Of a DNA stretch of 64,000 nt, positions 1 to 64,000 are shown piece by piece (the first letter of the stretch is position 1; the number at the start of each line of letters is the position of its first letter). This stretch comes from Dongiaceae bacterium (GTDB lineage Bacteria > Pseudomonadota > Alphaproteobacteria > SHNJ01): NCBI GenBank assembly GCA_050182275.1, contig JBFXCK010000001.1:128096-192095 (forward strand), in the 5' to 3' direction. Under the pieces are notes generated by a model. The model was not told the origin of the DNA. It saw only the letters and a list, made by a program, of their open reading frames with translations, and made no database searches. A program made the translations under genes and the position numbers.

Positions 1-372
1 GGCGATGCCGGAAGTTTGGCGCTTGGGTTTTTATTGGGCGGCTTGCTGCTGCAAACCGCGGCGCAAGGGTATATAGCCGCTGCTATTATCTTGCCCATGT
101 ATTTTCTGGCTGACGCCACGCTGACATTAATCTTACGTTTATTGCACGGGGAAAAATTCTGGCAATCGCACCGTTCGCATTTTTACCAGCGTGCCGTGAC
201 AGGCGGCTTAACCCACCGTCAAGTCTTACTGCCGTTTTTATTGTTGCAAGCGGTACTTGTGTTGTTGGCAGTGTTGCTAAGCGTCTCCCATCCGGTTTTA
301 AGCGTGATTGTCGCGGGGGTTTTAACCTTGTCTTTGTTGGGTTATTTCTGGTTATGCAGCTACGGGGAATAA
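1..372 (+). CDS. Partial CDS at the window start: C-terminal part of a polyprenyl-phosphate N-acetylhexosamine-1-phosphate transferase (MraY/WecA/WbpL family).
   Basis: Frame 1 translates from nt 1 as GDAGSLALGFLLGG, which is the conserved GD(T/A)GS motif of MraY/WecA-family transferases. It is followed by hydrophobic transmembrane segments, and the start lies upstream of the window. Confidence 0.6.
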   Translation, partial: GDAGSLALGFLLGGLLLQTAAQGYIAAAIILPMYFLADATLTLILRLLHGEKFWQSHRSHFYQRAVTGGLTHRQVLLPFLLLQAVLVLLAVLLSVSHPVLSVIVAGVLTLSLLGYFWLCSYGE

Positions 373-1304
373 AATCGGTGCTGGTCACAGGCGCCAGCGG
401 CTTTGTTGGCCGCGAATTAATCCCTTATTTAATAGAAAAAAATTTCGCCGTTACATCGGTATCGCGGCGTTTGCTCGATAATAAGGCCAATCAAATTTTA
501 ATTCCGGCGATTGCTCCCGATACCGCTTGGGCGCATCATGTAGCGGGCATCGAGGCGGTGGTGCATTTAGCGGCCAGAGTGCATCAGATGCGGGATAAGG
601 CCGCCGATCCGCTTTCCCTTTACCGCCAGGAAAACCGCGACAGCGCTTTAAACCTTGCCCGGCAGGCGAAAGCGGCGGGCTGCAGGCTGTTTATTTTTTT
701 AAGCACGGCCAAAGTCATGGGCGAAGAAAGCAAACGCCCCTTCACCGAAGCTGATATTCCAGAGCCGACAGATCCTTACGCAATCGCCAAATTCGAAGCC
801 GAACAAGAATTGCTGAAATTGGCCAATGCGGATTTTCAAGTGATGATTTTGCGCCCGCCGCTTATATATGGGCCGGAAGTCAGAGCCAATTTTTTAAGCC
901 TGTTGACATTAGCCGATAAAAATTGGTGGCTGCCGTTCGGCGCGTTGGACAATAAGCGCAGCCTTTTATATACCGGCAATTTGCTTGATGCCATTGCCAG
1001 CGTTCTGCGAAATCCGCAAGGCGGAACATATTTTATCAGCGATGGAAGGGATTTACCTTTCAGCGAGTTGCTGCGCGTCCTGCGCCAAGCTTTAGGCCGC
1101 CGCCCCCGCTTGCTGCGCTTTTCTCCCAAGCTGTTAAAGGCCGGGCTTGGCTTGATTGGAAAAAAAGCCGTGGCGGCGCGAATTTTGGGCGATTTTCAAA
1201 TCGATAGCGGCCATTTTATGCAAGATTATAAGTGGCGCCCGCCCTATAGCGTTGAGGAGGGCTTAAAACGCACGATTGAGTGGTTTCAGGCCCAAAAACG
1301 CTAG
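354..1304 (+). CDS. NAD-dependent nucleoside-diphosphate-sugar epimerase/dehydratase (SDR family).
   Basis: N-terminal Rossmann motif VLVTGASGFVGRELIPYL. Length 316 aa. Adjacent to the WecA-like and PglF-like genes. Confidence 0.8.
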   Translation: MQLRGIKSVLVTGASGFVGRELIPYLIEKNFAVTSVSRRLLDNKANQILIPAIAPDTAWAHHVAGIEAVVHLAARVHQMRDKAADPLSLYRQENRDSALNLARQAKAAGCRLFIFLSTAKVMGEESKRPFTEADIPEPTDPYAIAKFEAEQELLKLANADFQVMILRPPLIYGPEVRANFLSLLTLADKNWWLPFGALDNKRSLLYTGNLLDAIASVLRNPQGGTYFISDGRDLPFSELLRVLRQALGRRPRLLRFSPKLLKAGLGLIGKKAVAARILGDFQIDSGHFMQDYKWRPPYSVEEGLKRTIEWFQAQKR

Positions 1305-1337
1305 AGTTTTCACCTGTTTCATGCGATAAGCCAGGCC

Positions 1338-3212
1338 ATGCTTTCTTTCTGGTTGCGCGCCCCTTTCATTTTGCTGCTTGATACTTTAGCGGCGGCGATC
1401 GGCCTTGGCTTGGCGTTGTATTTGCGCCTGGGCGATTTGTTATTTACCTATCCCGTCCATTTTTTCGAGATTGTTTTCGTTACTTTTCTGCCGATTACGG
1501 TGGTGGTGTTTTTAGCCAGCGGCCTTTATCAAAGATTATGGCGCTATACCGGGCGTGAAGATGCGATCGCGATTATTTCGGCGGTGACGGCCATTTTATT
1601 ATTGTTCACGCTGGCGCTGTTTTTAGTCAACCGTTTGCAAGATTTTCCGCGCTCTAGCTTGATCATCAGCTGGTTTGTGATTACCGCGCTGTTGGGCGGT
1701 GCGCGCCTAAGCTACCGCCTATGGCGCGAAGGGCATATCGGCAAATGGTGGAAAAATGAAACCGCCCGCATTCCCGTGCTGCTAATCGGCACCGGCGGTT
1801 CTGCCGAAGCTTTTGTGCGCGCCACCAAAAATCCCGATAATCCTTATGCCATTATCGGCATTTTAAGCGACGATCCCAGCCATCATAGGCGGCGGCTTTA
1901 TGATATTCCGGTTTTGGGCAAGGTCGCGGAGTTGGGCACGCTGTGGCATAAATTAAAAGCCCAGGGGCTGGCGCCGCAGCGGGCGCTTTTGGCCGATGAA
2001 TATGGCAAGGGCCAAGATATTCAAGAATTATTTCATTTAACCGATATGCTGGGCTTGGCTTTGGCCCGATTGCCGCGCTTAACCGATTTTAGGGCGGCGT
2101 CGCCGGAAAATATCCAGCAATTGCGCCCTATTTCTTTGGCCGATTTGCTGGGCCGGGCGCCTAATTTATTGCCCAAGCAAGGCGTTGATCGCTTACTGCA
2201 CAATAAAACCGTTCTTATCACCGGCGCCGGCGGCAGCATTGGCGGTGAATTATCGCGTCAAGTGGCGGCAACAAATCCCAAGCGTTTATTGTTATTGGAT
2301 AGCAGCGAACACGCCTTATATTTAATCGACCGCGATTTGCGGCTTTATCATCCCATGCTCGATATTGTTCCGTGTTTATTAGATGTGCGCGATCAGTTGC
2401 GCCTCGGTCAATTATTCAATGCCGAAAAACCCGATCTGGTTTTCCATGCCGCCGCGTTAAAGCATGTTCCGCTGATGGAAGACAACCCATTAGAGGCGAT
2501 TTTGACCAATGTGCAAGGCACCCAACAGGTGGCGGATTTATGCAAGGCGCATGGCGTCAGTCAAATGATCATGGTTTCAACCGATAAAGCGGTCAATCCA
2601 ACCAACATCATGGGCGCCACCAAACGCTTGGCCGAACTTTATTGTCAAATGCGCGACCGCGAAGGCGGGGCTACGCGCTTTACCACGGTGCGCTTTGGCA
2701 ATGTGCTAGGCTCGAACGGTTCGGTTGTGCCTTTATTTCAAGCTCAAATCGAGCGGGGCGGGCCGGTGACGGTGACCGATCCCAATGTCACGCGCTATTT
2801 CATGAGCATCGAGGAGGCGGTGGCGCTGATATTGCAAGCCGCCGCTATGCCTGATCAGGAAACGGTTCCGCGCGGCAGTATTTTTGTGCTGGAAATGGGC
2901 CAGCCGATTAAAATTGCCGATCTGGCTAAATTGATGATCCGCCTGGCCGGCGCGCCCGATATGACGATTACTTTTACCGGCTTGCGCCCCGGCGAGAAGC
3001 TGCATGAAGAGCTGTTTTATGCTTTTGAGGAATCCGTTCCCACAACCGTACCCGGCGTTGAGGCGGCTTTGGCGCTGGCGCCTGAATCTGGCCGTTTCAT
3101 GCAGGCATTGGAGCAATTGGTAAAGGCGGCGGAAGCTGGCCAGAAAGAGGCCAGCTTGGCTATTGTTTCTTCGCTGGTCCTCTCGTATAAGCCAAGCAAT
3201 AAAGCCGCGTAA
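1338..3212 (+). CDS. Membrane-anchored polysaccharide-biosynthesis protein of the CapD/PglF/WbpM family (UDP-GlcNAc 4,6-dehydratase-like).
   Basis: Hydrophobic N-terminus, then a central TVLITGAGGSIGGEL Rossmann motif. 624 aa, the architecture typical of PglF/WbpM. Confidence 0.8.
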   Translation: MLSFWLRAPFILLLDTLAAAIGLGLALYLRLGDLLFTYPVHFFEIVFVTFLPITVVVFLASGLYQRLWRYTGREDAIAIISAVTAILLLFTLALFLVNRLQDFPRSSLIISWFVITALLGGARLSYRLWREGHIGKWWKNETARIPVLLIGTGGSAEAFVRATKNPDNPYAIIGILSDDPSHHRRRLYDIPVLGKVAELGTLWHKLKAQGLAPQRALLADEYGKGQDIQELFHLTDMLGLALARLPRLTDFRAASPENIQQLRPISLADLLGRAPNLLPKQGVDRLLHNKTVLITGAGGSIGGELSRQVAATNPKRLLLLDSSEHALYLIDRDLRLYHPMLDIVPCLLDVRDQLRLGQLFNAEKPDLVFHAAALKHVPLMEDNPLEAILTNVQGTQQVADLCKAHGVSQMIMVSTDKAVNPTNIMGATKRLAELYCQMRDREGGATRFTTVRFGNVLGSNGSVVPLFQAQIERGGPVTVTDPNVTRYFMSIEEAVALILQAAAMPDQETVPRGSIFVLEMGQPIKIADLAKLMIRLAGAPDMTITFTGLRPGEKLHEELFYAFEESVPTTVPGVEAALALAPESGRFMQALEQLVKAAEAGQKEASLAIVSSLVLSYKPSNKAA

Positions 3213-3226
3213 TTTTGGAGAAGTAA

Positions 3227-4795
3227 ATGGCGATGCCCGCAATGTCTTATACCCCGGCCCCCGATCTCATCCCCATCAAACGGGCGCTCTTATCGGTTTC
3301 CGATAAAACGGGCTTAGAGCAATTGGCCAAGATTTTTACGCAGCATAAAATTGAAACCGTTTCAACCGGCGGCACGGCGCAAAGTTTGCGCGGCTTTGGG
3401 TTGAAGGTGAAAGATGTAAGCGAGCTAACCGGTTTTCCTGAAATTATGGATGGGCGCTTAAAAACCTTGCACCCCCTGGTGCATGGCGGCTTGCTTGGCC
3501 GGCGCGATGCGCATTTGGCGCAAATGAAGCAGCATCAAATTCCGGAAATTGATTTACTGGTGGTGAATTTATATCCCTTCGCCGCAACGGTTGCGGCCGG
3601 CAAAGATTTCGCCACTTGCATTGAAAATATCGATATCGGCGGCCCTGCAATGTTGCGCGCCGCCGCTAAAAACCATGATTTCGTCGTGGCGCTGACCGAG
3701 GCTTCCGATTATGCGGCTTTGGCCGAAGAATTAGAAAAAAACCAGGGCGCCACCACCTTAAAATTCCGTCAAAAAATGGCGGCCAAGGCTTACCGCCATA
3801 CGGCGGCCTATGACGCTATGGTGAGCGGCTGGTTTTCAGAAGAGGTCGGCGAGCAATTTCCGGAAAGCTTTATTTTCGCCGGCAAATTGGCGCAAACTTT
3901 ACGCTACGGTGAAAACAGCCATCAACAAGCCGCGTTTTATACGGCAGGTAATACGGGCCTGGCTTCGGCCAAGCAATTGCAAGGCAAGGAGCTGAGTTAT
4001 AATAATTTGCTCGATGCCGATGCGGCATTAAATTTGGCGCGCGAATTTAGCGAACCAAGTGTGGCCATTATCAAGCATAATAATCCTTGCGGCGTTGCCA
4101 GTGCTGTTGATTTAGCCGGCGCTTATGAAAAGGCCTTGGCCTCTGATCCGGTTTCCGCTTTCGGCGGCGTGGTGGCGTTGAACCGTCCGCTCGATGTGGC
4201 GACAGCGGAAAAACTTGCCAAAATTTTCACCGAGGTGATTTTGGCGCCCGGTGCGGAAGAGGCGGCGAAAACTTTACTCGCCAAAAAAACCGATTTGCGT
4301 TTGTTGATCGTGCCGGAATTATCCAAGCCCAATTACGCGTTGCGCAGCATCGCCGGCGGATTTTTATTGCAAACGCCCGACACCGCCATGGTCCCGCCGG
4401 AAAAATGGCAGGTGGTCACCAAACGCCAGCCCACGCCGGAAGAAAAACAAAACATGCTGTTCGCCATGAAGGTTTGCAAACATGTAAAATCGAATGCGAT
4501 TGTGTTTGCCAAGAATGGCGCAACATTGGGCATTGGCGCCGGGCAAATGAGCCGGATCGATTCAACCCGGATCGCCATTGCTAAAGCCCAGGAAACCGGC
4601 CATTCTTTGGCCGGCGCCGCCGTTGCTTCCGATGCGTTTTATCCCTTCCCCGATGCGATGGAATTGGCCGCCAAGGCGGGCGCTACCGCCATCATTCAGC
4701 CGGGCGGCTCGAAAAAAGATGCCGATGTGATTGCCGCGGCCGACCGTTTAGGCGTAGCGATGGTGACAACCGGGATCCGGCATTTTAGGCATTAA
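3227..4795 (+). CDS. purH: Bifunctional AICAR formyltransferase / IMP cyclohydrolase.
   Basis: MGS-like N-terminus ([15 protein letters not shown]) and AICARFT C-terminus. 522 aa. Confidence 0.95.
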
Positions 4796-5802
4796 TTTTT
4801 TAAACCGTGTTTTAAAATCTTTTTCATCACCGTCGGCAAGGCATGGCGGTGAAAATCGCGGGGATGCACCCATTGCCCGGCTAGTTTTTTATTTTTTATT
4901 TTGACAATTTTCACCACAAAATCAAAATGCGTGAAACTGTGGCGCACTTCGCCCGGCAGCAATTTTCCCGCCGGTTGTGGCGATCGGGCGCCCCATTCGG
5001 TTGTCGGAACTTCCATCATGCCGCCCAGCATGCCTTTATCCGCGCGGCGGCGGATAAGAATTTCGCCTTTAGGATTTTCCAGCCATAACGCCCAGGCATG
5101 GCGCGTAGGCTTGGTTTTCTTAAGCGCTTTCTTAGGCAATTCGTTTTGAATGCCCAGTTTGCGCGCGATACAAGAATTTTTCCATGGACATTTGGGGCAT
5201 AAGGGATCGCGCGGTTTGCAAATAGTTGCGCCCAAATCCATTTCCGCTTGTAAAAAATCGCCGGGGCGGTTTTTGGGCGTTAGGGCCGCCGCAATTTCAC
5301 GCAAAGTTTTCTTGGCTTTGGGAAGGGTTTCTTTCACGCCAAACATCCTAGCCAAAACACGTTCGACATTCGCATCCATCGCCGCGACCGGTTGATCAAA
5401 GGCAATTGCTGCAATCGCGCCGGCAGTATAGGGGCCAAGGCCCGGCAATTCTTTTAATTCCTCGTAAGTTTGCGGGATTTTTTTCCGCATAATCTGCGCC
5501 GCCTTGTGCAAATTCCGCCCACGGCTGTAATAACCAAGGCCTTGCCAGGCGTGTAAGACATCATCAAGCGAAGCCGCGGCCAAATCTTGAATTTTGGGCC
5601 AGCGCGCTAGAAAGCGCTGGAAATAAGCCTTTACCGTTGCAACCGTCGTTTGCTGCAGCATCACCTCGCTGATCCAGACATGATAGGGGTCGGGTTTTTG
5701 GCCCTTTTTCGCGCGCCAGGGCAAGTCGCGCCGGTGAATATCATACCAAGCCAATAATTGGCGCCGTAAATTGCGGGCTTGTATGGGGGAAGGCGGTCTC
5801 AT
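4792..5802 (-). CDS. mutY: A/G-specific adenine DNA glycosylase.
   Basis: HhH-GPD region ([17 protein letters not shown]), 4Fe-4S cysteine cluster ([17 protein letters not shown]) and a NUDIX-like C-terminus. Confidence 0.9.
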
Positions 5803-5816
5803 AAAATGCCTATAGC

Positions 5817-6326
5817 ATGGATCAGAAAAAAACCAATCTAGATGATCGCAAAGCCTTTCCTCAGTTGCTGGGGCGCTTAGTGCCGAACCTAACCAAGGCG
5901 GCTTTGGGTAAAAGGGGCCTGGGGGAAGGGGCGTTTTTGGCCAATTGGGCCGAAATCGTGGGCGATACTTTGGCGCAATATACCGCGCCGGTTGAACTTA
6001 AATTTCAGGGGCGCGAGCGGGTAGATGGCACCTTGCATATACGGGTGATGGGGGCGGCAGCCTTGGAAGTGCAGCATTTGCTCCCTCTATTCTTGGAGCG
6101 GATCAATCGCCATTTTGGCTATGCCGCGGTGGCGCGGATTAAATTGATGCAAGCGCCTTTCACCGTTAAGCCCCAGGCGGCGCGGGCCTATATCGAACCT
6201 GCCTTGAATCCTAATGCTGCAACCGCTTTGCAAGCCGAATTGGCTGCCATACCTGAGGGGCCTTTGCGCGATGCGTTGATGCGGCTCGGGCGGCAAATTA
6301 TGGCCAGAAACCAAGGAACCCCTTAG
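5817..6326 (+). CDS. DUF721 / DciA-like protein, possibly a replicative-helicase operator.
   Basis: 169 aa, divergent from mutY as in many alphaproteobacteria. The sequence fits the DUF721 family, but I recognise it only at family level. Confidence 0.55.
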   Translation: MDQKKTNLDDRKAFPQLLGRLVPNLTKAALGKRGLGEGAFLANWAEIVGDTLAQYTAPVELKFQGRERVDGTLHIRVMGAAALEVQHLLPLFLERINRHFGYAAVARIKLMQAPFTVKPQAARAYIEPALNPNAATALQAELAAIPEGPLRDALMRLGRQIMARNQGTP

Positions 6327-6386
6327 TATTGCTGGCACCCCTTAAAGACAGTATAGTAAGGCCTGGTTTTTGAAAGGATAAGAAGT

Positions 6387-7079
6387 ATGAAACGTTATTG
6401 GTTAATCGGCTGCGCCACAGCGCTGCTCCTTGCGGCGGCGGCGTTTTTAAACTTTAATTCCCCTTTAACCGCCGATGATAAAATCTCCATGGCGGCCTCG
6501 ACCGCGCCGCCGGAAAATATGGCGCCGCTGCCCGAAGATAAAATCAATAATCTTTTGCCCGATCCGGTTTTGGGTAATGCAAATGCGCCGGTGACGATTA
6601 TCGAATATGCTTCTTTCACCTGCCCGCATTGCGCTCATTTTCACGAACAAGTATTGCCGCAATTAAAGGAAAAATATTTGGATACCGGCAAAGCCAAGCT
6701 TATTTTCCGGGAATTTCCGTTCGACAAAGTAGCCTTAAGCGCCGCTTTACTGGTGCGCTGCTTGCCGAACGACCAATATTTCGCGGCCGCGGGGTTAATT
6801 TTTAAAACTCAAAATAGCTGGATTGCCGAAAAAGACCATAATGCCGCGCTGATCAACCGCTTGCGCATCGCCGGCCTCACGGAAGAAAAAGCCAGGACCT
6901 GCCTTGATAATAAAGCGATGGCCGAGGCCATTTTACAGCGCCAGCTTGAGGCCCAACAAAAACTCGGCATTACTTCCACCCCCAGCTTCTTAATCAATGG
7001 CCGCAAATTGGTTGGCGCAAGGCCAATTGAGGATTTCGCGGCAGCGATCGAGGCAAATTCAACCCAACCTTCCCAATAA
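6387..7079 (+). CDS. Periplasmic DsbA-family thiol:disulfide oxidoreductase.
   Basis: Signal peptide followed by a thioredoxin CPHC active site (FTCPHCAHF). Confidence 0.8.
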   Translation: MKRYWLIGCATALLLAAAAFLNFNSPLTADDKISMAASTAPPENMAPLPEDKINNLLPDPVLGNANAPVTIIEYASFTCPHCAHFHEQVLPQLKEKYLDTGKAKLIFREFPFDKVALSAALLVRCLPNDQYFAAAGLIFKTQNSWIAEKDHNAALINRLRIAGLTEEKARTCLDNKAMAEAILQRQLEAQQKLGITSTPSFLINGRKLVGARPIEDFAAAIEANSTQPSQ

Positions 7080-7092
7080 TGAGGTGAAAACC

Positions 7093-7599
7093 ATGGCCAA
7101 ATCTTCCTCCGCTATTCTGAAACAGCTCCCCCATCCTTCGACCGAAGATGGTTTGGTGAAATCGCCCCAGGCGGTGATCAAGGCTTTGCAGCATGTTTTT
7201 GCCGATAGTTTTTCGCTTTATTATAAAACCCATAGCGCGCATTGGCATATTGAGGGGCCACAATTCTTCACCCTGCACCAGTTTTTCGAGACTTTATACA
7301 AGGATATTTGGGGGGCTTTGGACACAATCGCCGAGCATTTGCGCAGCCGCGGCGCCGAGGTGGCCTTAAGCATGGAAACTATCGTTAAGGAAAGCCATAT
7401 CGAGGGTTTTGCCGAGATAATAGAGGCCCAAGATATGCTGCAATCCTTAATTGAAGATCAGGAGCATATGATCGAGGAATTGCATAAAGGCATTCAACTG
7501 GCTCAAAAAGCCGGGGACGAGGCCAGCGCCGATTTATGCGTAGAGCGCCTGCGCGAGCATGAAAAACAGCTGTGGATGATTAGAAGCCACCTAGTATAG
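7093..7599 (+). CDS. dps: Dps (DNA-binding ferritin-like protein).
   Basis: Dps ferroxidase-site signature HWHIEGPQFFTLHQFFE. An internal ATG at 7093 is preceded by the RBS GAGGTG. The ORF-track start at 6997 is probably an upstream extension. Confidence 0.85.
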   Translation: MAKSSSAILKQLPHPSTEDGLVKSPQAVIKALQHVFADSFSLYYKTHSAHWHIEGPQFFTLHQFFETLYKDIWGALDTIAEHLRSRGAEVALSMETIVKESHIEGFAEIIEAQDMLQSLIEDQEHMIEELHKGIQLAQKAGDEASADLCVERLREHEKQLWMIRSHLV

Positions 7600-7761
7600 G
7601 CCGCATTGTTAGCCTTCCGGGATTGCGCTATAAGCTTAAAGGACTAAAGAGAGGGCAGGTAAGCCGCCCCTAAACTGCGCTTGATAAGGCGTTGGCGGCG
7701 GTTATAAACCAAGAAAGACGGCAATAGGGAGCAGCCATAAGGACGGATTGGGTACAGGAAT

Positions 7762-10700
7762 ATGAAAATCACCAAACTACGTTTAAGCGGGTTTAAATCT
7801 TTCGTCGAACCCACCGAATTGGAACTTTCCCCCGGCTTGACCGGCGTGGTGGGGCCGAATGGCTGCGGCAAATCGAATTTGGTTGATGCGTTGAAATGGG
7901 TGATGGGCGAAACTTCCGCCAAGCAATTGCGCGGCGGCGAAATGGATGACGTTATTTTCGCCGGCACCGCCAGCCGCCCTTCGCGCGTTTTCGCCGAAGT
8001 GTCGCTTTTGCTGGATAACCAGGAACGCAAAGCGCCCGCGCAATTTAATAATTCCGAAGCGCTTGAAGTCAAGCGGCGCATCGACCGCGGCGAAGGCTCG
8101 TCTTTCAGCGTCAATGATTTGGACGTCCGTCAGCGCGATGTGCAAACTTTATTCGCCGATGCTTCAACCGGCGCGCATTCCACCGCCATCGTCAGCCAGG
8201 GGCGCATCGGCAGCCTGATTAACGCCAAGCCGACCGAGCGCCGCTTGGTGCTGGAAGAGGCGGCCGGCATTGTTGGCCTTCATGCGCGCCGCCATGAAGC
8301 GGAATTAAAATTGAATGCCGCCGAAAATAATTTAAAGCGCGTGCAAGATGTGCTGCAGGCCCTTGATGTTCAGATGCAGGGATTGAAAAAACAGGCCCGC
8401 CAAGCGGCGCAATACCGCAGCCTGGCCGACCGCCTGCGCAAAGCCGAAGCGGCGCATTTCTATCATCAATGGCAATCGACCGCACAAAATTTAGCGGCGA
8501 GCCAAACTCAATTAACCGCCGCCGACCAAGAATTGGCGGCGCGTGGCGAGGAGTTCTCCGCCGCATCCGCCAAACAGGCTGAGGCGGCCGCTAATTTGCC
8601 GCCTTTGCGTCAGGCCGAAGCCATGCGCGCCGCCGCCTTGCAGCGCTTGAAACTGGCCGAGCATGAGCTCGCCCAGGAAGAAGAGCGTTTAAAGCGCGCC
8701 CAAAGCGCTTTAGCCATGCGCCAAGAGCAAATCGCCGCCGATATGATCCGTGAACAGGAATTGGCGAAAGAAGGGACGCAAGAATTGGCGCGTCTTATGG
8801 CCGAAATTGAAGCCGGCGCTACGGCCCAAGCGCAAGAGGAGCAAAGCCTGCAAAGCTTAACCGCCTTAGTCGAAGCGGCGCAAAATTTGGTAGCCGCCAA
8901 AGAGCAAACCGCGCAGGATAAATCGCGGGCCTATGCGCAAAGCGCGGCGGAAGAAAAATCTTTAACCGAACGGATCGCCGGCCTGATAAGCGAACGCGAT
9001 CATTTGGCGGCCGAAGCCGAAAAACTCACGGCCGAAATGGAAGATGCCCGCCGCCAATTGCAGGAACTGGATATTTTAAATCCGGCCCGCAATCAAGTCA
9101 TTGCCGCCGAAGAAGATTTGGTCAAGGCGCGCTCGGCTATGAAGGAAGCCGAGGAGGCCCGTCATCGCGCTTTCGCCGAAGAAAGCGCCCAGCGCTTGAA
9201 AATCGAAAATTTCAGCGGCCAATTAGCGGCAGCCAGGGCCGAAAAAGCCGCCTTGCAAAGCATGGTGGGCGTTGAAATCGCCGGCGAAACTCTGGCCGAC
9301 CGCACCCGTACAGAAGATGGCTATGAAGCGGCCTTGGCGGCGGCCTTGGGCGATGATTTATTGACCGATGAAAAGGGCGAGCGCAAATGGATTGCGCTGC
9401 CGCCCTTGGCTTATGCGCCGGCTTTGCCTGCCGGCCTTCGCTCCTTGCAAGATTATGTGCAAGCGCCCGCCGAATTGGCGCGCTGTCTGGCGCAAATCGG
9501 CGTTGTAGCCGATCGCGCCGAGGGGGATCGTTATCAAAATGAATTGACCATCGGCCAGCGCCTCGTCACTCAAGCCGGGGATTTATGGCGCTGGGATGGT
9601 TTTACCGTTTCCGCCGCCGCCACCGGCATGGCGGCAAAACGCTTGGAACAGCGCCACCGGTTGAAACAAGTCGAAAAGATTTTAAATGAATTAACCGCTA
9701 ATCAAGCGCAAGAAGAAGAAAATTTAAATCGCCTGACCGCCCATACCCAGCAAATTATCGAAGCCGAAACTTTGGCCAAGAAAAATTTGGAAAGCCGTTT
9801 CGCCACGCTTGATCAAGCGCGGGCCGAAGAATTGGCTGTTACCCAGCGCAACGCCCAAGCGTCGTCGAAATTATCAGCCATTGTCGCCCGCGCCGAACAG
9901 CTGGCCGGGCGCCAAGCCGGCGTAGCGCAGCAATTAAGCAATGCGGAAAATACCCAACGGCAATTGCCCGATTTGAAAATGTTGGAAAAAGAATTTCTGG
10001 CCGCTCAAAGCGCCGCCGGCGAGGCGCGCCGCGAATTAACCGACAATCAGGCGCAGTTGGCCTCGCTTAAACGTATTGCGCAGGAATTGGCGCAGCGTTT
10101 AACTCAAAGCCGCCAGCAGCAGCAAGATTGGCAAAAGCGCCTTGCCACCAGTGAACAGCGCCTAATTGTTTTGCAAGAACGTCAGACGGAAGCCAATGCG
10201 GAAGAAGCTGAATTAGCCCGCCGCCCCGCCGAAATCGCCGGCCAGCGCGCGAAATTGCTAAGCGAATTAACCGAAGCTGAAACTTTACGCCAAGCCGCCG
10301 CCGATGAATTGGCCGCCGCTGAAAACCATTTAAGCGCGCTTGACCGGAATTTAAAAGAATTGAACGCAGCGATTTCGCAGTTACGCGAAAGCCGCGCTAG
10401 GGCCGAAGTCAATCAGCAGCATGCGGTGGCGGAACAGCAGCGTTTAACAGGGGAAATCGCTGAACGTTTATCGGCAACCCCTGCCGACTTGCTAAGTTTA
10501 GCCGAAAGCGATGAGGCCGATCTGCCCGATTTCGCCGCCATCACCAGCCGCTTGGAGCGCCTGCGCCGCGAGCGCGACACGATGGGCCCGGTTAATTTGC
10601 GCGCGGAAGAAGAAATGGAAGAATTGAATCAAAAAGTCACTTCCATGCAAAGCGACCGCGATGATTTGGTGGCCGCCATCGCCAAATTGCGCGATGGGAT

Positions 10701-11205
10701 TCAAACTTTGAACCGCGAAGGCCGCGAACGCCTTCGTATCGCCTTTGAGCAAGTGAATACGCAATTCCAGGAATTGTTCCAGCGTTTATTTGGCGGCGGC
10801 AAGGCGCATTTGGCCTGGATTGACAGTGAAGATCCTTTAGAGGCCGGTCTTGAAATCATGGCCAGCCCGCCCGGCAAAAAAATGCAAATTTTGTCCCTCT
10901 TATCGGGCGGTGAACGGGCGCTAACGGCATTGGCCTTGTTATTCGCCGTCTTCAAAACCAATCCGGCGCCGATTTGCGTGCTGGATGAAGTCGATGCGCC
11001 CTTGGATGACGCCAATGTCGACCGTTTCTGTAACCTATTGGATGAAATGGTGGCCACTACCGCCACCCGCTATTTGGTTATTACTCACCACCGGTTGACT
11101 ATGGCCCGTATGCACCGTCTTTTTGGCGTTACCATGGCCGAAGCCGGGGTTTCCCAATTAGTCTCGGTCGACCTGGAAAAAGCCCAGGAATTAAGGGCCG
11201 CCTAA
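7762..11205 (+). CDS. smc: Chromosome segregation protein SMC.
   Basis: Walker A motif GPNGCGKSN at the N-terminus, long coiled coils, and a C-terminal signature LSGGERALTALALLFA with Walker B VLDEVDAPLD. 1147 aa. Confidence 0.95.
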   Translation: MKITKLRLSGFKSFVEPTELELSPGLTGVVGPNGCGKSNLVDALKWVMGETSAKQLRGGEMDDVIFAGTASRPSRVFAEVSLLLDNQERKAPAQFNNSEALEVKRRIDRGEGSSFSVNDLDVRQRDVQTLFADASTGAHSTAIVSQGRIGSLINAKPTERRLVLEEAAGIVGLHARRHEAELKLNAAENNLKRVQDVLQALDVQMQGLKKQARQAAQYRSLADRLRKAEAAHFYHQWQSTAQNLAASQTQLTAADQELAARGEEFSAASAKQAEAAANLPPLRQAEAMRAAALQRLKLAEHELAQEEERLKRAQSALAMRQEQIAADMIREQELAKEGTQELARLMAEIEAGATAQAQEEQSLQSLTALVEAAQNLVAAKEQTAQDKSRAYAQSAAEEKSLTERIAGLISERDHLAAEAEKLTAEMEDARRQLQELDILNPARNQVIAAEEDLVKARSAMKEAEEARHRAFAEESAQRLKIENFSGQLAAARAEKAALQSMVGVEIAGETLADRTRTEDGYEAALAAALGDDLLTDEKGERKWIALPPLAYAPALPAGLRSLQDYVQAPAELARCLAQIGVVADRAEGDRYQNELTIGQRLVTQAGDLWRWDGFTVSAAATGMAAKRLEQRHRLKQVEKILNELTANQAQEEENLNRLTAHTQQIIEAETLAKKNLESRFATLDQARAEELAVTQRNAQASSKLSAIVARAEQLAGRQAGVAQQLSNAENTQRQLPDLKMLEKEFLAAQSAAGEARRELTDNQAQLASLKRIAQELAQRLTQSRQQQQDWQKRLATSEQRLIVLQERQTEANAEEAELARRPAEIAGQRAKLLSELTEAETLRQAAADELAAAENHLSALDRNLKELNAAISQLRESRARAEVNQQHAVAEQQRLTGEIAERLSATPADLLSLAESDEADLPDFAAITSRLERLRRERDTMGPVNLRAEEEMEELNQKVTSMQSDRDDLVAAIAKLRDGIQTLNREGRERLRIAFEQVNTQFQELFQRLFGGGKAHLAWIDSEDPLEAGLEIMASPPGKKMQILSLLSGGERALTALALLFAVFKTNPAPICVLDEVDAPLDDANVDRFCNLLDEMVATTATRYLVITHHRLTMARMHRLFGVTMAEAGVSQLVSVDLEKAQELRAA

Positions 11206-11239
11206 GGTTTTTACCAGCCGAAATTTTATTAGCTTTTCC

Positions 11240-11268
11240 TTGACATTCGGGGGCAAAAAACTTATGGT
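11240..11268 (+). promoter_or_regulatory. Candidate σ70 promoter for the atp F0 operon: TTGACA, 17-nt spacer, TATGGT.
   Basis: Near-consensus -35 and -10 hexamers with a 17-nt spacer, about 40 nt upstream of the atpI-like ORF. Confidence 0.4.
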
Positions 11269-11304
11269 TGCGCCGCAAGTTAGGTTGGCATTTAAGGCGG
11301 CTTT

Positions 11305-11643
11305 ATGTCTCACATCCCTGAGCAAGATAACAAGGAAAAAGAGCTTAGCGCCAAGATTGCCAAGGCCAGGCAGGAATTGGAGGATGGGCCTTCGGTATTT
11401 AGCGCCGAAGATCAACAAGTCTCCAACAGCGCTTGGCAGATTTTGATTGAAATTGCCGCCGGCCCCGCCGTCGGCTTGCTAATCGGAATCGCCTTGGATA
11501 GATGGCTTGGCACTACGCCGCTGTTTATTCTTTTGTGCCTGTTTTTGGGGCTGGGGGGCGGATTTTTAAACGCCTACCGCGCCGCGATGGGGCAGGGACG
11601 GCAAATCGGAAAAGTAGAAACGAAGGATAAAGGCAAGGAATAA
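11305..11643 (+). CDS. AtpI-like ATP synthase protein I (F0 assembly).
   Basis: Small membrane protein of 112 aa with two transmembrane segments, immediately upstream of atpB. Confidence 0.55.
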   Translation: MSHIPEQDNKEKELSAKIAKARQELEDGPSVFSAEDQQVSNSAWQILIEIAAGPAVGLLIGIALDRWLGTTPLFILLCLFLGLGGGFLNAYRAAMGQGRQIGKVETKDKGKE

Positions 11644-11644
11644 T

Positions 11645-12382
11645 ATGTCGGCGACCGGAAAACTTGATCCGCTCCACCAATTCGAAATCCATTCTTTTGC
11701 GCCGGTGCAAGTGGGCGACTTCACCCTGTCTTTCACCAATTCCGCCGCTTTTATGTTATTGGCTGTCGTCATTATTACCGCGACCATGATGTTGGGCGCG
11801 CGCCGCGCCTCGCTGATTCCGGGCCGTTTTCAATCTTTGACCGAGATTCTTTATAACTTCATCTATGGTATGGTGCGTGATGCCGCCGGCGATGAAGGCA
11901 AGCCCTATTTCCCCTTCGTCTTTTCGCTGTTCATGTTCATTTTGGTCGGAAATTTATTGGGCATGATTCCCTTTGGCTTTACTTTCACCAGCCATATTAT
12001 CGTAACTTTTGCTTTGGCGGCTTTGGTGTTTTTGGTAGTAACGGGGATCGGTTTTGTCCGGCATGGCTTGCACTTTTTCGCTTTTTTTGTGCCGCCAGGC
12101 GTGCCGAAATTATTGATTCCGTTGCTGATTCCGATTGAAATTTTTTCCTACCTGGCGCGCCCCATTTCATTATCGGTGCGGTTATTCGCTAACATGCTGG
12201 CGGGGCATATCGTTTTAAAAATCATCGGCGCATTCGTGGTGATGATGGGATTCGCCGGTTTGGTGCCATTCATTTTCGGCGTCGGTTTTGTCGGCTTTGA
12301 AATTTTCGTAGCGTGCTTGCAGGCGTATATTTTTTCGGTACTGACATGCGTTTACTTGCACGATGCGATTCACATGCATTAA
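11645..12382 (+). CDS. atpB: F0F1 ATP synthase subunit a.
   Basis: Conserved subunit-a motif RLFANMLAGH. Multi-pass membrane protein of 245 aa. Confidence 0.95.
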   Translation: MSATGKLDPLHQFEIHSFAPVQVGDFTLSFTNSAAFMLLAVVIITATMMLGARRASLIPGRFQSLTEILYNFIYGMVRDAAGDEGKPYFPFVFSLFMFILVGNLLGMIPFGFTFTSHIIVTFALAALVFLVVTGIGFVRHGLHFFAFFVPPGVPKLLIPLLIPIEIFSYLARPISLSVRLFANMLAGHIVLKIIGAFVVMMGFAGLVPFIFGVGFVGFEIFVACLQAYIFSVLTCVYLHDAIHMH

Positions 12383-12415
12383 TTATCAACCAACCACACT
12401 AAAGGAGTTACTATT

Positions 12416-12643
12416 ATGGAAATTGCAGCAGCAAAAATGATCGGGGCGGGCCTCGCCATGTTCGGGATGATCGGCGCCGGTATCGGTATCGGCATCATCT
12501 TCGGCGGCTTTTTAGGCGCTGCCGCGCGCAACCCTTCCACCATTCCGCAAATCCGCGTTATGACCTTCATCGGCGCCGCTTTCGCCGAATTGCTTGGTTT
12601 GCTCTGCTTTGTGGTCGGCATTCTCTTGCTGTTCGTCGTCTAA
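12416..12643 (+). CDS. atpE: F0F1 ATP synthase subunit c.
   Basis: 75-aa Gly/Ala-rich hairpin with the conserved acidic residue (FAELLGL). Preceded by the RBS AGGAG. Confidence 0.95.
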   Translation: MEIAAAKMIGAGLAMFGMIGAGIGIGIIFGGFLGAAARNPSTIPQIRVMTFIGAAFAELLGLLCFVVGILLLFVV

Positions 12644-12654
12644 TAATTTGGTGA

Positions 12655-13128
12655 TTGATGCCGCAGCTTGATTTCGCCACTTTTCCTTCGCAGCTTTTCT
12701 GGCTGGTTGTCAGCTTTACCTTATTGTATTTGCTGATGACCTATGTCGCCTTGCCGCGTATGGGAAAATTGCTCGATGCCCGTTCATCGCGCATCCGCGC
12801 CGATTTGGACCGGGCCGAGCAATTAAAGGCCGAGGCGGACTCGATCAGCCATTCTTATCAAGCAAGCGTTACGCGTGCGCGAGAGGAAGCCAATAAGCTT
12901 CTTCAAGCGGCGCGGGACGAAGCTTCGGCCAAATTCACCGTCCGGCAGGGCGAATTGGCAAGAAATTTAGATGCTAAAATAAAGCAGGCTGAAAGCAGCA
13001 TTGAAGACGCTAAAGCCAAGGCCCGCCAGGAAGTCGAAGCCATGGCCGAGACTTTGGCGCAGGATTTGGTCAAACAATTGCTGAAGGAATCCAACCACAA
13101 CCACCAACCGATGAAAAAGGCGGTCTAG
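12655..13128 (+). CDS. F0F1 ATP synthase subunit b'.
   Basis: N-terminal transmembrane segment followed by a long charged helix. It is the first of two paralogous b subunits, as is typical of alphaproteobacteria. Confidence 0.8.
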   Translation: MMPQLDFATFPSQLFWLVVSFTLLYLLMTYVALPRMGKLLDARSSRIRADLDRAEQLKAEADSISHSYQASVTRAREEANKLLQAARDEASAKFTVRQGELARNLDAKIKQAESSIEDAKAKARQEVEAMAETLAQDLVKQLLKESNHNHQPMKKAV

Positions 13129-13129
13129 C

Positions 13130-13621
13130 ATGGCGATTAATTGGGCTGATCCTTCGATTTGGGTAGCTTTGGCGATTGTGGTGTTCATTATCGCCGTTTG
13201 GCGCCCGGTTGGCCGTTCAATTTTAACCACGCTCGATAGCCATGCGGCGCAAGTGGCCAAGGCGTTACAAGAAGCCGAACAATTGCGCCATCAGGCCGAA
13301 TCCCTGTTAAGCGATGCGCAAAGCAAATATGCCGCCGCCACTTTGCAGGCCCAGGATATGGTGGCCCAAGCCAAACTTGAAGCCGACCGTTTGGCCAAGG
13401 ACAATGAGCGGGAATTAAATGCGAGTTTGGAACGCCGCGAACGCCAGGCGGTTGAGCGCATCGCCCGTGCCGAAAGCCAGGCTTTAACCGAGATGAAAAC
13501 CATGGCGGTTGATTTGGCTGTAACGGCAGCCAAGCGCATCATGCGCGATTCTTTGGATGCCAAAAAATCGGCCGATGTGATCGACCGCGCCATTCAAGAT
13601 TTGCCGAAGAGATTGAATTAA
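13130..13621 (+). CDS. atpF: F0F1 ATP synthase subunit b.
   Basis: N-terminal transmembrane segment plus a coiled-coil, immediately after the b' gene. Confidence 0.8.
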   Translation: MAINWADPSIWVALAIVVFIIAVWRPVGRSILTTLDSHAAQVAKALQEAEQLRHQAESLLSDAQSKYAAATLQAQDMVAQAKLEADRLAKDNERELNASLERRERQAVERIARAESQALTEMKTMAVDLAVTAAKRIMRDSLDAKKSADVIDRAIQDLPKRLN

Positions 13622-14226
13622 GCCGCTAATAATTTAAACGCCGCATTTAGCTGCGTCATGCGTTCATGGTCGCCGCATTCGCCGTCCGGATGGAACAGCT
13701 TCGCTAAATTCAAATATTTTTCCTTAATTATCTTGGCGCTGGGCATCGCATCGGGGGGAAAGCCCAGCACATACAGCGCCTCTCTGCGGTTTTTAATGCC
13801 CTTAGGCAAAGGGGTGAAAGCCAGCGCGTTGATAATGACCGGCGATAGGGGCGGGAATTTAGTTTTATTTTCTTCTTGAACAAGCCACCAGTTCAGGATT
13901 TTTTTGGCGTCTTCCGCATTCATGGGCAGAGGCAGGCGCAACTGCAAGCGGGGCTTGCGTAATAATCGCCGCCCCTTATTCTTGCCTGATTTGATGGTTA
14001 CACTTTCCCGCTCTTCAATTTCTTCTTCGATTGCGGGCAAGGCGGCGATGGCTGCGGGCGTTAATATCAATAAGCCAGCCCGCACCAATTCGGCAGCATT
14101 TACTTGTTTTTTATGGCAAAAGGCATTGATACGGGAAAAGAAGTTTTCAGAACAAGATACGGTCAAGGCAGGCGCAGACCTTGTCTTGTTAATATTGATT
14201 AACTTTGATTTTTGATAAAATCCCAA
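13618..14226 (-). CDS. J-domain (DnaJ-like) protein with a C-terminal J domain and an N-terminal basic stretch.
   Basis: C-terminal LGFPPDAMPSAKIIKEKYLNLAKLFHPDGE..LNAAFKLL matches a J domain, including the HPD motif. The upstream basic stretch is KSGKNKGRRLLRKPRLQLR. The start codon is uncertain. Confidence 0.6.
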   Translation of the reverse strand: MGFYQKSKLININKTRSAPALTVSCSENFFSRINAFCHKKQVNAAELVRAGLLILTPAAIAALPAIEEEIEERESVTIKSGKNKGRRLLRKPRLQLRLPLPMNAEDAKKILNWWLVQEENKTKFPPLSPVIINALAFTPLPKGIKNRREALYVLGFPPDAMPSAKIIKEKYLNLAKLFHPDGECGDHERMTQLNAAFKLLAA

Positions 14227-14304
14227 AGAACCCCCTTGCTGTGAGGCAATTCTAGTACTAAAAACGCCTTAGGAAAACTAAAATTTTATAAAAAGAGGTG
14301 GGAA

Positions 14305-15297
14305 ATGAGCCAAAGTCAGTTAACGCCGTTAACGGCAATTGATGAAATTAAAAATCTGCTGGATTTTTTACGCCGGCATACAGATTTTTTACTAGCTGCC
14401 GATTTTTTGGAGCGAAGGCTAACCATGAACGGTGCTATCGAGGCTTATTTCAATCGTGCCAGCCATTTGTTACGCCGTTATGTTTTTGAATTTAATGCTT
14501 CCCCTTCAATAGAAATCTTTATAGCACCAGAATTTAACATAGCGCGTTTGCGCTATCAACCAGGACTATTTGGAAAGGTAAGAAAGGAAAAACCCAAAAG
14601 CACATTAATAAATTTAAAGCGCGCAATCCGCTATTTGCGTTTAGTGAGAGCTCTACAAAATAAACCCCGTGATTCTTTAATTATAGAGAAGCCTGATGAA
14701 ATACTTTCAGAGTTGGCGCGTTATTTGCCTTCAGCGGCTTTGCTTGCTCAGGTAGAAATCCATGGCGCAAAATTGGCAAGAGAGATTCAAAATGATTTAA
14801 AGGTCAATTTTAATCCACGCGAGCGTGCCGCCATAAGGCAGTTGATGCATAAATATCCCCCCGGGTCTACCATTCCTGCTTCAGCCAGCACTAATGAATG
14901 GTCGCCTTATCGCGGAACCGAACCCAAAATACATGATAAGGTTCCTTTTTATGAGTTTTGGCACGATCCTTTCAACCGGTCTTTGCATCGTCTTATTAAT
15001 GAACGTTATGGCGTGACGGGAACCGCAGTTGCTTTGCCTGAACATGCTTCTCAACCCTTTATTGAAGAAATTGCATCGGGAGACTGGAAAAAGGGAACAG
15101 AAAAGTTTTTTGATGTAGTTGCAGCCGCTCAGCAATTCTTTTCCAGCGGCGGCGTGCGTCCAGTTTATGTCCGCCCGCTGGATATGTCACAGCCTCAAGA
15201 TACAGAGGCGCCCCTAGCTGCGGAAGCTTTTGGATATAATACCGAAGCTTTAATAAGAGATAAAATTCAAAGAGCTGCCAATAGAGGCCGGGCTTAG
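14305..15297 (+). CDS. Hypothetical protein (330 aa) with no recognisable domain and AT-rich composition.
   Basis: Long ORF preceded by the RBS AGGTGGG. GC content is markedly lower than the flanking atp and gcvP genes. No motif I can name. Confidence 0.55.
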   Translation: MSQSQLTPLTAIDEIKNLLDFLRRHTDFLLAADFLERRLTMNGAIEAYFNRASHLLRRYVFEFNASPSIEIFIAPEFNIARLRYQPGLFGKVRKEKPKSTLINLKRAIRYLRLVRALQNKPRDSLIIEKPDEILSELARYLPSAALLAQVEIHGAKLAREIQNDLKVNFNPRERAAIRQLMHKYPPGSTIPASASTNEWSPYRGTEPKIHDKVPFYEFWHDPFNRSLHRLINERYGVTGTAVALPEHASQPFIEEIASGDWKKGTEKFFDVVAAAQQFFSSGGVRPVYVRPLDMSQPQDTEAPLAAEAFGYNTEALIRDKIQRAANRGRA

Positions 15298-16826
15298 GCC
15301 GGTTTCTTCCACCGCAAAACCGGCTGCCTTGCGGCCTGGGTTTCATCCAGGCGGCGGCGGGGCGTGTGATAAGGAGCGCCTTTGAAATAGGCGGGGCCGT
15401 CTTTTTTCAGGCGCTCGATTAATCCGCGCACCGAATTGATGAATTGATCGAGGGTGGCTTTGCTTTCGGTTTCGGTTGGTTCAATTAAAATAGCGCCCTG
15501 CACCACCAGCGGGAAATACATAGTCATGGGATGATAGCCTTCATCGATTAAGGCCTTGGCTAAATCCATGGTGCTAATGCCATGGGGAGTTAGGGTTTTA
15601 TCGCTGAACACCGCTTCATGCATGCAGGGGCCGGGATAGGGCGCTTCCAACACGTCTTTCAGGCTCGCCAATAAATAGTTCGCATTCAAAACCGCGTCCT
15701 CCGCCACTTGGCGCAGGCCATCGCTGCCGTGGCTTAGGCAATAGGCCATGGCGCGCACAAACATGCCCATCTGGCCGTGAAAGGCCTTAATGCGGCCAAA
15801 GGCGTTTTGCGCCGGGCCTTCCTTAACTTCAAGCGCGTTAAAATTATTTCCTTCATGAATAACCCAAGGCAAGGGCGCATAAGGCGCAAGCGCCTTGGAA
15901 AACACCACAGGCCCTGAACCCGGCCCGCCGCCGCCATGGGGGGTTGAGCAGGTTTTGTGCAAATTGATATGCATGCAATCAATGCCCAAATCGCCCGGCT
16001 TCACGCGGCCGATCAGGGCGTTATAATTGGCGCCGTCGCAATAAAAATAACCGCCGGCATCGTGAATTAATTTGGCGATTTCAATAATATCGCGCTCGAA
16101 CAAACCGCAGGTGTTGGGATTGGTCAGCATGATGGCGGCGACATCGGGCCCCAGCTTTGCCTTGAACGCCATCATATCAACCCGGCCATCATTGGTTTGG
16201 GGAAAGGAATCAACCGTAAAGCCGCAAGCGGCTGCGGTTGCGGGATTGGTGCCGTGCGCGGCCTCGGGCACCAAAACGCGGTTGCGCTTTTCGCCTTTGG
16301 CTTCTAAGGCAGCTCTGATCGCCATCATGCCGCAAGCCTCGCCATGCGCGCCGGCGGCAGGGCTCATGGCGACCGCCGGCATGCCGGTTAAAGTTTTCAA
16401 CCAATGCGCCAGCATATCGATCAATTCAAAGGCGCCCTGCACCGTGCTTTGCGGCTGCAGCGGATGGATATCGCCAAATCCCGGCAGGCGCGCCATTTTT
16501 TCATTCAGGCGCGGATTATGTTTCATGCTGCAGGAACCAAGCGGGAAAAACCCGGTATCAATGCCATAATTTTTTTGGCTAAGCCGCGTATAATGGCGCA
16601 CCACTTCGGGTTCGCTCAAGCTGGGCAGGCCAATCTTGGCCCGCGGGCTTAATTTGCCGATTTTTTTGGTTGCAGTGGCGGGCTTTGGCAAATCAACGCC
16701 AATACGGCCCGGATCATCCAATTCAAAAATCAATTTCTCTTCGATCATCAGGCCGCGATTGCCCGAAATGGTGCTGGCGGCGGATTCGATGGCTTCAGGC
16801 TTGGTGGCGCGGTTTTCTTTAAACAT
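15294..16826 (-). CDS. gcvPB: Glycine dehydrogenase (decarboxylating) subunit 2.
   Basis: PLP-dependent P-protein C-terminal half (e.g. HINLHKTCSTPHGGGGPG). 510 aa. Overlaps gcvPA by 1 nt. Confidence 0.95.
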   Translation of the reverse strand: MFKENRATKPEAIESAASTISGNRGLMIEEKLIFELDDPGRIGVDLPKPATATKKIGKLSPRAKIGLPSLSEPEVVRHYTRLSQKNYGIDTGFFPLGSCSMKHNPRLNEKMARLPGFGDIHPLQPQSTVQGAFELIDMLAHWLKTLTGMPAVAMSPAAGAHGEACGMMAIRAALEAKGEKRNRVLVPEAAHGTNPATAAACGFTVDSFPQTNDGRVDMMAFKAKLGPDVAAIMLTNPNTCGLFERDIIEIAKLIHDAGGYFYCDGANYNALIGRVKPGDLGIDCMHINLHKTCSTPHGGGGPGSGPVVFSKALAPYAPLPWVIHEGNNFNALEVKEGPAQNAFGRIKAFHGQMGMFVRAMAYCLSHGSDGLRQVAEDAVLNANYLLASLKDVLEAPYPGPCMHEAVFSDKTLTPHGISTMDLAKALIDEGYHPMTMYFPLVVQGAILIEPTETESKATLDQFINSVRGLIERLKKDGPAYFKGAPYHTPRRRLDETQAARQPVLRWKKPA

Positions 16827-18163
16827 TAAAGCGCCCCCAAAGCTTTGGCCAAAGCATCCATATCGGCCTCGGACGTGGTTTCGGTTGCGGCGATCAGCAA
16901 TAAATTATCCAATTTTTGCTTAGGCAGCAGGCGGGATACCGGCACTCCCCCTAAGATTTTTTTCTTGGCCAGCTCCTCGACAATTTGCGCTGCCGGTTTG
17001 TTTAATTCGACCGTAAATTCATTGAAAAAAGTTTCATTCAAAACTTTAACGCCTTTAACAGCGCTTAATTTTTCCGCCAGCTGCACCGCCTTCGAATGAT
17101 TTAGGGCTGCCAATTGTTTTAAGCCTTCCTCACCCAGCAAGCTGGCATGAATGGTGAAGGCCAAAGCGCACAGGCCGGAATTGGTGCAAATATTGCTGGT
17201 GGCTTTTTCGCGGCGGATATGTTGTTCGCGCGTGGAAAGGGTTAAAACATAACCGCGCTTGCCTTCGGCATCCACCGTTTGCCCGCAAAGACGGCCCGGC
17301 ATTTGGCGCACATCTTTTTCACGGGCGGCGAATAAGCCCACATAGGGGCCGCCGAAATTAAGGCCATTACCAATGCTTTGGCCTTCGGCGGCGACAATAT
17401 CAGCACCCATTTCACCGGGCGGGGGAAGGAGTCCCAGTGAAATAATCTCCGTCACCACCACAATCAATTTCGCGCCTACCTCATGGCAGGATTTGGCAAG
17501 GGCTGTGTAATCCGTCACATTGCCAAAGAAATCGGGATATTGAACAACCACGCATGAAACATGTTCATCGACAATTGTTTCCAAACCTTCAGCGCCTTGG
17601 GGAGAGGCAGGCAGGGTTTTAACCGTAAAGCCCTGAAACAGGGCATGGGTCTCCACCACTTCGCGGTAATGCGGATGAAGCCGGCCGGAAAGTAGCGCGC
17701 ATTTACGGCCCGTAATGCGGTTGGCCATCATTACCGCCTCAGCCGTTGCGGTTGAGCCGTCGTAAAGCGAAGCGTTAGCCACTTCCATGCCGGTGATCAG
17801 CGCCACTTGGGTTTGGAATTCAAATAAATATTGCAAGGTGCCTTGCGCGATTTCCGGCTGATAGGGTGTGTAGGAAGTTAAAAATTCCCCGCGCTGAATT
17901 AAATGATCGACGCTGGCCGGCACATGGTGGCGATAGGCGCCAGCGCCGCAGAAAAAGGGCACGGAACCGGCGGCAATGTTTTTATCAGCCAGCCCGCGCA
18001 AAATTCTTTCAACTTCTAATTCGCCTTGATATGCTGGCAAATTAACATTTTTTGAAAGTACGGCCGCCTTTGGCACATCTTTAAATAATTCATCAACGTG
18101 GCTCACGCCGATTTTTTGCAGCATGGTTTTGCGGTCATTGACGGTTAGCGGCAGGTAGCGCAT
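16826..18163 (-). CDS. gcvPA: Glycine dehydrogenase (decarboxylating) subunit 1.
   Basis: P-protein N-terminal half. 445 aa. Confidence 0.95.
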
Positions 18164-18165
18164 GG

Positions 18166-18543
18166 TTAGCCGCTCATACCTTTGACATAGGCCAAATATT
18201 CAGCCTCGCTCATTAAATTATTAAGCTCGGCATTATCATTGGCGCGCAGTTTGAAAAACCACCCAGCGCCCGTAGGATCGCGGTTAATTTGCCCGGGGTC
18301 TTGCGATAAGGAGTTATTAATTTCAATCACCTCGCCGCTAATGGGGGCGTACACTTCACTGGCGGCCTTGACCGATTCCACCACAGCCGCTTCGCCGAAT
18401 TGTTTTAATTTTTTTCCCATGGCGGGCAAATCGGTGAACACCACATCGCCCAATTGCTTTTGCGCGTAATCGGAAATACCAACAATCGCGGTTTCGCCGT
18501 CTAACTTAACCCATTCATGCTGTTTGGTGAATTTGAGAGCCAT
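18166..18543 (-). CDS. gcvH: Glycine cleavage system H protein.
   Basis: Lipoyl-lysine motif region [11 protein letters not shown]. 125 aa. Confidence 0.95.
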
Positions 18544-18622
18544 TTTTTTCTCCTTGAAAATGGGATTTTAGCCCAAAGATTCAAGGAAGGAAAATAAATA
18601 GTGGATTTAAGAGCTGAAGCTT

Positions 18623-20047
18623 TTAGCGCCCGTTCGTATTCTGAGGGGGCTGAATTACAGGGTTTCTTCGGGCTTCTATATCCTCCCTAAATCCGGCCTT
18701 GGCGATAAATTGATCGGCCGTGGAACAGCGTTGCCACCGTGCTGGCAGCAAACGCCGCCATTCTTGCCAGGCCCGTTCCCGTTTGCCGGGATTATAGCAA
18801 TCATATTCAAGATTACTATAAGGCATGGGCGGTCTTACAGTTACTTGGCCATTAATCTCTATCCGGCCCTGATTAATTTCTTCTAAATACCATTCAGCCG
18901 CCAATTTTGCGTTAGGGAGAGGAATACCATCACCATATCCCCGAATTTGCACTTGAGAGATTTGTATGCGTCCATCCTTGTCAGTTGCACGATACTCAAT
19001 CGTAGCAATCGAATCACCATCAGCATTTCGAATAGAAATAATATGCCGGTCTTCCATACAAAGCCGGGCATAGCCGCCTACACAATGTTTTAAACGTTGG
19101 CCTTCCTCGCGTAACATGGAAGGGGTGGTAAGAGGATATAATACTAGGCCCGTTCCAGGATGAATGGTTTTTTCCGATAAGGGTGGCCATTCTGCCGCTT
19201 GAAAATCAGAAATTTTTGCCAGCATGGCGTCAGAGCGTGCGTGCCAATCACGGCTTGTGGCAAGTATTTCAACAATATTCCGGCCTTCAAAAGGGATCGA
19301 AGTCCAATTGCTGTTGCGCATGATGCCAGAAGGAAAACATTGTCCTACATTTAAAGCACCGTAAAAAGGGGCGACAACCTGTCGGGAAAAACTTCCGCAT
19401 ACATCGCCAGCACTTTGTAGCGCGTTACTATGATTTTGTTTATCTTGGGGTAATTGCTCCCTTGCTTCTTGCCAATTTTCAATCCCTGTTATTAACGAGG
19501 TAGTTAAAGGAACACTTCTTTCGGATTTTGAAGATTCAATTGCAGTGCCCACCATATCAATAAAAGCAGCGCATTCTTGAACAGTAGCAGAGGAAAATCC
19601 TGGCACTTGGTTTGGATTAAGCCGTCCAATCAATCCCCAAAATTCTAGAGATTGAACAACAGAATGCGGCTTATACCACTGCATATTTAGGGCAATTCTT
19701 TCAGGAACATAGCGTCCTATTTTAGCAATAGTCGATAATCCATGGGGGCTTAATTGGTGTTTGGCTGAGGTAAGAGTACGGGCAATTTCTTTTCCTATAT
19801 CGTCTTTTGTATCAATCGGATCCCGAAGGCCTTTAAAATTTCCATAAATCACTTCCAAGCAAAGCAACGGAAATTCTTCAGCAAAGGCAACTCGACGATC
19901 TAGCCTCTTTTTTAATTCTCTGCCAAAAAATGCGCCTGATAAAAAACCAGGGCCTAAAACATCTTTTAGTGCCTTACGACGGTTCGATAATAATTGTTTT
20001 TTGCTAACCGGAGATAAATTGGTTGCTTGCACGATCTTCACCCTCAA
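18623..20047 (-). CDS. Hypothetical 474-aa protein inserted between gcvH and gcvT, with a C-terminal region resembling a PcfJ-like domain (tentative).
   Basis: Low-GC ORF. The C-terminal stretch contains LREEGQRLKHCVGGYARLCMEDRHIISIRNADGDSIATIE..QVQIRGYGDG. I recall the EG..M.HCV..Y pattern from PcfJ-like (PF14284) proteins of plasmids and phages, but I cannot verify this without an HMM search. Confidence 0.55.
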   Translation of the reverse strand: MRVKIVQATNLSPVSKKQLLSNRRKALKDVLGPGFLSGAFFGRELKKRLDRRVAFAEEFPLLCLEVIYGNFKGLRDPIDTKDDIGKEIARTLTSAKHQLSPHGLSTIAKIGRYVPERIALNMQWYKPHSVVQSLEFWGLIGRLNPNQVPGFSSATVQECAAFIDMVGTAIESSKSERSVPLTTSLITGIENWQEAREQLPQDKQNHSNALQSAGDVCGSFSRQVVAPFYGALNVGQCFPSGIMRNSNWTSIPFEGRNIVEILATSRDWHARSDAMLAKISDFQAAEWPPLSEKTIHPGTGLVLYPLTTPSMLREEGQRLKHCVGGYARLCMEDRHIISIRNADGDSIATIEYRATDKDGRIQISQVQIRGYGDGIPLPNAKLAAEWYLEEINQGRIEINGQVTVRPPMPYSNLEYDCYNPGKRERAWQEWRRLLPARWQRCSTADQFIAKAGFREDIEARRNPVIQPPQNTNGR

Positions 20048-20113
20048 TCCTTGTAATTTTTTTGTATATTAAAAGGATAGGGCCTTAAGTCAACCGCTTA
20101 TATATTAACTTTT

Positions 20114-21217
20114 TTAGGCAGCCCGGTAATAACGGTGCGGCGTGAAGGGTAAATCGACTACCCGGGCGGGCAGGGATTGGCCGCGGACTTTTAAGAATAA
20201 TAATGTTCCTACCACAGCCAAATCGCGTTGCACATAGCCCATGGATATGGCGGCATTAACCGTAGGTCCAAAGGAGCCGCTGGTGACATAGCCCACCACC
20301 TCCTCATTGCCATCGACAATTTCTGTGCCTTCCCGGGCCATAGCTCTGCCATCTAATTTCAGGCCCACACGCAACATAGGGGCACCTTGGGCTAATTCCG
20401 CCAAGATTTTGTCAGCGCCCAAAAACCCGCCTTCCAATTTGCGGCGTTTATTGATGACCCAGGCCAAATTTGCCGCAACCGGCGAGGTTGATTCTTTAAT
20501 ATCGTGGCCATAGAGGCAAAGGCCTGCTTCCAGGCGCAATGTATCGCGTGCGCCAAGGCCGATGGGTGCAACACCTGGCTGGTTTAATAATAACCGGGCG
20601 ATTTTTTCGGCAGCTTCATTGGGAATTGATAATTCAAATCCATCTTCCCCCGTATAGCCGGAGCGCGATAGCCAAATTTCAACACCTTCTAATTTCGCTT
20701 TGGCGGTATACATAAATTTAAGCGCGGATATTCCGGGAATTAATTTTTCTAAAATCTTCGCAGCTTCGGGTCCCTGCAGGGCGATGAGGCTGCGGTTTGG
20801 CAATTCTTCGATCTTAATTGAGGAGGGAAGGTGCGCGCGTAAATGTTTAGCATCTTGTTCCTTGCAGGCGGCATTTACGACTAAAAATAAATGATCGCCT
20901 TGATTGGCCACCATTAAATCATCCAAAATTCCGCCGGCCTCTAGCGTAAAAAGTGTATAGCGCTGTTGATTCGGCTTTAAGATTTGAATATCACCTGGCA
21001 CCAATTTTTCCAATTCCGCCGCTACATTCCCGCCCCGCAAAATAATTTGGCCCATATGCGATACATCGAATAAGCCCGCATGCTGGCGCACCTGATTATG
21101 CTCGGCGATAATTCCCATCGGATAGGAAACCGGCATTTCATAACCGGCGAAAGGCACCATCTTGGCGCCCTTCTCCAGATGTAAATTATAAAGCGCGGTT
21201 TTCTTCAAATCGCTCAT
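20114..21217 (-). CDS. gcvT: Glycine cleavage system aminomethyltransferase T.
   Basis: N-terminal signature LYNLHLEKGAKMVPFAGYEMPVSY. 367 aa. Confidence 0.95.
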   Translation of the reverse strand: MSDLKKTALYNLHLEKGAKMVPFAGYEMPVSYPMGIIAEHNQVRQHAGLFDVSHMGQIILRGGNVAAELEKLVPGDIQILKPNQQRYTLFTLEAGGILDDLMVANQGDHLFLVVNAACKEQDAKHLRAHLPSSIKIEELPNRSLIALQGPEAAKILEKLIPGISALKFMYTAKAKLEGVEIWLSRSGYTGEDGFELSIPNEAAEKIARLLLNQPGVAPIGLGARDTLRLEAGLCLYGHDIKESTSPVAANLAWVINKRRKLEGGFLGADKILAELAQGAPMLRVGLKLDGRAMAREGTEIVDGNEEVVGYVTSGSFGPTVNAAISMGYVQRDLAVVGTLLFLKVRGQSLPARVVDLPFTPHRYYRAA

Positions 21218-21220
21218 GGC

Positions 21221-21916
21221 CTAAGGGATAAGCTTTGGTTTTTCAAGCGGCGCTACGGATGCGGGCGCTGGCTTGGGCGCAGGTGCTGGTTTTTTAACCG
21301 GCTTTTTCAAAACCTTCTTTTTTGGTTTGGGTAATTCGGGTTTTGCTTCCGGCGGCTTTTCTTCTGGCGCGGGTTCGGCTGCAGGCGCCGGCTGTTCAAT
21401 AACGGGCGGCGGAACAGGTTCGGGCGCAGGCGGCAAGGGCTGGAAGCCAACTAAAATTTGCTGACCTTCGGTGCTTTGACCAAGCGGAATAGGAAGACGG
21501 ATAGTGACTTCATCTTTAATCAAGCCGGCAGTGGCCGCGCCATTTTTAGTATGAACATCGAAAATTTGCTTATTGGTGATATTTTTTTCATTAATAGTGG
21601 CGATAAAATAGGAAAAAGACTGATCAACCGAAGAATCGCTGCCGGAGAGGGGGGTGAAAATGATATTGACCTTCAATTCAATATCAATGCCTTTGGGATC
21701 AAGCGCGCAATTGCCCTCTAATAATTTGATTTGGGCTTTCCAGCCGTTTTGCTCCTGCTCATTTAGGTTTTTAACTATTAAAGCGCTGGGGCATCCCCGG
21801 GCGTCAACCGGTTTTTCTTCCTTCTTGTCCGAAAAATAGCTGCAATTGGCAAGGGCGAAAAGGCTTAAAACCACTATCAAAAACCGGCATGTCGTCATAA
21901 AATCAACCATGGGCAA
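21221..21916 (-). CDS. Probable lipoprotein with a Pro/Lys-rich C-terminal tail.
   Basis: Signal peptide ending LFALANC, which is lipobox-like. C-terminal tail PAPEPVPPPVIEQPAPAAEPAPEEKPPEAKPELPKPKKKVLKKPVKKPAPAPKPAPA. Its stop lies 3 nt upstream of the gcvT start. Confidence 0.55.
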   Translation of the reverse strand: MPMVDFMTTCRFLIVVLSLFALANCSYFSDKKEEKPVDARGCPSALIVKNLNEQEQNGWKAQIKLLEGNCALDPKGIDIELKVNIIFTPLSGSDSSVDQSFSYFIATINEKNITNKQIFDVHTKNGAATAGLIKDEVTIRLPIPLGQSTEGQQILVGFQPLPPAPEPVPPPVIEQPAPAAEPAPEEKPPEAKPELPKPKKKVLKKPVKKPAPAPKPAPASVAPLEKPKLIP

Positions 21917-21973
21917 AAGGGGAAAAATCCGCTAGAAGAGCAATAGCCAAGTACCATAGCAACAACGGCAGAT

Positions 21974-22927
21974 ATGAGCAAATCGAAGAATAATTTGAAA
22001 ATCCTCCTTGCATCCCCGCGTGGTTTTTGTGCCGGGGTTGATAGGGCCGTGGCTATCGTGGAAGAAGCCTTAAAAAAATTCGGCGCGCCGGTATATGTGC
22101 GCCATGATATTGTCCATAACGGGTATGTGGTTAACGATTTGCGTCAAAAAGGCGCCGTTTTTGTCGAGGAATTGGCCGATATTCCGCCGGGCTTTCCGGT
22201 GATTTTTTCGGCCCATGGCGTTGCTAAGGAAGTGGTGACCGAGGCCGAAGACCGCCATATGATCCACATCGACGCCACTTGCCCCTTAGTCAGCAAAGTA
22301 CACCGCGAGGCCGAGCGTTATCACGCCCTTGGCTATCATATCCTGTTGATCGGGCATCAAGGCCACCCCGAAGTCATTGGCACGATGGGGCAATTGCCCA
22401 AGGGCGCGGTCACGCTGATTCAAACCTTGGAAGATGCCAAGGCGGTTAAAGCGGATGGAAATTTGGCTTATGTCACGCAAACCACTTTATCGGTCGATGA
22501 TACGGCAGAGATAGTGGCGTATTTAAAAATGCGCTTTCCGAATATTCAAGGCCCGCGGCGCGATGATATTTGTTACGCCACCACCAACCGTCAGGCGGCG
22601 GTCAAGGCGATTGCGGGACAAGTCGATATGTTATTTGTGCTGGGTGCGCCGCATTCCTCGAATTCACTGCGATTGGTCGAGGTGGCGCAATTGGCGGGCT
22701 GTCAAAAGGCGCTATTAATTGAACGGGCCGGCGATATCAACTGGGTGGAAGTTCAGGAAATCCAAACTCTTGGCATCACCGCCAGCGCCTCGGCGCCCGA
22801 AATATTGGTTGAGGAAGTGATTGCCGCTTGCCGTTCGCGCTTTGAAGCAGTGGTTGAGGAAGTCAGATTGAAAGAAGAAAACGTCACTTTCAAACTGCCG
22901 CCAATTCTTGCGGAAAATGCCGCATGA
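21974..22927 (+). CDS. ispH: 4-hydroxy-3-methylbut-2-enyl diphosphate reductase.
   Basis: [15 protein letters not shown]-terminus with conserved Cys. 317 aa. Confidence 0.95.
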
Positions 22928-23169
22928 AAGACGCCACTTTCCGCAACGAACATCAGCTGCAAAGTTTTTTGGTCGATTACCATGTCGGCCCTGCCCTTGC
23001 CATTGAAAATTTTCCCGGCGGATTCCGCATTGAAACCATGACCGGGCGCTATCGTGTGTTGATTGATCCCGATATTTCTTTAACCCAAGTGCAGGTCGTG
23101 CCGACTTTTGCCGGATTGGTTCAGGGAAAATTCGGCAACAAACCGGCCTTGTTGATTAAAGATGAGTAA
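22924..23169 (+). CDS. Small hypothetical protein (81 aa) between ispH and rnhA.
   Basis: ATGA overlap with the ispH stop and an 8-nt overlap with the rnhA start. Same strand and composition as its neighbours. No recognisable motif. Confidence 0.35.
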
Positions 23170-23596
23170 TATAGTTGAAATTTTCACCGACGGCGCTTGC
23201 AGCGGCAATCCGGGGCCGGGCGGCTGGGGCGCGATTTTGCGCTATAATGGCACGGAAAAAGAATTATCGGGCGCAGAATCATCCACCACCAATAACCGCA
23301 TGGAATTAATGGCGGCGATTATCGCGCTCGAAAGCTTAAAACGCCCGGTTAAGGTGGCGCTTTATACCGATAGCGAATATGTGAAGAACGGCGTCAAAGA
23401 ATGGATGCCGAAATGGCAGAAAAACGGCTGGAAAACCGCGGATAAGAAGCCCGTCAAAAATAAAGAATTGTGGGAACGCTTATATGTCGCAACCCACACG
23501 CACGAAATCGAATGGCATTGGGTCAAGGGGCATGCCGGCCATCCCGAAAATGAACGCGCCGATGAATTGGCAAGGCTGGCGATTAAGAAGCTCTAA
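23162..23596 (+). CDS. rnhA: Ribonuclease HI.
   Basis: [21 protein letters not shown] followed by the DSEYV and [14 protein letters not shown] motifs. Confidence 0.95.
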
Positions 23597-24456
23597 TTAA
23601 TTTTATATCCCGGCATCGCCCGTAAAATACTGCCCGGCGCCTTTTCATGGCGCGCCAGGATTTTTTCAACCGTTCCGTCATTTAGCATTTCAGCGAAAAC
23701 AATATCAATCGCGGCTTTTAATTCATGTTCGCCCGCTTTTAAGCCAAAGCCATGGCCAAATACCCGGATTGGCTTATCAACCGCGATGTTGCGCAGTTGC
23801 CCCGGATTGGCGACTAAATAAGGAGCAGCAATCGCGCTATTGGAAAAAGCTACATCGGCCTTATTTGTCACCACATTTTGCAGCATGTCGCTTAAAGGCG
23901 TGCTTTGCGGCAGCGACAAGGTTTTGGCATTCGGAAAATCATCGCGGGCAATGAATTGGCTCATCTCCCCATCAATGGTGGCAAGGGTGATGGCAGGATC
24001 GTTAATGGCGCTAAAGTTGTTATCAAAACGGTGATCGTTGCTACGCACATAAACACCTGTGGCAGTATAAAAAACGGGAAGGGAATAATCCATTACCCTA
24101 GCTAAAGGCGAATAACGATAAGAGGTAAAACAAAAGGCGTCAAAGCGGCCCGCTTCCATTGCTGCGCCAATAGTGGCGAAGTTGACCTCTTCTGTCCATT
24201 CGATTTTTAAATTTAGACGTTTGCCTAATTCTTCGGCTAAATCATGAGCAATTCCACCAAATTTTCCCGTGTTGGGATCACGCTCGAATTCCGGTGGCAA
24301 GATTACATAACCGCAGCGCAGGATATTAGTGCGCATAACACGGGCAAAGGCGCTTTCTTTTTGTTCAGGCGCTTTTATATCTGGTTGCGCCAGTTTAACA
24401 GTGATGAATGCAATAATCGCCGCCGTTAGAACGCTAATAAGTAAAACGCGCATCAA
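23593..24456 (-). CDS. Periplasmic solute-binding protein, family 3 (amino-acid ABC transporter type).
   Basis: Signal peptide plus the SBP_bac_3-like fold. No permease or ATPase genes lie adjacent, so it is an orphan binding protein. Confidence 0.75.
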
Positions 24457-24462
24457 TGACTC

Positions 24463-26364
24463 CTATTGAGTTTTGGTTAGGGCTTGAGCTACGGCATTTT
24501 CGGTCAATAACTCAGGAAGCGCAATACCCTCCGGCGCTTTCGGGCCATAGACGGCGTTAAAGGGAATGCCGTAACGGTTAAAACTGGCTAAATAGCTGGC
24601 GATTTTCGCATCCGGCTTGGTCCAATCGCCCTGCATGGCAACGACGTTTGGGGCTTGTAGCTGGCGCTGAATATCCGCCCTGTGCAAAACCAGCTTTTTA
24701 TTGACCTGGCAAGTTAAGCACCAAGCGGCGGTGACGTCGACGAAAACGGTTTTTCCCTCCATCACATACATCGGGATTTTTTCTGGCGCGAAATCTTGCC
24801 AGGCAATCACATCGGCGCTTTTATTCTGGTCATAGAGAATTTGCGTGGCGGCAACCGAACCCAGCCATATGCCGGTCGCCAGAAGCGCCAGCGCTAAGAT
24901 AATTTTTAGTTTCTTCATCCATGGGCCTGGGCGCGGAAGCGTGGCGACAATTCTGGGAACTAAAGCAACCAAAATATAGGGAAGCGCCAACCCCAAACCG
25001 ACCGCAGTAAAGATGCTTAGAATTTCTTTAGGCCCTTGGCTTAACGCAAAGCCCAGAGCGGTTCCTAAAAAGGGCGCTGAACAAGGAGTAGCCAAAAGCG
25101 TCGCCAGCATCCCGCTTAGAAAATCTTGGATATGGCCTTGGCGGAATCCATTGCCGCCAAGACGCCCGATAAAAGCGGGCAAAGGAATTTCAAACAATCC
25201 GCTTAAATTGGCGGCAAAAATCAAACAAATCGCCATCATAATAATCAAGAACACCGGGCTTTGAAATTGCATGCCCCAGCCGACAAACATGCCCGCCGAT
25301 TTAATGGCGATAGCCAAGGCAGCCAGCAATAAAAACGAAACTATAATGCCGGCAGTGGCGTAAAGAAAACTGAGCCGCACTTGGCGCTGTTCAGCCCCTG
25401 CCAAATGCGCGACTTTTAAAAGTTTGATCGAGAGCACCGGCAAAACGCAAGGCATGAAGTTCAATATGAATCCGCCGATTAAACCCAACAGCAAAATCCA
25501 TAAGAAAGAAGGCGCTGGCGCTTCGTTCCGCCATTCGGGGATTTGTTGGTTTTCAACTCCTTGGCCTTTATCCACCAGGGTGAATGTTAAAGCTTGCGCC
25601 TGCAGACGGTCAGGGGCGGCATCGATGGGCACAGTAAATAAGGCAGTTTTTGCGTCCGCGCTTAACATTAATTCAGGCTTGCCCAGATGTGCGTTGGTAG
25701 AGTGTTCAATGAATAAATCTGGCGAAACAAAACCCTCGTCGCGGTGAATAGCCACATGCAGGCTGCTTTTTTCTTCACCGTTTTTGATGAAGGCTTCGAA
25801 GGGAATTGAGCTTTTCCCCGGCACACGGGCGATGAATTCATTAATCGCTCCGGCAAAAGTACTTGGCAGGGCGGGGCCAGCCGGAATATCCAACTGCAAA
25901 TCAACCTTATAAGGAATGCAAATATCGCGGCAGGTTAGGTAGCTAACATTGGCGCGCAATTGCAACGGCTCGTGGCTGCGCAATAAAGACGCCTTGATCG
26001 GCAAAATGATGTGATCGTGATAGCCGACCGTTTCTAAATTAAACGCGCTAAAACGCTCCGGCGCCGGCCATAGAATTTCGGCGCCCGCTAAATTGTTCGA
26101 ACCTTGCCAATTAATTTGCGGCGGGAAACCCGCATCGCCGGGCGAGCGCCAGTAAATTTTCCACTCTTTTTCTAATTCAAACTCCAAGCCCAGCCAGATT
26201 TCATTGTCTTCCACCGCTTTCGTATGGCTGATAAGGCGTACTTTGCCATGCGGCGTTTCGCCCCAATTCGAGGCCCCCTCTTCCGCATAGGCGGCGTGCA
26301 GGTTTGCCGCAAAGCAAAGAGCAAAAATAATGGCAATATATTGAAATATAATGTTTTTTTTCAT
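24463..26364 (-). CDS. DsbD-family protein-disulfide reductase (N-terminal periplasmic domain, transmembrane core, C-terminal thioredoxin domain).
   Basis: Central transmembrane core with the Cys pair MPCVLPVLS..LATPCSAPFLGTALGFAL. C-terminal thioredoxin motif AAWCLTCQ. The probable start is the internal MKKNIIFQY signal peptide at 26364. Confidence 0.8.
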   Translation of the reverse strand: MKKNIIFQYIAIIFALCFAANLHAAYAEEGASNWGETPHGKVRLISHTKAVEDNEIWLGLEFELEKEWKIYWRSPGDAGFPPQINWQGSNNLAGAEILWPAPERFSAFNLETVGYHDHIILPIKASLLRSHEPLQLRANVSYLTCRDICIPYKVDLQLDIPAGPALPSTFAGAINEFIARVPGKSSIPFEAFIKNGEEKSSLHVAIHRDEGFVSPDLFIEHSTNAHLGKPELMLSADAKTALFTVPIDAAPDRLQAQALTFTLVDKGQGVENQQIPEWRNEAPAPSFLWILLLGLIGGFILNFMPCVLPVLSIKLLKVAHLAGAEQRQVRLSFLYATAGIIVSFLLLAALAIAIKSAGMFVGWGMQFQSPVFLIIMMAICLIFAANLSGLFEIPLPAFIGRLGGNGFRQGHIQDFLSGMLATLLATPCSAPFLGTALGFALSQGPKEILSIFTAVGLGLALPYILVALVPRIVATLPRPGPWMKKLKIILALALLATGIWLGSVAATQILYDQNKSADVIAWQDFAPEKIPMYVMEGKTVFVDVTAAWCLTCQVNKKLVLHRADIQRQLQAPNVVAMQGDWTKPDAKIASYLASFNRYGIPFNAVYGPKAPEGIALPELLTENAVAQALTKTQ

Positions 26365-26488
26365 ATTATGATTGTGCGCCTGCGAAACCATTTTGGCGGA
26401 TTTAGGAGTTAACAACCAATCTTTAATCATCTTAAACGTAAACTATATAGTAAGATATACTAGAATAATTCTTGCCAAAGGATAGGCC

Positions 26489-27109
26489 TTGCCAAGCGAT
26501 AAAACTACACCAATGAAGCCCGACCTGGACGAGATGCTATCGAAAATCGGCGGCAGCGGCTATTTGGCCGGGCAGATTTTGGTCGCCATGCCGAATATGG
26601 GGGATCCCCGGTTTGAGCGCAGCGTAATCTTTTTGTGCGTGCATAATTCCGAAGGTGCGATGGGTTTAATTTTAAACCGCATCAACACGGCGATGGATTT
26701 CGGCGAATTGATGCAGCAATTAAATATTGAAACTTCAACTGATACCCGTTCGATCCCGGTTCATTTCGGCGGGCCGGTTGAAATGGGCCGCGGCTTTGTG
26801 TTGCACAGCGCCGATTATATTCAAGACGGCTCTTTAATGGTGGGCGAGGATTTTGCGTTGACCGCAACCGTCGATATCTTGAAAGCCTTGGCGCAAGGCC
26901 AGGGGCCGAAGCAAGCGATTCTGGCCTTAGGTTATGCCGGTTGGGGCCCCGGGCAATTGGATGCGGAAATGCAGCAAAATGGCTGGTTAAATGTGCCGGC
27001 CGACGCCAATTTGGTTTTCAGTTCCAATATGGAAGCCAAGTGGCATCAGGCTATCGCCAAGCTTGGCATCGAACAAGCGCAATTATCAGGCGAAGCCGGC
27101 CGCGCTTAA
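26489..27109 (+). CDS. YqgE/AlgH family protein (UPF0301).
   Basis: AGQILVAMPNMGDPRFERSVIFLCVHNSEGAMGLILNR is the hallmark of this family. Confidence 0.85.
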   Translation: MPSDKTTPMKPDLDEMLSKIGGSGYLAGQILVAMPNMGDPRFERSVIFLCVHNSEGAMGLILNRINTAMDFGELMQQLNIETSTDTRSIPVHFGGPVEMGRGFVLHSADYIQDGSLMVGEDFALTATVDILKALAQGQGPKQAILALGYAGWGPGQLDAEMQQNGWLNVPADANLVFSSNMEAKWHQAIAKLGIEQAQLSGEAGRA

Positions 27110-28347
27110 AGCCCGAATCCTTCCCATTTTTCAACTTCATCGGTCGGCCCTACCGCCGCAATAGTGATCGGGCTTTTCAAAATTTGCTGGGCGATTTGAT
27201 GAACGTCATCCAGCGTAACATCCATTAATTGCGCCAAATTTTCCTCCGGCTCCACAATCCGCCCATAGGTCAAATAATAATGCGCCAATTGTTCCAGGCG
27301 CTGGGACGTGCTTTCCAGGCTCATTAAAAGGCCGGCGCGAAGCTGCGCCTTGGCGCGGTCCAGCTCTTCTTGAACAGGATTAACGGCGGATTCTTTCCAT
27401 ACTTCCGCCATTAATGGCAGCAATTGCGGAATTAGCCCTGGGTTGGTTGCGGCATAGGCGCCGACCAGTCCGCCATCGGCGTAAGAAGCGGTCGAGGCTT
27501 GAATGGCATAAACCAAACCCCGTTTTTCACGGATTTCCTGGAATAAACGCGAGGACATGCCGCCGCCCAGCAAGGTGGTATAAAGCGATAAGGCATGAAA
27601 ACGGGGGTCGGATGCCGGCACGCCCTGAAAGCCAATAATAATATGAGTTTGTTCCAGCTGGCGGTTTTCCAGGCGCCGCCCGCCCCGGTACATAGCCGCG
27701 CCGGGCCGAACGGCATGATGTTGAGGGATATTTAAAAAATATTCCGCCGCCAATTCGCAAAAGGCATCGTGTTCGATAGCGCCGCTGGCTGCCACAATCA
27801 TATTATTCAGCGCGTAATGCTGCTGATAGCGCACTAAATCCTGGCGTTTTATTTTGCTGATGATTTGCTCATTACCCAAAATCGAGCGGCCCAGCGTTTG
27901 GCCGGGAAAAGCGGCTTCGTGCCAATAATCGATGATGATGTCATCAGGCGTATCTTTGGTTTGGTGAATTTCTTGGATAATGACTTGACGTTCTTTGTCT
28001 AATTCATCTTCCGGAAAAAGCGAATTTTGCAGCATATCGGCCAAAACATCGATTGCAAGTTTTGCATCCTCTTTTAACACACGCGCAAAATAGGCGGTTT
28101 GCTCACGGCTGGTATAGGCGTTGATATTGCCGCCGACATTTTCCATATCGGTTGAAATCGCCAAGGCCGAGCGCTTGGGCGTGCCTTTGAACAGCATATG
28201 TTCAAACACATGGGCGATGCCGGTTTCCCCTTCATCCTCATGCCTTGTGCCGACCCCGACCCAAAAGCCGACCGCAACCGTATTCGCCGTCATTTGGCTG
28301 TCGGTAAGCACGCGCAAACCCGAGGGCAAGGTGGAAAGCCGCATCAT
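27106..28347 (-). CDS. M16-family (pitrilysin / mitochondrial-processing-peptidase-like) zinc peptidase.
   Basis: HxxEH inverted zinc motif GIAHVFEHMLFKGT. 413 aa. Confidence 0.85.
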   Translation of the reverse strand: MMRLSTLPSGLRVLTDSQMTANTVAVGFWVGVGTRHEDEGETGIAHVFEHMLFKGTPKRSALAISTDMENVGGNINAYTSREQTAYFARVLKEDAKLAIDVLADMLQNSLFPEDELDKERQVIIQEIHQTKDTPDDIIIDYWHEAAFPGQTLGRSILGNEQIISKIKRQDLVRYQQHYALNNMIVAASGAIEHDAFCELAAEYFLNIPQHHAVRPGAAMYRGGRRLENRQLEQTHIIIGFQGVPASDPRFHALSLYTTLLGGGMSSRLFQEIREKRGLVYAIQASTASYADGGLVGAYAATNPGLIPQLLPLMAEVWKESAVNPVQEELDRAKAQLRAGLLMSLESTSQRLEQLAHYYLTYGRIVEPEENLAQLMDVTLDDVHQIAQQILKSPITIAAVGPTDEVEKWEGFGL

Positions 28348-29867
28348 GCCGCGCCATACCGGTGCTGGAGATGCCGGGTAAAAGCATCGATGGTTAAATC
28401 TTTACCGGTGGCGCCCTTGATAATTTCCGCAGTGGTTTTGGAAGAGGCGTGGCGATGCACATTCTCCCGCAGCCACGCCACCAAGGGCGCGAAATTTCCT
28501 GTCGCCAAGCTGGGCTTAATTTCAGGGCTGGTTTTGCAGGCAGCTTGGAATAATTGCGCTGCTGTCATCGCTCCCAAGGTGTAGGTCGGAAAATAACCGA
28601 ACGAACCGCTGGGCCAATGGATATCTTGCCAGCAGCCTTCGGCGTCATGGTTGGGGCGGATGCCAAGCAATTCTTGCATGCCGCTATTAAAAGCTTCCGG
28701 CAAATCGGCAAGTTTTAATTCACCCGCCACCAGCATTCTTTCCAAACGGTAGCGCAGAATAATATGCAAGGGATAAGTGACTTCATCGGCCTCGGTGCGG
28801 ATAAGGGAGGGCCTAACTTGCGTATAGGCGCGGTAAATTTTATCGGCCTGCCATTGATCAGGATCGCCGCCAAAATATTCTTGTAATAGCGGCGTCAGGT
28901 AAGTCATGAATTCGCGGGAGCGGCAGGCCTGCATTTCCAATAACAGCGATTGGCTTTCATGCAGGGCCATGCCCCGCGCCTGGCCGATGGGCAGGCCCCG
29001 CCATTCAACGGGCAAACCCATTTCATAAAGCGCATGCCCGGTTTCATGCAGCAAGCCCATCAGGCTTTGCGCGAAATCATTTTCATTATAGCGGGTGGTG
29101 ATGCGCACATCATCGGCGGTGCCGCCGCAAAATGGATGCGTGCTGACATCAAGGCGGCCTTTATTGAAATCAAAGCCGGCCTCCGCCATCAGGCGCCGGC
29201 AAAGGGCTTGCTGTTTTTCAACGGGGAAGGGGCCTTTCGGTTTCGGGACGCTTTTTTGCTCGGCCAAAACTTGCGGCAAGAAATTGCGTAGGAATTCTTG
29301 CAGGCTGGCGAATAACGGATCAATAAAATTTTGCGCCATGCCGGGTTCATATAAATCCAGCAACGCATCGTAAGGGTTTTGGCCGCTGTCTTTGGCCAAG
29401 ATCGCCGCTTTTTCTTGGGTAAGGGAAAGCAGCTTTTCCATTTCCGGTAAAAAGGCTTTAAAATCTTTTTTCTCCCGCCCTTCGCGCCAGCTCATGGCGG
29501 CAATGGATGATTGCCGCGCTAAGTTGGCGGCAAGATCGGTTGGAATGGCGGCGCGGCTCCGCCATTGGCGGCGCATTTCAATTAAATTAGATTTTTGCCA
29601 AGCTTCGGCGGGCGCTGCTTTTTCCAGCCACTCAGAGGTTCGTTGATCGATGATAAGCTCATGCACAATATTTTCCAAGGCGGCCAATTGCTCGGCCCGG
29701 CTTTCGGCGCTGCCATGGGGCATCATGGTTTCCTGATCCCAGCCTAAAATGGCCGACGCCTCCTGCAGGCGGCCAATCGTGCGAAAGCGGTTTTCCAATT
29801 CTTGATAGGCGTTCATGGTTTTTTCATCCGGTAGATAATCAGCAATATCAAGGCTAGCCCATACCAT
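28344..29867 (-). CDS. M32 carboxypeptidase (Taq-type thermostable carboxypeptidase family).
   Basis: HEXXH region LLHETGHALYEMGLP and M32 family length (507 aa). 4-nt overlap with the M16 gene. Confidence 0.85.
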   Translation of the reverse strand: MVWASLDIADYLPDEKTMNAYQELENRFRTIGRLQEASAILGWDQETMMPHGSAESRAEQLAALENIVHELIIDQRTSEWLEKAAPAEAWQKSNLIEMRRQWRSRAAIPTDLAANLARQSSIAAMSWREGREKKDFKAFLPEMEKLLSLTQEKAAILAKDSGQNPYDALLDLYEPGMAQNFIDPLFASLQEFLRNFLPQVLAEQKSVPKPKGPFPVEKQQALCRRLMAEAGFDFNKGRLDVSTHPFCGGTADDVRITTRYNENDFAQSLMGLLHETGHALYEMGLPVEWRGLPIGQARGMALHESQSLLLEMQACRSREFMTYLTPLLQEYFGGDPDQWQADKIYRAYTQVRPSLIRTEADEVTYPLHIILRYRLERMLVAGELKLADLPEAFNSGMQELLGIRPNHDAEGCWQDIHWPSGSFGYFPTYTLGAMTAAQLFQAACKTSPEIKPSLATGNFAPLVAWLRENVHRHASSKTTAEIIKGATGKDLTIDAFTRHLQHRYGAA

Positions 29868-30454
29868 GTAAAGGCATAAGAGAGGTGGTTATTCGGAATG
29901 GCTAAAGGCATGTCTGCGCCTTGGGGATAAGGGGCAGCCCAAGTCTTTTTAGCGGCGATATAAAAGGGCGCAGAAATCGAATAATAAATGTTTTTTTCCG
30001 GCTGATTGGGCGGGGTAAACCAATTTGGCTTCGGCGGAAGGCGGATAATCCCCTCGATTTCGTCAAGCGCGGGAATTTCGGTGGGAGAAGGACCAAAGCC
30101 TAAATAAACCAGCACCATTTTACCTTGGGTTGCGAACATTCTTCCATAACCCTGGCCCATCTCGCCCATTTTGGCTTTGCCGGGGAAGTGTAAGACGGGG
30201 CCGGTAAAATGCCCCCGCATTTTTATAGGTGTGAATTCTTTGATATTTTGAATTTCATTTAAATCGCGGGGCGGCAGGTTTTGGCGTTCGGCGATTTGCG
30301 ATAATAGATCGGTTTTCCATTGCAAGCGCTGTACTTGCCAACTGCCAAGCAAAATTAAAATAATAAAAGCCGGCCAGAAAAAATAGCGGAAATTTGCGGG
30401 TAAACTGGCTATTGGCCGCCCCACCAATAGATCGAGACAAATAAGAACAGCCAC
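29813..30454 (-). CDS. SURF1 family cytochrome oxidase assembly protein.
   Basis: N-terminal FRYFFWPAFIILILLGSWQVQRLQWK, as in typical SURF1 proteins. Probably uses a GTG start. Confidence 0.8.
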   Translation of the reverse strand: MAVLICLDLLVGRPIASLPANFRYFFWPAFIILILLGSWQVQRLQWKTDLLSQIAERQNLPPRDLNEIQNIKEFTPIKMRGHFTGPVLHFPGKAKMGEMGQGYGRMFATQGKMVLVYLGFGPSPTEIPALDEIEGIIRLPPKPNWFTPPNQPEKNIYYSISAPFYIAAKKTWAAPYPQGADMPLAIPNNHLSYAFTWYGLALILLIIYRMKKP

Positions 30455-31221
30455 ACTACGTCAACAAAATGCCAATACCAAGCGGCAGCCTCAAATCCGA
30501 AATGCTGTTCCGGCGTAAAATCGCCGCGTTTGGCGCGCCATAAACATACGGCCAAGAAGATGGTGCCGACAATCACATGAAAGCCGTGAAAACCAGTCGC
30601 CATAAAGAAGGTCGAAGGATAAATCCCGCCGGTGAATTTAAACGGCGCATGGATATATTCAAAAGCTTGCAGCGCGGTGAAACATAAACCTAAAAACACC
30701 GTTATCGCTAACCCTTGCACCAGGCCTTTGCGGTCATTTTCCAGGAGGGCGTGATGGGCCCAGGTGACGGTCGTGCCTGAAAGCAGCAAAATCAAGGTAT
30801 TGAGCAAGGGAATATCGAAAGGATCGAAGGGCACGATATCTTTGGGCGGCCACATACCGCCGGTGGCGGGAGTCGGGTAAAAGGCAGCATTGAAAAAAGC
30901 CCAGAAGAAAGCGGCAAAGAACGCTACTTCCGACATAATGAACAGCGCCATGCCATAACGGTGATGCAATTGGACGATTGGCGTATGATGGCCTTCTTCC
31001 TGCGCTTCACGGATAATATCACGCCACCATACTGCCATAACGGTCAATACGCCGGCTAATCCCAGCAACACCCCTTTTAAACCGAAGGTAAAAGAACCAA
31101 GCTTAACATCATGCATGAACAGCAAGGCGCCAACCGCCATTAAGCCAGCAGCAAAAGCGCCAATGATGGGCCAGGGAGAAGGATTAACCAAATGAAATTC
31201 GTGTTTTTGATCGTGGGCCAT
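30409..31221 (-). CDS. coxC: Cytochrome c oxidase subunit III.
   Basis: Seven-helix subunit III with HH motifs (e.g. ATGFHGFHVIVGTIFL). Confidence 0.95.
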   Translation of the reverse strand: MAHDQKHEFHLVNPSPWPIIGAFAAGLMAVGALLFMHDVKLGSFTFGLKGVLLGLAGVLTVMAVWWRDIIREAQEEGHHTPIVQLHHRYGMALFIMSEVAFFAAFFWAFFNAAFYPTPATGGMWPPKDIVPFDPFDIPLLNTLILLLSGTTVTWAHHALLENDRKGLVQGLAITVFLGLCFTALQAFEYIHAPFKFTGGIYPSTFFMATGFHGFHVIVGTIFLAVCLWRAKRGDFTPEQHFGFEAAAWYWHFVDVVWLFLFVSIYWWGGQ

Positions 31222-31249
31222 GAAAAATCTCTTTTATATGATGGAAGGG

Positions 31250-31828
31250 CTATTTTAGGGCGAGAGGGGCCGGTTTGGCAATCGTTTGCTCCTTCGCCGG
31301 GAAAAAAGTGTAGGAAAGCGTAATGGTATCGACATCATTCATTAAGCGATTGCCGGCAATCGCGGGGTCAATGAAGAAAATCACCGGAAATTCCTGGGCT
31401 TGTCCTGCCTCCAGACGGTGTTTTTCAAAGCAAAAACATTGGACTTTTTGAAAATAGATCCCGGCCTTTTCCGGCGTTACATTATAGGCCGAGGTGCCAA
31501 TGGCCGCTTCTAAGCCGTTGTTGCGGGCGGTGAAAGCAATGTGGCCGGCCTCGCCTACTTTGATTTTAATTTCCCGCTGATGGGGCTGAAACGTCCAAGG
31601 TAAATTCGGGTCGACATCGGTATTAAAGCGCACCGTTATCATCCGCTCTAAGCTTTTGGCGGGTAAAGCGGCGCTGCGCTGCGGAGTGCCATCAAAGCCA
31701 GTCAGTTGGCAAAACATCCGGTATAGGGGGACAGAAGCAAAACTCAGCCCGATCATGCACACCACCACTACCGCTAAAATAGCGGCGGTTTTTTGAGGGG
31801 GCGGAAAATTTTTCCATTTCATGACCAT
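31250..31828 (-). CDS. ctaG: Cytochrome c oxidase assembly protein CtaG/Cox11 (copper delivery).
   Basis: Single transmembrane segment followed by the Cox11 fold with a CFCF motif (KVQCFCFEKHRLEAG). Confidence 0.9.
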   Translation of the reverse strand: MVMKWKNFPPPQKTAAILAVVVVCMIGLSFASVPLYRMFCQLTGFDGTPQRSAALPAKSLERMITVRFNTDVDPNLPWTFQPHQREIKIKVGEAGHIAFTARNNGLEAAIGTSAYNVTPEKAGIYFQKVQCFCFEKHRLEAGQAQEFPVIFFIDPAIAGNRLMNDVDTITLSYTFFPAKEQTIAKPAPLALK

Positions 31829-31929
31829 ATTCCCATGCGCACCAGGCTGATGAAATAAATCAATAGTACAAAAGCCAATAGTAAAATTAAGAAGGCCAAA
31901 TTTTTTTTCCGGCGCGGGGTTAAGGGCAT
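31819..31929 (-). CDS. Small 35-aa membrane peptide between ctaB and ctaG (coxF-like). It is below the length cut-off of the ORF track.
   Basis: Hand translation of the minus strand gives MPLTPRRKKNLAFLILLLAFVLLIYFISLVRMGIWS. It starts 2 nt after the ctaB stop and overlaps the ctaG start, where bradyrhizobial coxBAEFGC operons carry the small coxF gene. Confidence 0.4.
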   Translation of the reverse strand: MPLTPRRKKNLAFLILLLAFVLLIYFISLVRMGIWS

Positions 31930-31930
31930 T

Positions 31931-32821
31931 TTATCCTAACCGGTCGACAATCAACGCGCCAAAAATCAAAAATAAATACAGCACCGAATAGCCGAATAAA
32001 TGGCGTGCGGCTTGGTTATTGTCTTGATGGTGCAATTTCAGGGCGAAAATGAAAAACAGCCCGCTAAATAAGAAGGCGGCGGCGGCATAGAAATTTCCAG
32101 CGGCATTTAAATACCAAGGCAGAAGGCTGACAGGAATAAGGGCTGCGCAATATAAGATGATTTGCTTAATGGTGGTTTTGCGTCCCGCGATGACAGGCAA
32201 CATCGGGATGCCGGCCTTTTCATAATCGCTGTTGCGAAATAAGGCCAGCGCCCAAAAATGCGGCGGTGTCCATAAAAAGATTATCAAAAATAAACTAAAA
32301 CTGGCCCAATCGATTTGATTGTTGACGGCAGCCCAACCGATTAGGGGCGGAAAAGCGCCGGCGGCGCCACCGATGACAATATTCTGCGGAGTTCTGGGTT
32401 TTAGCCAAATTGTATAAACGAAGACATAGAATAAAATCGCGGCTGCCAGCAAAGACGCCGCTAACCAATTAAGGGCTAAACCCATTAGAGCTACGGAGGC
32501 GCACGCTAAGCCAACGCCGAACGCTAAGGCGTTTTCCGGTAATATCCGCCCTTGCGGCAGCGGGCGGTTTTGGGTGCGGGTCATTTTGGCGTCAATGCCG
32601 CGCTCGATCCACATATTGATCGCGCCAGCCGCGCCCGAGCCAACCGCAATGCATAAAATCGCGGTAAAAGCCAAAACCGGATGCAAATGGCCGGGCGCTG
32701 CGATCAGCCCAGCCAGCCCGGTAAATACCACTAACGACATGACACGGGGTTTCAGCAGCGTCCAATAGTCGCGCAGCTCCGTATCGCATAAGGCGGATAG
32801 AGGTAAAGTTTGCGCCGTCAT
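31931..32821 (-). CDS. ctaB: Protoheme IX farnesyltransferase (heme O synthase).
   Basis: UbiA-fold prenyltransferase with heme O synthase motifs (NMWIERGIDAKMTRTQNRPLP). Confidence 0.95.
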   Translation of the reverse strand: MTAQTLPLSALCDTELRDYWTLLKPRVMSLVVFTGLAGLIAAPGHLHPVLAFTAILCIAVGSGAAGAINMWIERGIDAKMTRTQNRPLPQGRILPENALAFGVGLACASVALMGLALNWLAASLLAAAILFYVFVYTIWLKPRTPQNIVIGGAAGAFPPLIGWAAVNNQIDWASFSLFLIIFLWTPPHFWALALFRNSDYEKAGIPMLPVIAGRKTTIKQIILYCAALIPVSLLPWYLNAAGNFYAAAAFLFSGLFFIFALKLHHQDNNQAARHLFGYSVLYLFLIFGALIVDRLG

Positions 32822-32829
32822 TTTACCCT

Positions 32830-35273
<2,444 letters not shown>

Positions 35274-35288
35274 TTTTCAACCTTTAAA

Positions 35289-35305
35289 GTTATGGCACGG
35301 CCATA
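35289..35305. promoter_or_regulatory. Perfect 7-3-7 inverted repeat TTATGGC-ACG-GCCATAA in the coxB 5' leader.
   Basis: The repeat lies 16–32 nt upstream of the coxB start codon. It is a candidate operator or 5'-UTR hairpin. Confidence 0.25.
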
Positions 35306-35430
35306 AAATAGAGCGCTTTTCTTCAAAGGGAAAGGCCGATTTAAGGCTGCAGGGAAAAAATATAAAATCTTGTTTACCTTTTGAAGATAAAATATAGATA
35401 AATCCATTGAATTCAGAGAAAGGATATAGA

Positions 35431-36864
35431 ATGTCGCTTTTACGGCAAAGTGATGAGGTTTTTTTCGCCAAAGCCGGGCTTTCGGCCGATAAAATTTCGT
35501 CCATCGTCCGGGAATCCCTGCATGGCGCCGATGATGGCGAGCTGTATTTGGAATACCGCTTGAGCGAAAGCTTAAGTTTTGACGATGGCCAATTAAAAGC
35601 GGCGGCCTATGATACTACCCAGGGTTTTGGCCTGCGCAGTGTGAAGGATGAGCTGGCCGCCTATGCGCATTCATCCGATTTAAGCGAAGAGGCGATCAAG
35701 CGCGCCGCCCAAACCGTGGCTGCCGTCAAAAAAGGCTATCAGGGAAATTGGAGCGAAGCGCCCATCGGCACTAACGCGCGCCTATATAAAGATACTAATC
35801 CCTTGGCGGCGCTGGAATTCGCCAAGAAAGTGGCGCTTTTACAGGAAATCGATGCTTACGCCAGGGCCCAAGATCCGCGCGTTAAGCAGGTATCGGCCGG
35901 TTTAAGCGGCGAATATCAGGTGGTGCAAATAATCCGTCCCGATGGCAGGCGCTATGCCGATATAAGGCCTCTCGTGCGCATTGCGGTGGCGGTGGTGGTT
36001 GCCGATCAAGGCAAAATGGAATCGGGCAGCTATGGCATGGGCGGGCGGCAGAATTATGAATTTTATATCGCGCCTGAGCGCTGGCGGTTGGCGGTTAAAG
36101 AAGCCTTGCGCCAAGCGCTGGTGAAATGGGAGGCAAAGCCGGCGCCCGCCGGTGAAATGCCGGTGGTCTTGGGCCCGGGCTGGCCCGGGATTTTGCTGCA
36201 TGAGGCCATCGGCCATGGATTCGAGGGCGATTTCATCCGTAAAAACACCAGCGTATTTTCCGGCCTGCAAGGGGAAATGATTGCGGCCGACGGCGTCACG
36301 GTGGTTGATGATGGCACCATTCCAGACCGCCGCGGTTCAATCACGATCGACGATGAGGGCACCCCCAGCCAGCGCAATGTTTTGGTCGAAAACGGCAAAT
36401 TGGTCGGATTTTTGCAAGACCGGCAAAGCGCCCGTCTTTTAGGCGTCCGCCCCACCGGCAATGGCAGGCGCGAAAGCTTTGCGCATTTGCCAATGCCGCG
36501 TATGACCAATACTTATATGCTAAGCGGCAAGCATGCGCCTGAAGAAGCTATACGGCAAGTTAAGAAAGGGTTGTATGCGCCCAACTTCGGCGGCGGGCAG
36601 GTTGATATCACCTCAGGCAAGTTCGTTTTTAGCGCAAGCGAAGCCTATATGATTGAAAATGGAAAAATTAGGCATCCCGTCAAGGGCGCAACGCTGGTCG
36701 GCAGCGGCAAGGATGCCCTAAAGCATATCAAGATGGTATGCAATGATTCCAAACTTGATGAAGGCATCGGCACTTGCGGCAAGGATGGTCAAAGCGTCCC
36801 GGTCGGAGTTGGCCAGCCGACATTATTGATCGAGGGAATCACGGTGGGCGGTACGGCGGCTTAA
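35431..36864 (+). CDS. tldD: Metalloprotease TldD.
   Basis: PmbA/TldD family with HEAIGH and GxC motifs. An internal ATG at 35431 is preceded by the RBS GAAAGGA; the ORF-track start is 35407. Confidence 0.9.
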   Translation: MSLLRQSDEVFFAKAGLSADKISSIVRESLHGADDGELYLEYRLSESLSFDDGQLKAAAYDTTQGFGLRSVKDELAAYAHSSDLSEEAIKRAAQTVAAVKKGYQGNWSEAPIGTNARLYKDTNPLAALEFAKKVALLQEIDAYARAQDPRVKQVSAGLSGEYQVVQIIRPDGRRYADIRPLVRIAVAVVVADQGKMESGSYGMGGRQNYEFYIAPERWRLAVKEALRQALVKWEAKPAPAGEMPVVLGPGWPGILLHEAIGHGFEGDFIRKNTSVFSGLQGEMIAADGVTVVDDGTIPDRRGSITIDDEGTPSQRNVLVENGKLVGFLQDRQSARLLGVRPTGNGRRESFAHLPMPRMTNTYMLSGKHAPEEAIRQVKKGLYAPNFGGGQVDITSGKFVFSASEAYMIENGKIRHPVKGATLVGSGKDALKHIKMVCNDSKLDEGIGTCGKDGQSVPVGVGQPTLLIEGITVGGTAA

Positions 36865-37583
36865 AAGGGTTTTAAGGCGCCATCCCCATACAAAGCCTGC
36901 CAAGCCGATAGGGCGGCGATTGCTGCGGTTTCGGCGCGTAAAAGGCGCGGGCCTAAATTGATGCGGGTGATAAAAGGAAGTTTTTTCCAAAGTTTTCTTT
37001 CTTCTTCGCTAAAGCCGCCCTCAGGGCCGATTAGAAAAGCGGTTTTTTGGGGAACCGGCGGCGGCAGGTCGCGCAAGGCTAATCCTTCGCCGCTTTCATC
37101 GCCGGTTAATAAAGCGCGGTCTGGCGGCCAGCTGTTTAAAACTTTTTCCAGCGGCAATAATTCGTTGATTGTTGGCACGCTTAAACGGCCACATTGTTCG
37201 GCGGCGGCGATTGCATTCGCTATCATTCGTTCTTGGTTGATGCGTTGGGTTTGGCTGAAATCGCTTAAGATGGGGAGAAAGCGCATGACGCCGATCTCGG
37301 TTGCTTTCTCAATTAAAAAATCGGTGGCTTCTTTTTTAAGCGGGGCGAACAGCAGCCACAAATCGGCTTCCGCCTGCGGCGAGCGAAGCTGTTTTAGGGG
37401 CAGGGCGGTTTTTCCTTGATAGACCGCCTCCCATTCACCGCTGCTAGCGTTAAATAAACGCACCGGGCTTTGGCCGGGCAGGCGTAAAACATGGCGCAAA
37501 TGGTGGCTTTGCGCCTCGGCCAGATTCACGGGCTGGTTGCTTTTTAAGCCCTCTGCTATATAAAGACGAGGAATATGAGGCAT
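36861..37583 (-). CDS. rsmE: 16S rRNA (uracil1498-N3)-methyltransferase.
   Basis: RsmE/YggJ family, 240 aa, including an FLIGPEGGFS-like motif (AFLIGPEGGFSEEE). Confidence 0.85.
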   Translation of the reverse strand: MPHIPRLYIAEGLKSNQPVNLAEAQSHHLRHVLRLPGQSPVRLFNASSGEWEAVYQGKTALPLKQLRSPQAEADLWLLFAPLKKEATDFLIEKATEIGVMRFLPILSDFSQTQRINQERMIANAIAAAEQCGRLSVPTINELLPLEKVLNSWPPDRALLTGDESGEGLALRDLPPPVPQKTAFLIGPEGGFSEEERKLWKKLPFITRINLGPRLLRAETAAIAALSAWQALYGDGALKPF

Positions 37584-38504
37584 TTTACTATGATCACCGC
37601 CACGAAAGAATCGCCTATTTTGCTACAGCTAAAGGCCAAAATAAAGGCTTTTAGCCAGTTGATCCGGTTGCCGCGGCAAATCGGCACGTGGCTGTTGCTG
37701 ATTCCCTGCTGGTGGGGGGTTTTATTGGCCTTCGCGCAAAACCCAAGCGCCTATAGTTTGGAATTGGTTGGAAAATATATGGCGCTGTTCGCCATCGGCG
37801 CTTTTTTGATGCGCAGCTCCGGCTGCGCTTTCAATGATTGGGTGGATAGGGATTTAGACGGCAAAGTCGAACGCACGCAAAACCGGCCTTTAGCCGCCCG
37901 CGCTTTAAGCAGCGGGGAAGCGTGGGGGGCGATGGCGGTCTTGGCGGCTTTGGCTTTGATTATATTGCTGCAATTTAACCCCTTTACTATAGCGCTTGGA
38001 ATTTTATCGCTGCCTTTGGTTTTTATTTACCCTTTCATGAAAAGAATCAGCTGGTGGCCGCAGGCCTTCTTAGGTTTAGCGTTCAATTGGGGCGCATTAA
38101 TGGGCTATGCCGCTTTAACCGGCGAGTTAAGCGCGCCAACATTGCCGCTCTATGCCGCCGGAATCGCCTGGACATTAGGCTATGACACCATTTACGCGCA
38201 TCAAGATAAGAAAGATGATTTGCTAATCGGCATCCGTTCCAGCGCTTTGCGCCTTGGCGCACGCACCAAACCATTTCTGTTTTTGATTTATAGTTTGGTG
38301 ATTGTATTATTAGCAGCGGTTTTTTACTTAAGCGGTTTTTCGCCCCTGGCCTATCTTGGTTTATTGCCGGCCGCCGCGCATTTCTGGCGGCAGGCGCGGC
38401 AAATCGACATCGAAAACCCCGCTTCTTGCGCTAAGTTTTTTTCCACCAACCGCGAGGCGGGGCTTTTAATCGCCGCCGCCATCGCCTTTGCGCCTTTGTG
38501 GTAG
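37575..38504 (+). CDS. ubiA: 4-hydroxybenzoate polyprenyltransferase.
   Basis: UbiA motifs NDWVDRDLDGKVERTQNRPLA and YDTIYAHQDKKDD. Confidence 0.9.
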   Translation: MRHFTMITATKESPILLQLKAKIKAFSQLIRLPRQIGTWLLLIPCWWGVLLAFAQNPSAYSLELVGKYMALFAIGAFLMRSSGCAFNDWVDRDLDGKVERTQNRPLAARALSSGEAWGAMAVLAALALIILLQFNPFTIALGILSLPLVFIYPFMKRISWWPQAFLGLAFNWGALMGYAALTGELSAPTLPLYAAGIAWTLGYDTIYAHQDKKDDLLIGIRSSALRLGARTKPFLFLIYSLVIVLLAAVFYLSGFSPLAYLGLLPAAAHFWRQARQIDIENPASCAKFFSTNREAGLLIAAAIAFAPLW

Positions 38505-38514
38505 AGAACGCATA

Positions 38515-39855
38515 ATGACCAGCGTCGACTTTCTCAGCCAACTCGAAAAAATTTTACAGCAAGCTAAAGCCAAGGGCGCCGATGCCGCCGACATTTTATT
38601 TATTAAAGGCCGTCACTTAAGCGTTGATGTCCGCCGTCAGGAATTAGATCGTGTGGAAAACGCCGAAAGCCAGGATTTGGGCTTGCGCTTATTTATCGGC
38701 CGCCGGCAAGCGATTGTGTCCACCCACGATTTATCGCAAGGCGCTATCATCGCGCTGGTTGACCGCGGTATCGCCATGGCCAGGGCCGCGCCGGCCGATC
38801 CCTTTGCGGGGCTGGCTGAAAACAATCAGTTAAGCCGCAAGGAGCCGGTGTTAGATTTATATGACGCCACGGAAGTCGATTTAGCCACGCTGGAAGCAGA
38901 GGCAAAAGAGGCCGAAGCCGCCGCTTTAAGTTTTCCTGGCGTCACCAATTCCGATAGCGCCAGCGCCTCTTTTGGGCAAAGCCATCTGACATTGATCAGC
39001 AGCGAAGGGTTCACGGCGCAATATTCCACTTCCTATCACGGGCTTTCGGTTTCGGCGGTGGCGGGTGAGGGGGTTGAAATGGAGCGTGATTACGATTCCA
39101 CCTCCTCGATTCACCGCCAAGATTTGGAAAAGGCGACGATGGTGGGCCGACGCGCGGCGGAAAAAGCCGTCAAGCGCTTGAAGCCCCGCAAAGTATCAAG
39201 CCAAATAGTGCCGGTTGTGTTTGATCCGCGCATTGCCAATAGCTGGGTGCGCTATTTGCTGCAGGCAATTAATGGCGCGGCGATCGCACGCGGGACATCT
39301 TTTTTGAAAGATAAAATGGGGAAAAATATTTTTAATTCCGCTATTCACATTCACGATGATCCGCATCGTAAACGCGGTTTACGCTCCCGCCCCGTCGATG
39401 CCGAAGGAATCGCCACCACGCCGCTGGCTTTAGTGCAAGATGGCATATTGCAAAGTTGGCTGCTTGATTTGCGCACGGCGCGGCAATTGAAATTATCCTC
39501 AACCGGCCATGCGGTGCGCGGAGTCGCCAGCCCGCCCAGCCCCTCAGCCAGCAATGCATATATGGCGGCGGGAAAAATGACGCCTGCTGAATTGATCGCT
39601 GACATCGAGGCAGGTTTTTATGTAACCGATACAATGGGCGGCGGGGTCAATTTGGTCACCGGCGATTACAGCCAGGGCGCCAGCGGTTTTTGGATTGAAA
39701 AGGGCCAAATCGCCTATCCGGTCAGTGAAGTAACGATCGCCGGCCATTTAAATGACATATTTAAAGACTTAACACCTGCCAACGACCTTGTTTTCCGCTA
39801 TGGTATCGATGCGCCGACTTTGCGCGCCGCCGCCATGACGGTGGCCGGCCAATAA
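38515..39855 (+). CDS. pmbA: Metalloprotease PmbA/TldE.
   Basis: PmbA/TldD family and the partner of tldD. The likely start is the MTSVDFLSQ methionine at 38515, just after the ubiA stop. Confidence 0.85.
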   Translation: MTSVDFLSQLEKILQQAKAKGADAADILFIKGRHLSVDVRRQELDRVENAESQDLGLRLFIGRRQAIVSTHDLSQGAIIALVDRGIAMARAAPADPFAGLAENNQLSRKEPVLDLYDATEVDLATLEAEAKEAEAAALSFPGVTNSDSASASFGQSHLTLISSEGFTAQYSTSYHGLSVSAVAGEGVEMERDYDSTSSIHRQDLEKATMVGRRAAEKAVKRLKPRKVSSQIVPVVFDPRIANSWVRYLLQAINGAAIARGTSFLKDKMGKNIFNSAIHIHDDPHRKRGLRSRPVDAEGIATTPLALVQDGILQSWLLDLRTARQLKLSSTGHAVRGVASPPSPSASNAYMAAGKMTPAELIADIEAGFYVTDTMGGGVNLVTGDYSQGASGFWIEKGQIAYPVSEVTIAGHLNDIFKDLTPANDLVFRYGIDAPTLRAAAMTVAGQ

Positions 39856-39858
39856 AGG

Positions 39859-41691
39859 ATGATAATGAAAAACCCGTCTTATTTTATTCCTCAGCACCAA
39901 GAAACCACTTGGGTTCTTTACCGCCGTTTATGGCAAGATCATATCCGCCATTACCGGCATTGGATGGTGGGAGCGCTTATTTTAATGGCGCTGGTGGCGG
40001 GTTCCACGGCGGCGATCGCCAAATTGATTCAGCCGATTTTGGATAAAGTATTTATCGAGCGTGATCCAACCGCCTTGTGGACCATCGGCTCTTTGGTGTT
40101 GCTGACTTTCATGATCCGCGGTTTCGCCACTTTCGGCCAGAACATGGTGATGAGCGCGTTCGGCAACCGTATCGTCACCGACATTCAAAAACGGCTTTTC
40201 GCGCACGTGATTTATTTGGATTTGGGGTTTTTCTATAATAATTCAACCGGCGTTTTGCTTTCACGCTTTAGCAATGACATCACCATGTTGCGCTCGGTTG
40301 TGTCGAACACTTTAACCGGTTTCGGCAAAGACAGCATGACTTTGATATTCCTGGTCGCGCTTATGTTCCATCAAGATCCATTCTTGGCCTTTATTACTTT
40401 ATTTGTGTTTCCCATCGGCGCTTATCCGATTATCGTTTTGGGCAAGAAGCTCCGCAAATTGGTCGATAAAACCCAGGGCGTGATGGAGCGCACCACCACC
40501 GTGTTGGAGCAGGTTTTCAGCGGTATCCGCCATGTGAAAGCCTATGGCATGGAGGAAGAAGAAAATACCAGGCTCAGGCGGATTTTAGATGAATTTTACC
40601 GCCTGACCCAGCGCGCGCAGCGCAACCGTTCGATTTTATATCCGATCGTCGAAACATTGGGAGGCTTAACGGTGGTGACGGTGATTGTCTATGGCGGCTT
40701 GCAAGTGATTGAGGGCACCCGCACGACAGGCGCCTTTTTCTCTTTCGTCACCGCTTTTTTATTATCTTACGAGCCGTTTAAAAATATCGCCCGCCTTAAT
40801 AGTTCGATTCAAGAGGGCATGGCCGCCGCGCAGCGTTTGTATAATTTCCTGGCCGTGAAGCCATCTATCACCAATAAGCCCAACGCCATTGCCGTGCCGC
40901 CCGGCCAGCCGGTGATCGAACTTAAAAATGTGGTGTTCTCTTACGAAGAAAAACGTCCGGCTTTGCGCGGCGTCAGTTTGAAAGTGCCGCCCGGCAAAAC
41001 CGCGGCTTTGGTGGGATTAAGCGGTTCGGGCAAGACCACAATTTTAAATCTGATCCCGCGCTTTTTCGACGTCGATCAGGGCGCCGTGCTGATCAATAAC
41101 GCCGATGTGCGCGATGTGACCCTGGAATCGTTGCGGGCGTCGATTGCCTTGGTCAGCCAGGAAATTATTTTGTTCGATGATACGGTGCGCGTCAATATCG
41201 GCTATGGCAAGCCGGGCGCCAGTGAAGAAGAAATCATCGCCGCCGCCACTACTGCCGGGGCGCATGAATTTATTAAAGCCTTGCCGCAAGGCTATGACAC
41301 GCTGGTGGGCACGCAAGGCTTGCAATTGTCGGGCGGCCAGCGCCAACGCGTGGCGATTGCGCGCGCCATGCTGAAAAACGCGCCGGTGCTATTGCTGGAT
41401 GAGGCAACCAGCGCGCTTGACACGCAATCCGAACGGTATGTTCAGGCGGCGTTGAAGGTGTTGATGAAGGGGCGTACTACTATTGTGGTGGCGCACCGTT
41501 TATCGACCATTTTAGATGCCGATATTATTTATGTCATGGACCAGGGTTTGATGATCGAATCCGGAACGCATCAGGAATTGCTGGCGAAGGACGGAGCCTA
41601 TGCGCAATTGCACCGCCTGCAATTCGCCGCCGAAAAAAATGATGATGAAGATTATTCCTTAACCACGCTGGCGGCCAATGCGGCAGTATAA
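39859..41691 (+). CDS. ABC transporter permease/ATPase fusion protein (MsbA-like lipid A exporter).
   Basis: Six transmembrane segments, then a nucleotide-binding domain with Walker A GLSGSGKTT, signature LSGGQRQRVAIARA and Walker B LLLDEATSALD. Located upstream of the DUF374-waaA-lpxK genes. Confidence 0.9.
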   Translation: MIMKNPSYFIPQHQETTWVLYRRLWQDHIRHYRHWMVGALILMALVAGSTAAIAKLIQPILDKVFIERDPTALWTIGSLVLLTFMIRGFATFGQNMVMSAFGNRIVTDIQKRLFAHVIYLDLGFFYNNSTGVLLSRFSNDITMLRSVVSNTLTGFGKDSMTLIFLVALMFHQDPFLAFITLFVFPIGAYPIIVLGKKLRKLVDKTQGVMERTTTVLEQVFSGIRHVKAYGMEEEENTRLRRILDEFYRLTQRAQRNRSILYPIVETLGGLTVVTVIVYGGLQVIEGTRTTGAFFSFVTAFLLSYEPFKNIARLNSSIQEGMAAAQRLYNFLAVKPSITNKPNAIAVPPGQPVIELKNVVFSYEEKRPALRGVSLKVPPGKTAALVGLSGSGKTTILNLIPRFFDVDQGAVLINNADVRDVTLESLRASIALVSQEIILFDDTVRVNIGYGKPGASEEEIIAAATTAGAHEFIKALPQGYDTLVGTQGLQLSGGQRQRVAIARAMLKNAPVLLLDEATSALDTQSERYVQAALKVLMKGRTTIVVAHRLSTILDADIIYVMDQGLMIESGTHQELLAKDGAYAQLHRLQFAAEKNDDEDYSLTTLAANAAV

Positions 41692-42385
41692 GAAATGGCT
41701 TCAACAAACTTGGGTGCAGGAAATGGCGGCCTTTGCCGCCAGCCTTTATATCCGCTTGGTATATCTGACCAGTTCCTGGAAATTTATCAATGCCCATGTG
41801 CCGCAAAACTATTGGGATCAAGGCAAGCCTTTTATTTTATGTTTTTGGCATAACCGTTTGCTATTGATGCCCCATAGCTGGCGGAGCAAACAAAAAATGC
41901 GCATGCTGATTTCCGCGCACCGCGACGGCCAGTTGATTTCCCGCACGATCGCGCATTTTGGCCTTGAAACCATCGCCGGTTCTTCGTCCAAGGGCGGGCA
42001 GCAAGCCTTCCGGCAAATGGCAAAGTCCTTAAAGCAAGGCGAGTCAGTTGGCATTACGCCCGATGGGCCGCGCGGGCCGCGCCAGCGCGCCAGCCTAGGC
42101 GCCGTGCAATTGGCGATGTTAAGCGGCGCTGCGCTGATTCCGGTAACGGTTGCGACCTCTAAGCGCAAATTATTGAGAAGCTGGGATAGGTTTGTAATTA
42201 ACCTGCCTTTTAGCCAAGGGGTTTATTACTGGGGCGAGCCCATCCAGCTAGGCAAGGATGATGATATCGAAGCCTTACGCCAACGGCTTGAGGCCGCCCT
42301 CAACATTATTAGCGCCGAGGCCGATCAATTATGCGGGCAAGCGCCTATACCACCGGCCGAAATTGAGCTACAAACGGCGGCATGA
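41678..42385 (+). CDS. DUF374 / lysophospholipid-acyltransferase-like protein.
   Basis: The conserved alphaproteobacterial gene preceding waaA. 235 aa. Confidence 0.7.
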   Translation: MRQYKKWLQQTWVQEMAAFAASLYIRLVYLTSSWKFINAHVPQNYWDQGKPFILCFWHNRLLLMPHSWRSKQKMRMLISAHRDGQLISRTIAHFGLETIAGSSSKGGQQAFRQMAKSLKQGESVGITPDGPRGPRQRASLGAVQLAMLSGAALIPVTVATSKRKLLRSWDRFVINLPFSQGVYYWGEPIQLGKDDDIEALRQRLEAALNIISAEADQLCGQAPIPPAEIELQTAA

Positions 42386-43665
42386 TGCTGTATCGTTTGT
42401 ACCGGATATTAACGCGGCTGTTGGGCCCTTTCTGGCGGCTGTCTTTGCAGCGCAGGCTGATTCAAGGCAAGGAAGAAGCCGGCCGATTGCCGGAGCGCTG
42501 GGGGGCGGCTACTCAATCGCGTCCTCATGGCTCCGTGATTTGGTGTCACGCGGCCAGCGTAGGGGAAACGCTTTCGGCGCTTCCCTTGCTGCACAGAATT
42601 TTGGCGGAATATCCCGCATTGAATATTTTGCTGACTACCGGCACCGTTACTTCCGCCGAATTGGTGAAGCGCCAGCCACACGAACGATTGATTCATCAAT
42701 ATGCCCCCTTAGATGTGCCGAAATGGGTGGACCGTTTTCTTAATCATTGGCGTCCCTCCTTGGCGATTTGGATCGAATCCGAATTATGGCCGAATATGCT
42801 TTTAAGTTTGCGCCCCCGGAATATTCCGGCCGTGTTATTAAATGCTAAATTATCGCCTGGTTCTTTCCGCCGCTGGCAAATGGCTCCAGCTTTGGCGGGG
42901 ATGATGATGGGCGCGTTTCATAAAATCTTGGCGCAAGACCAGGCCTATGCCGAACGTTTTAAAGCTTTAGGGGCGCGGCAGGCGGCGGTGGCCGGTAATT
43001 TGAAAGAAGCCGCCTCTTCTCTTGGCTATCATGAAGCCGAAGCGTTGGTTTTGGCGCGGCAAATCGGCGACAGGCCGCGTTGGCTTGTCGCCAGCACGCA
43101 TTTTCCCGAAGAAAATTTGGCAGCGAATGCGCATAAAAACTTAAGGAAGAAATTTCCGGATTTCTTAACTACGATTGTACCGCGCCATCCCAGCCGCGGC
43201 GCGCAAATTGCCGAAGAGTTGCGGGCGCAAAAAATAAAAATTGCACAGCGCAGCAAGGGCGAGGCGATTTCCGCCGATACCGAAATTTATTTAGCCGACA
43301 CGCTAGGCGAGCTTGGATTATTTTTTAAAACCCATCCTATTGTTTTCATGGGCGGAAGCTTGGCCCCTATCGGTGGGCATAATTTATTAGAGCCGGCGCG
43401 CTTTGGCGCGGCCATTTTGCATGGCCCTTATATGCATAATTTTTTGGCGATGAAACAGGAATTCGCCCAAAACCAGGCCGCCCTTTCGATTGAAGATATA
43501 CAAAGCTTGATTGGAAATGTGGAAAATCTATTATCAAATCCCTTATCGGTAAAAGCTTATGGCGAGCGCGCCGCTCAATTGGCGCAAGGCAAAGGTAAAA
43601 TTTTGGAAACGGTAATGACGGAACTCTCTTCTTTACTGGCCGAGGCGGCAAATGCGCGCTCCTGA
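42382..43665 (+). CDS. waaA: 3-deoxy-D-manno-octulosonic acid (Kdo) transferase.
   Basis: N-terminal GPFWRL..HGSVIWCHAASVGE motif. 427 aa. Confidence 0.9.
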   Translation: MMLYRLYRILTRLLGPFWRLSLQRRLIQGKEEAGRLPERWGAATQSRPHGSVIWCHAASVGETLSALPLLHRILAEYPALNILLTTGTVTSAELVKRQPHERLIHQYAPLDVPKWVDRFLNHWRPSLAIWIESELWPNMLLSLRPRNIPAVLLNAKLSPGSFRRWQMAPALAGMMMGAFHKILAQDQAYAERFKALGARQAAVAGNLKEAASSLGYHEAEALVLARQIGDRPRWLVASTHFPEENLAANAHKNLRKKFPDFLTTIVPRHPSRGAQIAEELRAQKIKIAQRSKGEAISADTEIYLADTLGELGLFFKTHPIVFMGGSLAPIGGHNLLEPARFGAAILHGPYMHNFLAMKQEFAQNQAALSIEDIQSLIGNVENLLSNPLSVKAYGERAAQLAQGKGKILETVMTELSSLLAEAANARS

Positions 43666-44617
43666 ATTTTGGGATAAAAATTGCGCTGCTGCGGTCACTT
43701 TCGCGCCGCTGGGATGGATTTATGGCGCGCTTGGCCGTTTGCGCCGCGCTTTAGCAACCCCTTACCGGGCGGGTGCGCCGGTTATTTGCATCGGCAATGT
43801 AGTGGCGGGCGGGGCGGGGAAAACGCCGGTGGCTTTGGCGGTAGCCAAATATTTGCAGGCTAAGGGGCGCATTGTTCATTTTTTATCTTACGGCTATGGC
43901 GGCCTTGAGGAAGGGCCATTATTGGTCGATCCTTTGCGCCATAGCGCGGTTGATGTGGGGGATGAAGCATTATTGCTGGCGCGGCAAGCCCCAACCTGGA
44001 TCGGTCATGACCGCAAATCAGCCGCCAGATTGGCGGTGGAAGATGGCGCTGAAATTTTGATCATGGATGATGGTTTTCAATATCCATTTTTATATAAAGA
44101 TATTTCTATTCTGGTGGTTGATGGCCAATATGGATTGGGAAACGGCTATCTCATTCCAGCCGGCCCTTTGCGCGAGCGCCTAAAGGACGCTTTGCTCCGC
44201 GCCGCCGCCGTCATTCGTATGGGGGAAGATAGCAGCGGTATTGACGCGAAGTTGGGCGGCGCTAAGAAAATTTGGGAAGCAAAGCTGATGGCGCCGGAGA
44301 TCGAGCGAAAACGCTGGCAAGGCAAAAAAGTGGTGGCGTTCGCTGCGATCGGCCGCCCGGCCAAATTTTTCGCCACATTAAAAAATTTGGGTGCTGAAAT
44401 TATCGCAACCCATGCTTTTCCCGATCACCATCTTTTCGCCACTTGGGAATTGCCCTTGATTTTGGATCAGGCGCGCAAAAATGGGGCGGTTGCGGTGACT
44501 ACCCAAAAAGATGCGGTCAGGATTGATCCGTTATTGCGCCAGCAAATCGAAATCTTGCCGGTTGATGCAGTATTTACCGATGATAAGGCGCTGGATCAAA
44601 TATTGGGCGCTATTTAA
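43652..44617 (+). CDS. lpxK: Tetraacyldisaccharide 4'-kinase.
   Basis: P-loop IGNVVAGGAGKTP. 321 aa. Confidence 0.9.
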   Translation: MRAPEFWDKNCAAAVTFAPLGWIYGALGRLRRALATPYRAGAPVICIGNVVAGGAGKTPVALAVAKYLQAKGRIVHFLSYGYGGLEEGPLLVDPLRHSAVDVGDEALLLARQAPTWIGHDRKSAARLAVEDGAEILIMDDGFQYPFLYKDISILVVDGQYGLGNGYLIPAGPLRERLKDALLRAAAVIRMGEDSSGIDAKLGGAKKIWEAKLMAPEIERKRWQGKKVVAFAAIGRPAKFFATLKNLGAEIIATHAFPDHHLFATWELPLILDQARKNGAVAVTTQKDAVRIDPLLRQQIEILPVDAVFTDDKALDQILGAI

Positions 44618-45872
44618 CCTTGGCGGCGATTTCGCCATCTTGCAATTGAATCGATATATCTTGGCCGGCTTTGACTTTTTTAACGCTGGTAACCGGTTTG
44701 CCGCCATTATCGCGCACCAAGGCAAAGCCGCGCGCCAGCGTATGGGTATAAGAAAAACTTTCCAATAAAGCGCCTTGGTGCCGCAATTCTTGTGCGGCGT
44801 GCTTCACATAATTTTGAATTAAGGGCGTAATATTGGCTTGGCGTAAGAAACGCTGTTGGCTTTTAGCCAAGATATTGCGCGTGGCGCCCGTCATGATTTC
44901 CAGCATGTGATCGAGGCGCTGTTGCAGATTATTTAAATATTGCCTGGGCTCTACCAAGCTGCGGCTTAAAATCGCCAGACGTTCGCGGGGATGCTGCAGG
45001 GCGCGCATCATCGAATTTTGCAAACGGTGTTGTTGATGGCCAAGGGCCGCTAATAATTCGGCGCGTACCGGAACGGCGATTTCCGCGGCCGCTGTTGGGG
45101 TGGGGGCCCGGCGGTCGGCTGCGAAATCGATCAACGTGGTGTCGGTTTCATGCCCAACCGCGCTGATGACCGGAATTTCAGAACGCGCTACCGCGCGTAC
45201 TACGATTTCCTCGTTAAAGCACCATAAATCTTCCACACTGCCGCCACCGCGCGCCACGATCAGCACATCAGGGCGTTTGGTTAAGGCATTAAAGCCATCC
45301 AAGGCCGCCACAATTTGTCCGGCGGCCGCATCACCCTGCACGGCGACTGGCCATACGATGACATTTACCGGAAAACGTTCTTCCAAACGGTGCAAGATAT
45401 CGCGGATTACAACGCCGGTTGGGGAAGTGATGACGCCGATCAGCTTTGGCAAAAAAGGCAAGGGCTTTTTGCGCGCGGCGTCGAATAAACCTTCGGCGGC
45501 CAATTTTTTGCGGCGCTCTTCCAGTAATTTTAATAAAGCGCCGATACCGGCGGCTTCAACCAGCTCGACAATCAATTGATATTTCGATTGCCCGCCATAA
45601 GTGGAAATTTTTCCGGTGACAATCACTTCCAACCCGGTTTCGGGTTTTACTTTTAAGCGCCCGGCATTGCCACGCCAGCAAACGGCGTCCAGCACGGCGC
45701 CTTCATCTTTGATGGTGAAATATAAATGGCCGGAGGAATGCAAGGTGACTTTGGAAACCTCGCCCCGCACCCGCACGCGTTCGAACGAACCTTCGATCAC
45801 GCGCTTAACCGCGCCGGAAATCTCGGATACGCTGAATTCGGGAATATTATTGGGGGATGGTAAAACGCTCAT
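44610..45872 (-). CDS. xseA: Exodeoxyribonuclease VII large subunit.
   Basis: OB-fold N-terminus followed by the catalytic region (ARGGGSVEDLWCFNEE). Confidence 0.9.
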   Translation of the reverse strand: MSVLPSPNNIPEFSVSEISGAVKRVIEGSFERVRVRGEVSKVTLHSSGHLYFTIKDEGAVLDAVCWRGNAGRLKVKPETGLEVIVTGKISTYGGQSKYQLIVELVEAAGIGALLKLLEERRKKLAAEGLFDAARKKPLPFLPKLIGVITSPTGVVIRDILHRLEERFPVNVIVWPVAVQGDAAAGQIVAALDGFNALTKRPDVLIVARGGGSVEDLWCFNEEIVVRAVARSEIPVISAVGHETDTTLIDFAADRRAPTPTAAAEIAVPVRAELLAALGHQQHRLQNSMMRALQHPRERLAILSRSLVEPRQYLNNLQQRLDHMLEIMTGATRNILAKSQQRFLRQANITPLIQNYVKHAAQELRHQGALLESFSYTHTLARGFALVRDNGGKPVTSVKKVKAGQDISIQLQDGEIAAKVK

Positions 45873-45910
45873 TTCCGGCTATACTAGCCGCTTTCGTAAA
45901 GGCTTCAACT

Positions 45911-47179
45911 ATGAAAATTCTGATCATCGGCGGCGGAGCGCGGGAACATGCCATTTGTTGGGCGATCGCCAAATCGCCCTTAAAGCCCAAAATTTATTGC
46001 GCCCCCGGCAATGCGGGCATTTCCCAAATTGCCGAAAATGTGCCGATCAAGGTTGAAGACGATAAAGCGCTGGTCGAGTTCGCCAAAACCAATCAAATCG
46101 ATTTCGTCGTGGTTAGCCCCGATGGGCCGCTGGTTGCGGGCTTGGTTGATAAAATGCAGGCGGCAGGTTTAAAAACTTTTGGGCCAAGCGCTGCCGCGGC
46201 GCGCCTGGAAGGTTCAAAAGCCTTCACCAAAGATTTATGCCGCCGCTATAATATTCCAACCGCGCGCTATTCCCGCTTTACCGATTTACGAAAAGCCGAA
46301 GCTTTTATCAGTAACATGATTCCGCCGATTGTGATCAAGGCCGACGGCCTGGCGCTGGGCAAAGGCGTGATGATCGCTGAAAGCGCGGCAGATGCCTTTG
46401 CAGCGGCGGCCCGTTTAATGCCAATCAGCGGTGAAATTATTGTCGAGGAATTTTTGCATGGCCAGGAACTAAGCCTGTTTGCCTTTGTGGCCGGCGATCA
46501 AACATTGTTTTTCACCACAGCCCAAGACCATAAGCGCGCTTTTGATGGCGATCATGGCCCCAACACCGGCGGCATGGGCGCTTATTCCCCGGCACCCTTT
46601 GTCACGCAAATTTTGCAGCAAGAAATTATGGAGCGCATTATCAATCCAACGGCGCGGGCGATGGTGGAAATGGGTGCGCCCTTTTACGGCATGCTGTATG
46701 CCGGCTTGATGCTGACCGATAAAGGCCCTTATTTGATCGAGTATAATGCGCGGCTGGGCGATCCTGAGTGCCAAGTCATGCTGCCGCGGTTGAAAACCGA
46801 TTTCTTAAGCGTGTTGCAGGCGGTGGCCGGCCGTAATTTAAACGGCATTAAATTGGAATGGCATTCCAACTACACGCTGGGCGTGGTTTACGCCGCCAAA
46901 GGTTATCCCGATGCGCCGCAAAAAGGCACCGTAATTCGTAATCTTGAAAAGGCCGCCAAAAAATCGCTTGTATTTCATTATTCCACTAAATACCAAGGCA
47001 ATGATCTCATCGCCGATGGCGGGCGCGTCTTGACTATTGTGGGTCAAGCCTCAAGCTTAGAGGCCGCAGCCAGTCAGGCTTACGGCGCGATTCAGCAAAT
47101 CGATTGGGAAGGCGGTTTTTACCGCCGTGATATCGGTTGGCGCGCTTTGGGGCCGGCCAATAAATCGGCCAGAGCCTAG
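45911..47179 (+). CDS. purD: Phosphoribosylamine–glycine ligase.
   Basis: Start [15 protein letters not shown] is the typical PurD N-terminus. The ORF-track start at 45857 would overlap the divergent xseA start. Confidence 0.95.
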
Positions 47180-47622
47180 CGCAAAGCCTTAAAAAAATCC
47201 TGCAATAATTTTCCGGCTTCTTGCTCATTGATGCCGCCGTACACCGCGGGCTTGTGATGGCAGGCCGGATGGCTAAACACGCGGGCGCCATGGTCAACCC
47301 CGCCGCCCTTAGGATCATAAGCGCCGAAATATAATTGGCCAATACGGGCGTGGGAAATGGCGGCAGCGCACATGGCGCAAGGTTCCAGCGAAACATAGAT
47401 ATCGCATTCATCTAAAACCGCCTGATCCAAAATCAGGCTGGCGCGGCGCAAAGCTAAAAGTTCGGCATGGGCGGTTGGGTCTTTTAAGGCCTCGACCTCA
47501 TTATGCGCTTCGGCGATAATTTTTTTGGAATGGCGGTTGATGACGACCGCGCCAACCGGCACTTCGCCTTGCTGGGCTGCTTGGGTGGCCAATTCCAATG
47601 CGCGCTGCATAAATTTATCCAT
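47176..47622 (-). CDS. tadA: tRNA-specific adenosine deaminase.
   Basis: CMP/dCMP deaminase zinc motifs HAELLAL and PCAMCAAA. Confidence 0.9.
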   Translation of the reverse strand: MDKFMQRALELATQAAQQGEVPVGAVVINRHSKKIIAEAHNEVEALKDPTAHAELLALRRASLILDQAVLDECDIYVSLEPCAMCAAAISHARIGQLYFGAYDPKGGGVDHGARVFSHPACHHKPAVYGGINEQEAGKLLQDFFKALR

Positions 47623-47677
47623 GAAGCATAGAACGCAAGGATTGCGCCCGCGTCAAGTCTAGAGTAAAACTTAAAGA

Positions 47678-48409
47678 ATGGATTTATCCGCCCCCCTTAT
47701 CGGCATTACCTTGGATAGCGAGCCCGGCTTGAATCAGCAGGGCCAAGGTTTTTCGCGCTATCCCTGGTACGCGGCCCGCGCCAACTATGCCAGCGCCGTC
47801 GCTAAAGCTGGGGGAATGCCGATTTTCCTGCCCTATCAAACCGAGTATATCCAAAGCTATATCAATCTAATCAAAGGCTTGTTGATCATCGGGGGCGATG
47901 CCGATGTTGATCCTTTATTTTACGGCGAAAAAATCACCAGCGACAAGGTAAAATTAAAACCGGAACGCACCCGTTTTGAAATGGAATTGGCCAAGGCCGC
48001 CTGGAAAAAAGATATGCCGCTCTTAGCCGTCTGTGGCGGTATGCAGCTTTTAAATGCCGTACGCGGCGGAAGTTTGATTCAGCATATACCCGATAGCGTG
48101 CCCAATGCCTTAGCGCATGAACAGCCGAACCCGCGCACCGAAACCAGCCATACCGTAAAGCTGGCGCCTAAAAGCAAGCTGAGGGAGTGGGCCAAAGCCG
48201 AGGAGAGCCCGGTTAACAGCGCGCATCATCAGGCAGTTAAAAATCCGGCCGAAGATGCGCTGGTGGCCGCCACTGCAGCCGACGGCGTGATCGAGGCTCT
48301 GGAATGGCCAAAACGCCGTTTTACCATGGCGGTGCAATGGCATCCGGAATTTTTAATCACGCCGCTGGACCGCGCGATTTTCGAGCATTTCATCAAAGCC
48401 TGCCAATGA
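47678..48409 (+). CDS. Class-I glutamine amidotransferase of the gamma-glutamyl-GABA hydrolase (PuuD / peptidase C26) family.
   Basis: Catalytic Cys context LLAVCGGMQLL and a C-terminal His (WHPE). Confidence 0.8.
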   Translation: MDLSAPLIGITLDSEPGLNQQGQGFSRYPWYAARANYASAVAKAGGMPIFLPYQTEYIQSYINLIKGLLIIGGDADVDPLFYGEKITSDKVKLKPERTRFEMELAKAAWKKDMPLLAVCGGMQLLNAVRGGSLIQHIPDSVPNALAHEQPNPRTETSHTVKLAPKSKLREWAKAEESPVNSAHHQAVKNPAEDALVAATAADGVIEALEWPKRRFTMAVQWHPEFLITPLDRAIFEHFIKACQ

Positions 48410-49137
48410 GTGAAAAAACCGGCGAACGCATTGCCAAGCGCATGGCCGCCGCCGGCCTTGCTTCCCGACGTCAGGCGGAAGAATGGATTGCCGCCAAGCG
48501 CGTACGCGTGAATGGAAAAATCATCACCAGCCCCGCGCTTAATGTAACGGCCGAAGATGAAATCATGGTTGATGGCGAAGCGCTGCCCAGCCTGCCGCCG
48601 CCGCGTTTGTGGCGGTATCATAAACCTTCCGGCCTAGTCACCACGCACCGTGATCCGAAAGGCCGTAAAACCGTGTTTGATATGCTACCCAAGCAATTGG
48701 GCCGGGTAATCTCGGTCGGGCGGCTTGATTTGAATAGCGAGGGTTTATTATTGCTTACTAATAGCGGTGAGTTGGCGCGCTATATGGAATTGCCCTCTAC
48801 AGGCTGGGTGCGCCGCTATCAGGTGCGCACTTATGGAACATTGAAAAAAGATTTAACCAAAAAATTGGCCGAAGGCGTTACCGTTGACGGCGTCGTTTAT
48901 GCGCCGATTAAGGCTGAAATCGAATCGCAAAAGAGCGCCAATAGCTGGATGACGCTTTCTTTGCAAGAGGGCAAGAACCGCGAAATCCGCAAAGTCTTGG
49001 CGCATTTCGAATTAAAGGTGAACCGTTTAATCCGGCTTTCTTATGGACCGTTTCAATTGGGCAATTTGCCTTTGGGCGGAATTGATGAAGTGCCGGGCAA
49101 AGTTTTACGCGAACAATTGGGCGGTTTTTTTAAATGA
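48406..49137 (+). CDS. rRNA pseudouridine synthase (RsuA/RluB family).
   Basis: S4 domain N-terminus (RIAKRMAAAGLASRRQAEEWI) and catalytic VGRLDLNSEGLLLLTN. The likely start is MSEKTGERIA at 48406, giving an ATGA overlap; the ORF-track start is 48304. Confidence 0.85.
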   Translation: MSEKTGERIAKRMAAAGLASRRQAEEWIAAKRVRVNGKIITSPALNVTAEDEIMVDGEALPSLPPPRLWRYHKPSGLVTTHRDPKGRKTVFDMLPKQLGRVISVGRLDLNSEGLLLLTNSGELARYMELPSTGWVRRYQVRTYGTLKKDLTKKLAEGVTVDGVVYAPIKAEIESQKSANSWMTLSLQEGKNREIRKVLAHFELKVNRLIRLSYGPFQLGNLPLGGIDEVPGKVLREQLGGFFK

Positions 49138-49691
49138 GAATCGTTAGCGGCAAATTGCGCGCCCGAAAGTTGGAATGCCCCGCTGACGCGCCCACACGCC
49201 CCATGGCCGACCGCCCGCGCCAGGCTTTGTTCAATGTGCTGGATCACGGCAAGCCAGCCGAGGGCGGCAATCCTTATATCGGCGAACATGTGCTGGATGC
49301 GTTCGCCGGCACCGGGGCATTGGGAATCGAAGCGTTATCGCGCGGCGCCAAATTCGCGACATTTTTAGACCTTGATACGCGGGCGGTTGAAATCAATATC
49401 AAAAACCTAAGCCTGCAAAACCAGGCGGTTATTTTCCGGGCTGATGCCACCAAGCCGCCGCCCGCCCAGGAAAGCGCGGCGCTGATATTTCTGGCCCCGC
49501 CCTACCGTCAAGGCCTGATCGAACCCGCTTTTACGGCGCTTCAGGCTAAAAACTGGTTTAAAAAGAACGCTTTGATTGTTGCGGAATGGGCCAAGGATGA
49601 AGTAGCGCCGGCTTTGGAAAATACCGACATGCTTGATCAAAGAAGTTATGGATTGGTGCAAATCGGGTTTTTTAGATTTAGCGCCGCTTAA
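49134..49691 (+). CDS. rsmD: 16S rRNA (guanine966-N2)-methyltransferase.
   Basis: RsmD family motifs VLDAFAGTGALGIEALSRGA and FLAPPY. Confidence 0.85.
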   Translation: MRIVSGKLRARKLECPADAPTRPMADRPRQALFNVLDHGKPAEGGNPYIGEHVLDAFAGTGALGIEALSRGAKFATFLDLDTRAVEINIKNLSLQNQAVIFRADATKPPPAQESAALIFLAPPYRQGLIEPAFTALQAKNWFKKNALIVAEWAKDEVAPALENTDMLDQRSYGLVQIGFFRFSAA

Positions 49692-51417
49692 ATAATTTTT
49701 CGACGTCTTTTAATTCCAATGAAATAAAAGTCGGCCGGCCATGATTGCATTGGCCGCCATTCGGTGTTTGCTCTAATTGGCGTAAAAGCGCGTTCATCTC
49801 GGCGATATTTAATTTCCGCCCGGCCCGCACGCTGCCATAGCAGGCGAAAGTGGCGCACAAACGCTCGAGATTGTGTTCCAGCAACAGGCTTCCGGAAAAC
49901 TCTTCGATTTGCGCGGCTAAATCTTTAATCAGGCTGGCGACATCGCTATCGCCCAAAATTGCCGGAATTTCACGCACCAAAATAGTGGTATTGCCAAATC
50001 CTTCCAAGGCCAAGCCCAGCTTGGCGAATTCCTTTTGGTGTTCGCACAAAAGAGCGGCTTGCGCTTTATCAATTTCGATAACTTCAGGAATCAATAATAA
50101 TTGCCGCGCTGCCCCCTGTTTTATTAAATCGGCCTTCATTTGCTCATGCACAATGCGTTCATGGGCGGCATGCTGATCGACCAAAATAAATCCGCCCTTA
50201 CTTTGCGCCAGGATATAAGTTTCATGCATTTGCGCCAGCGCTGCGCCCAAAGGATATTCCACCGCGGCCGGAACCGGCGCCTCTTCATAGCGGGCTTGCG
50301 GCGCGCCCAAATCGCCGAAAGATAAATTTTGCTCTTGCAGTACGCCCGTGACAGGAACGCGGCTATAAGGCCTGGCATATTCTTGCAGGCGGGTGACCGA
50401 CGATACGGGGCTTTTAATATCGCTTTTGCCCAATGCTTCCCGGATTGCGCCGATCAAAAGCGAGCGAACCCCGGCGGCATCATGAAACCGCACTTCCGTT
50501 TTGGCGGGATGCACATTGACATCGACATAATCGGCCGGAATATCGAGATACAGCGCGGCATAAGGGTAACGGTCGCCCGCCAGAACATCTTGATAAGCAA
50601 CCTTAATCGCCGAGGTGAGCTGTTTATCTTTAATTGCCCGGTTATTAATGGTCAGAAAAATCGCCAAACTGTTGGCGCGGTTTAAAGTCGGAATGCTAAC
50701 GGCGCCCTGCAGGCGCATAAAGCCGCGCCCAGCATCGATTTTGACGCTGTTTTTAATAAAAGCGTCACCCAGAATTTGGCGGATGCGCGCTTCGCGCTGC
50801 AATTCGGCGGAAGAAGATTCAACCGCATATTGCGCGGTTAATTTGCTGTCTTCCATCAAAGTAAAACGGATAGAGGGATGAGCCAGCGCCATACGCTTGA
50901 CGGTTTCGATAATTTGCGCCGCCTCATAGGCGCTGCCGCGCATGAATTTAAGCCGGGCGGGGGTAGCAAAAAACAAATCGCGTATCTCAACTAACGTGCC
51001 GGGCGCGCCGCTGGCGGGCTGAACGGGCGATTTTTCCCCGCCGGTGACTTGAACACGGTAGGCCGAATCGCCATCAATGGTGCGGCTGGTGATGGTAAGG
51101 CGGCTAACAGCGCCCATGGCGGGCAACGCCTCGCCGCGAAAACCCAAAAACGGAATGCTGCTAAGATCATCGAGGGGCAATTTGGAAGTCGCGTGGCGTT
51201 CCACCGCCAGTTCCAAATCATCGGCATTCATGCCGCGGCCATCATCGCGCAGGCTTAGATAGCTTAAGCCGCCGTCCTGAAAGCGGATTTCTATATGTTG
51301 GGCGTTAGCGTCAATCGCGTTTTCGATTAATTCTTTGATGACCGAGGCGGGGCGTTCCACCACTTCCCCTGCCGCGATTTGATTAATCAGGGTCGGCGGA
51401 AGCAGGCGGATGGTCAT
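49678..51417 (-). CDS. mutL: DNA mismatch repair protein MutL.
   Basis: GHKL ATPase N-terminus (IAAGEVVERPASVIKELIENAIDA) plus a C-terminal dimerisation domain. 579 aa. Confidence 0.95.
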   Translation of the reverse strand: MTIRLLPPTLINQIAAGEVVERPASVIKELIENAIDANAQHIEIRFQDGGLSYLSLRDDGRGMNADDLELAVERHATSKLPLDDLSSIPFLGFRGEALPAMGAVSRLTITSRTIDGDSAYRVQVTGGEKSPVQPASGAPGTLVEIRDLFFATPARLKFMRGSAYEAAQIIETVKRMALAHPSIRFTLMEDSKLTAQYAVESSSAELQREARIRQILGDAFIKNSVKIDAGRGFMRLQGAVSIPTLNRANSLAIFLTINNRAIKDKQLTSAIKVAYQDVLAGDRYPYAALYLDIPADYVDVNVHPAKTEVRFHDAAGVRSLLIGAIREALGKSDIKSPVSSVTRLQEYARPYSRVPVTGVLQEQNLSFGDLGAPQARYEEAPVPAAVEYPLGAALAQMHETYILAQSKGGFILVDQHAAHERIVHEQMKADLIKQGAARQLLLIPEVIEIDKAQAALLCEHQKEFAKLGLALEGFGNTTILVREIPAILGDSDVASLIKDLAAQIEEFSGSLLLEHNLERLCATFACYGSVRAGRKLNIAEMNALLRQLEQTPNGGQCNHGRPTFISLELKDVEKLFKRR

Positions 51418-52685
51418 GCGGCAAACCCTTTTTCCATTAACGCGCGGGTGATCGCTTTACCTTCTTCGACCGCCGGCTGGCTGAAAGCGTCAACCCCTAA
51501 TAATTCGGCGGTTAAAATAGTTTCCAGCATGAAATGCATTAATAATGCGCCAAAACAATGTTCGTTGATTTGGGGGCAGTGAATTACCCGCACCGGGCGC
51601 TCGGCTTTAACCATAGTTTGAATAGTGGCCTGTTGTTCGGCCGCCAGCAAGTCACCCATTCGTTTATTTTTGAAGTAACCAAGCCTGGCGTCTTCCGGCA
51701 GGCGGGAATCAACCAAGGGGCCGGATCCCGCAATTTGACTGGTGATTATGGTATAAAATTTATCATTCGGCCCATCTAAGTATAATTGTAATTGGCTGTG
51801 CTGATCGACGGCGCCCAAAGCGTCGATCGGCGTTAGGCCCTTACCGTTTTTACCCAAGCTTTCGGCCCATAATTGCCGGTGCCACACCGCTAAATATTTA
51901 AGCCGGTCGATATAGGGCATTATCACAGTTTGACTAACCCCATGCTGTTGGTTCAGCAGCATGGTAAAAACAGCGCCCTGAAAAGCGGGCAGGGAGGAAT
52001 CGCCTTTTTTGGCTTCATCTAAAACCGCCTTGGCGCCTTGGCGAAGCGCGGCCGCATCCAAGCCGGCCAGAAGCGCCGGCAGCATGCCGACATTGGAAAA
52101 TACCGAAAACCGCCCGCCGATTTGGGGATGATGCTCGATTATCGTTAGCTTTAATTTCTTGCCTAGCTGCCGCAATGGGTTTTCGGCGGGTTCGGTTAGA
52201 AGCGTGATATGCTGGGTTAAATCCTGATCTTTCAGCCAAGATAAAATAACTCCGAGCTGACATAAAGTTTCGGCGGTGGAGCCGGATTTAGATATCGCAA
52301 TTACACCTGTTTCCCGCGGGTCGAGTTTGGCAAAAGCCTGTTCGAAAGTATCAGGATCGACATTATCTAAAAAATATAATTTTGGGAAACCGCGCTTAGC
52401 GCCAAAGCCGCGGTTGGCCAAAGCATAAAGCGCTTTACCGCCCAGGGACGAGCCGCCAGTGCCTAGAATCAAAACATTTTTGAATTGACGGTAGTGCGCG
52501 GCCAGCGGGGCAAGATTTTCAAGGTCACCGGTTTTAGTAGCGGCCTCAAAGATCGCCAAAGGTTTTTTATCAAGGCCAGCAGCTAATTTATTTAAAACCA
52601 GAGCCGCCTGGGCCGATGCCGCGGCAAAAGCTTTAGAGGTAGCGGGGTAAAAAGATTCAATTGAAGCGCGAAAGGGCAATGGCAT
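51414..52685 (-). CDS. pgi: Glucose-6-phosphate isomerase (short alphaproteobacterial form).
   Basis: SIS domains with ILGTGGSSLG. The start is probably the MPLPFRASIE methionine at 52685, not the ORF-track start at 52763, which overlaps the upstream lipoprotein gene. Confidence 0.85.
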   Translation of the reverse strand: MPLPFRASIESFYPATSKAFAAASAQAALVLNKLAAGLDKKPLAIFEAATKTGDLENLAPLAAHYRQFKNVLILGTGGSSLGGKALYALANRGFGAKRGFPKLYFLDNVDPDTFEQAFAKLDPRETGVIAISKSGSTAETLCQLGVILSWLKDQDLTQHITLLTEPAENPLRQLGKKLKLTIIEHHPQIGGRFSVFSNVGMLPALLAGLDAAALRQGAKAVLDEAKKGDSSLPAFQGAVFTMLLNQQHGVSQTVIMPYIDRLKYLAVWHRQLWAESLGKNGKGLTPIDALGAVDQHSQLQLYLDGPNDKFYTIITSQIAGSGPLVDSRLPEDARLGYFKNKRMGDLLAAEQQATIQTMVKAERPVRVIHCPQINEHCFGALLMHFMLETILTAELLGVDAFSQPAVEEGKAITRALMEKGFAA

Positions 52686-52707
52686 ATAAAACCTTGAACT
52701 TATAATT

Positions 52708-53289
52708 TTAAAATACGCCTTCCAATAACCCTTTTTTGCGCCGAGAGATAGTGGGAGTTTCACCGGCCGTTGAGGTTAAGCCTTTTTCTTTGTTTTCTTG
52801 CAAACGCTTGGCTTCAGCGGCGGCATCAACCGTTGAGGCCGGAGCCTCCTTGGCCTGCCAGAAAACTAGGCTATCAAGAAAATGCTGGTCTTCTTCAACA
52901 GCTTGTTGAAACTCGCGATCGATGGTGCGGCGGATGTCACCATCGCTTTGCGCCACGCCGGCTTTATTTAGCAGGGCTCCCGTGCCGGGGCTGGTTTCAT
53001 TTGTGGAATTGCTGGCCGGCGCATAATTTTCGGCGGCGCTTAAATTGGCGGCGGCTTTTTCACCGAGCAAGCTTTGCTTAGCTTGATCTTGGCCGGTTAT
53101 TTCCTGGGGGCGCGCGGCGCCAGGCTGTGGCGCGCGCAATTCAAAATTAGGGGGAATGCTTAACGGCGCTCTTGCCATGACTTTGAATTCATCGGGCAAA
53201 GGGCGTTCAATACCAATCATTTGACGGCTTTCACTGCTGCAAGCCGACATAACAAAAATACAGGCGATAAAACTAATTCGACGTAACAT
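52708..53289 (-). CDS. Lipoprotein (DUF3035-like, tentative), immediately upstream of lspA.
   Basis: Lipobox VMSACSS, then a Pro-rich PPNFELRAP segment. 193 aa. Confidence 0.55.
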   Translation of the reverse strand: MLRRISFIACIFVMSACSSESRQMIGIERPLPDEFKVMARAPLSIPPNFELRAPQPGAARPQEITGQDQAKQSLLGEKAAANLSAAENYAPASNSTNETSPGTGALLNKAGVAQSDGDIRRTIDREFQQAVEEDQHFLDSLVFWQAKEAPASTVDAAAEAKRLQENKEKGLTSTAGETPTISRRKKGLLEGVF

Positions 53290-53761
53290 CTAATTTTGAT
53301 CCTTGTCTGGCGGCCAGCCAACTATCGATAAGCAACAGCCCCATTCCTATCACAATTGCGGCATCCGCGATATTAAAGGCCGGCCAATGCCAAGTGCCTA
53401 TATAAAAATCGAAAAAATCGCGCACCGCGCCTAACCTCATTCTATCTAGCACATTTCCGGCCGCGCCGCCAATAACCAGCCCAAGGCCTATAATCGTAAG
53501 GCTTTCCTTCGCGCGATGTAGCCAATTCACCAACACCGCTACAATAATCAAGGCTAAGGCCACCAGCCCATAATGATGTAAATCGCTATTGGCCGGAAAA
53601 AGCCCAAAGGAAATGCCCTTATTTAAAACCGGGGTCAGGCTGAAAAACGGCAAGAGATGAACCGGTTCTCCCTCCCTTAGCAAACGGTCAAAAATCACCC
53701 ATTTGCTGAGCTGATCGGCAAGAAACACTAAAGCGATTGTCATCCAAGCCAGGCGCGCCAT
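53273..53761 (-). CDS. lspA: Lipoprotein signal peptidase II.
   Basis: 162 aa with four transmembrane segments and the conserved FNIADAAI motif. Confidence 0.9.
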   Translation of the reverse strand: MARLAWMTIALVFLADQLSKWVIFDRLLREGEPVHLLPFFSLTPVLNKGISFGLFPANSDLHHYGLVALALIIVAVLVNWLHRAKESLTIIGLGLVIGGAAGNVLDRMRLGAVRDFFDFYIGTWHWPAFNIADAAIVIGMGLLLIDSWLAARQGSKLDVTSN

Positions 53762-56577
53762 TAAATGCTACCCGTTTTTTTGGCCGGCGGCGGTTCAACC
53801 GCCAAGGCTTTTAAATCAACCGCTTCAAGGCAGCGTTTGCACAATTTATGATCTTTGTTGGCTTGGCCTACCTCGGGCAAGATTCGCCAGCAGCGCTGGC
53901 ATTTTTCGCCCTTGGCTTTGTGGGCCACTACGGCAATGCCCGGTACTTCGGGCAAGCGGAAAGAAGAGATTGGGCCTTCTTTGATGATTAGCGCCGCATC
54001 CGATGTAATGCAAATTTCAGCCGCATCTAAATCTTTTAACAAAGCTTCTTGTTCAGCAGTGATGTAAAGTTCGGGATGTGCTTCCAGGCTGGAGCCAATT
54101 CTCCCCTCGCGCCGCTCAATTTCCAAAGCGCCGGTCACAACACGGCGCAAGTCGCGGATTTTATCCCATTTCGCCGCCAAAACATTGTCTTGCCAGATGG
54201 CGGGGATAGCCGGAAAGCTTAGGCTATGAACGCTTCCTTCCGGATCAGCGCCGCGCGCCAAATAAGCTTCCTCGGCGGTAAAACATAAAATGGGAGCAAG
54301 CCAAGAGACCAAGCAATCAAATAAGCGGTCCATCACCGTTCGCACCGCCATGCGGCGCGGATTGTCAGTCGCATCGCAGTATAAACTGTCTTTGCGGACG
54401 TCAAAGTAAAACGCCGATAATTCGGTGGCGCAGAAATTATGGATTGCCGTGAACACTTCATGGAAGCGATAGGCGTTATAGCCTTCCCGCACTATTTTAT
54501 CGAGCTCAGCCAGACGGTGTAGCACCCAGCGCTCTAATTCCGGCATTTTTTTAACATCGATAATCTCGGCCTCGGTAAAGCCTGCTAACGCGCCCAATAG
54601 ATAGCGCAAAGTGTTGCGCAAGCGCCGGTAAAGATCGATGTTGTGCGCCAAGATTTCCTTGCCGATGCGCAAATCTTCCCGGTAATCGCTGCCAACCGAC
54701 CACAGGCGCAAAATATCGGCGCCATGTTCGCCGACCACGCTTTGCGGCGCTACCACATTGCCCAATGATTTCGACATTTTCCGGCCTTCGCCATCCAACA
54801 CAAAACCGTGGGTTAATACTTGCAAATAAGGCGCAGCATCCCGCGTTCCACAGGATTCAAGCAGCGAAGATTGGAACCAGCCACGATGCTGGTCGGAGCC
54901 TTCTAAATATAAATTGGCCGGCCAAGAAAGCTCGTCACGGCCTTCCAGCACAAAACTGTGCGTCGAGCCGGATTCGAACCAAACATCAACGATGTCGTTA
55001 ACCGCGTCATATTCATCCGGTTTGTAATCAGGCTCTAAAAAGCGTTTCGGATCGCCTTTGTACCAGGCATCGGCGCCGTCTTTTTCAAAAGCCGTTGCAA
55101 TACGCTCGATAATCAAGGGATCGCGCAGCAATTCACCGGTTTTGCGGTTTACAAATACGGCGATCGGCACGCCCCAGGCGCGTTGGCGGGAAATGCACCA
55201 ATCGGGCCGCTCGGCGACCATGCTGCGAATGCGGTTTTGGCCCGATGGAGGGAACCATTCGGTTTCCTCAATCGCGCTCAAAGCTTTTTCCCGCAATTTG
55301 TTGGTGTCCATGCTGATGAACCATTGCGGCGTATTGCGGAAAATCAGCGGCGCTTTGGATCGCCAGGAATGCGGGTAACTGTGAGTCAATTTGCCCTTGG
55401 CCAGCAAATGGCCGGCTTTATTGATGGCTTCGGCCACTTCGTCATTGACCTTGTACACATGCTTGCCGGCAAAAAGCGGGACATGCGGATAATAGGTTCC
55501 ATCGCCTTGCACGGTCTCCGGCACTTCGATTTTGAATTTGATGCCAAGATTGCAATCATCTTCGCCATGCCCCGGCGCGATATGCACCAGGCCGGTGCCT
55601 TGTTCGGTCGTCACAAAATCGGCCGGCAGAAGCGGAACGTCGAAATCATAGCCTTGCCCGCGTAAGGGATGAGCGGCGCTAGCGCCTTTTAATTCGGCGC
55701 CCTTGAATTCTTTCAAAATTTTGTGGTTTTCAATCTTGGTATTTTGCAGAAAATTTTCAAGCAATTCTTTGGCGACGATATATTTTTTACCGGCTTCGAT
55801 CAGCACATAAGAAATTTTTTCGCCATAGGCGATGGCGCGGTTGCCGGGCATGGTCCAGGGCGTGGTTGTCCAGATAACGGCCTCGGCGCCGATTAAATCT
55901 TTTTGGGCCGATTTTAAAACCGGGAAACCAACATAAATGGTGGTTGAAGTATGGTCTTGATATTCCACTTCCGCTTCGGCCAGCGCGGTTTTTTCAACAG
56001 GCGACCATAAAACGGCTTTAGTGCCTTTATATAAACCGCCATTAACCACGAATTTCCCGATCTCCCGGTAAATTTGCGCCTCGGCTTTAAAATCCATGGT
56101 GCTATAGGGATGATCCCAATCGCCCTCAATCCCTAGGCGCTTAAATTCCTCGCGCTGGACTTTTAGCCAATGGTCGGCGAATTCGCGGCATTCCCGGCGG
56201 AATTCCAAAATCGGCACTTCGTCCTTGTCTTTGCCGGCGGCGCGATATTTTTCTTCGATTTTCCATTCAATCGGCAAGCCATGGCAATCCCAGCCGGGCA
56301 CATAATAAACATCCTTGCCTTGCATGCGTTGCGAACGGTTAACGACATCTTTTAGAATCTTATTAAGAGCATGGCCAATATGCAGGTTACCATTGGCATA
56401 AGGAGGGCCGTCATGAAGGACGAATTTAGGCTGCCCCTTCGAGGATTCCCGCAGTTTTCGGCTTAACGCCATTTTGTCCCAACGTTCCAACCAGGCAGGT
56501 TCCCGCTGGCCTAAATTGGCGCGCATGGGAAAATCGGTTTTGGGAAGAAAGACGGTATTTTTGTAAAGATCGGTCAT
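53761..56577 (-). CDS. ileS: Isoleucine–tRNA ligase.
   Basis: HIGH motif [19 protein letters not shown] motif, and a C-terminal zinc finger (CQRCW..CKRC). 938 aa. Confidence 0.98.
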
Positions 56578-56782
56578 TTTGTATACTGTTTCATAAAGGC
56601 AACTACATTAGCCAAATATCCGCCATTCGCCAAGGGTAAAGCTTTCAGGGAGGCGCAGGCATAGTATTTATTTACTTAGGCGCCCTTGTTTTGACATGGT
56701 TGTCAGCGATAAGGCACGAAGGGGTTTTCAATCTTTGAAGACTTACTCTGGAGTTTTGATCTTTTACCAAAGGAGACTAAAA

Positions 56783-57022
56783 ATGCGTTTATTATCTATT
56801 GCTATCGCTTTATTGGTAGCGGTTGCTGTTGCCAGCCCCGCTTTCGCCATGCAACATGGTTCGAAAGCGGATAAAACCATGGAAATGCAAAAAGGCGATA
56901 TGAAGACTCAAAAGAAAGCTGCTCATCAGTCGAAAAAGATGAAGTATCACGCGAAGAAATCGGAAACTTCCCAAAGAGCTAGACTGGAAGGTCCTCGTTC
57001 GATGCAACGTCAAGAATACTAA
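56783..57022 (+). CDS. Small secreted, Lys-rich protein (79 aa).
   Basis: RBS AGGAG 8 nt upstream of the ATG. Signal peptide MRLLSIAIALLVAVAVASPAFA, followed by KTQKKAAHQSKKMKYHAKK. Followed by a strong terminator. Confidence 0.45.
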   Translation: MRLLSIAIALLVAVAVASPAFAMQHGSKADKTMEMQKGDMKTQKKAAHQSKKMKYHAKKSETSQRARLEGPRSMQRQEY

Positions 57023-57048
57023 GATTTTTTAAAAGTATATGAATTGAA

Positions 57049-57077
57049 AGGGCGCTGGTATTCCAGCGCCCTTTTTT
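57049..57077. terminator. Bidirectional rho-independent terminator: GGGCGCTGG-TATT-CCAGCGCCC followed by T6.
   Basis: A perfect 9-bp GC-rich stem with a T-run on the plus strand and an A/T-rich flank on the other side. It lies between the convergent small ORF and ribF. Confidence 0.6.
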
Positions 57078-58011
57078 ATGCCAGCAGTGCCCGCGCTTTT
57101 TGACAATCAATACCGATTTGCCGGCGCAATTCTTCTAAATTATTAAAGCGCGCTTCGGGCCGTAAGTAATGCTGAAAGGCCACTTCCAGTTTTTGACCAT
57201 ATAAATCGCCGGAAAAATCAAGCAAATGGACTTCCAATAATTCCGGCTGCGCCCCGGCGATAGTGGGGCGGCGTCCAAAATTGGCTGCACCCGGAATTAA
57301 TTGAGGAGATCCCGCTATTTTCACCCACACTGCGTAAACGCCATAAGCCGGGCGTAAGACCGCTTTGGGCAGGGAAATATTGGCGGTTGGGAAACCCAGT
57401 TCGCGCCCGCGCTTATCGCCATGGCGCACAAAACCGTTAATATGCCAGGACCGGCCTAAAATATTTTGCGCGGTTTTAACATCGCCGTTCATCAATGCTT
57501 CGCGCACTTTGGTCGAGGAATAAATTTCACCATTGGCCGATGTCACCGGCGGCACAACGGTTAGGCCGAACGCCTTGCCCTCGGCATAATGCTGCAGCAG
57601 CGCGGCGTTACCTTGACGGCGGTGACCGAAAATAAAATCATAGCCAACCACAATATGCCCGGCCCGTAAAACGCCGGTTAAGATTTTTTCTACAAATTCC
57701 ACGGCCGTGACAGAGGCCAGTTGCCGGTTGAAAGGAAGGCAAAATAATAATTCCACCCCCTGTTCTTTCAGCAAGCGGAATTTATCGGTAAAAGTAGTTA
57801 GGCGGAAAGGTGGATCAAGGGGGCGGAAAAATTGGCGCGGGTGCGGTTCGAAACTCATGACCGCTAAAGGCCGGGAAGAACCGATAGCGATTTTTCCGGC
57901 TTCTTGGATAATGGCCTGGTGCCCCAAATGTACGCCATCAAAATTGCCGATCGCCAGAACCGCATCCTGGGCGCTTGAGGGGATTTCATGCAAATGACGA
58001 AACAGCCGCAT
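57076..58011 (-). CDS. ribF: Bifunctional riboflavin kinase / FMN adenylyltransferase.
   Basis: AIGNFDGVHLGHQ N-terminus (FAD synthetase) and a riboflavin kinase C-terminus. Confidence 0.95.
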   Translation of the reverse strand: MRLFRHLHEIPSSAQDAVLAIGNFDGVHLGHQAIIQEAGKIAIGSSRPLAVMSFEPHPRQFFRPLDPPFRLTTFTDKFRLLKEQGVELLFCLPFNRQLASVTAVEFVEKILTGVLRAGHIVVGYDFIFGHRRQGNAALLQHYAEGKAFGLTVVPPVTSANGEIYSSTKVREALMNGDVKTAQNILGRSWHINGFVRHGDKRGRELGFPTANISLPKAVLRPAYGVYAVWVKIAGSPQLIPGAANFGRRPTIAGAQPELLEVHLLDFSGDLYGQKLEVAFQHYLRPEARFNNLEELRRQIGIDCQKARALLA

Positions 58012-58052
58012 AGCACGATTAAATAGCAGTCCGGCCTTTTAAAGGAAAGCTT

Positions 58053-58496
58053 TTAAGCCGCGGCAGCTTTGCTGGGCACCATAATCAAGGCTTCGCCTTC
58101 CAGCACCACCTTGTCATTGACCGAACAGGTGGTGGTGAAGGTTACGCGCTTTTTTTCGGCATTCAGTTCGGCGACCGTAACTTGGGTGCGCACGGTTTCG
58201 CCGATTTTAACCGGCGCCTTGAATTTCAAATTTTGCGATAAATAAATACTGCCCGGCCCCGGCAATTTGGTGCCCAGCACGGCGGAAATAAAACTGGCGG
58301 TTAAAATGCCGTGGGCGATGCGGGTTTTGAACATGGTTTTTTTGGCGTAATCTTCGTTCAGATGAACCGGGTTGGTATCGCCCGAAATTTTAGCGAAGCT
58401 GACAATATCGGCTTCGGAAACCGTGTTGGAAGCAGTGGCGCTCATGCCCACTGTCAGATCTTCAAAATATAAGCCGTTTGTTTCATTAGCCGCCAT
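58053..58496 (-). CDS. MaoC-like (R)-specific enoyl-CoA hydratase / hotdog-fold dehydratase.
   Basis: Hotdog-fold MaoC signature (DTNPVHLNEDYAK..IAHGILTAS). Confidence 0.85.
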   Translation of the reverse strand: MAANETNGLYFEDLTVGMSATASNTVSEADIVSFAKISGDTNPVHLNEDYAKKTMFKTRIAHGILTASFISAVLGTKLPGPGSIYLSQNLKFKAPVKIGETVRTQVTVAELNAEKKRVTFTTTCSVNDKVVLEGEALIMVPSKAAAA

Positions 58497-58657
58497 GGGA
58501 CACCATCCAGAAAAGAGAAATTATAGGAAAGATAAAGCCGCAATCCACTTCCGTATTATAGCCTAAAAGTGAATAATAGCTTAACTATAGTTATCTTTTG
58601 TGGCTTTGTTCACGCTTCTTTTAGTGCTTGGCGGCATAATAAAGAAGGAGAAACGCC

Positions 58658-58930
58658 ATGCGCCAAACCTTATTGTTTTTGATTGTTTTGGGCATATTAG
58701 GCTTAGCCGGTCATCCGGCATTGGCCTTGGCCATTACGCCTGCCGGTGCGGAAAAGGCTGCCGGTATGTCTGGGGCCATTTTTGTCAAATCGGGCAATAT
58801 GTATGATTCGATGAAAAGACTCGGCAATTCCACTCAAAAAACTTTCAATCAATTGGACCGCAAAATGCAACCCGCGCATAAGCCCCCTAAACCTTATACT
58901 AAGCCGGCGAAGCCGAAACGCTATAAATAG
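58658..58930 (+). CDS. Small secreted protein (90 aa) with a Pro/Lys-rich C-terminus.
   Basis: RBS AGGAGAAA. Signal peptide, then a tail KPPKPYTKPAKPKRYK. Confidence 0.45.
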   Translation: MRQTLLFLIVLGILGLAGHPALALAITPAGAEKAAGMSGAIFVKSGNMYDSMKRLGNSTQKTFNQLDRKMQPAHKPPKPYTKPAKPKRYK

Positions 58931-59010
58931 TCCTTTTGCGGGCGCGAGCAAGGGGCATTGCGCCAAATCCCATAATCCGCTTTAAATAGGCTTCTTTTTA
59001 GGAGCCTTTC

Positions 59011-60222
59011 ATGGCAAGTTCCAAAGCCGCTTTTGCCGGCCATCTACAAAATCAATTGCGCGATATTCAGGCCCAAGGCTTATTCAAGCAAGAGCGGGTG
59101 ATCACCACTTCGCAGCATCCGCATATCAAGGTGCAGGGTGAGGGCGGCGAAAAATCCGTGCTTAATTTTTGCGCCAATAATTATTTGGGTTTGGCGAATC
59201 ACTCTTCCCTTATTCAGGCCGCCGAAGCGGCGTTAGAAAGCCATGGCATTGGCATGGCATCGGTGCGTTTTATTTGCGGCACGCAAGATTTGCATCAGGA
59301 ATTGGAAAAGCGCTTGGCCCAGTTTTTGGGCATGGAAGATTGCATCTTATACCCTTCCGCTTTCGACGCCAATGGCGGTTTGTTTGAAACTTTGCTGGGC
59401 GAGGAAGATGCGATTATTTCCGATACGCTTAACCACGCTAGCATTATCGATGGCATCCGCCTGTGCAAAGCCAAGCGCTTTCGCTACGCTAATAACGATA
59501 TGGCGGAATTAGAGGCAAGACTAGCCGAGGCCAAAGATGCCCGCTTTAAATTAATCGCAACTGATGGCGTGTTTTCGATGGACGGCATTATCGCCGATCT
59601 TGAAAAAATTTGCGATCTGGCCGGCCGCTATGGCGCTTTAGTAATGGTCGATGATTGCCATGCCACCGGCTTTTTAGGCAAAAACGGCCGCGGCAGCCAT
59701 GAATACCGTAATGTCATGAATCGCATCGATATTATCACCGGGACCTTGGGCAAAGCATTGGGCGGCGCATCGGGCGGATTTACGGCGGCATCCAAGGAAA
59801 TTGTCGGCTTTTTGCGCCAGCGCTCCAGGCCCTATTTATTTTCCAACGCGGTGGCTCCGCCTTTAGTGGCGGCGGCGATCGCGGCGCTTGATGTGGTGGA
59901 AAAAGACGGCATCCGCCTGCGCGAGCAACTGCAAAAAAACGCCCAGCAATTTCGCGACGGCATGACGAAGCTTGGGTTTACTTTGGTGCCGGGCGAACAT
60001 CCGATCATTCCCGTCATGCTGGGCGATGCCAAGCTGGCGCAAGATATGGCGGCAGCCTTATTGGAGGAAGGGATTTATGTGGTCGGTTTCTTTTACCCCG
60101 TGGTGCCGATGGGAAAAGCCCGCATCCGCACGCAAATGTCGGCGGCGCACACGGCGCAAGACGTAATGCGCGCGGTTGATGCTTTTGGCAAAGTCGGCAA
60201 GCAATTAAAAATCATTCAATAG
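59011..60222 (+). CDS. kbl: 2-amino-3-ketobutyrate CoA ligase (glycine C-acetyltransferase).
   Basis: PLP-dependent class-II aminotransferase of the AONS family, with the lysine context FSMDG. 403 aa, immediately upstream of tdh. Confidence 0.95.
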
Positions 60223-60229
60223 GTGATTC

Positions 60230-61252
60230 ATGCAAGCACTAGTGAAGGCAAAATCAGAAACGGGCCTATGGCAGCAAGAGGTGCCAAACCCCAAAATCGG
60301 CCCAAATGATGTGCTGATCAAAATCAAAAAAACCGCGATTTGCGGCACCGATTTGCATATTTATAAATGGGATGCTTGGGCCGCGCGCACCATTCCAACC
60401 CCGATGGTGGTAGGGCATGAATATGCCGGCGTGATCGCAGAAATGGGCAGCGAAGTAAAAGGCTTAAAAATCGGCCAGCGTGTTTCCGGCGAAGGGCATA
60501 TTACGTGCGGCCAGTGCCGCAATTGCCGGGTTGGGCGGCGTCATTTGTGCCCGAACACGATTGGCGTCGGCGTGAACAGGGCAGGGGCATTCGCCGAATA
60601 TTTGGCGATTCCGGCCGAAAATGTTTTTCCGATTCCCGATTCCATTCCCGATGAAATCGCCGCCATTTTTGATCCGTTGGGCAATGCGGTGCATACGGCT
60701 TTGGCGTTCAACCCCATTGGCGCCGATATTTTAATTACCGGCGCTGGGCCGATTGGCTGCATGGCGGCGGCGATTTGCCGGAAAGTGGGCGCCCGCCATG
60801 TGGTGGTGACCGATATTAATGATTACCGTTTAGATCTCGCGCGCAAAATGGGCGCGAGCCTTGCCATCAATGTGCGCCAAGAATCGATCAAAGACACTAT
60901 TGCCAAGCTTGGCATACAGGAAGGCTTCGATATTGGCTTGGAAATGTCGGGGCATGATGCGGGGTTGGAAGATTTGCTTGAACATACGATGAATGGTGGC
61001 CAAATCGCCATTTTGGGCATTTTTCCGAACAAGGTGGCGATTGATTGGGATAAGGTTATTTTCAAGGGCCTTACCCTTAAAGGCATTTACGGGCGGGAAA
61101 TTTTTAACACCTGGTATCAAATGGTGGCGTTAATCAATAGCGGCCTTGATGTTAGCCCGGTTATTACCCACCGCCTGAATTTCAAGGAATTTGATAAGGG
61201 CTTCAATATGTTGCTAAAAGGCCAGGCCGCTAAGGTGGTAATGGATTGGTAA
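60230..61252 (+). CDS. tdh: L-threonine 3-dehydrogenase.
   Basis: Zinc-dependent alcohol dehydrogenase fold ([26 protein letters not shown]). 340 aa. Confidence 0.95.
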
Positions 61253-61310
61253 TCTCTTACGGCTATAATCGGATTTCTCTTTAGGATAAACTCTGATATA
61301 CTAGCCTTTA

Positions 61311-61946
61311 ATGACAGCTCCATTGCCGCAAAAACCCAGCTCTGCCGCCTTGGTTACGGCGCTTAACCCCCAGCATGGGCAGGGGCTGAAAAGATTTTTG
61401 ACCGTTATATGGGAAAGCGGCCTTGCCCTTTTGGCGGCGTTTGCCAGGCCCTCCGCAATTCCCGAAAAGTTACGCCCGCATCCTCTTTCCCCGGCGGAAG
61501 AAGCATTGCAGAATTTGCCCCAGCGCACGGCTAAACCCATTCGACCCGCAGACCAAGAGCTTGGCAACTTATTGCGGCAAACGTTTAATATTGTGGGATT
61601 GCCTCGTCCAGCAGCACAAGCACAGCGCCAGAAGATTTTTGATCAAGCGATGAATTTAATCATGATGAAAGGGGCCGATCCCAATCTTTCCATAAAGAAC
61701 GGAGAGCGCTTAGAGCATGTCGCCGCCCGCCTTGGCCCGGTGGCGATGGAATTCTTTATAAAGAATGGCGGAAAATTCACCGATAAAACCGGCGGTGATT
61801 CAGGCTTAACCTCGGCCCATATCGCCGCTGAAAATCCGTCAAGCTTTGAAATTTACCGCCAATTGGGCGGACCTGTTCACGAGCGGAAATTGTATGATGT
61901 TTGGACGCCGGCCCATATTCTTGCCGCGGCTAAAACCCGTTCCTGA
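61311..61946 (+). CDS. Ankyrin-repeat-containing protein (211 aa).
   Basis: C-terminal repeats with ankyrin-like consensus (ERLEHVAARLGPVAMEFFIKNGGKF; GLTSAHIAAENPSSFEIYRQLGG; TPAHILAAAK). Confidence 0.55.
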   Translation: MTAPLPQKPSSAALVTALNPQHGQGLKRFLTVIWESGLALLAAFARPSAIPEKLRPHPLSPAEEALQNLPQRTAKPIRPADQELGNLLRQTFNIVGLPRPAAQAQRQKIFDQAMNLIMMKGADPNLSIKNGERLEHVAARLGPVAMEFFIKNGGKFTDKTGGDSGLTSAHIAAENPSSFEIYRQLGGPVHERKLYDVWTPAHILAAAKTRS

Positions 61947-61973
61947 TTTTCTAAAAAATATTTCCTAAAATTT

Positions 61974-62060
61974 TGGTGCCCCCGGGGAGGGTCGAACTCC
62001 CACTCTGTTGCCAGAAGTAGATTTTGAGTCTACCGCGTCTGCCAGTTCCGCCACAGGGGC
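61974..62060 (-). tRNA. tRNA-Leu (anticodon CAA).
   Basis: The minus strand reads GCCCCTGTGGCGGAACTGGCAGACGCGGTAGACTCAAAATCTAC..GGGAGTTCGACCCTCCCCGGGGGCACCA. It has a 7-bp acceptor stem, the GTTCGA T-arm, a long variable arm, anticodon CAA and an encoded CCA end. Confidence 0.85.
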
Positions 62061-62154
62061 CTTAAGGGCACGCATCATAGCGGGGATAATTTTTACGTCA
62101 ACACTCTTTAAGCCGCCTTGTTTTTGCCGCGTTGGCGTGGTTAGTGGCCGCATC

Positions 62155-62733
62155 ATGCTCCGCCGCCTTTATCAATGGACATTATCTTTAAGCGCCAAGC
62201 CAGGGGCTAGCTGGGCCTTGGCCGCGGTTAGTTTTGCCGAATCTTCGGTTTTTTTGATCCCGCCCGATGTGATGCTGATCCCGATGTGCCTGGCCGACCG
62301 GACTAAGGCTTGGTTTTACGCAACTATTTGCACCATTGCCTCGGTATTGGGCGGTATCGCCGGCTATGCGATCGGTTATTTTTTATATGAAACCGTGGGT
62401 GAATGGATTGTGGCCACGTACGGGCTAGAATCGGGCTTCAATCATTTCGCGGTATTATTTCAGCAATATGGCGGGTGGGTGGTGTTGATTAAAGGGTTAA
62501 CCCCCATTCCCTATAAATTGGTAACAATCGCCAGCGGGGTATTCAGCCTGAATATGGGGATTTTTATTACGGCCTCCATCATATCGCGGGGCGCCAGGTT
62601 CTTTTTATTAGCGGCGTTATTGCATCATTATGGCGAGCCGATGAAGGCCTTTATCGAGAAATATTTGGAATGGGTTAGCCTTGTTTTATTAGCCCTGGTG
62701 GTTGGCGGGTTTTTGCTGCTAAAATATTTTTAA
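62155..62733 (+). CDS. YqaA/DedA-like (SNARE-associated domain) inner-membrane protein.
   Basis: Motif SVFLIPPDVMLIPM. Start taken at the MLRRLYQW methionine; the ORF-track start at 62008 would overlap the tRNA. Confidence 0.65.
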   Translation: MLRRLYQWTLSLSAKPGASWALAAVSFAESSVFLIPPDVMLIPMCLADRTKAWFYATICTIASVLGGIAGYAIGYFLYETVGEWIVATYGLESGFNHFAVLFQQYGGWVVLIKGLTPIPYKLVTIASGVFSLNMGIFITASIISRGARFFLLAALLHHYGEPMKAFIEKYLEWVSLVLLALVVGGFLLLKYF

Positions 62734-63230
62734 TGTCGTCTTTTCTAAGATCTCCCTTGGTTTTTGGTTTTGCCGCCGTGGCCGCCTTGGCGGGGGCGTA
62801 TATTTTTCAATATGGCTTTGGCCTAGCGCCTTGCCCTTTATGCCTGTATCAGCGCTGGCCTTATATGGCGGCGATCGCCTTTAGTTTGCTGGCCTATAGT
62901 TTCCGGCATAAGCCGCTTTATGGAGTATGGCTGGGATTGCTGGCCCTGTCATTTTGGTTAAGCGCCGCGCTGGCTTTATTCCATGTGGGGGTCGAACAGC
63001 ATTGGTGGCGGGGATTGGATAGCTGTCAGGGGCAAGCAATACCCACCAACCTGGAAGAGTTGCGCGCAATGATCGAAAACGCCCAGCCGGCCAGATGTGA
63101 TGAGATCGCCTGGTCTTTCCTGGGTATTTCGATTGCCGGTTATAATTTAATCTATGCCGCCATTATGGGATATTTCGCCACCCGTTTTGCCCTAAAGGAC
63201 GCCGCCCATGGCCAAACCCAAGCGCGCTAA
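62733..63230 (+). CDS. dsbB: Disulfide bond formation protein B.
   Basis: CPLCLYQRWPYM first Cys pair, four transmembrane segments and a second Cys pair (CQG / ARCDE). 165 aa. Confidence 0.85.
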   Translation: MSSFLRSPLVFGFAAVAALAGAYIFQYGFGLAPCPLCLYQRWPYMAAIAFSLLAYSFRHKPLYGVWLGLLALSFWLSAALALFHVGVEQHWWRGLDSCQGQAIPTNLEELRAMIENAQPARCDEIAWSFLGISIAGYNLIYAAIMGYFATRFALKDAAHGQTQAR

Positions 63231-63792
63231 AAACGCCAAGAAAATGAAAAAAAGGCCGGCTTATTTACCGGGCGATTTAACCCATCAAGCTTTGATCGAC
63301 CGCATCATCCGCGTCGATCACGCCGGTGAATATGGCGCGAAAAGAATTTACCAAGGCCAATTGGCGGTTTTGCGCGGCACGCCATCGGAAAATTTGATCC
63401 GTGAAATGCAAGAGCATGAATTAGAGCATTTAGAATATTTCGAAAAAGAAATACCAAAACGCAATGCCCGTCCCACCGCGCTGTTGCCGCTGTGGCATAT
63501 GCTAGGCTTTGCTTTAGGTGCTGGTACAGCGCTGTTGGGCGAGAAGGCGGCGATGGCCTGCACCATTGCGGTTGAAGAAGTGATTGAACAGCATTACCAA
63601 AAACAATTATTGGCATTGGGCGGCAAGGAAAAAGATTTGGCCAAACATATCGAAAAATTCTGCGCCGAGGAGGTTCACCACCGCGATATTGGCGTTGCAC
63701 AGGGCGGGCGCGAAGCGCCGGGCTTTCAAATCTTGGAAAAAGCTATCAAGACCGCCTCAAAAGCGGCGATTTGGCTAAGCGAGCGCGTTTAA
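63208..63792 (+). CDS. coq7: Demethoxyubiquinone hydroxylase (Coq7 family di-iron carboxylate protein).
   Basis: IRVDHAGEYGAKRIYQGQ and the EVHH/EExH di-iron ligands. Confidence 0.9.
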   Translation: MAKPKRAKNAKKMKKRPAYLPGDLTHQALIDRIIRVDHAGEYGAKRIYQGQLAVLRGTPSENLIREMQEHELEHLEYFEKEIPKRNARPTALLPLWHMLGFALGAGTALLGEKAAMACTIAVEEVIEQHYQKQLLALGGKEKDLAKHIEKFCAEEVHHRDIGVAQGGREAPGFQILEKAIKTASKAAIWLSERV

Positions 63793-64000
63793 AGTTTAAA
63801 ATCGTGCTTCGGCCAGACATATTTTAAGAAAAACCATGCCGCCGTTATAATGGTGAATAGCAGAATGTTGAACATGCGCGGCAGCTGATACACCATCATT
63901 GCCTGGCCGCCGCTGCCGAAAGAATCGGCAAAAATTTGCGCCAGCCATAACAGGAAGATCACGATGTTGGGCAAAATCACAAATAGGAAAGCCCATTTTG
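63789..64000 (-). CDS. Partial CDS: C-terminal end of a membrane protein whose start lies beyond the window end.
   Basis: Open hydrophobic reading frame running to the window edge. No identifiable motif. Confidence 0.3.
   Translation of the reverse strand, partial: KWAFLFVILPNIVIFLLWLAQIFADSFGSGGQAMMVYQLPRMFNILLFTIITAAWFFLKYVWPKHDFKL

Follow-up and report, generated by a model that had tools for sequence, protein, structure and literature searches.

We found that a compositionally foreign gene splits the otherwise universally contiguous gcvT–gcvH pair in the 64,000-nucleotide stretch of DNA analyzed here, which is referred to as the window. In the explanation that we consider best, to which we assign a probability of roughly 60%, a single horizontally acquired "long-form" PcfJ gene was inserted into the gcvT–gcvH spacer of a Dongiaceae-like alphaproteobacterium and has been kept intact.

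The inserted ORF in its operon

The inserted PcfJ-family ORF occupies positions 18623–20047 of the minus strand. In the six-frame ORF list, it is uninterrupted, encodes 474 amino acids from a TTG codon at 20047, and contains exactly the motif string quoted in the original prediction. The public gene model covers the same DNA, with a GTG start at 20032 (15 nt downstream) and 469 amino acids. The ORF is placed between gcvT (20114–21217), the operon gene upstream of it, and gcvH (18166–18543), and all three are on the minus strand. They are followed downstream by gcvPA (16826–18163, minus) and gcvPB (15294–16826, minus). All four gcv genes pass their NCBIfam cutoffs (for gcvT, NF010093 with 530.5 bits against a cutoff of 459) and stand on one strand in the ancestral order gcvT-gcvH-gcvPA-gcvPB. 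The short same-strand gaps that had been predicted around the ORF were measured as 66 nt on the gcvT side (20048–20113, minus; 81 nt when counted from the GTG start) and 79 nt on the gcvH side (18544–18622, minus).

The sequence originates from a metagenome-assembled genome (MAG) and shows an abrupt drop in GC content, as could arise if a chimeric contig or mis-assembly had joined unrelated DNA. However, two Logan contigs (SRR27751816 and SRR27751815), which are independent assemblies from two sequencing runs, span gcvT, the ORF, gcvH and gcvPA with 100% identity to the window over positions 17535–21202, and the operon order around the insert is otherwise exactly ancestral. Since both junctions are reproduced by two independent assemblies, the arrangement is not a MAG chimera, and an assembly artifact is excluded as its explanation.

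The foreign character of the ORF was assessed against the other ORFs of the window. Its GC content is 0.444 and its GC3 is 0.343, compared with a mean GC3 of 0.562 (sd 0.044) for the 58 other ORFs, which corresponds to z = −4.9. The codon-usage distance of the inserted ORF is 1.32; the sole higher value (1.34) belongs to ORF330, described below, and the other scored genes lie between 0.48 and 1.12. The expectation of a low-GC, foreign ORF was thus borne out by both measures.

The view that gcvT and gcvH are normally contiguous was likewise upheld by a comparison of synteny. From loci fetched around GcvT relatives (80 genome and 80 metagenome loci), we compared the 127 with gcvH after gcvT on the same strand (64 genome and 63 metagenome loci). 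The spacer measures 7–234 nt in these loci and 1570 nt in the window; none of the 127 spacers holds a gene, and no relative of the inserted ORF was found in any of them. The order of a divergent ispH, a small lipoprotein gene, gcvT, gcvH, gcvPA and gcvPB is common to the window, Thalassospira and other Rhodospirillales-like loci. Because this wider synteny is shared, the insertion is derived. The closest GcvT in either the genome or the metagenome collection is just 60% identical, too distant to date the insertion or to supply an "empty site" relative.

No recombinase, transposase, integrase, relaxase or tRNA gene was found within about 10 kb of the insert, in agreement with the original prediction regarding integrases and transposases. 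The neighbors over this distance comprise SMC, ATP synthase F0 genes, ispH, rnhA, a solute-binding protein, DsbD and AlgH. Terminal inverted repeats or a target duplication at the insert are not convincing either; only short, low-identity repeats were detected, as chance gives. The lack of a flanking recombinase, inverted repeat or target duplication counts against our preferred explanation and would be expected if the ORF were an inert passenger or a relic, either brought into a permissive spacer through illegitimate recombination or all that is left of a larger element. Such a gene would bring the host no benefit and would persist only because the insertion is non-polar. No sequence 30–100% identical to the inserted protein occurs among 5.8 billion proteins, which points in the same direction, since neither spread nor conservation in sister lineages is apparent.

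Co-transcription of the inserted gene with the gcv operon is plausible, because neither gap flanking the insert holds a terminator-like hairpin. In addition, gcvH keeps its own Shine-Dalgarno sequence (AAGGAG, 7 nt before the ATG), and these two features together make read-through of the inserted gene probable. We propose that transcription of an acquired and intact gene would start at the operon promoter and perhaps, in addition, at a promoter-like, AT-rich site that it brought along. A candidate for the latter, TTGACT-16-TAATAT, lies between gcvT and the insert (20093–20066, minus), with such sites being no more frequent than in shuffled sequence. The insertion may have been tolerated because gcvH, gcvPA and gcvPB would remain expressed through read-through transcription and independent translation, making it non-polar.

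The operon appears to have been remodeled at other places. A glycine riboswitch (RF00504) is located just upstream of gcvT in 13 of 13 related loci scanned and is tandem in nine of these, and none was detected at gathering score in the 64 kb of the window or at E ≤ 10 in positions 18000–22500. On this comparison, the gcv operon of the window has evidently lost its glycine riboswitch. A lipoprotein-like ORF (21221–21916, minus) ends 3 nt before the gcvT ATG; it carries a Pro/Lys-rich tail of about 70 amino acids where the relatives have the riboswitch. A second compositionally foreign ORF, ORF330 (330 aa; 14305–15297, plus), has a GC3 of 0.353 (z = −4.7) and is convergent with gcvPB, with a 4-nt overlap at the stop codons. 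No homologue of ORF330 was found in any library searched. As it has no homologue and does not co-occur with PcfJ relatives, it was rejected as a partner gene.

The PcfJ family and the company it keeps

A PcfJ-like C-terminal domain had been suggested as possible in the original prediction, and the Pfam search supports it. PF14284 (PcfJ) matches the inserted protein with 32.3 bits (gathering score 25, E = 1.1e-7). The matched stretch (18980–19153, minus) corresponds to residues 299–356 of the 474-aa form and to profile positions 64–124 of 147; only these positions of the profile align, and in the structure model the stretch lies within a core that is complete and compact. The assignment is not new, as the identical protein is already entered at NCBI as "MAG: PcfJ domain-containing protein [Dongiaceae bacterium]", and the precomputed Pfam assignment agrees. 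There was no match in NCBIfam or PADLOC, all PHROG matches are of "unknown function", and tblastn gave no match in 50,697 phage records. No relative was found by sequence in the PDB, whether the single protein or the family profile was used as the query, and we found no biochemical or genetic study in the literature that characterizes any PcfJ protein.

The ORF had also been called an orphan, and this description does not hold. Word-indexed homologue searches returned merely 4 and 10 matches, which gave the impression of an orphan, and an exhaustive search corrected it. We built a query profile from four sequences (A1, 621 positions) and searched 1.84 billion cluster representatives (50% identity) exhaustively with it. 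At E ≤ 1e-3, this HMM search recovered 8,902 relatives, of which 2,036 have E ≤ 1e-10 and 100 have E ≤ 1e-30. Many of the relatives are 550–800 amino acids long and align from about position 176 to about position 558 of the profile, so that the helical region and the PcfJ core are both shared. Among the long-form members with names are a Pseudomonas aeruginosa cluster (54 members, 600 aa) annotated as "PcfJ domain-containing proteins" and hypothetical proteins from P. putida and from Thalassospira.

The core motif L..EG..(M/L).HCVGGY ... I.S.R ... T.E ... Q..G is common to the inserted protein and the family. In the HCVGGY segment (19070–19087, minus), C317 is invariant in the family, and H316 and Y321 are nearly invariant. 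The core residues E-G ... H-C-V-G-G-Y ... I.S.R ... T.E ... Q..G..N are all present in the inserted protein, except that the near-invariant N368 is replaced by D. The protein aligns to positions 166–598 of A1 and is without the first ~165 positions of this four-sequence profile. Both the missing N-terminal positions and the replacement of N368 are compatible with decay and count against our preferred explanation. Together with the divergence of N-terminal motif residues, including the "F..LD.NWL" motif, they favor a passenger or relic. On the other hand, family lengths vary widely, with some members of 280–470 amino acids, and all other core residues are retained. Furthermore, the 1.4-kb frame is uninterrupted although stop codons arise readily in such AT-rich DNA, and the structure model is confident (pTM 0.80). 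The open frame and the predicted fold would argue against advanced decay, and an inert passenger or relic is in our view possible but somewhat unlikely. Just one allele of the inserted gene is known.

The genomic locations of the relatives are informative for the acquisition of an intact gene. Relatives were found by tblastn in 25 plasmid records. On the Skermanella plasmid pTT6-1, a relative stands beside IS6, ISL3 and IS21 transposases, and on a 176-kb plasmid of P. aeruginosa its surroundings are a block made up of hypothetical genes, a DNA methyltransferase and a DEAD-box helicase. A Bosea megaplasmid contains five matching places. Four tandem PcfJ paralogues, two of them with ankyrin repeats, are present on a metagenomic island next to a phage-type integrase and PolA. 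One further relative is directly followed by a RecQ helicase, and another is near a DNA methylase. In a published survey, PcfJ-like domains have been reported upstream of DGR variable regions (PMC5758913). The idea that the inserted gene is mobile-element cargo agrees with where its relatives live, namely plasmids and integrase-bearing islands. None of the relatives examined is near gcv genes.

Predicted structure and putative activity

The full-length AlphaFold model, computed with 78 aligned long-form relatives, has a mean pLDDT of 83.8 and the pTM given above. In a second model, restricted to the C-terminal 229 residues (103 aligned sequences), the core reaches a pLDDT above 90. Three parts can be distinguished. 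The N-terminal region (residues 8–274 of the 469-aa form; 19211–20011, minus) is predicted to be all-helical and contains the family-conserved residues R47, P55, P144, W187, D210, W263 and H264; W282 is also kept. The PcfJ core (residues 297–387; 18872–19144, minus) is predicted to be an α/β domain of the order β-α-α-β-β-β-α, with pLDDT mostly above 90. The residues retained here are E310, G311, H316, C317, V318, Y321, C325, S333, R335, T344, E346, Q362 and G365. The C-terminal helices (residues 415–456; 18665–18790, minus) are confidently predicted, and A421 and P430 alone pass the conservation filter in this part.

The best PDB matches of the core in Foldseek are GNAT-fold proteins. No match has E ≤ 1e-3, the target-normalized TM scores are about 0.40–0.45, and the structural alignments extend over about 90–100 residues with 3–14% identity. 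Alignment of a PcfJ-core profile (96 sequences) with a GNAT profile by hhalign gave a probability of 0.4%, with 0.1% for the reversed control. This is a weak negative, as the GNAT profile is thin; its four putative GNAT sequences were obtained from the fetched loci by iterative tblastn, starting from E. coli RimI. The predicted models thus suggest a weak, fold-level resemblance of the PcfJ core to GNAT proteins and not membership.

The activity of the inserted PcfJ protein is pure inference. We propose that it is probably an enzyme, in which the helical N-terminal region would be packed on a compact α/β core with the predicted shape of a half-GNAT. A putative active or metal site, centered on His and Cys, would be formed by E310, H316-C317, Y321, C325, S333, R335, T344, E346 and Q362. 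The target would be a protein or another macromolecule of another cell or element, in an anti-defense or effector-type role and not in glycine metabolism. This type of role is suggested by the fusion of leucine-rich (LRR) or ankyrin repeats to close relatives and by the travel of the family on mobile elements. Among the eight longest relatives scanned, LRRs are present in four and ankyrin repeats in one, and in close relatives these repeats stand N-terminal to the PcfJ core. A His/Cys-centered enzyme on a GNAT-like scaffold that would reach a macromolecular target through its helical region, and serve when mobile elements and cells are in conflict, is a tentative reading with the odds somewhat against it.

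The repeat fusions could also hint, indirectly, at a secreted effector that would enter the cells of a eukaryotic host such as a protist and modify a host protein through its PcfJ core. One LRR-bearing relative is labeled RanGAP-like by IMG, owing to its LRRs, and another relative (P0002) belongs to a run of genes that lack Pfam matches, beside an RTX-type protein; both are compatible with a secreted effector. However, the inserted protein itself has no LRR, ankyrin repeat or recognizable signal peptide, and the 64-kb window contains no secretion-system genes. The named relatives are from plasmids of free-living Pseudomonas, Thalassospira, Bosea and Skermanella, and repeat fusions are also common in proteins of conflicts among bacteria, phages and plasmids. 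A secreted effector is therefore quite improbable here.

The position directly upstream of gcvH, together with a predicted acyltransferase-like (GNAT-like) fold and a conserved Cys, raises the question of whether glycine cleavage has recruited the protein, perhaps to transfer acyl or lipoyl groups to GcvH. Known enzymes that transfer octanoyl or lipoyl groups have the LplA/LipB/BirA fold, which is not among the fold matches of the inserted protein. Moreover, no comparable gene is present in the 127 other gcv loci, no examined relative is near gcv, and the composition of the gene is foreign. As no other genome co-locates a PcfJ gene and gcvH, the link to GcvH lipoylation was set aside, and recruitment is very unlikely.

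A bolder proposal can also be made. The PcfJ core may be a highly divergent "half-GNAT" domain with a His-Cys catalytic center, acting as an acyl transferase or hydrolase via a thioester and aimed by mobile elements at proteins by means of swappable modules (helical, LRR, ankyrin or DGR-diversified). One copy would have been captured under a metabolic operon that also lost its glycine riboswitch. We regard this proposal as speculative and improbable.

Significance and comparison with known systems

At the window locus itself, the stakes are small. The inserted PcfJ gene represents a real but fairly ordinary gene transfer, seen in one uncultured bacterium from soil or water; its position is unusual but explicable, and the family to which it belongs is known yet uncharacterized. 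The locus is nevertheless a clean case, datable in principle, of a foreign gene lodged non-disruptively in a core operon with no trace of its vehicle. The wider value concerns the PcfJ family, which is common on plasmids, phages and islands, and in which none of the about 8,900 relatives of one protein is known to be characterized. The predicted GNAT-like core and the confident model offer hypotheses for tractable homologues such as WP_034061855.1. E310, H316, C317, Y321, C325, S333, T344 and Q362 form a short list of invariant or near-invariant residues for experiments on PcfJ proteins, and the recurrent LRR and ankyrin fusions are a further source of hypotheses for the family.

Comparison with GNAT enzymes reveals both likeness and difference. 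The predicted topology of the PcfJ core corresponds to the N-terminal half of the GNAT fold (β1-α1-α2-β2-β3-β4-α3), with HCVGGY in the predicted α1-α2 loop and "QIRGYG" where GNAT motif A would be. However, the β5-α4-β6 half, with which GNAT enzymes complete their acetyl-CoA site, is not predicted for PcfJ, where a loop and unrelated helices come next. GNAT motif A reads Q/R..G.G/A, whereas the PcfJ family consensus is Q..G..N..P, and QIRGYG fits the GNAT motif in the inserted protein only. In addition, the catalytic residues of GNAT enzymes are not known to be located in the α1-α2 loop, where the His-Cys pair of PcfJ lies.

The IpaH/SspH effectors combine LRRs with a Cys-dependent NEL ligase, and the NEL domain is all-helical. 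By analogy, LRR or ankyrin repeats at the N-terminus of some PcfJ relatives precede a domain in which one Cys is invariant. The folds are different, the inserted protein is without repeats, and no homology is implied.

The closest comparison is with the PcfJ-like family itself (PF14284), named after PcfJ of the Enterococcus faecalis plasmid pCF10 and, like the inserted protein, functionally uncharacterized. The 92 PcfJ-core relatives recovered are mostly short, about 100–300 amino acids, whereas the inserted protein adds a helical N-terminal region of 270 amino acids. In contrast to the habit of the family, the inserted gene is located in a chromosomal housekeeping operon without mobile-element genes nearby. 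The long-form PcfJ proteins, such as the 600-aa WP_034061855.1 of Pseudomonas aeruginosa plasmids and those of Skermanella, Bosea and Thalassospira, have the same helical N-terminal region and core. Although their identity to the inserted protein is just 20–31%, and many are about 100–250 amino acids longer through an N-terminal extension, they align over most of the inserted protein and share its conserved N-terminal residues.

The gcvT leader

A glycine riboswitch lies directly upstream of gcvT in all 13 related loci that were scanned, and in 9 of the 13 it has the tandem form. No glycine riboswitch was found at the gathering score when all 64 kb of the window were scanned, and none appeared at E ≤ 10 over positions 18000-22500. 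The region upstream of gcvT that lacks the element (21218-21973) can be compared with L004:6719-6927, L006:3903-4112 and L015:6736-6926 in three of the fetched comparison loci. This region contains a lipoprotein-like ORF on the minus strand (21221-21916), which has a weak homologue at L004:6042-6614 (E = 5e-5). The ORF carries an extra Pro/Lys-rich C-terminal tail of about 70 residues (21221-21440, minus strand), the end of which is 3 nt upstream of the gcvT ATG. The tail occupies the position that the riboswitch holds in the relatives.

ORF330 and other small ORFs

A second compositionally foreign ORF, ORF330 (330 aa, 14305-15297, plus strand), is convergent with gcvPB and overlaps it by 4 nt at the gcvPB stop codon. 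Its GC3 is 0.353 (z = -4.7), and its codon-usage distance is the largest in the window. Searches of Pfam, NCBIfam, PHROGs, PADLOC, and plasmid and phage collections gave no match to ORF330, and the single match in the PDB was at chance level (E = 0.15). The gcvH-gcvPA-gcvPB genes are bracketed by two foreign ORFs, the PcfJ gene and ORF330.

Between ORF330 and the ATP synthase b subunit gene lies a 202-aa ORF of native composition (13618-14226, minus strand). A J-domain-like stretch at its C-terminal end scores 24.7 bits against Pfam DnaJ, below the 27.8 cutoff, and the ORF also matches PHROG 9210 weakly. One further ORF (81 aa, 22924-23169, plus strand) is located between ispH and rnhA and overlaps each of them by a few bases; it has no match in Pfam.

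Relatives of the PcfJ protein

The closest full-length relative of the window PcfJ protein is P0002, with 25% identity. Its gene is surrounded by a dozen genes without a Pfam match (region L003:1-14737), and the gene beside it encodes a giant RTX/BapA-like protein whose length exceeds 1,800 aa.

Helicase genes adjoin long-form PcfJ genes in two unrelated contexts. At L087:3159-7339, a RecQ gene overlaps the PcfJ stop codon, and on a P. aeruginosa plasmid (L085:6891-12416) a DEAD/DEAH-box helicase gene lies 2 kb downstream. Because there are only two cases, this adjacency may be a coincidence.

At L089:2965-12529, four consecutive genes encode PcfJ-domain proteins of 795, 694, 767 and 842 aa, two of which have N-terminal ankyrin repeats. 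Genes for a phage-type integrase and for a DNA polymerase of family A lie no more than about 5 kb away. The four genes appear to be an array of paralogues carried by a mobile island.
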